NCBI GenBank assembly: GCA_002104945.1
Contig: MCFH01000029.1
Coordinates: 310,001-374,000, forward strand
Direction: 5' to 3'
Length of the DNA: 64,000 nucleotides
Source of the DNA: Piromyces finnis finn
Taxonomy: Eukaryota > Fungi > Neocallimastigomycota
The notes beneath the pieces are model-generated. The model was not told the origin of the DNA and made no database searches. It worked only from the letters and a program-made list of their open reading frames with translations. Position numbers and translations under genes: made by a program. Of the stretch, positions 1 to 64,000 are shown one piece after another. Within the stretch, counting starts at the first letter, position 1; each line of letters opens with the position of its first letter.

Positions 1-14
1 AACATTAAATAAAA

Positions 15-1390
15 ATGTCAAAGGAAGAAAGTAAAAATGAAATTCCAAAATTAAAAGATTTCATTTTTGAAAAATTATTAAGTGAAGGTATATATAAATT
101 TATAATACAATGAAATGAATAGAAATTAATAATGTAAAACCAAAAGATAGATAATTTTATATTAAAATTAATTAATTGGTTATAATATATATATAAAGAT
201 ACTAAGGCTCATCGTGTTTTTTTACTTGGAAAATTTAAAAACAGTAGTGAACCAGCAATTTTAAAATTAGAGAAAACACATTTTTCAAAGGAAAATCTTA
301 ATAACATTAATAATTATTTAGAAAAGGAAACAGTATTAGATCATAATGATATTTATACTTGGCTTACTTCTAATATTTCTGGTACATTTAAAGATCCTCA
401 TTTACGTATTCAAATTATTTATCCAGCAACGTCTTTACACATAAAAAAGTATTCTGAACAACCCCGTGTAATTATTAATGAAACCCCAGAACAATATAAA
501 AATATAGTTTTACCATATATAGAAAGTTTACCACCTGAAAGAACAGCTGTGAATATATATTTTTTAAAAAAATTTTTTTTATTTTCAAATATTTTTTATT
601 ATTATTAACATTAATATTAATATTTAATAAGTGGGTTGAAAATATTCTTGAAGGTCGACAAGAAGCTGATAGTCTAATATATAATGATAAGGACTCAGAA
701 ACTGGTTTTATTATTGTACCAGATAGGTAAATAAATTTATATTAAATTATGAAGTTTTATAAAAACTAAAGAAAAGTTAAAATTATGTAACTTTTTATAA
801 TAAAAAAAAGTAAATGGGACAGAACCTTAAATACCTTATATGTTCAATGTATTGTGCATAAAAGAGGTATTCGCTCTGTAAGAGATTTAAGAAGAGAACA
901 TCTACCATTACTTAGAAAAGTATATGAAATAGCTACTACTCTTGTACCAAAAATATATTCTACTGAGTCTGAAAAAATCACAGCTGATCAATTAAAAATA
1001 TATTTCCATTATCAACCATCATATTGTAATGCTTTTCTCTTTTCTTATTTTTAATTAATTTATACATAACTTAGTTTAATAAAACTAACAATTTTTTAAA
1101 ATATTTATTTTTTATTAAATATTAATACCATTGTTTGTTATGTTTTGAAAATTTTAGACCATTTACATATTCATATTACACACATAAATGTAGATGGGGT
1201 AGGCTTATATTTAAGAGATGTTATTGATAACATTACAATGGATGATCAGTTTTATGCTAAAAAGACTATAACATATCAACTTGGAAAGAATCATATCCTA
1301 TATTCATTATTCGAAAAAGCTTATAATAATAAAAGAATTTGTGAATCAATAGAAAAAGAAGAAATTAATAAAAAACCAAAATTACTATGA
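15..1390 (+). CDS. DCPS: Scavenger mRNA decapping enzyme (m7GpppX diphosphatase, HIT family), 5 exons
   Basis: Manual splicing at GT-AG sites gives MSKEESKNEIPKLKDFIFEKLLSE...IIYPATSLHIKKYS...PDSKWD...FHYQPSYYHLHIH. The HIT motif and the FHYQPSYY segment are typical of DcpS/Dcs1. Confidence 0.93.
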
Positions 1391-1998
1391 TTTTGAGAAA
1401 GTTGTTTTTTAATTATAAAAAGAATCATAAATAATAAAAATAGCTTTGTTATTTCATTATTATTTTTTATATAATTAATTTGCTTATTTTACTATTAAAA
1501 TATATTAATATATTTAAGTATTCAAACCAAATAAAAAAATACTAATTATTAAGGGTTAGAATAAATATATATACAGTTTTTTTTATAAATATTAATAATA
1601 ATAAATTTATTAATAATAAATTTGATGCATAACTTTTGAATGATTATTTAATAAATATATCCTTATATTTTTTTTTATAAAATTTTTTTAATATTATAAT
1701 ATTTAGAAATATCTTTTTAAATAAATTATAATTATAATTAAAATAAATAAATAAATACTTTAAGTGATAAGAATAATTTCTAAAATAAATTTCATTCATA
1801 AATTTTTATTAGAAATAAATTTTACATATTAAAATTAATGATTAATTATTCAAAAATTAATGATTGCAATTCCATTCAATATATATAAAATATATCTAAA
1901 GTTAAATTATTCATTACATTTACATTTAATTTAATTTATAAAACATACTTTTTTTTTTATTGAGAGAATAAATTCAGGAGAATTTTTTAAATTAAATT

Positions 1999-3526
1999 AT
2001 GCAGGCGGGAGGTTCTATTAGGTAAAATAATATAAAATAATATGTAAAAACATTTTATCTTTTATATTATATTCAAACCTTTTTTTTTTTTTTTATACTG
2101 AAAAATATGTTAAAATTAATTTTATATTATTTAATTACTTATATATGTTATCATAATTAATATAAAATTATCCAGAGAGTATATTGATGCAAGGAAAAAA
2201 GGAGGAATAACATGGTAAATTCAATTTAATATTAAATAACAATAGTTAAAATCATTAACATACAAAAATAATATTATAAAAATAAAATAAAATTCATGAT
2301 ACATAATAAATCATTATCATTATCATTATTAATATAATTATTATTAATATAATAATTTTGAAGTATTTATATTAATCTTTAAAATTATTATTTGCTTTGT
2401 TATTAAATAAAATATTCGAACAAATAAATTGACAAGTATTTACTATTTTTAATTTTATCTATATTTATATATAAAATTTTTTTATTAAAAAAATGTTATT
2501 AATATTTTTAAAAGGGATGAATTACGTGCAATTAAAGCAAAAAAAGATGATTCTTCTTTTAATGAAAACCAAATGTTAAAGTACAGAGAGCAACTAGATG
2601 AAGAAAGAGATAGACGTTTGAAAGGATATGGTATAGATGGTGAAAAGAAAAAGAAAAAAGATAATAAAAGAAAAAGAAGTAGTAAAGATAAAAAAAAAGA
2701 TAAAAGAAAAAAAAGATCTAGACATAGTAGACATAGAAGACATAGTAGTAGAAGACATGATAGTAGCAGTGATAGTGACAACAGTTATAGTTCAAGTGAT
2801 AGTTCAAGTGAAAGTTCAAGTGATAGTAATAGTGATAGCGATGAAAGATCTCATAAGTACTATAGAGGAAATAATAATAAAAATAGTTACGATCGTGAAC
2901 ATAATCATAAAAATAAAATGGATATTATTTCACAAAAGAATGAACAAGGTAAAGAGGAAAATAGAAATTCACCATTAGATTCTATACGGCAAGAAAATAA
3001 GATTAATAATGAACAAGATTCTAATATGAAAGTAGATAGTAAAAATGCCATAAGTTTAATGGAAGAAGTAGAAGATGGTGAAATTATATCAAAATCAAAG
3101 GAATCTTTATCTAAAGATATCCAAAAGTCAGAGCACAATTCAAAAAAAAAACATCATAGAAGTAGACAAACAAAAACTAAATATGATACAAGTTCTGACT
3201 CTGACTCTGATTCATCTTATGATTCTGATACAGAATCATCATATGATTATAGTAGATCAAAAAAGAAAAAGAATTATGTAATTATTATCTATTATTATTA
3301 TTAATTAATACAAATATTTTAAATATTATATATTATAACGAAATTCTAAATTATTCTTAATTTTAAATATTTCAAATTTTAGAAAAAACGTAGTCATTCA
3401 ATAGAAAAAAGAAGACATCATCATCATCACCATCATAATAATAATAATAAAAATTCATCTTCAAAAAAAGATAAAGATGAAATGGCTCCACCTGTGCAAC
3501 TTTCTAAATATTTAGGAAGGCATTAA
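1999..3526 (+). CDS. FAM133-like Lys/Ser/Arg-rich nuclear protein, 4 exons (1999-2021, 2176-2214, 2515-3277, 3383-3526)
   Basis: All junctions keep frame: MQAGGSIREYIDARKKGGITWDELR...MLKYREQLDEERDRRLK, then K/R/S-rich low complexity and C-terminal PPVQLSKYL. This resembles the FAM133 N-terminus as I remember it. Confidence 0.6.
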
Positions 3527-3590
3527 TAGTTTTTTAATTAATTTCAATTTTATTATAAAATTTATTTCAAATTTTAGATTTTAAAAATTG

Positions 3591-3624
<34 letters not shown>

Positions 3625-4162
3625 ACATTACAAAATATTTATTAATAATCAATAAAAAATTAAAATCATTTATATATATATATATAATAAAAGATATATT
3701 GCAGAAAATAATGTCAATAAGTAAAAATAAGTTTATTTTTTGTATGAATATTTGATATCAATAATTTTAAAATAAAAACTAAATTGTCATTAAATCTTGA
3801 AATTTAGCAAATATTTTAATAATCAAGTTATTAAATATAAAAATTTGCAATTTAATTCGATATTATTGCCATTTCTATGTAATTATATATTAAAACTTTT
3901 AAACGAAAAATTTATTTTATTTTATTTTACTTTATTTATTATTATTTTTTATTACTTAATTTTGTTATTTTATTTTGCTATTTCCCATAATTGATAATTG
4001 TTTGAATTATTGTTGATTTTTATGTACTTTATTTTTATATATATATTATGATAATTATTTATTAAAGTGATGAATGATTTTTTTATTTATACATTATTAT
4101 TAATATGTATTTGTTTTTTTTTAAAAAAAAATTTTTTTGTAAAATATTTAGTTGTTATATAT

Positions 4163-5968
<1,806 letters not shown>

Positions 5969-6610
5969 TTTGATTAGTATTTCTTTTAATTAAATGATTT
6001 ACTATTACACATATATTAAATTTATTCGTGCAAATGTGTATGTATTTTTAAAATAAAAAGCATTAAACAATAATAATTTATAAAAATAAAATTTTAATTA
6101 TTTATTTTTCAAATTAATTGATAAATGTTAATTATATTCTATAATACTATATATTTATTATTGATAATTATGTTTTACAGATTAACTTATATAATTAAAA
6201 TATTACTTTCTTATTTTTAATTTGTTTTTTATTTTTTTAATTTTTCTACTTTTGCTTTTTTATACAGAAATATAAAAATTTGAAAAAAGAAAAAAAAAAT
6301 TGTTTTATTTAATATAAAAAATATAATTAATTAATAATTATTTCATAATTAAATTTATATAATTTATATAATTTATATTAAATTTATAGTGTAATTAAAA
6401 ATGTAATATCCATTTTTTATTTCTATTTTTTATATCCTTTTTTCTTACATTTAATTATAAATATGTATGTATTATGTATACATATTCAAGAAATGTTTCA
6501 ATTTATACAGAAATATATAATTATAATTTATTTAAAAATCTTTAAAAAACCTACAATTCTATTAATATATACATGAAAATAATTGATAAAAACTTTTCTA
6601 TATTTAATAA

Positions 6611-8543
6611 TCAATTTGAACTTGATGCATCATCATCACCATAATCCTGGCATATTTGATTGAGTGCATTGCTGTTATTGTTTGATTGATCATTGTTTTT
6701 ATGTTCCATTTTATTATTAGATTTCTTATTAATCCCTATATTTTTTGATAATGAAATTTCTTTATAAAGTGGAATTACTTGCGTCCTTTGTGTATACGGA
6801 ACTAATATAGAAGTAGAAGAATTATCTTTGTCATTATTATTTTTTTGTTGGATATTAATTATATTCATTTTTAAATTTGCAAGGGATTTTAATTTTGCTT
6901 CTCGTTTTGATTTTTTAGAATTTTTATATATGTTCATATTACTGTTATTTTTGCTAGTATTCTTTCTTTTCTTATTATTATTTTCAAATATTGATGAACT
7001 TTGAATTTCTAACTTTCTTTGGTTTGATTTATCAATTGTAGTATCTATTTGTTTTATATATTAGATATTAATATATTAGTATCTTTATACAATTTTTTAT
7101 TATATAATAATACTATTATATTAATTATTTACAAATACCTCCTTTAAATGCTTGTTTTGCCTTCATCTTATCTTCTTCTATTTCTGGTAATATTTCAATA
7201 GATAATAAATGTTTGTCTTTGAACTCTTGGTCTATTTCTTTCTGTTGATTTTCTTTTTTTTTTCTTTCCTTTATTTATTTATTTATTTATTATCTTTATT
7301 ATTATTATATAATGTTTAATTTATAAATTATATTTTATCAAAAACTTACTCTAAAGCTCTTTCTTATAATATATGAAGAAGTATATGGATCTTTCCATTG
7401 TCTTTCACTAAGATTCTATTTATTTCTATAAATTAAAAAGTTTTTCTTACAAAATATATATATATATTTACTTTTTAATTAATATCAATATATATATAAT
7501 AATTACTTGTAATTGAGTTAATAATGGAATTGATTCTTCAGCTTTTTTCTTGTTTTTCAATTCATTTTCTAATTTATAAAAAGCATTTGATTCAAGTACT
7601 TCTTTTTCCTTTTCATCTATTTTAATATAAATTTTAATAAATACCTATAACTATAGTATATATAATTATATTTTCTTTTACCTGTTAATGCAATTGAACC
7701 ATTTTCTTTCGGATCCCAATCTTCAAATTTTCTTCTTGCACCACTTACAATAACATATTCAGTATTCTAATAATATAATAAACATTTTTAATTACATTTT
7801 TAAAATACTTAATTTAATAAAGTTACTAACCTTTGGATCTGTATGAATTTCAATCCAATTACTACATAAATGACATTTCATTCGAAAACTAAAAATTGGA
7901 GTTGAATAATACATTCCGATTTTTTTCTTTTCAGCATTATATCTGTTTCCTGTTTATTTATTTATTTTTTTAAAAAAATAGAAAAAAAAAAAAAAAAAAA
8001 AAAAAAAAAGAAAAAATATATATACAATAATAAGTTAAAACAGTTTTATTCTATTTTTGATATTCTTGTCAAATCAGACTCTTACCTTGTGTAATATAAT
8101 TACTACACCCTTCACATTTTATATTATAAGGAAGTTCAAAACTAATATTTAATTAAACAAAAAAAGAAATAAAATATACATTAATTTATATTTAATTGTA
8201 TTTAATTATTATAAATATCTCAATTTAATTATAATATCTAATAATAAGCTTTATTATTACTTTCATTTACCGAACAATTAAAATTCCTTGCTCTAGTTTC
8301 CTTGCTCTATCTCTATATGGATGTTGCCCGACATATTTATTAATAGAACCCTATTTAGTATTAATTAAAATACAGAATGTAGTAATAATAAATGATTGTC
8401 CATTATATAAAGTTAAATACAGATATTTAAAATAATGATTATTAAAATATACTTTTAATATTAAATATTAATAAATATTAATATACTTTTGAAGGATCCC
8501 AATCTGGTGGATAATATTTATTTGTAGCTTTTCTTTCAGCCAT
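6611..8543 (-). CDS. YJU2B: Splicing factor YJU2B/CCDC130 (CWC16 family), multi-exon
   Basis: [17 protein letters not shown]...[25 protein letters not shown]...RYNAEKKK...FRMKCHLC; both CxxC pairs are intact. Confidence 0.92.
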
Positions 8544-8703
8544 TTATTTAAATAATTACTTTAAAAAAGAAAGAAGCAATATCATTATAATATTATAATT
8601 ATTAATAATAATATTAAATATTAATTAAATTTGTGCATTAATTGGAATTTTATTTTAATAATAATTAAACTTAATATATTTAAATTATTTAAGAACGAAT
8701 AGT

Positions 8704-8751
<48 letters not shown>

Positions 8752-9328
8752 TTTTAACTTACATAAATATTTCTTTTTCTATAATTAAATTATAAATTTG
8801 TATTTGTAATTTATTTAATTTTATTATAATAAACGAATAACCTCTTATCCTATTAATAAAAATATATTCGATATTACCGATATTACATAAATAAGTCAAT
8901 AATAAAATAATAATAAAAAAGAAGCTATTACTATAGTTTTAACTTTTAACTTTTATTTTATACTTATTTATAAGAAAAGAAATAATAGGTAAATATAAAG
9001 TATACAAGTATTATTTATTTAATTTCATTTAATTACAATATTTAGCTTTATTATATTTTTGTTTTTATTAAATGATTAATACACAAATAATAATAAATAA
9101 ATGAAATTAAAAGGTAAATTATATGAATTTGTATTCTTAAATATAATTATAGATTTAATTTTTTATTTTTTTTTAAATTATTAAATAATATAATATTCTT
9201 TTTTATTATACTATTTAATATAATAAAAGAATATTGAATGAATATAATAAAAATTATAAAAACTTATATATATTAACTTTATTGTTTTTATAATTTTATT
9301 TCAATAAATTTTAATTGATTAAAAAGAA

Positions 9329-10996
9329 ATGAATTGTTGGGATTTCTTTTTATTTATAGTTATGGTCACATATATTATTATGTGTCCATACACCAAAGTC
9401 GAGGAAAGCTTTAATCTTCAAGCAACTCACGATATATTAATTTATGGAGTAAAAGATATTTCTAAATATGATCATTTTGAATTTCCAGGTGTTGTTCCAA
9501 GAACATTTGTTGGATCTTTAATTTTATCAGGTATGGTTTATCCATTTAAGAATTTATTATTTTTCTTATCAAACGGAGTCAGTCAAGAAAAATACGATGT
9601 TATTTTTGGATATGTAAATAAATATCTTTATAGGTACATTCCAAATTTCCCAAAAACAATCAACCCTGAAATATTCCAAAATAAATTTATTCTTCAATAT
9701 GCAACACGTATTGCTTTAGCATTTTTGGTTGTTTATTCTTTTTCAAAACTTCGTAAATCTGTAGAAAAAACATGGAGTAAAGAAGCTGGTAATTTTATGA
9801 TCTTATTAACTTCTGTACAATTCTATATTCCATTTTGGGGTTCACGTACTTTACCAAATACATTTGCTTTAATATTTACTAATATCGCTTTGTCATACTG
9901 GATATTAAAAACTACAAGAAAGAAAACTACTAATAGAGAAAATAGAATTTATGAAAGAAAGAGAAGCTATTTGGTTATATTTATTCTTACATTTACTACT
10001 GTTGTTTTTAGAATTGAAATTGCCTTATTAGCTATTCCAATATTCCTTTTAGAAATAAAAAATAAAAAAATTACTTGGATACGCTTAATCATTATCGGCT
10101 TAATATCAACTTTGATTTCTATTGGTATTACTGTTGGAATTGATTCATATTTCTGGGGAAAATTAATTTGGCCAGAGGGTTCCGTTTTCCAATTCAATAT
10201 TATTAATAATGGTAGTGTTAATTATGGAATTTCACCATGGTACAATTATTTAACTATTCACATTCCAAAATTATGTACTATAGCAATTCCATTTGCTTTA
10301 TACGCTTTTTATGAAAAACCAAGAATTAGACGTTTATTAACACCAGTTATATTTTATGTTTTAGTATACTCATTTTTACCACACAAAGAAACAAGATTTA
10401 TTTTTTACATAGTTCCGCTTATTAATATTGCAGGAGCAGTTGGTTTATATTATATTCACAATTCAAGTGTATACTCAGTTACAAAAAAGTTAATTTACTA
10501 TTCAACTATACTTTTAATTGCTGTAAATTTAGTTATTTCAGGTTTAATGGCTTATATTTCATCCTTCAATTACCCAGGTGGTTATGCTCTTAAAGCTATG
10601 AATAAACTTGAATTACCAAGTAAAGAAATTAAGCTTCATATTGGTGTTTTCTCTGCTCAAACTGGGGCTTCTAGATTTGGACAAATTCATAATAAATGGA
10701 TTTATGATAAAGATGAATCTTTACAAACCCGTCAACAATTTATCGATAAGAATTATCAATATGCTTTAGTTCTTCAACCACATTTTCATAGTAGTAAACA
10801 ATGGGAAATTGAAACATCAATTGATGCATTATTAGGCGTAACTTTAACAAAAGACTATAAAAAAATTATTGAAGATATTAAATCATGCATTGCTGAAAAA
10901 AACATAAAAAAATGTATTCCATTTAAAATCCACAAAGGCAAAAAAATATATATTATTAAAAGAAAACCTGAAACACCAGTTGTTATTGAAGAATGA
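9329..10996 (+). CDS. ALG12: Dol-P-Man alpha-1,6-mannosyltransferase Alg12 (GT22), single exon
   Basis: 555-aa ORF with [54 protein letters not shown] and AQTGASRF motifs plus multiple TM segments. Confidence 0.95.
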
Positions 10997-11177
10997 TTTT
11001 ATTAATATTTACAATATTTAATTTCTAAAATATTTAATTTCTAAAATAATAATAAAAAAAATAAAAATCATTATATTATTATTAATTAGTATTATTAATA
11101 TTCGTCATGTAACTCTTTTTCATAATTAATAACAATATTTTTTTTTTAAATTAAATTTATTCCTTCAATAAAATACC

Positions 11178-11228
<51 letters not shown>

Positions 11229-11340
11229 AAAAAAAAAGAAAATATTAATAGATTATATTATTTATATTATTTATATTATATTTAGTTATTTATAAAATAT
11301 ATTTATTAATAAAAATAATTCATTAATTTATACATATAAA

Positions 11341-11464
11341 TTATTTATTAATTTATTTATTTATATATTTATTTATTTATTTATTTATTAATTTATTTAT
11401 TTATTTATTTATTAATTTATTTATTTATTTATTTATTTATTAATTTATTTATATATTTATATAT

Positions 11465-11531
<67 letters not shown>
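11341..11531. repeat. (TTTA)n microsatellite between the convergent ALG12 and TRS120 3' ends
   Basis: Directly visible imperfect tetranucleotide array. Confidence 0.95.
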
Positions 11532-11747
11532 CTTTATTTTTAATGTTATTACTATTTCTTTTACATAATTCTATATATATTAAATGTAAAATAAAAAAAA
11601 TAATAATAATAAAACAAAAATAAAAATAAAATTGGAAAAGAAAAAAGAATAATTATATCAGAATAAAAAGAATTTTTATGTTTTATTATTATTATCTATA
11701 AAAATTATATTTATAAAATATGTTTATTAAAATAAATATTTTAATTA

Positions 11748-17889
<6,142 letters not shown>

Positions 17890-19163
17890 TTTGTTTAAAC
17901 TTCAATAATAATGATGATGATGATAATAATAATAGTTTATTTATTTATTTATTTAGTATGATATTACAAAAATAAGCAAAAATAATAATTATTATATATA
18001 AAATTAAATCAGCATTATCTAAATTTATTTTTATTTACAGTATACAATTATATATTAATATTCTATATCAAATTTATTAATAAAATTATTGTTTATTTAT
18101 TATTTATATTTTTCTAATTGATTTTAATTCTAAAAAAAGGAAAAATATATATTTATATTTGAAAATAAATTCATTTTATCTTTTAAATTGTAAAAGTTGA
18201 TTTTTGTTTTATAGCTACCGTATAAAAATAATATAATAGTAAGTATTATTTTAAGAAAAATAACCATTTATAATTAATTAATTCTAGACAAATTATATTA
18301 ATATTTATATTTATATTTATGTTTATGTTTATATTTATTATTTATTTTTTTTTTTTAATTCAAATCCATTATTTATATATTAATAAATATTGCTTATATT
18401 TTATATATGGAATTTTAAAATAATGTTATAGATTGTTAAATGAAAAATCTTATTTTTATACATTCTTCAAATAATGAATGAGCTCAATTATTATTTTTCT
18501 TTTTAAAGTTTATAATCATCAAGTTTTTTAATAAAATCTTGAAATTTTGCTTAAAACAAAAAAATATAAAATATTAAATAAAGTTTAAATATTAAAGAAA
18601 TTATTTATTTATTTTATTATTTTATTAATACATATTATATTAAAAATCAATAATTCATTGCTTATAAATATTATAGGTATTATCCAAATTATTGTATAAA
18701 GTTTGATGATTAAATCATGTTATTTTCATATGATTGATATTCAATATTAACTAATAAAAATTTTAATTTATATACTCATATACATATTTATTTATTTATT
18801 TGTTTGTTTATTTATTTATTTATTTATTTTAATTCATTTATATATAATATATAATGTTTCTTTTTTTTTTTTTTTTAATTAATTTGGATTATTTAAGGAA
18901 TTTATTCTTTACTATTTCAAAAGTTTAAATAATTTGAAATGCTTAAATATAATTAAAAATAAAATCAATAATAAATTTAGATTAATAATAATAATATTTT
19001 TATTGCTTGATAATATAAAATTAAATAATAGATTATTATAATTTATATCATTAAATAAAATAATTAATTAAAATATAATTTTTATATCTATAACTAAAAT
19101 ACAAGTATATGTAATGACAATATATATAATGATAATTAAGTAAATAAAATTTTATAAAATAAA

Positions 19164-29239
<10,076 letters not shown>

Positions 29240-29926
29240 TAATATGTTTTAATATACCCATATTTTAATTAATATTAATATTTTTTAAATTCATATACTC
29301 TCTATATAAGATTTAGATATATACATAACTATTAATATTTTTATTTTTTTTTTTTGTCATTATCATTTCTATTATTAAATATTTATTTATTAAAACCGTA
29401 TTTATTTATTAACATTTTTAATATAGATATTAGATTTTCAGTAATAATTTTTTTATTACTATATTAATAATTTAAATTGTATTTAATGAATACTAATTAT
29501 TAACTAATAAAATAATACATTCTAATTAATAATATAATTATTATTATGTTTATGTTTATGTTTATTCTAAGGTATCACCATACATTATAACATGTTATTT
29601 AAAATTGAGTATTTACTTTTCCTTTTATTTTAACACTAGCTACATTTCAACTTTCATACATTCAATATTGATTTTTATTCTCTTTAAATATTTTAATAAT
29701 ATAAATAATTTACTTAACTACCTTTTATTTGCCTTTATTATTTTTTGTTATTAGATAATCTTTCTTTACCTTTTTCTTTTTGTTTATTTGATTAATCACG
29801 AATCCAAACACAAATTTCTTTTTGATATTAGTATGAATAACAAATTAATACACTTTACATCAAGTAAAAAATTTAAAACTAAAAATGAAAATTACAGTTA
29901 ATATAATTCTATAACATTTTATTTAT

Positions 29927-30753
29927 TTATTCTTGACTAACTGGGAATTCGAAAATGGCCTCCTTTCCTGTTAATTTCTTGTAAACAGTTGAGAAAGTTT
30001 CAAGCTTGTATTCTAAATATGTACTGTCTTTTTTGTCGAGGAATCTTTTATTTTAAATATTATAAATATAATCATTATTTTATTTAATTTATTTTTTTTC
30101 TTTTTTTTTTTTTTTTTTTTTACATTTAAAAATATAAAGATAATACATATAATCTATATAATAAAATAAATAAACTTACATCTTAATAATTTTAGAACCA
30201 TCAACTTTAATCTTTGTTCTCTTACCAACAATTTCAGTTGGATATACAATATCTTCAAGAATATTTTCATGGACTTGAATAAGAGTTCTAGATCTTGGAC
30301 GAGCTTGTTTAACACGACTACCCTTAGCTGGCTTTTGCATAATTCTACGTTGAGCTACAAGTAAAACATGACTATCAGAAAATTTCTTTTCTAATTCACG
30401 AATAAGACGTGATTGAACCTTTTGAAATTGTTTAAGAAGTGGAACTGGAACAAAAATAACAATAGCTTTTCTACCATGCCCAATTTCAAGCTTTTTATAA
30501 TTAATTTATATGAATTAATTATATTTTAATATAAGCAATATAAGCATATATATTATATTATAAGATAAAGTATTTTTAATTTAATTTTACGTTTGATAAT
30601 TACTTCTTTAGCAGCACTAAATTGTAAGCCTTTAAGATCAGCCTTTAATTCAGTAATATTTTTTTCCATATCACTAATACATTGGGCAATCTTAAGTTCA
30701 AGTGCATCTGGTTCTTGACCAACAGGTTTTATAATCTTGTTATTTATAGACAT
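29927..30753 (-). CDS. RPS7: 40S ribosomal protein S7 (eS7), 3 exons
   Basis: [19 protein letters not shown]...[15 protein letters not shown]...QRRI...[24 protein letters not shown]...[14 protein letters not shown]. Confidence 0.95.
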
Positions 30754-32295
30754 TTTCACTTTAATTATTTAAACATATACATATTAATAATTATAATATA
30801 TTTATTTTAAGAATTCATTATTACTATTATTATTGTTATTACATTAATATCAATTGTTATATATATTAAAATTATACCCAATTAATTAAAATATATATTA
30901 TTTAAAAAATTTTAAATAAAAAAAAAAAAGGAATGAGGACATTTCAAATTTCGAATTAAAAATTATTCATTCACATTAAACAATAATAAATAGAAAAAAA
31001 TATGAATAAAAAAAATAATAAGAAGAAAGATAAGAAAAAAAGAAAGAAAGAAAAGAAAAGGAAGGAAGGAAAAAATATATATATTAAAAAAAATAAATAA
31101 TTTTTTTATTAAATTTCGAATTAATAGTTATTTTAGAAATTAAAAATTTTCTTTTTCTTCTTTTTCTTCCTTTATTTCTTTTTTTTTTTTTTTTTTTTTT
31201 GAAATTTTATTTTCAATTGGACATTCCAATAATTAATTATACACTTCATTATCTTAAAGTTGTGGACATTTTATTATTATTTAAAACATTTTTTTCTTTT
31301 AACATTTAAATATATAAATAAAAATTTCTTTACATTTCATTTTATTTATTCAATTTTTTCTTGCTATAACATTTTCACCATAAAAAATAAAAACTTAATA
31401 AAAATTTTTCATTCCGTATATATATTACCTCCAGTTTCAATTATAATAAAAATAAAGAGGAAGTATAATTTATATTTGTAATAAATTGAATAAAACATAT
31501 ATTTTATTTATAGTTTTTATAAAACTATCCAATCACTATTATATTATTAGGCCACCGTTTATATAATAGAAAAATTTTGTAAAAAAAATTGTAATTTTAA
31601 ATATGTTTTAAATGTAGATCAAAATTTCTTGTTATATGTTGTACATAAAATTAAATAAACGTATCAATAATAAATGATAATAAATAATAATTGTTTATTT
31701 CTTTCGAAAAAACAAATAGAAGTAAAATTATTATTAATAAATAATAATAAATGCAATTTTTATAAAATTAATATGTTAATAAATAAAATGATTAATAAAA
31801 TATATTATGTATATTATGTATATATTACAAAATTATTTAATTTATTTATTCATTTTTGTAATTCCAATTAAATAAATTATTATTACAAAATTCTTTTTAT
31901 ATTCACTTTAACAATTCAAATAACATTTGAAGAAGTTTCAGTTAATATTGAGTTAAAATTAAAATAATTAAAAATTCTTTATTAAATAAGGTAATATAAT
32001 AGTATAATAGAAATATCAGTAATATTTAATTTAATAATTAAATATTTAATATAAAAATATATTATAAATAAATTAATTATAACAACATAGTGATTTAATT
32101 TAAAATGATGCTTTTTTAATGAAAACAGAATATTAATAAAATTTCAATTAATTAATATTTAATATAGATAATATTTTTATATGTTTATATAAGTATATAT
32201 TTAGAAGAATATAATAATACAAATATTGATATTAAATACAATAAGATTTAACTTAATATTAAATAAACAAATTGAAAATTAAAGTCAAAATAACA

Positions 32296-33482
32296 ATGGA
32301 TGATAAAGATAATATTAATTATAACGGTAAGCGTAAAACGAAGAAAAATGATATTAAATGTACATATATTTTATTTATAGTAACATTAAATATAATTTTA
32401 CAATAAATATAAATATAAAAGTAGTAACAAATCAAACAGCAAAAAAAAAGAAAAAAAGAAAGAAGAAGAAGGTATATATTATGAATACTTATTAAAAAAA
32501 AAAAATTAAATTTCATTTATAATAAGTTTAAAATTGATCTTAATATAAATATATTTTTAATATTTAGAATTCTTCAAAAGATTCAGAAAGAAATGAAGCG
32601 GGTATTTGAATATATAATTCTTCAAATTTGTTATAATATTAAAAAAGAATTGTATAATTAAATATTTAATTTATTAATTAAAATATAGTTATTGCAATGA
32701 AAAATAATATAAGACAATTTTGGAATAATCTGCCATCAAGCAAACGTAAAGAATTAATAAATATTGAAAAGGATAATGTCCTTAAAAGATTAAAAAAGTA
32801 TGAGAAAAATAATATTTAGAAAAATAAAAATCAATTATCTTTATTAATCAATAACTTAAATTAATACATTTCATAGAGCACCAGCAACAAATGATATTGA
32901 CATTTTTTATGACATGTATTATGAAGAACTTGAAAATTTCTTGAAAGATGATGAAAATTGTAGAAGTAAAAATTTAAAAATATAACTTTAATTAATAAAT
33001 TGTTTAAATTAAAATGTTAAATAATATTCATTAATATTATAAATAAAGATGAATTTTTTTCTACAGAATCTGATAAATTCTTAAAAAGCAATGGAAATAT
33101 CCATGGTAATAAATATATATATATATATATTATTTAAAAATATATGTAATAACACAAAGATAATAATATTAACATAACTAAAATAGAAAAAGATATAATG
33201 CCATTAATTGAAGAAAGCTTATTAAACGAACAAAAATTTAAAGAATTAGCAAAAAAAATTAATAAAAAAAATTATACAATAGATACTGAAGAAGATGATG
33301 ATGTTGATGATTATCAAAATAATTCATTATCTTCAGATGAAAATGAAAGTGAATTAAAAGATATTGAGGATGAAGAAAATGATAATGAAAATAAGGAGGT
33401 AATTTTAATTATTAAGAAGTAATATAGTAAACACTACTCACCAGAAATATAATAGTACTATTTTAAAATATTATTTAGTACA

Positions 33483-33515
<33 letters not shown>

Positions 33516-35726
33516 TTATTATTGAATAAAAAAAAATTAATAAAAGGAATTAGAATCTTATCAAATGAAGCAAGTTAATCAAGTATTTCATGTTATATCA
33601 ATAAGAATGTTTGAACATAGAATCTTACAAGCATATAAAGACCATGTAAGAACTATATTTTTTTATATTGATAAATAATAATTAATTTTTAATAAATATT
33701 ATATATTTTATATAATATAATAGATTGCATACCTTAATCAACAAAGATTATTTAAAGAATTGGAGCAGGAAAAATCAATAATAAATGAAAAAGAAAAAAA
33801 TAGAGCAAAAAAAAATGAAAAAAAACGAATAAAAAAACAAATAGATAAATTAAAAAAATCACAGAGTAATGATGATGATAATATTCAAAAGGTAGTTTTA
33901 AATAATAATAAATGATAATAATTTATTTTTTATATTCCTAATAAAAATATTAATCTTAAAAAAAATAGCTTCAAAAAGATATTAATGAATTACAACAAAA
34001 AAGAGAAGAGCTTAAGAATAAAAATATTAAATTGGAAATTTTGATAAAAAAAAAGGATGATGAAAATATAAAATTAAAAAATATTATGGATAAATTAATA
34101 GCTGAAAAGAAAAAAGAAGTTAAAGACCAACAACAACAAAAACAAATTAAATTAAAATTGATTGATAATCAGCAAAATGAAGAAACTCATGATATAGATA
34201 GTAACAGCGAGATTTTAATGGTTCAAGCAGATAACTTAATTAATAAAGAAAGTAATATAAATAGTGTTGAGATTGGCAAGATAAATGAAATTCAAAATAA
34301 ATTTAATAAAATTGAAAATGAAATCGCAAATACTACAGATAACTTTAAAAATATAGATATTATTAAACCCTCAATAACAAATAAAGAATCAAAAAATAAA
34401 TATAATCTAAAAGTCGGAGTTATTGGTGAAAGTCGTAATAACAGTGAAACTAATTCAGAAAATGAATCACCATTTTCATGGATTAATGAAAATATTCATA
34501 TGAATATGAATACAAATACAAATAATAATTTATTAAATACTACACAAGATATTGAAGAGAACAATTATAATAATATTAATAATGATAATAATGATAATAA
34601 TAATAGTTCAATACTGCCAATTGAAACTGATAGTACATTTATGAATATGATTCCAAACACCAAATTATCTGAATCACTTCTTAATCAAAATATATTAAAT
34701 AATTCAACGCAATCATTATTAATGCATCAGCAACAATCGCTTATACCTAATAATAAAATAAATTATTCAAATAATATAGGAATATTTAATAAAGATATAT
34801 TATCAAATAGTATACCTTTATTAAATAGTCAAAGTGAAAGTGCTAATAATCAGTTAAATAACTCCTTATTAAATAATAATAATAGTCAATACTTTTCGGA
34901 ATCATTTAATAAAATACCCAACAATCAAAATAATATATCTTATTTCAATTATCAACAAACACCATTTTCATTATTATCAAATTCTCTCTCAAATACATAT
35001 CAAAGAATGACTTTAAATAATAACTCAAATTCTCTAAAAAATATTTCTAAGTCAAATTTATTATCCAATTATTCACCAACATACTCAATTACTAATCCAT
35101 TAGATTCTAACTTTTCTCCTTTTATGATGCAAAAGAGTAATTCTGTATCATCGATAATAAGTAATAATAGTAATAATACTTTTGGCATGTCAAATATAAT
35201 ACCAAGCCCAATTTTACCTAATAGCATAAAGCATAACAAAAATATTACTGATAATAATCATGAAAGTAATAATAATATAAATGATGAGAATCAGGAAGTT
35301 AGTTTTAATAATAACCACAATTCAGAATATAATAATTGTAATAACAATCTACTAAATAAATCAACAGAATCCAACAGTAATAATTTAAATAATAAAATGA
35401 TAAAAGAAGATGATATTCCAGTTTCAAAAATCAATAATATTAATGAATTAGTAAAAAAGAATTCCTTAATAGATAATGAAGATAATATCGAATTATCTAA
35501 TCAATTTAAGCAATTGAATTTAAAGGAAGAAATTGCTAACTTTCAACCAAATTTATTGAATTCAAAAGAAAGCAATAATTTAGAAATATCAGTAAAAAAT
35601 AGTTTTTCTAATTCAATGGAAGTGAATTCTGATTTATTAAATAATAGCATATATTCAGATGATATTCAAAAAATGAAAATGATGCTTTATCAGCAAGAAC
35701 AACAAAAACTCATAAGTTCATTATCA

Positions 35727-35769
<43 letters not shown>

Positions 35770-36502
35770 TATTTGTTACTGAACTTATTAATAATCCTCC
35801 GAATTCTTCTTTTATAAGTAAGTCTAATAATAAAAGAGATTAATCATAAAATATAAATTTAATATAATATGCTAATCATATATTCATATATATATATATA
35901 TACATAAATTCAAATAAAAAGTTAATAATGAATTAAATAATTCATATTCCAATAAAATGTTAAGTCCAATTCAAAATTCATTTCTATATATGAATGATCT
36001 CTCTTTGAATTCAAATAATAGTAATAATAATAGTAATATAAATAGTAATAATACAAATGCAAAATTCCCAATAGAATCAGATAACAAATTTGGTATATTT
36101 AATAATAATATGTTACCACATAACGTTTATTCTATGAATATGATGAACTTTAACAATCCAATGATAAATATAAATAATTCAGGACCATTTGACTATGTAA
36201 ATTTTCAAAATAATCTAAAGACTAATCAATTTAACACCAAAAATATATTAACTGACACTCTTGAATCATTATCTTCACCTATAAATGATAATAATACATA
36301 TTCAACATTTATGAATATTAATAATAATCAAGTAGCAGGTAATAAGCTGGAAGTAAAAAATGATAATAAAAGCAAACTAAATGTTGAAAATAAAACTAAT
36401 GAATTTTCATCTCAGAATAGTATAAATGATATGAATAGTAAAAAAATATTAATGAATAAAAATTCATTAGAAATTCTTCAATGCCTTTTAAAAAAGAAAT
36501 GA
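32296..36502 (+). CDS. NST1: Nst1-like stress-response / P-body-associated protein with a long Asn-rich C-terminus, multi-exon
   Basis: Spliced translation contains IRQFWNNLPSSKRKELINIEKDNVLKRLKK, FYDMYYEELE and RMFEHRILQAYKDHIAYLNQQRLFKELEQE, which correspond to Nst1 conserved blocks. A GTAAGT donor near 35818 links to the terminal exon. Confidence 0.75.
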
Positions 36503-36967
36503 AACTAATATAAATTATTTATTTCTTAAATTACTATTAATAAGGTTTTACCTTTTTTTTTTTTTTTTTTTTTCTAATGTGGTATAATAAATAAATAAAG
36601 CACAAAATTAGTATTTATTATTAACTTATGAACAACTTTTATTGGTTATTTCATATATTTAGTTAATAAAATAATTAGAAATTTTAACTTCATAATATTT
36701 ATCACATATTAATTATTTATAAATACAAAATGTTTAAATATAAATCAAATAAAAAAATAAAAATAAAAAAATTATATATATATACAATTTTAGTAAAACT
36801 TATTAAGTTTATAATAGATGTTTATATTTTTATTATAAAACTATTTTCTATGCTTGTCATATTAAATTTATATACAATTATTAAATATATTCTTTATCAT
36901 TTATCTTTTTATTATTTTTTTTTTATTGATGATATAACAATATTAATGTATATTTTTTAAATAAAAA

Positions 36968-38264
36968 TTATGATTCCAATATAATACGAGGTCTTTTATT
37001 CGAATAATTATCAAAATTATTATCATAAATATTTGAATTATTAAAACTCCTTTTTGGAGGCAAATGAGAAACATTTAAAGTAACTTCTTTATTTATTGGT
37101 GAGTATAAATTAAGTGAAGTAATATCATTTTTTTCTGAAATATCTTCGGAGTCAATATCAATTGAATATATGGATGAATATGACAATGATGAATAAGGCG
37201 ATGATATTTCATTTAACGATTCATTTTTAATTAAATTGATAAAGTATTGAGCTTCCTGTTTAGTATAATTAACCTGAAGTTCTGTGAAATTTTTTGGTAC
37301 TATAAAATTCGATACTGATTTTCTAAAAAGCATAGGATTTATATATGCGAATGCTATATTCATTTATATTTATATTTATATTAATATTTATTTTTTTTTT
37401 TTTTTTTTTTAATTTTGGATTTTAATATTTATATATATATTTATATTCTTACATGGGTTTAAAGTATACAACGCTTGTGTTATAGTAATTATTAAGGTTT
37501 GAGGTATTTGGATATTATTGTTAGTATACATGCACAAAGAATAACTTAAACGGTCTTTTATATAAACAAATAAATAATCTTCAAATATTTTTTTCAGTAT
37601 AACTGTTAAAGAGGTTTTGAGTTCTTCCATTATATAAGTTTTATTCTTTATTAAAAATGATTTATAATTATTAAAATATATTACAAAATATAAAATATAA
37701 TATTTTCTAAAACATATATATTACCAAATATGCAAAAATATTAATTATAATATCATAAGTTTTTACATAGTTTGCAACAATTTGGCTCAATATTGTTAGC
37801 CAAGTTTCATTTTGTTCAATAAAATTTAACTCTTTTATTGTTTCACTACAAAAATTACAATATATTTCTATTATATTATCATATAATAATTTTTTATGAC
37901 CTTGTCTACACAACGTATATACAATTCTATATTTGTATTAAATTGATATTTTAATATTTTATTTATTAATACATATTAATATAAATATAATGTATATCTA
38001 ACCTGTAAAGTTCTTCGTGTGAAAACAGACGCAAAGGAGTTGTTAACTGTTTATTATAATGTAGTACAACATCAACAAAATTTTTTAATATTGGAAAATT
38101 CTTATTATAATATGTCATATCTACCCAAAAATATATATATATTATATTACTATTAAATAAGAAATTTTTATATTAATAGATAATTAAAGAGGGAATATAC
38201 CATTATCAATATCACATTTATTTAATGGAAATTCATTTTTAAAGCTTACAATTGATTTAGGCAT
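36968..38264 (-). CDS. CACUL1-like (cullin N-terminal-repeat-only) protein, 5 exons
   Basis: FSHEELYRIVYTLCRQGHKKLLY...IFAYLNKTYIMEEL...TITQALYTLNPSFAYINPMLFRK parallels remembered human CACUL1 (ISYEQIYSCVYKCVCQQH...LFIYMNKFYIE...[22 protein letters not shown]). The start codon is uncertain. Confidence 0.7.
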
Positions 38265-40050
38265 AATCCTGATTAAATAATAAAGCAATATAATATAATT
38301 TATTAATTATTTTAAATTTTAAAAATATTATATATTTATAAAATAAAATAAATTGTAAATCTTTAAAACACTTTTAACTGAAAGATTAATTTCTTCTATT
38401 AGATAATACATTTTTAAATATTGCTAAAGTTAAATATTGTTGATATTTTTTTATATAGTAAATTATTAAAATTTATGAATTTTGAATATTTAACTAAAAA
38501 TAAACAAAAAATAATTATTTTTTCATTATAATAACTATTTTTACCGATTTCTTTATTTTTCTAATTTCATATTGTCAATTCCTATATGTTTATCATTGCA
38601 TTAACTTTTACAAATTAACTATCGAGATTGATATAAAATCACAAAACTGAATGTTTTTATATTAAATATTTCTTTATTGTAATGAAACATATTTATTACT
38701 ATCATTTTGAATAATAAAAGTTGATATTTTAAAATAAATAATTACTTTAATATAAAGTGTATGTTATATATTTATTTTTAAAGAAAAAATTAGATTATTA
38801 CTTTAAAATTCAATTGACTTAATGCAAAAAATATATATATATATAATATTAAGATTTACTATTTAATAATTTTTTATTATTTTGTTAAAAAAATTTTACC
38901 CAATAATATAAAAATGAAAAAAAAAATATAATAGAATAGAATAAATATTAAATATTATATAATTATTTGATTTGATTTATATTTTAACATATTGATAATA
39001 TAATCTGTTATATATTAAAAATGTTTAATCCAAAATAAAATTATATAAAATAAAATTATATATAATTTACTTAAAAAAAATTTAAAAAATGTATATTTAT
39101 ACATATATATTTAAATATTTCAAAAATGTTAACCTATAAAAATGTAATAATTCTTTGATTTTTATAATTTAGAAATCCTATTGAAGTTTATAATAATATA
39201 TTGTTATTATATTAAATATAATAATTATAATTAAAATAAAAATTAATTTTATAAATTAATATAGTAGAAATATTCAAATATTATAATCAAAAAAAACTAA
39301 AGTTTTTTAAATTTATGTTTTTAAAACTAGTAAATTAATTATATTAAAAAATATTCAAAAGTTCGATTAGAGGTGAAGCTGAGACTTTTCATTTATTACT
39401 TTTATTATTTTATAATTTTATTATTTTATTAATTTATGTTAAAACATTATCGACAAAAATAATTACTAGTTTTTATCTAATACAATTAATAATAACTTTC
39501 TATAAAAGGTACTATTTTTTACTGTTAAAAAATAAAAAAAGTATAATAAAACATAATTACATAAAAAATAATATAATTATATATATTTAAATGTTCAAAA
39601 TATTCAAATGCTATATATATTTTAACATATATTTTAAAATTTTAGTAAAAGATAATAAATTAATAAATAAATAATAATATTTATTTTTTGTATTTCTATA
39701 TTTCTTCTTATTTAATAACTAACCTTTTATATTTATTTATATTACTCTAATCCTTAATTCCTTAATATACATAAAAAATGTTACACAAAGCAAATTTTAA
39801 TAAGTTAATCAATATTAAGTAAATATTAAAATTTAAAATATTTTTTATTATTTATACATAAATGATCATAAAATATTGCTTATTATTATTATTCTTTAAA
39901 TAGCAATGATGTTTAATAATTATATATTCTTTTAACACTATTTTAAATAAACATATTTATAAATACTATTTTTTATTTAACAATATATATTATTTTATAT
40001 AAAAGAATTAAACTGAAATAAATAAGGGTATAGTTTTTTTTTTTTACTAT

Positions 40051-42627
40051 TTAATGTCTGTTTCTTTTATTATGTTTATCATAATCATCATCATCTTCCC
40101 ATCTTGATTTTGAATGCCTTTTATTATTTGAATGTCGACTACTAGCATGTGAATTATTATCATCATTAGGATCAATTTTTTGTTCTTCTATTCCTGATTT
40201 CTTATATTTATTATTCATAATTTTTTCTATTTGCTTTAATTCACGACTTAGCTTTTCATCTTGAGATTTACTGCTAGCTTTGTGCTGTGCTGACTTTTGT
40301 CTTCCTTCTGAAGATTTAACACCATATTGAAAAGCAGCTTTCGGAATTATAACACTATTATCTTTATACTGTTTCCATTCCTCTTCAGTATCAAAATCCC
40401 ATCTTTTTAATTGCCTTTGCTTATTTCTGTTTGTACCAAGATCCATTTGTGAATAACCATCATCATCTTCTGAGTCAGATGAATCAGAGTAATCCAATTC
40501 ATTGTCTTGTTCTTTTGATAATGGCTTAATTTTATTTGGAACATTTAAATTATTTTTATAATTTTCATAATCTTGTGATTTAATATTATCATTATCCAGA
40601 TTATAATTAGAAAGCTTTGATGGCTTTGTATCAATATTTGATTGCCATGTATTTAATTGCTCACTTTCATTAAATTCTGGTGGTCTTGAAGGACCAATAT
40701 CAATATTTGATTGCCATGTATTTAATTGCTCACTTTCATTAAATTCTGGTGGTCTTGAAGGACCAATATCAATATTTGATTGCCATGTATTTAATTGCTC
40801 ACTTTCATTAAATTCTGGTGGTCTTGAAGGTCCAATATCAATATTTGATTGCCACGTATTTAATTGTTCACTTTCATTAAATTCTGATGGTCTTGAAGGA
40901 CCAACATTCTTATCTGATTGCCATAAATTCAATTTATTATTATCATTTTTATCATTAGTATTATTATTTGAATTATCAATGTTCATTTCAAAATTATTTT
41001 TATTATTATCAACACTTTTCATTATTTTATTATCATACTTATTACTCATAAGTTTTTCTAATAATTTTGAACCTTTAAATAATTCATTATTATTAATATT
41101 ATTAATATTATTCTCATCACTTTTATCTTCATTATTTTCTGTTGATCCAAAGTAATTTTTAACAATTAAGTTTTCCTTTTTATTTTCTGAATCCTTTTTA
41201 TCGAAATTTAGCTTATAATCTATACCAACATCATCAAAAATACTAATAAAATATTATATTAACATTAAATGATATAATTATAAGACATAAATATAATATA
41301 TTAAAATTATTTAATAGTTACTCTTCATAGTCTTCTGGTGGATTACTGATTTTCTCAAGTTTTTTCATTTTTTTTGTTTTTTCTTTTTCTTTTTTTTTAA
41401 TTTTTTTCTTTTCTTGAACTGATGAATTTTGAATATTTCTTATTCCAAGACGTACGTTTACCATGATTTGAGAAATTTTATCAATAACAAGATCATTTGT
41501 TGATACATTAAATTTATCCTATTTCATCATCATCCATTATTATCATTATTTTATTATTTTATTATTATTTTGTTATTTATTTAATATATTTTGTCTTACT
41601 TGATAATTTTTAATTTCTGCTTTACTTCTTTGCAATGTAATTGGTATATCGCTACTTCCAACATAATAACCGTTTTCTAATCCTAATTCCCAAACATAAG
41701 CCATTCTTCCTGCAATGAACATTTCATTTTTTAAAGGTAATTGTTCTTTTGGTTTTTCTACAGCCCAATAGTGAATATTCTTTGATATTACTGAATTGAA
41801 GGTTGGCTTTTTATTATCACCATGGATTTGTTCTACATATTCCTTAGCTTCATCATCTCTATTTTATTTTATTTTTTTTTAATTAAAATTATATAATAAA
41901 ATTGTTATTTAAAAATAAAATGATATGTTTACTGTGAATTTTACTATCTTATTACTTTTGTTTTTGTATTTTTTTCATTTCAAGTTCTTTTCTAACTTTT
42001 TGTAAAAATGCATAATCAAGACCTTTAACTAAATGCGTGTGAGATTCATCACCACCAAGATATTTTGATTGTTCATAAGTTAAAGTTTTTTCATTAATTT
42101 CAGTTTCACTTTAATATTATTTTGTTATACAATAAATACTAATTAGATAAATATATTTGTAAATTGCGCTTATATGTTTATTCACCTATTTTTATTTAGC
42201 ATTGAAAAAATTGCTTTAGTTTCCTCATAATCAGGATTCATTTCTTGACGTCTTTCCTTGGCACGATCACGATAATGCATATCCTCTTCCTCGTTAATAA
42301 GTTTTTTCCATCTTTATAATATTTAATTATCATTTAAATATAAAAATTAAAACATACATTTACTTTTAAAAAATATTTAATATATCATTATATACTGTTT
42401 TTTTGTATAACCTTTTTTTTGGTTTTGATTTAGAATTTTCATTTTTTAAGAATGAATTATCTCTTTTTGATGGCTTAAATTTATTGCTACTATATTTATA
42501 ATAAATAAATTAGTGAATAAAAAATTTAATATTATGTGAATATAATATTATTTCTATTCTAACAAAATTACGTTTTTTTTATAGGTTGTGGTGTCGTTAA
42601 TAATCTTCTAAAGTCGTCTTGATTCAT
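40051..42627 (-). CDS. IK: RED/IK splicing factor (Smu1 partner), multi-exon
   Basis: MNQDDFRRLLTTP; YRDRAKERRQ; SKYLGGDESHTHLVKGLDYAFLQKVR (RED_N); RWDFDTEEEW...PKAAFQYGVK..EGR (RED_C). Confidence 0.93.
40629..40935 (-). repeat. 69-bp (23-aa) coding tandem repeat, about 4.4 copies, in RED
   Basis: QLNTWQSNIDIGPSRPPEFNESE repeated; the DNA copies are nearly identical. Confidence 0.95.
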
Positions 42628-42950
42628 TTTAATTATTTTTTAATTATTATTTATAAGATGAGTAAAAATTAAAATTATTATTAATTTATAATAATTGAAA
42701 CATTAATTAATTTTATACAATACCATAAATTATTGCATACTCACATGCATCCACATGCATCCAGAATATATTATCAATGATATTGTTAATAAATGTATAT
42801 TTATATTGTTGATTAATTGTTTGTAGTTATGATTGGACAAAGCCACTTACTTAAATAATATTATGATTTACTATTATGTGTTTACTTAATTTTTGATAAA
42901 ATTTTTTTTTTTCCCTCTCTCTTTTTAATTGATAGTATATTAATATTAAA
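42628..42950. promoter_or_regulatory. Probable bidirectional promoter shared by head-to-head RED and RPS29
   Basis: Only 323 bp separate the two ATGs. Contains tandem CACATGCATC x2 (42742-42761), ATGATTGG (42829-42836) and a pyrimidine tract at about 42902-42927. Confidence 0.5.
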
Positions 42951-43298
42951 ATGGCTCACGATCAAGTTTGGTTCTCTCACCCACGTCGTTACGGAAAGGG
43001 TTCCCGTTGCTGGTAAATATTGAAAATATGTGGATATTTATTTAAGCAAATTAATTATTAGAAAGGTTTTAATTTTGAATAATGGATGTATTAATATATA
43101 ATAGCCGTGTCACCGAAAATCGTGCTGGTGTTATCCGTAAGTACGGTTTAAATCTTTGCAGACAAGCCTTCCGTGAATACGCCGAAGACATTGGTTTCCA
43201 CAAGGTAAGCATAATTAATGAAATATACATTTTTATTAATATGAATTACATAGTTAATTATTAACTTTAAATTTTATAAAAAATATTAGTACCGTTAA
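42951..43298 (+). CDS. RPS29: 40S ribosomal protein S29 (uS14), 3 exons (42951-43012, 43105-43204, 43290-43298)
   Basis: [56 protein letters not shown], 56 aa, with strong C-ending/CGT codon bias. Confidence 0.97.
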
Positions 43299-44045
43299 TT
43301 TCATATTAATGTATTATGCCGAAAATGTTTAGAAAAATAAGACGAAAGTCGGGAAAAAAAGAACATTTTCAATTATTTTAAACTTAATAAAATGAGCATT
43401 TTAAAATATATAAATAATTAGTGTAATAAAATAAATTTTTGTGTAAAATAGAGTTATATTGAGGGAAATCATTGAACGAGGGATTAGAAAATATGTTAAT
43501 AATAGATAGGTAAATAATGTAAAATTATTTTGTTGATTTGTTTTTTTAAGGAGGAAATGATATAGAGTAAAAATATATCTAATTAGAATATAAATTGTAA
43601 ATTAATGATTTATAAATTTTATAAATTTTCTGAAACACAAATAAATATATATTATAAAATTAAAAATAAGATTTTAATAGTTTAAAGTAATTAAGATATT
43701 TAAATATAAAAATAATTTCATAGTTTGCAAAAAAAAATTAATAAAACATTTTCAAATTTAAAAATGTTATTTATATTAATAGATCACATAACATAAATTT
43801 AATTTTTAATAGCCATACTTAAATATTTATAAAACCACAAAAAATAAATTTTATAACAGCATGATGTTACAAATAAATTTATGAAAATCTTATATCTATT
43901 ATGCAAAGTAAATATGATTGGCTAATAAATAATTTTATTTTCATGATTGGGTATAATTTAATATTGAATTTAACAAAAGATATGTAAATTCCAGTACCAA
44001 GTGCCTTCTTCCTCTTTTTCGACATCTTATCGATATTATTTGAAA

Positions 44046-44601
44046 ATGGTAAAATTAATGAATTATTAATAAAATGTGTATTTAATAAATTTTATTATTA
44101 GTCATTCATCAGTAAACTAATTAAATTTTAAATGTGTATATAAATAAATGCAACTCTTAATTAATAATATTTTAGGCCAAGGTAATTAATAAATATATAT
44201 TAATTATAGTAGGAAATATATTATTAAATATATTATATATTAAATATTTTAGCGTACTAGAAAGGTCGGAGTTTGTGGTAAATACGGTACTCGTTATGGT
44301 GCTTCCTTAAGAAAGCAAATCAAGAAGATTGAAATCAGTCAACACTCCCGTTACACTTGTCCATTCTGTGGTAAGGACGCTATTAAGCGTACTGCTGTCG
44401 GTATCTGGGAATGTAAGGGTTGCCGTAAGAGTATTGCTGGTGGTGCCTGGTCTGTTAGGTAAATAAAGCGATTTGACATATAATTGTTTATAGTAGAATA
44501 TAAGAAATTAATAAGTTTTATTTATTGTATATAATAGTACTACTGCTGCTGTTACCGTTCGTAGTACCATTAGACGTCTTCGTGAATTAGCTGAAATCTA
44601 A
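44046..44601 (+). CDS. RPL43: 60S ribosomal protein L43 (eL43/L37a), 4 coding exons (44046-44048, 44176-44181, 44253-44458, 44538-44601)
   Basis: [24 protein letters not shown]...[22 protein letters not shown]...[11 protein letters not shown]; the C4 zinc finger is intact. Confidence 0.97.
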
Positions 44602-44921
44602 GCTATAAAGATATATTTCTTATGATAGAAGATCATTTAATAAAATTTATTTATATTTAATTATAAATAAATAAAATTCATTTAAAAATAATAAAGCAAA
44701 TTGTGTGTAAGAAATTTGTGTTGATTTAGTTTATTTTTATGATGTTTTATTATTTAGAATTTTGTTAGTAAATGAAAAAGTAAAATAAATATATAGTATT
44801 TATGAAATTAAAACTTGGTAATTTTGATACTTTATTTTTTATTAATATTTAATTGTTTTTATTTAAATTTTTTAATAGATTTGCATATTTAAAATAGTAT
44901 TTTAAATTATGAAACTTGTAA

Positions 44922-45295
44922 TATTTCAAGATTTTATAATATATACTATTATATTTTTTAATATAATTTGTAAAATTTTATCTTAAGAATATTATAAGAT
45001 AGTTAATTTATATTATCTTATAACTTTTCTTATATAGTGTTTTTTTTTTGGAAAATTAAATTTAAAAATTAAAAGTTAATATTTTTAATCAATAATTTAT
45101 AATAATTTATGTTGCAACATTTTTAATTTGGAGATTTTATAATATTCACTTCATACTTTTCAATATAGTTTATATATTTTTATAATATATATTATTCATA
45201 TTTTTCAATATAATTTGTATAATTTTATCTTAAGAATACTATAAGATAATTAATTTATATTATCCTATAATTTTTCTTTAATATTGTTTTTTTGT
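44922..45295. repeat. Imperfect ~120-bp direct repeat (about 44922-45045 and about 45178-45295)
   Basis: Shared core AATATAATTTGTA.AATTTTATCTTAAGAATA.TATAAGATA.TTAATTTATATTATC.TATAA.TTTTCTT is visible in both copies. Confidence 0.75.
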
Positions 45296-45352
45296 TTTTT
45301 CGTTTTTTCGTTTTGTTTTATTTTATTTTTGGATAATTATATTCTTCATAAA

Positions 45353-46638
45353 TTAAAATTTGTAGTTTTCTTTATCAACAGATGAATGTAAGTTTCCTTC
45401 TTTTTCCTTTTCACTCATATTTGGATTGTTAAGACGATTTAATAAATATTCTAATTCAACTTCTTTTGTTAAAGGCATAATAAAATCACGATATAATTCT
45501 GGGATAATAATTGGTTGAATTTTTAAGTGTGGTGAATCATTATCTTTGAATTCAATATCTTGACCAAAAGTTCTAGCTTTCTTTTCAACACGAGTTAATA
45601 ATTTTCTTTCAACATCTTCATTTGTTAAAAGTTCGTATATTTTATCCTTTTCCTGATTTGTAATTAATTTAACATATTCATCATGGTATTTTGGATCAGT
45701 AAATTTTGCTTCGGCAACAAATTTTCCTAGAATTTAATTTATTAGAAATTATTTATATAATAATAGTTAGAAATAATAGAAAAAAAAATGATAAAAAGAA
45801 CTTTTACTAACCAAAATGAATTCTTCTAGATAAAGCTTGTAAACAACTGGTATCAATAGTAGCAGAAGAACCATAATTTGAATCGTCTTCAATATGACAA
45901 ATTCTTGGAACAATATTATTAATGTAACTATCCCAAATTTTTTTGTTAACATTAATATTATTTGGATGTAAAACTTTTGGATAATCTAAATTTGGAAGAA
46001 TTGGTTTTTGGATTTTATCAAAAAATGGAAGTTCATCAGGACTAAAAATTTATTTAATAAATATTAAAACTCTATATTTTTATTTTTTATAATTGTGATT
46101 TTTTTTATATTTAAATAAAATACCTATCATATCTTCTAATTGAGGCTTATTAATTATTTTTTTATTTAATTATTTTTTTATTTAAAAATATTAATATTAA
46201 TAAAAATATGTTAATTAAATAGAAATTAATTTTGAATTTTAGACATTAAAATACTTATATATGTCAACGATAAATACAATCTAAACTTTCTCTTTCTTTT
46301 ACATAGTATTCTAAGAATGAACCATTGAAATCCTTAAAACCAAACTTGTTATTTTCATATATAATCTTATTTTTACCAAATTGAGATCTTTCGATAAGTT
46401 CTATTTTTAAAAACAAATTGTCAATTTATTATATTGCTATATTTCTTTTAATATATTAATACTTACGAAAAATGATGGTATCTTCAAGACGAATTAAAGT
46501 TTGTCTAACCTATATAAAAATATAAGTAAGTTTATAAATAGCTATTTAGATTTTTGATTAATCCTAATAACAAATTAATATAATAATAAAAATGATCCAT
46601 ACTTTTTCAAGAGACATTTCACCTTCAAAAAAATTCAT
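45353..46638 (-). CDS. ARO7: Chorismate mutase (eukaryotic AroQ type), multi-exon
   Basis: [34 protein letters not shown]...IRRYDSPDELPF...[23 protein letters not shown]...[17 protein letters not shown]. Confidence 0.95.
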
Positions 46639-47961
46639 TTTATTTTTATAATAAATAACTCTATACTTAAAATCAATGATAAATATAATATTTCTATTAA
46701 TTGCTTTTATTCATCTATACTATTATTAACTAATATGTAGGAACTTACCTTTCTTTTATTAAAAAGATGTAATTAACCTATTTATTTTTTAATTAAAAAA
46801 ATATTAGAAATTTTATTTTTTTGTAATTATAAAAGTAATTATATACTATAACCAATCATTATAAATATATATGTCTCCAAAAAATAAAAGGTTTAATTAA
46901 AAATCTACCTTTTTTTTATTATTTATTAAAAGTGATTTTACATTTAAATAAAAAAATTAAAAAAAAAAGAATATATATAAAAAATAAAATATATATCATT
47001 AATTAATTAATTAATTAATACGATTACTTTTATTTTAGCATCATGTTGACCTTCACACATTCATATAGATTTTCAATCTTGCAATTTTTCGCTATGGATT
47101 AAGATATGTACACTAGAAATATAGAAATATATTTGTACTGATCCAAAAGAGCATTTATGCTTTTTAATAATTTTCTTTTATTTTTAATTAAAAGAAAAAA
47201 AGTTGATATAGTTTCTAAATATTTACTAGATAAAAAATAAAAAAAATACATATGTTATGTTTCGAATATTATTTTTGAAAACACATGGCAAAGTTAATAA
47301 AAAAAAAATAGTAAGATTCTTTTACAAAAAAAATTATTAATAATTAAATAAAATTACTATATAATATATTTATTTAAAGATAAAAATTAATGAAATAAAA
47401 TTATATAATATATATATATATAATCAAAATTACTATCAAAAATGTTAATTGTAAAATAAATTTAATTAATAAATAGTTTTATTAATAAGGTTAAAATGTT
47501 AACAAGAGTAAAAGTTATAAATATTACAGTTATACTGAGTAATGTTATGTAACTATATAATAAAATGACACGTGTGTTAATAAATATTATGATATAGATA
47601 AATAAAAATATGTATCTATAAACATTCCCATTTATTTTTTATTTTATTTATATTAAAAAAAATATTAATTTATAAATAATAAACTAACCCTAAAATAGAA
47701 GGTTAAAGGTTAAAAATATTAAAAAAAAAATAAAAATGTAATAATTTCCGAGAAAAATGTATCATTTAAATATATTTAAATAATATATATTATAATTAAT
47801 GAAGTTCTTTAATTATAAAAAATCTTTTCAGTATTTTATATATTTATTATTAATGAAAATTTAATAATATTATTATAATTTAATAATATTATTATACATA
47901 TATATATATATATATATTTTTATTTTTCGAAAAATAAAATAATCAATATTCATTATTGAGA

Positions 47962-48838
47962 ATGAGTGACAAAGTTAATCAAAAAAATAAAAATGTTGTT
48001 CATGATGATGAAATATGGTAATTATTTATTATATTATAATAATAATAATAATTATGTTTCGAACATATATATATATATATATATATAAGTAATACATATT
48101 CATATTTAATTAATGAAGGAGACAAACTGTAAAGTTTGAAAAAGACACAGCCCAACAATGGAATAGTAGTTGGGGGTTTATGACTGATTCATTATATGGA
48201 GTAATCACATAAGGATATATTTTATATAAAAAAATTTGAAAATTAGTTAATAATAATTTATTTTTATAAATTTCTATAATATTTAATAAATTTTAAATAT
48301 ATAACACAAAATATATTATTATTATTGTTATAATATAAAGAAAGACAATAATATAAAGGAAAAATCCTTTTTACCTGAAATAGAAAATACAAATTCAGTA
48401 TTTCCTGTTAGAAAGAATAGAAAACGTCCATCAATTATAAAGAATTTTCTTTTAACATATCAAATAGAAAAAGCTATGAAATATGAAGCCCCAATAAAAA
48501 ATTATACATATCCATATTCGACAAATACAGAAATTGGATGGCCTTGGTGTAATGGATTTTCTAATGATAATACATTAGATAAATCAAATAATAATAAAAT
48601 TTTCGATTATCTACCGAAATGTCAATGCAGAAATGGTGTTCTTTCGGTTTCTAATGAAGATAATTGTGATGAATATAAATATAATTTAGATAGTAAGGAT
48701 ATTGATGAACAAATTAGCACAAAACAATTTATAAAGAATGAAAAATTAATTGATAACATTCAAAAACATGGATCTGATCAATATAAATTAAGAAACCCAA
48801 TGAGATGGTGGGGAGGATGTATTGAATCACTTCCATAA
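47962..48838 (+). CDS. Probable ciliary/flagellar microtubule inner protein (CIMIP1/C20orf85/LLC1-like), 3 exons
   Basis: VVHDDEIWRQTVKFEKDTAQQWNSSWGFMT and PYSTNTEIGW resemble remembered C20orf85 (VGQDEIWKYRLKAESEARQNWPQNWGFLT ... PQTTQGFIGW). Confidence 0.6.
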
Positions 48839-49326
48839 TTATTAATTATATATAATTGAAGTAATTTAATATATTATTTTTGCTGTTTTTTTTTTTTTTT
48901 TTTTTTTTTTAAACTATTTTATATTTTTTAACATAGTTATTACTAGTAAAAATATTTTTATTAATATAACATTATCTTTATTGATTAATATTTTATTATT
49001 ATTTTGTTTCTTTTCAAAATCAAGCAATTACAATATTAATAATACTTTCATTTCTATAAAAGAACAATAAACAATAAAATCATTTAGCATTAATATTCTA
49101 TCATAATAATTTTTATCATATATGTATTATTTATATGAATATAAATATGAATAAAATTGGTAAAAATAAAATTTTTAAAAAAAAAGAAATAGAAAAAAAC
49201 ATTACAATAAAATGATATAATAATATATTATATAATAATTAGAAACAATACATCTATATTTAGTTCTATATAAATATTTAAAAGTTAATAAAACTTTAAT
49301 GGAAGAAATCAAAATTACTAGCTTTT

Positions 49327-52300
49327 TTAAAATTCATCTTTTTTCTTTAATAACTCGGTTAATTCTTTTTGATTTGGACAATGATCTTCTAACATCATAT
49401 ATGGCCATGATATAATAGGTGTATTTTCATTTTGAAGTAATTTTGGTTTTTCTTCTTGAATAGTTGGTGCAGCTATTGGTACAGAAGACATAAGTCTAGC
49501 TCTTATTTGTTCTATAGTTTCTGGAACTGGTGTTGGTATAAATATTTGGTCAATTTGAGGTTTAACAATCATAATTCCTTTATTGTAATATGTATCTTGT
49601 AATTCTCTAGCTTCTTCTACTTTATTAAATTGTAATAATGCTTGACATAAAGATTTTACACTTTCATGAATATCATCTAATCTTTGAATAGTTTTTCTTA
49701 AAGAATTAATTAAATAACCTTCTTCATATATACTTCCCTTTTTACCTTTCATCATCTTACGTTGGAGCTTGCGACGTTTTCTTCCTCCTTTACCAGTATT
49801 AATACTAGCTGTAGCTGCTGTCATTAGAGAATTTGCTAATGTATAAGCAGTAAATCCTGTAAATTTACTTGCCATTGACATAGTATCCGGTAATATATCA
49901 ATATTATTGTTATTTGTAGAACCATCTAATGTACGTTCATCCATTTTAAAGATTTCTCCGGATTCTAATTTTTTTTGCTTTTCGATTCTAATTTCAATAA
50001 GACGAGAAGCTTGTTTTGTATAGAGTTCCATATATTCTTTTATTGTTGTAATTAAACGAGATTGTCCAGATATAAGCATAGAGATTACTTGTGTTTCTAA
50101 TTCAGACTGAAGATTGTGCTTAAAATAAAGTCTTACAGCTTCAAGCCATTTGCCTGATTTTAAGAAGTAATTAACAGCTTCTTTTGGTTTATTTAAATAT
50201 TCAATATAGATATAAGCTGCATCCTCATATAATTTTTCTTCTTGAAATTGTTCAATTAAATTATTGGCAATTTCGTTTAGCTTTTCTTTATCATAATTCT
50301 GAGATGTAGCAATTGTAAATATTTCTCTCCATTTACCCGTTTTTTGATAATACTCGATAGCTTTGTCATATTCTTTTGCCATCCAAAAAGCCAAACCAGC
50401 TTGATTAAATAATTCATTAGATGCCAAATATTCAGCATATATTGAAAGAACATTTAAATATTTCTTTTCGTCACTTTTGAAAATTTTCATAGCTTCATTA
50501 TAAAGGAAATGTTTTTTAATATAGTTTAAACAATCATTAAAGTATTTTTCTCCAGACATACTTAAACATTCTAGTGCTTTTTCATACTTTTCCAAATAAT
50601 CATTTATTTTGAAATGTTGATAATTAACTTCCAATTTTTGTAAATTTTGAAGGAATGGAATATATTCACGAGGATCTTTTTGAGATTGTTGAGCAATCAT
50701 TAAAACCAATTCAAAATCATATAAACTTAATGCAATATTATATAATTTATCTACATTAACTAAGAATATAATATATTTAATAGCTTTTTCAGCTAATTCC
50801 GGCTTATTATCATTTTTAATAGACTTAATACAATACAAGGCTTCTTCAAGTTGAGGAGGTTCACTCTTAACATATGAAGTTAAAATTGGTTGAACATATT
50901 TTATTTTGTCAATAGATTCGAATGTTTTTCTAATAGCTTTACAAATTTTATTTACTTTATTTTCAGATACTTTTTGATTTGTAACTAATGACAATAAATT
51001 ATTGTCTACTGTATTACTTATGCTAACGACATTTTGTAAATTAATTCCTAATGGATTTATTGGTTTTGTATTTGTTGAATAGTCCTTCATTTTATACATA
51101 CCTTGTGTAATATCCTCATTCTTTAAACCAGAAATAAATAAATTAAAGTAATCTTGATTATCAATTTGTTTAACAAACATTTCAATATTTTCAATAAATT
51201 TTTCTAAGTTGTGATCACAAAGAATATTCATATCAATACGGTGTTTCCTACACATAATTAATGCATCTTTATAATTATATTTGTCAAGTAGATTACGAAC
51301 TTTCATTAATACCAATGCACGTGGGCATACTGTTTCGAGATTTCCTCTTGGCATCTGTAATACAAGTGAAATGTTTGACTTTACTGCAGCAACAATTTTT
51401 GATCCACGTTCCACGCGTCTTATTGACTCATCAAATATATTTGATATATTGCTTCTATCGTCAGTAATTTTGAAATTTTCGAACGGTATATTCAATGGAA
51501 GAAAGCGAGCTGTATGTGTCATTGTAGTGAATATTAAATAATCTGAATGAATATAAAATGATGTACAATTTGATACTATTAAATTTTCATTAGCATATAA
51601 TCTATTTCTTGCTGTTAATCCAATAACACATTTTGTCTTTTGTTCATTCTTTCCAATGTAAGTTACAGCCAACCATGGACAGATGTCATTTAATTGTAAA
51701 CACTCTTCAAATGGTTTATATGCTATATTAAAATCACTATCAATTTCAATTGAATATAATGAAGCGTCTGTACTTTCAATTAACATATCCTTTGTAGAAG
51801 AATTACAAATTAATCTTACAATTTTGTTATTATCATCATCAAACTTCTTTTCAGAAGTTTTAATAATTTTAATATCATCTTCAATTTGCTCAATTTTAAT
51901 GCATAGAAGTTTTTCTACATTATTATCTACATTTAAGTCATGAGCTATAGCAATTAATGTATCTTCATTAATCCAAGTTAATTGGCGATAATGAATATTT
52001 TCTCCAGGAAGTCTTTTTATTTTTTACATTATATAAGAATAAACTTAGAATAATTAAAATTATAAAAAATAATTTAAGTTTTACAAAAATTTTGTTAATT
52101 TTTTTTAAAGTTACCTTAATTTACCAATTATTGATGGTCCTGCTATTGGTTTACTTTCAATATTTGATTTAAAGAATTGAACTGTATTATCAGAAAGTAA
52201 TACACAGAAATCATCACCAATATTAAATGGAGCAAATGATATATAAGAAGCATTTCCTTCAAGATCAGTTTTAAATGACGCCATTGGTGGTGGGACATTT

Positions 52301-54339
52301 TGATATCTAAATGGCGTATATAATGCTTCTTTACCGTCAATTACAATTACAGTTGCTGGATCGTCTTCTGATACAAAAGTTGAGCTGAATATACACCATT
52401 CATAGTTGTATTGTAAATACATGTATTTAGTTGTCATTAAATGAAGACGTAATGGTTTTTCTGGATCCCATTCCATAGAAGAAACCATTCCTAAATCATT
52501 ATTAAATATATGTTCTTGCTTTAAATACCAATGATAATTGTTCATTGACCATATTTGAACTTTATTAAATTATAATTAAAAATAAATAAATAAATAAGTA
52601 TATATAAATATATATAGATATTAATTGTTAATTTTGTTTTTACTAATAATTAAAGTAGAAAACTATTATTAATAACTACTAACCAACTGATTCCTTTTTT
52701 TCATTATTATTATCCATTCTTTCCATCCATAATGCTAATACACTCGAATCAAAATTCCATAATACTTCAATAATCTATTAAAATAAAAAGTTAATTATTA
52801 TATTAATTTTATATTATTATTAATTTTTATGAATTTTTTTTATTTCATTTCTTAAAATACCTTTGTTGATAATGGTTCTCTTATAGTGAATTCTCCATGT
52901 TTTAAACCGTTTCTTTCTAAGAAAATTATATTATGTTTGTGTGAGAATCTTTGACTTGTAGCAATAAGATTACCTGATGGTCTTTTATTGAAATTTTCAT
53001 TTTGATTAAAGTAAAATATTAGATAATTAAGATTTTCGATTAATTATTAATTATTTATATTTTAAATATAAATATATACCTCCAACATAAAGTATGTTCA
53101 AGCTGGTCCATTATTTCATTTGTAGATTGAAGAACACAATCACGGTTATATACTCTAATTTTTCTTTGTTCAATTTTGTCTATTAAATTTCATTTTTACA
53201 ATTAATTATTATTAATATTTAAAAATTATAATTTAAATTATTTATTTATATAAATATAAATGATAATACCATCGTAGCCTACAGAAGAACAAACAAAATA
53301 TTCTCCATCACCTCTCCATGATACTCTAATTTTGAAATCATCATCAATTGATAATTTAATTTTTGTTTTATCAATTTTAATCTTTGCTTTTTCTTTTTCT
53401 CCTGCACCATGGAATTGTGTTTCTTTTTTACCCCAACCAACATTGACTTGCATATCTTAAGTTTAAAATCATTGTTAATAAAATATTCCAAATAAAAATT
53501 TATATTATTTTAGCATAGGTATAAAATAAAATTATAAAATATTTTATAATATAATATATGTGCTTTACCTTCACCAAAATTATCAACTTCAATTGGAATT
53601 TCATTCAAAACATCAAAAAACTTATTCATTTCAATTATTTTTTTATCACCTATATGAATATAGAAAATAACATTATATTATAATAAGTAATAAGACTTCA
53701 ATACCAAACAATGCAATGTATAAATTACATAGTATTATTTTACCTGTTATAAATATTACAATTTCTTGATCTGGACTCCAACTCATACATAATATACCCG
53801 AATCTATACTTCCAACACATTCGTTCTGAATTATTATTTATCATATATTATATTAAAAATAATCCATTGAAAAATAATATTAATCTTATTTTTAGTTTAC
53901 CTCAACATTTTCCATTTGTGAATTTAATTGAATTGTATATATTTCCCCGTTACTAAATGCTGCACAAATTGTTTGGTTTTCATAGAGGACTTGTAAACCA
54001 ATTATTGCATTTTCACTTGAAGAAGGATATGAAATTAATTCATTTATAATTTGTGAATTATTCTATATTGTATGAAATAGATTAATTATTATTATTATTA
54101 AAAATATAGTCAATTTAAAATGCTTTGTTATTAATTCTTTTAATTATATAAAAAATATTGAATATTACTTCTATTGAAATTTTAAAAATAATGTTTTCAT
54201 TTCTTGACTCAGAATAACATGCAACATAAACTGATTCATCATCAGTATTTATTGAAATATTACTTGGTAATTTTAATTCATCTTCCAAAAAAGGGATAAG
54301 TTTTGAATTAGTAATTGTTTGCAAAAATAAAGATCTCAT
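49327..54339 (-). CDS. ELP1: Elongator complex protein 1 (Iki3/IKAP), multi-exon with a ~2.7-kb terminal exon
   Basis: MSWSPDQE; [14 protein letters not shown]; [10 protein letters not shown]; WRPSGNLIA; NGLKHGEF; NNYHWYLKQ; [10 protein letters not shown]; [17 protein letters not shown]; [12 protein letters not shown]; basic C-terminal patch. Confidence 0.97.
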
Positions 54340-54660
54340 GATTTTAATTTAATTTAATAAAATATAACTGAGTAATTTTATAATATTACTTATACATCAA
54401 ATAATTATATAATTAAAAATAAATAAATTATAGAATATTTGTATTATGTAAATATGATAATAATAATAAATAATTTAATCAAATCAGGTTTTTCTAATTG
54501 AATTATTATTTTAACTTTAAATTTTTATAATAAAGAAAAAAAAGAAAAAATTTTATAGATCTTTAATTAATTTTATTGGATGCTTTTTTTTTTTTTCTAC
54601 AAAAATTTTTAATTTAAAATTATTATGATAAAAAATAAATTATTAAATAATATTAATACT

Positions 54661-54860
<200 letters not shown>

Positions 54861-54866
54861 ATTTAA

Positions 54867-58589
<3,723 letters not shown>

Positions 58590-59917
58590 ATCTATTATTT
58601 ATTTCTAGGATGCTCAAATTATATATAAAAGAAAATCTATATAATAAATAATAATAATAAAAAAAATTAATATAATTATTAAATAATAAAAATAAAATAT
58701 AATTATTTAAAATGCTATTAATAATATTGTGAATACTTTAATATTTATATAATTTAATTTTATAACTTTTATAACTTTTAAAATATTGAAAAAAGAAAAA
58801 TAATATGTAATTTTTTAATATATTTTTTTTTAAAATTTTTTTTTATCTTAATAATAAATTTTCAAAATTAATTAAATATATAAATTAAATTACTATAATT
58901 AAAAACTTTATAAAACTTTAATTATAACTGTTAATAAATAAATTAATTAATATATCAATGTAATTTTAATTTAATTGTTTTACAAATTAAAAACACAAAA
59001 ACAAAAAAACAAAAAAAAATAACAAGAATTATTTATAAATCAAAGAGAATAAAAATAAATTTATATTAAAAAATAAAAATTGATTTAAGTATTATAACTC
59101 AATGTATAATTTTATGAATAACTATTAATATTAATATTCATAGAAATGATATTATTATAATTAGTGTAATAATTCATGTGTTAGTCATAGTTTTGAATTA
59201 ATTTTATTATTGACAAAGTTTTACATAATAATCATATCATCTTTTTTATTTTAATTATGTATTAATAATTACTAATATATATTCATTATTATAATAATTA
59301 TATTTTCTTCTCCATAATCTCCATAAAGGATTAAAAAATGAATTAAATTCATTTTCTTTTATACTCTTAGCAGTATCATTAATATGACATTGTAAATCAA
59401 TTATATATAGTCTGTATTTAATCCCAAATTTCACTAAATTCCTTTTATTTAAACTTTTAAAATATCATTATTTATTAAAAAAACTTATTTTTACTTTATA
59501 TGATGCATATGATGTACAGAACTATTATTTTTATAATATTTATTCTATTAAGTAATTGAAATTATTAAATATTAAAAATATTAAATCATTAATGGGATAA
59601 TTTAAAATCATAATGTATATAAATATATTTACAATGAGTACTAATTTATTGAATCTTAGAATGAAGAATAAAATAAATTTTTTTTTTAATTAATAATTAA
59701 TAATTATATTTATATATTGTCTTTTTTTTTTTTTTTTTTATAAATATTATATAGGATAAAGAACAAAATTTAATAGATCTTTAATAAATTATTTGAATTT
59801 TTATAATTAATTTTTAGTGTTAAATTAATATATTAATTATATTTAAGGAAAAATATCACAGTCTAATAATATTTATTAAAATTTTATATGACGTTAAAAG
59901 ATATTAAAATCATTCAT

Positions 59918-62243
59918 TCATACAGCATAATTAACTTTTCTTCTTTTCCTTAATGAATATCCGGTACTTGTTTCGCTTCGTAAAATCATATTTTTTATTA
60001 ATTTATTATTGTTTCCTTTAGTTTTATTTTTATTTAAGAGATAAGATTTTTCTGTTTCTTTCTCATCAAGTATTTCAATTATTTCTCTTTTTGTTTCTTT
60101 ATTTTTGCTTTGGCTTTGAATATTGTCATTATATAATGCTTTATTATCATTTAACATTATAATTTTACCATTAGATAATTTATTGTTGGTTTTTTTATTA
60201 TCATCATATTTTTGTTTGCAAGTTAAAGCTTCATTATTTTCATTGATATTTTTATTTTTTGTTAACATCATTTTTCCATTACTTTCTATGCTGTTATTCT
60301 TATTTTTTTTGTCTTCTAAAATATTATTTTTATTATTATTAGTTATTTCTTTAATATTGTTTAAAACCTTTTTATTATCTTTTTTCTTTTTATTGTTGTT
60401 AATATTTCCACAGTAAATTGCTTTCCCCCATTTTGAAAATTTGTAATTTGGATCTATTATTAATCCTTCTGGAATTATAACTTGTCTATAATAATTAGCA
60501 CATTGATATCCTACCTATATTTCCATATACAATATATTTAATCGCTCGATATTTACAAAGTGATTATATAACGAGAATAAAAATAAAAGAATATATTAAA
60601 TAATAATTTTCTTTACCCTTTAATATTTATTAATTATTAAATTAAAAAAAAAAATTAATAAAAAAGCGTAATATTCATCATATTATTTACTATTTATTTT
60701 AATTTTCTATATAAGAAAAGAATGTACATTACCTTCTAGGAATATATGATGAAAAAATACCCCATTTATCACCACATCCATATTTTTTTGCTATTTTCAA
60801 AAAAATATCTTTTTCATTTTCATCCCAATCACCGAAATTCTCTTTATTACAGATACATTAATTATATATTATTTGCTTAATTACATAATATACTATTTTA
60901 TTTTTTCAGAATTTTATTAAATAATTATTTTTTTTAGTATTTACGTGTTAATCCTGGTTCAAGATGTCTATAGAAATAAGCATTAGGATTTTTTTGGAAT
61001 AATTTTGAAGCAACAAACTTAAGTATAATAAATTTATATATTATTAATTCAAAATATTTTTTAATTAATAATAATATTTAAAACAACCAAATCGTACTTT
61101 TGCCGAAGACCAATTTTTTGGTTTTACAGTCTTTACTTTTTCTTTATATTCTAATTATAAATCAAAATATTAAATATTAATTTAAAAAACTATATTAATA
61201 ATATTTATTAAATAGATTTTTTTTTACCTCCTAATGGATTATTTCTTGAATATTTTCCTCCTCCATTATTTTCCCATGCCTTTTAATATTAAGAACAATT
61301 AATTTAACTATTATTATTATTATTATTATTATTATTCCGTATATATATAAATTTTTATATAATAATACTTCTTTTGCAGATTTCTCGAAATGATACTTTT
61401 CAATTAAAGCTGGATTAATCCATCCTTGTTGTTAATTGAAATTTCAATGATTTTTTAATTTATATAATTAATATAAATGTAAATTGAAATTATTTTTATT
61501 TACTTATTTATTATTATTTTTGATATACCTTTAAAATGTCCATCAACTATAATTGCTTTTTTTCTTATTTCTTCAGTTAAATATTCATCTGCAGACAATA
61601 ATTGGTTATCCTTTGAAAGTCAACAATGATTATTTAATTTAAAATATTTTGTAATAATTCTAAATAATTTTATATCTGTTTTTACATACATTTTCTGAAT
61701 CTGTTTCATTTTCCTAAATTTTGTATTAAGTGCAATAATTAAAAAAAAAATAAAATAAATTTTATTATTCTTTTTAATTTATATTATACCTCATTTTCTT
61801 CAATCTTGTTTTCAACATTTGTTTGTAATTTTTTTGCTTGATTACGAGTAATTCTTTTAAATGCTGGCTTAACTTCAGCTATGTTTCTTTTTTTGTAAGT
61901 CTTTCTTTAGTTTAGTAAAAATAATTAAAATGAATAAAAAATATATTTTATTTTATTTTATTTGTAATTTATTGGAAATTAATTAATCTACTTTTTTTTT
62001 ATTTTTTCCTTTTCGGTTAAATCTTTAAATAATAGACTTGCACTTAGTAAATTTAATTCCTTTAATTTCTCTTGGTTTTTTCTAATATTTTCCAGTCTCT
62101 TTCTTTCATACTCATTAACATTTTCTTTATCTAATTAGTATAAAATTCATTGTTAATCGAATTATAAATTTTAAAATTATACTAGTAATTATTAAAATTA
62201 TTGTTTTCTTTAAGAACAATATTATTATTTATATCCTACCCAT
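59918..62243 (-). CDS. Myb/SANT-like domain protein of unknown function, multi-exon
   Basis: N-terminal EYERKRLENIRKNQEKLKELNL; NPNAYFYRHLEPG; FGDWDENEKDIFLKIAKKYGCGDKWGIFSSYIPRRVGYQCANYY (Myb-like W..W..Y spacing). The model requires a 1-nt exon at 60617. Confidence 0.75.
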
Positions 62244-62937
62244 TTCTAAGAATTTATATAAACAAGATATATTTTTTATAATTATTTCGATTCAATAATT
62301 GATATTTGATGTTATATTTTAAAAAAAATTAGTTTATAATTTGCTTAAATCTATATATAATAAGATTATCATATTTTTTTTATTCTTTTACATTACACAA
62401 AAAATCAAAAAATTTTAAATTATATTAATCTTTTTTTAAAAAAAACTAATAAATAAAATTTAAGTTAATATAAAACCTTGAATTATTATTAGCTGAAAAA
62501 AAAAGAATTGTATATGAGAAATGAATAAAATCAATTTTTTGTAAAATTAACATTGACAAAAAACTTTATAAAAATATATAAATTATAAAAAAAAAATAGA
62601 TCTATACTAAAATATCATAAAAATATATAATATATGATTTTTTTAAAATAATTTAATTTTTTAAAATTAATTAAACTTTTAATAAAAATCATTAAAAAAT
62701 ATATTAATTTTTATTAAATTCTTATTTCTTTTAGTATTATTAAATCTTTACATTTAAAAAATAATCTTTCTTTTTTTAAATAATTGAAATTAATTATTTT
62801 AATTATATTGACTGTATTAATAATAGTTGCTTAAAGAAAAAATTAGTAACAAAATAATAATTAATTTAATTTAATTATTATAAAAATAAATAATTGTAAC
62901 ATAAAAGTTTTCATGTAATTTAATCAATAAAGAGAAT

Positions 62938-64000
62938 ATGGCTGTTTATAATGATTTAATAATTGGCTTATATTTAGTTTTTGGAGGCTGTTGTTTTAAT
63001 GTTATTACATTAGAATCAATTTTAAAGTATTTATATTATATAATATATTCATTAAAGTAATAGAATTTAAAATTTAACAAAAAAATTATATATTTATTTT
63101 TTAATATTTCATTAAAATTTAAAATTTTAAAGGATTCAAAAAAGTTGTGGTAAGAATATTATGTTTTAGAAATATCATCATAATAATAAAAACGTAAAAT
63201 CATAATCGTATTTCAAAATTTTATTTAGATTAACATTAATAATATTTAATACTATTGATAAATTAATAAATATCACAGGACGATTAATTACTTTGATTCA
63301 ATTCATTTTTATTGCATGTGAAGGTCTTATTCATAATATTCGTTTTCATAATCCAATAAAAGAAAAAACTTTTCCAATATCTTTAAAACAAAGAAAAGCG
63401 CCTTTATATAAATGGTTTTTAATGGTTGCTCTTTTTTTCATTTCTTCAGTTCTCAATAATCTAGTTTTTGAATTTCATATTTCTATACCTATTCATATTA
63501 TGCAAGTAGAAATTATTGATACTATTTTACCCTTATAAAATATTATATTAATTATTATTATTTTTCAATTAAATAGTTTTCGCTCAAGCTCAATCATTAT
63601 GAATATGATAATGAGTTGGTTAATATTAAAAAAAAGGTATTTAATGTATAAAAAAAAAAAATTAAAACTATTATTTTTAAATAACTAAATAACTAACTAA
63701 ATAAACTATGAAAAAGGTATTCACTTCAACAAATATTGGCAATTTGTATAGTGACTGTTGGTTTAATTATAACAACATTAAGTTCTGCAAAAGATGTATG
63801 ATATTATACATATATATTTATAAATAAATAGCTAATATTCAATTTTTTTAATAAAATATTAAAATATTATTATATATATATATTGATAATATAATAGAAA
63901 GGAAAAGCTGAAACACAAGAAAAAGATTTTAAAAAATGGATAATGGTAATAACAAATAATAACAACAATACAATAACAATCAATAATTAATGATTTATAT
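62938..64000 (+). CDS. YEA4: UDP-GlcNAc/UDP-xylose nucleotide-sugar transporter (Yea4/SLC35B4), truncated by the window end
   Basis: LVFGGCCFNVITLE; GRLITLIQFIFIACEG; SVLNNLVFEFHISIPIHIIFRSSS; KRYSLQQI...VTVGLIITT. Confidence 0.9.

Follow-up and report, generated by a model that had tools for sequence, protein, structure and literature searches.

A single nucleotide in the Myb/SANT-like gene BCR36DRAFT_413408 of the gut fungus Piromyces finnis, G60617, is with a probability of about 0.88 a constitutive one-nucleotide exon that lies between two short U2-type GT-AG introns, is older than the divergence of Piromyces, Anaeromyces and Neocallimastix, and is joined to its neighbors by sequential splicing. 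The window, which is the whole stretch of 64,000 nucleotides that was analyzed and to which all positions refer unless another contig is named, has a G+C content of ~18% and belongs to a P. finnis assembly of 56.46 Mb in 232 contigs. The anatomy of the junction is conserved in the genomes of three genera, and the mRNA of Neocallimastix carries an A at the position in question. That P. finnis itself uses G60617 is very probable, judging from homology, from the public protein and from the cDNA of relatives. The features of the gene on which the argument turns are as follows.

59918-62243, minus strand: entire coding region, 12 exons with 434 codons in frame, of the Myb/SANT-like gene; its product equals the public protein P0007.
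60733-60841, minus strand: exon 10, in phase 2 at its end; it encodes (Q)NFGDWDENEKDIFLKIAKKYGCGDKWGIFSSYIPR and supplies AG, the opening two bases of the Arg codon that follows.
60618-60732, minus strand: intron 10, 115 nt, GTAATG...TTAAAG, canonical GT-AG and near the size of the other introns of the gene.
60617-60617, minus strand: one-nucleotide exon, reading G (plus-strand C), third base of the Arg codon AGG in IPR-R-VGYQC.
60515-60616, minus strand: intron 11, 102 nt, GTAAAG...ATATAG.
59918-60514, minus strand: exon 12, the last exon, starting in phase 0; it encodes VGYQCANYYRQVII, which forms the Myb domain's third helix, then a tail rich in Asn and Lys, and contains the stop codon.

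The product of the 12-exon model is letter-for-letter the public protein, 434 aa in length, and translation of the joined exons showed that all of the other junctions are in frame. Furthermore, the exon borders of the model coincide with the break points of matches to the cDNA contigs of relatives, and the nine other introns of the gene, which range from 76 to 109 nt, all have GTA as their first three bases and TAG or AAG as their last three. The Pfam family Myb_DNA-binding (PF00249) matches P0007 at residues 203-248 with 28.6 bits, the gathering threshold being 24.4; the junction lies inside this match, and exon 10 holds the first half of the Myb domain so defined. Repeats R1 and R2 of c-Myb align without gaps across the junction of exons 10 and 12, and the core of the protein is 80-92% identical among gut fungi. 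Exon 12 alone, when used as a word-search query, recovered one distant homologue only, and the full-length proteins fall beyond the length window of that search. At the other end of the gene the first coding exon (62240-62243, minus strand) is also very short, consisting of just ATG and a G (4 nt of coding sequence) before a 109-nt intron, and the resulting MD-KENV... agrees with P0007.

On the minus strand, the final letters of exon 10, up to 60733, are ...ATT CCT AGA AG, with the donor GTAATG starting at 60732, while the last exon begins at 60514 with GTA GGA TAT CAA TGT and is preceded by ATATAG. Joining exon 10 straight to exon 12 gives AGA AGG TAG, and thus a stop, and the presence of IPRRVGYQC in the public P. 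finnis protein implies one added base at the junction. The gap between the two exons (60732-60515) measures 218 nt, and since the nine other introns are so much shorter, it is approximately twice the normal size. Within this gap an AG (60619-60618), the G at 60617 and a GT (60616-60615) adjoin one another as AAAG-G-GTAAAG, and a split at G60617 yields introns of 115 and 102 nt. Retention of intron 11 would not serve as a substitute, as it reads RVKKIII and then a stop, that is, a stop after 7 codons. The exon ends, the phases, the AGG TAG stop, the AG-G-GT and the 115/102-nt split had all been claimed in the preliminary description, together with the stop in a retained intron 11 and the intact frame at every other junction; each of these statements about the sequence holds on re-reading, and the last is borne out by the identity of the 434-codon model with P0007.

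Other ways of bridging the gap were enumerated. Among AG...GT micro-exons with a length of 1 mod 3, the P. finnis gap offers six candidates, five of which contain stops, and the only open one is the single G. Alternatives with one intron were rejected: exon 10 has no in-phase GT, an in-frame TAG (60517-60515) directly abuts exon 12 so that no upstream acceptor can lengthen that exon, and a donor at 60727 reads through TAA. Introns of the U12 type were likewise rejected, as the donors are GTAATG and GTAAAG and not RTATCCTT.

Orthologues with genomic sequence were found in two other genera of gut fungi, and their junctions are given below, with a slash at each splice boundary of the flanking exons and hyphens around the lone base.

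Anaeromyces robustus, contig L002: CCT AAA AG/GTATCA; AAAAG-G-GTAATT (G at L002:3495); AACAG/GTA GGA; introns of 168 and 79 nt.
Neocallimastix 'constans', contig L004: CCT AAT AG/GTAAAA; AATAG-A-GTAAAT (A at L004:3387); ATTAG/GTA GGA; introns of 140 and 85 nt.

Both genomes show the same mismatch of phase 2 and phase 0, direct joining leads to AGG TAG in both, and each gap contains exactly one AG-N-GT. The mid-gap motif that the preliminary description proposed to look for in orthologues is therefore present once in each, and neither species has the single uninterrupted in-phase intron that would have spoken against the proposal. Enumeration of the N. constans gap left the one-nucleotide exon as the sole open micro-exon; in the A. 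robustus gap exons of 19 and 31 nt are also open, but the residues that they would add are absent from every homologue. No conserved intron sequence was found among the three gaps, and alignment with MAFFT did not even place the AG-N-GT motifs in register; because the gaps cannot be aligned between genera and the motif is kept in each of them, AG-N-GT has outlasted the complete divergence of the sequence around it. In dinucleotide-preserving shuffles of each gap, an AG-R-GT with both halves of at least 60 nt arose by chance in 3.7% of shuffles for P. finnis, 0.7% for A. robustus and 1.3% for N. constans. A scan of metagenomes for further genomic orthologues yielded none, the contigs recovered there being of the cDNA type only.

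The base that is kept in mature mRNA was read from cDNA. In the JGI metatranscriptome contig L006, which encodes protein P0003, the junction reads CCT AAT AGA GTA GGA. This cDNA is 97-100% identical to the exons of N. constans contig L004, with the reservation that it comes from a metatranscriptome and is not provably from the strain of the genome. Bases 504-620 of L006 correspond to L004:3130-3246 and bases 622-798 to L004:3473-3649, and the sole base outside these flanking exon matches is base 621, an A, which equals L004:3387. Since the extra base in the Neocallimastix cDNA is A, and the boundaries of the gap could supply only G, a slipped boundary is excluded there, and only the A in the middle of the gap fits. 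A second cDNA, L007, also reads AGA at the junction, and AGG is found in cDNAs L003 and L005, the former from a Piromyces-like species that matches the window's short conserved exons at 84-91% identity. As AGG and AGA both encode Arg, the lone base varies synonymously among these cDNAs. Finally, four sequencing runs from three studies, whose type was guessed as RNA, contained 0.39-0.45 of the words sampled from window:59850-62300; by the exon lengths, a transcript freed of all introns would contain 0.456, and one that retained the 218-nt gap ~0.55.

The reading that competes most directly with a one-nucleotide exon is a single intron of 217 nt with non-canonical, shifted ends, either TA...AG (60731-60515) or GT...TA (60732-60516), in which the mid-gap AG-G-GT would be a coincidence. 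Such an intron would produce an identical mRNA in P. finnis and in A. robustus, and both cDNA L003 and protein P0007 fit it as well as they fit the exon; because every gap of the form GT...AG both begins and ends with G, the mRNA of these two species, whose lone base is G, cannot by itself separate the two readings. Neocallimastix does separate them, however, as its extra base A, seen both in the gap and in cDNA L006, is obtainable from neither boundary, and this answers the concern of the preliminary description that a cDNA with an added G would be equally compatible with a shifted intron. A shifted intron would also leave the retention of AG-N-GT in three genera, within introns that are otherwise unalignable, as well as a gap of double the usual intron length, to chance, and it would be non-canonical in a gene whose every other intron is GT-AG; we consider it improbable.

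Two further explanations would place the fault in the assembly or in the gene, and both appear very improbable. A one-base assembly error, with a G missing at an exon edge of a true gene that has one ordinary in-phase intron, is suggested by the GG and GGG runs at the junctions, which are typical places for indel errors, and a single DNA run contains the stretch, probably the one from which the assembly was made. However, A. robustus and N. constans, which were assembled independently, show the same phase mismatch, and the base that would have to be missing in N. constans is A and not G; with three independent assemblies sharing the mismatch, an error of this kind was taken to be ruled out. 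Similarly, the reading frame of P. finnis ends at the TAG unless a base is added, as would be expected of a frameshifted gene or pseudogene, or of a gene in which the base is supplied post-transcriptionally by editing or is compensated by ribosomal frameshifting. Such an origin is hardly credible given the strong conservation of the protein among gut fungi, the expression of intact cDNAs in relatives, the presence in the four putative RNA runs of the word share expected of spliced mRNA, and the availability of a canonical splicing solution in all three genomes.

Homologues that lack the introns provide a measure of how many codons belong at the junction. The Arg codon is uninterrupted in P0001/L001 (IPGRVGYQC, GGC CGT GTC), in Basidiobolus contig L008 (CAT CGA GTC) and in Bifiguratus contig L009 (CAC CGC GTA), and all three, which fit the pattern IP-x-R-VGYQC, have one codon at the junction and no more. 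A paralogue on a different contig of P. finnis, L017 (G000:C189:72412-75636, minus strand), reads IPGRVGYQ and has no intron at the Arg codon, its intron lying after GYQ instead. As the outgroups and the paralogue are without both introns, the intron pair represents either a gain on the line leading to the gut fungi or a loss elsewhere. The C-terminal stretch of the paralogue resembles a U-box (PITLEEVVKPAISPYGHV), and the Atlas lists a related cluster with Myb plus U-box.

Under the one-nucleotide exon reading, removal of 60732-60618 and of 60616-60515 would give CCT AGA AG-G-GTA GGA, which would restore the Arg-Val of the third helix and with it the single Myb/SANT domain; the mature P. finnis mRNA is predicted to read CCTAGAAG-G-GTAGGATAT. 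Skipping of G60617 would lead to an immediate stop. Because the 3' and 5' splice sites are 1 nt apart, the complexes that recognize them should not fit together, and we infer that one intron leaves before the other does. This would be akin to recursive splicing with the difference that one base is kept, and either order of removal appears feasible: the exon-side bases of the inner donor would read AAG-G before and after intron 10 leaves, and the bases past the inner acceptor would read G-GTA before and after intron 11 leaves. Since AGG and AGA both encode Arg, the lone base would be free to be either G or A. A strict YTRAY is absent from the last 45 nt of intron 11 in P. finnis and from the upstream intron in A. 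robustus, and in DNA this rich in A and T the motif is uninformative. The ends of exon 10 and intron 10 were observed to co-vary among the three species (GAAG/AAAG in P. finnis, TAAAAG/TAAAAG in A. robustus and AATAG/AATAG in N. constans); this likeness could perhaps preserve the surroundings of the donor during stepwise splicing or could be due to chance, and with acceptors so rich in A and T it counts as weak evidence.

Arrangements in which two splicing reactions share one place are known in other forms. Ratchet points, as in Drosophila Ubx, are zero-length exons in very long introns at which a 5' splice site is regenerated directly downstream of a 3' splice site. In fungal stwintrons, an inner intron interrupts the splice signal of an outer one, so that consecutive splicing reactions are needed. 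The Myb gene resembles ratchet points in its adjoining 3' and 5' splice sites and in the presumed stepwise removal, but it keeps one nucleotide and both of its introns are ~100 nt; a zero-length ratchet point was rejected because one base stays between AG and GT. Like stwintrons, the Myb gene has two introns in one place and would require consecutive reactions, but a base is left between them, and a stwintron was rejected because intron 10 and intron 11 both possess an intact GT and an intact AG. Recursive splicing at ratchet points has been reviewed (PMC5126111).

One-nucleotide exons as such have been described before. The preliminary description was right in calling them rare and in giving APC11 of Arabidopsis thaliana as an example, but its view of APC11 as the sole known case does not stand, as cases from Fusarium and Coprinopsis have been published. 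In A. thaliana APC11, the one-nucleotide exon A333 was proven with GFP reporter constructs (Guo & Liu 2015, PMC4674806). The Myb exon is similar to it in being a constitutive one-nucleotide exon between two canonical GT-AG introns, which keeps the frame and has been mis-annotated in public records; unlike the reporter-proven case in a plant and in another gene family, it is supported by comparison of genomes and by the cDNA of a relative, and its base is G or A depending on the genus. In Fusarium CYP621A, a one-nucleotide exon in AGGGT, within an intron of double length, is backed by SRA reads (Nelson & Syed 2026, PMC12940212). The two cases have in common the AG-G-GT, an intron region of ~2x the usual size, an intronless relative that serves as a length marker, and the location of the base in a conserved motif. 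However, CYP621A belongs to the Ascomycota, where the exon is found in one genus, is always G and is the middle base of a Gly codon, whereas the Myb/SANT gene belongs to the Neocallimastigomycota, where the exon spans three genera, is G or A and occupies position three of an Arg codon. A long-read annotation of Coprinopsis cinerea contains 13 one-nucleotide exons in 13 genes, and leaving them out leads to premature stops (PMC12230235). This work is alike in reporting one-nucleotide exons from a fungus, and differs in being a catalogue from the Basidiomycota without comparative analysis of each gene. A search of the literature found no paper on micro-exons in the Neocallimastigomycota. The class is thus already known, and the Myb gene adds to it a case with conservation across genera and a natural G/A test.

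Exons of one nucleotide mark the physical limit of what a spliceosome can define, and a handful have been documented; here, one is conserved over three genera of an early-diverging fungal phylum. Because the natural difference between G and A distinguishes a true one-nucleotide exon from a slipped splice site, it acts like a built-in mutagenesis test. More tentatively, and with odds somewhat below even, such exons may be recurrent and lineage-wide in the Neocallimastigomycota, where they could have arisen from the gain of a second intron at an AG/G/GT proto-splice site one base off, and have been kept as the intron-definition splicing of short introns tolerates stepwise removal.

Automatic gene models are broken by exons of this kind, and both annotation pipelines and spliced aligners must accommodate them. 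The public N. constans model P0025 (contig L004, gene 1501-3982) reads IPNR-QVII by way of a cryptic AG inside the last exon; as a result, the model lacks the Myb recognition helix (VGYQCANYYR) and has no Pfam match.

Several other features were observed in the course of the analysis. The 2.7-kb cDNA-type contig L005 (JGI contig Ga0138317_1010388) carries two coding stretches, 2-1006 and 1037-2464, on the same strand and 30 nt apart: a scramblase open reading frame and the Myb orthologue. This synteny is absent from the P. finnis window, from L002 and from L004, and L005 is probably either chimeric or a tandem arrangement peculiar to one species. Elsewhere in the window (55139-55937, minus strand), a long simple-repeat tract, which translates as FIYL/FYFIL in all frames, lies within an apparent coding region with a nucleotidyltransferase-like stretch; the tract is probably an intronic or intergenic microsatellite. 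Finally, an open frame of 819 aa (49327-51786, minus strand) encodes a product which, by eye from its translation, we take to resemble the C-terminal part of the Elongator subunit ELP1/IKI3.
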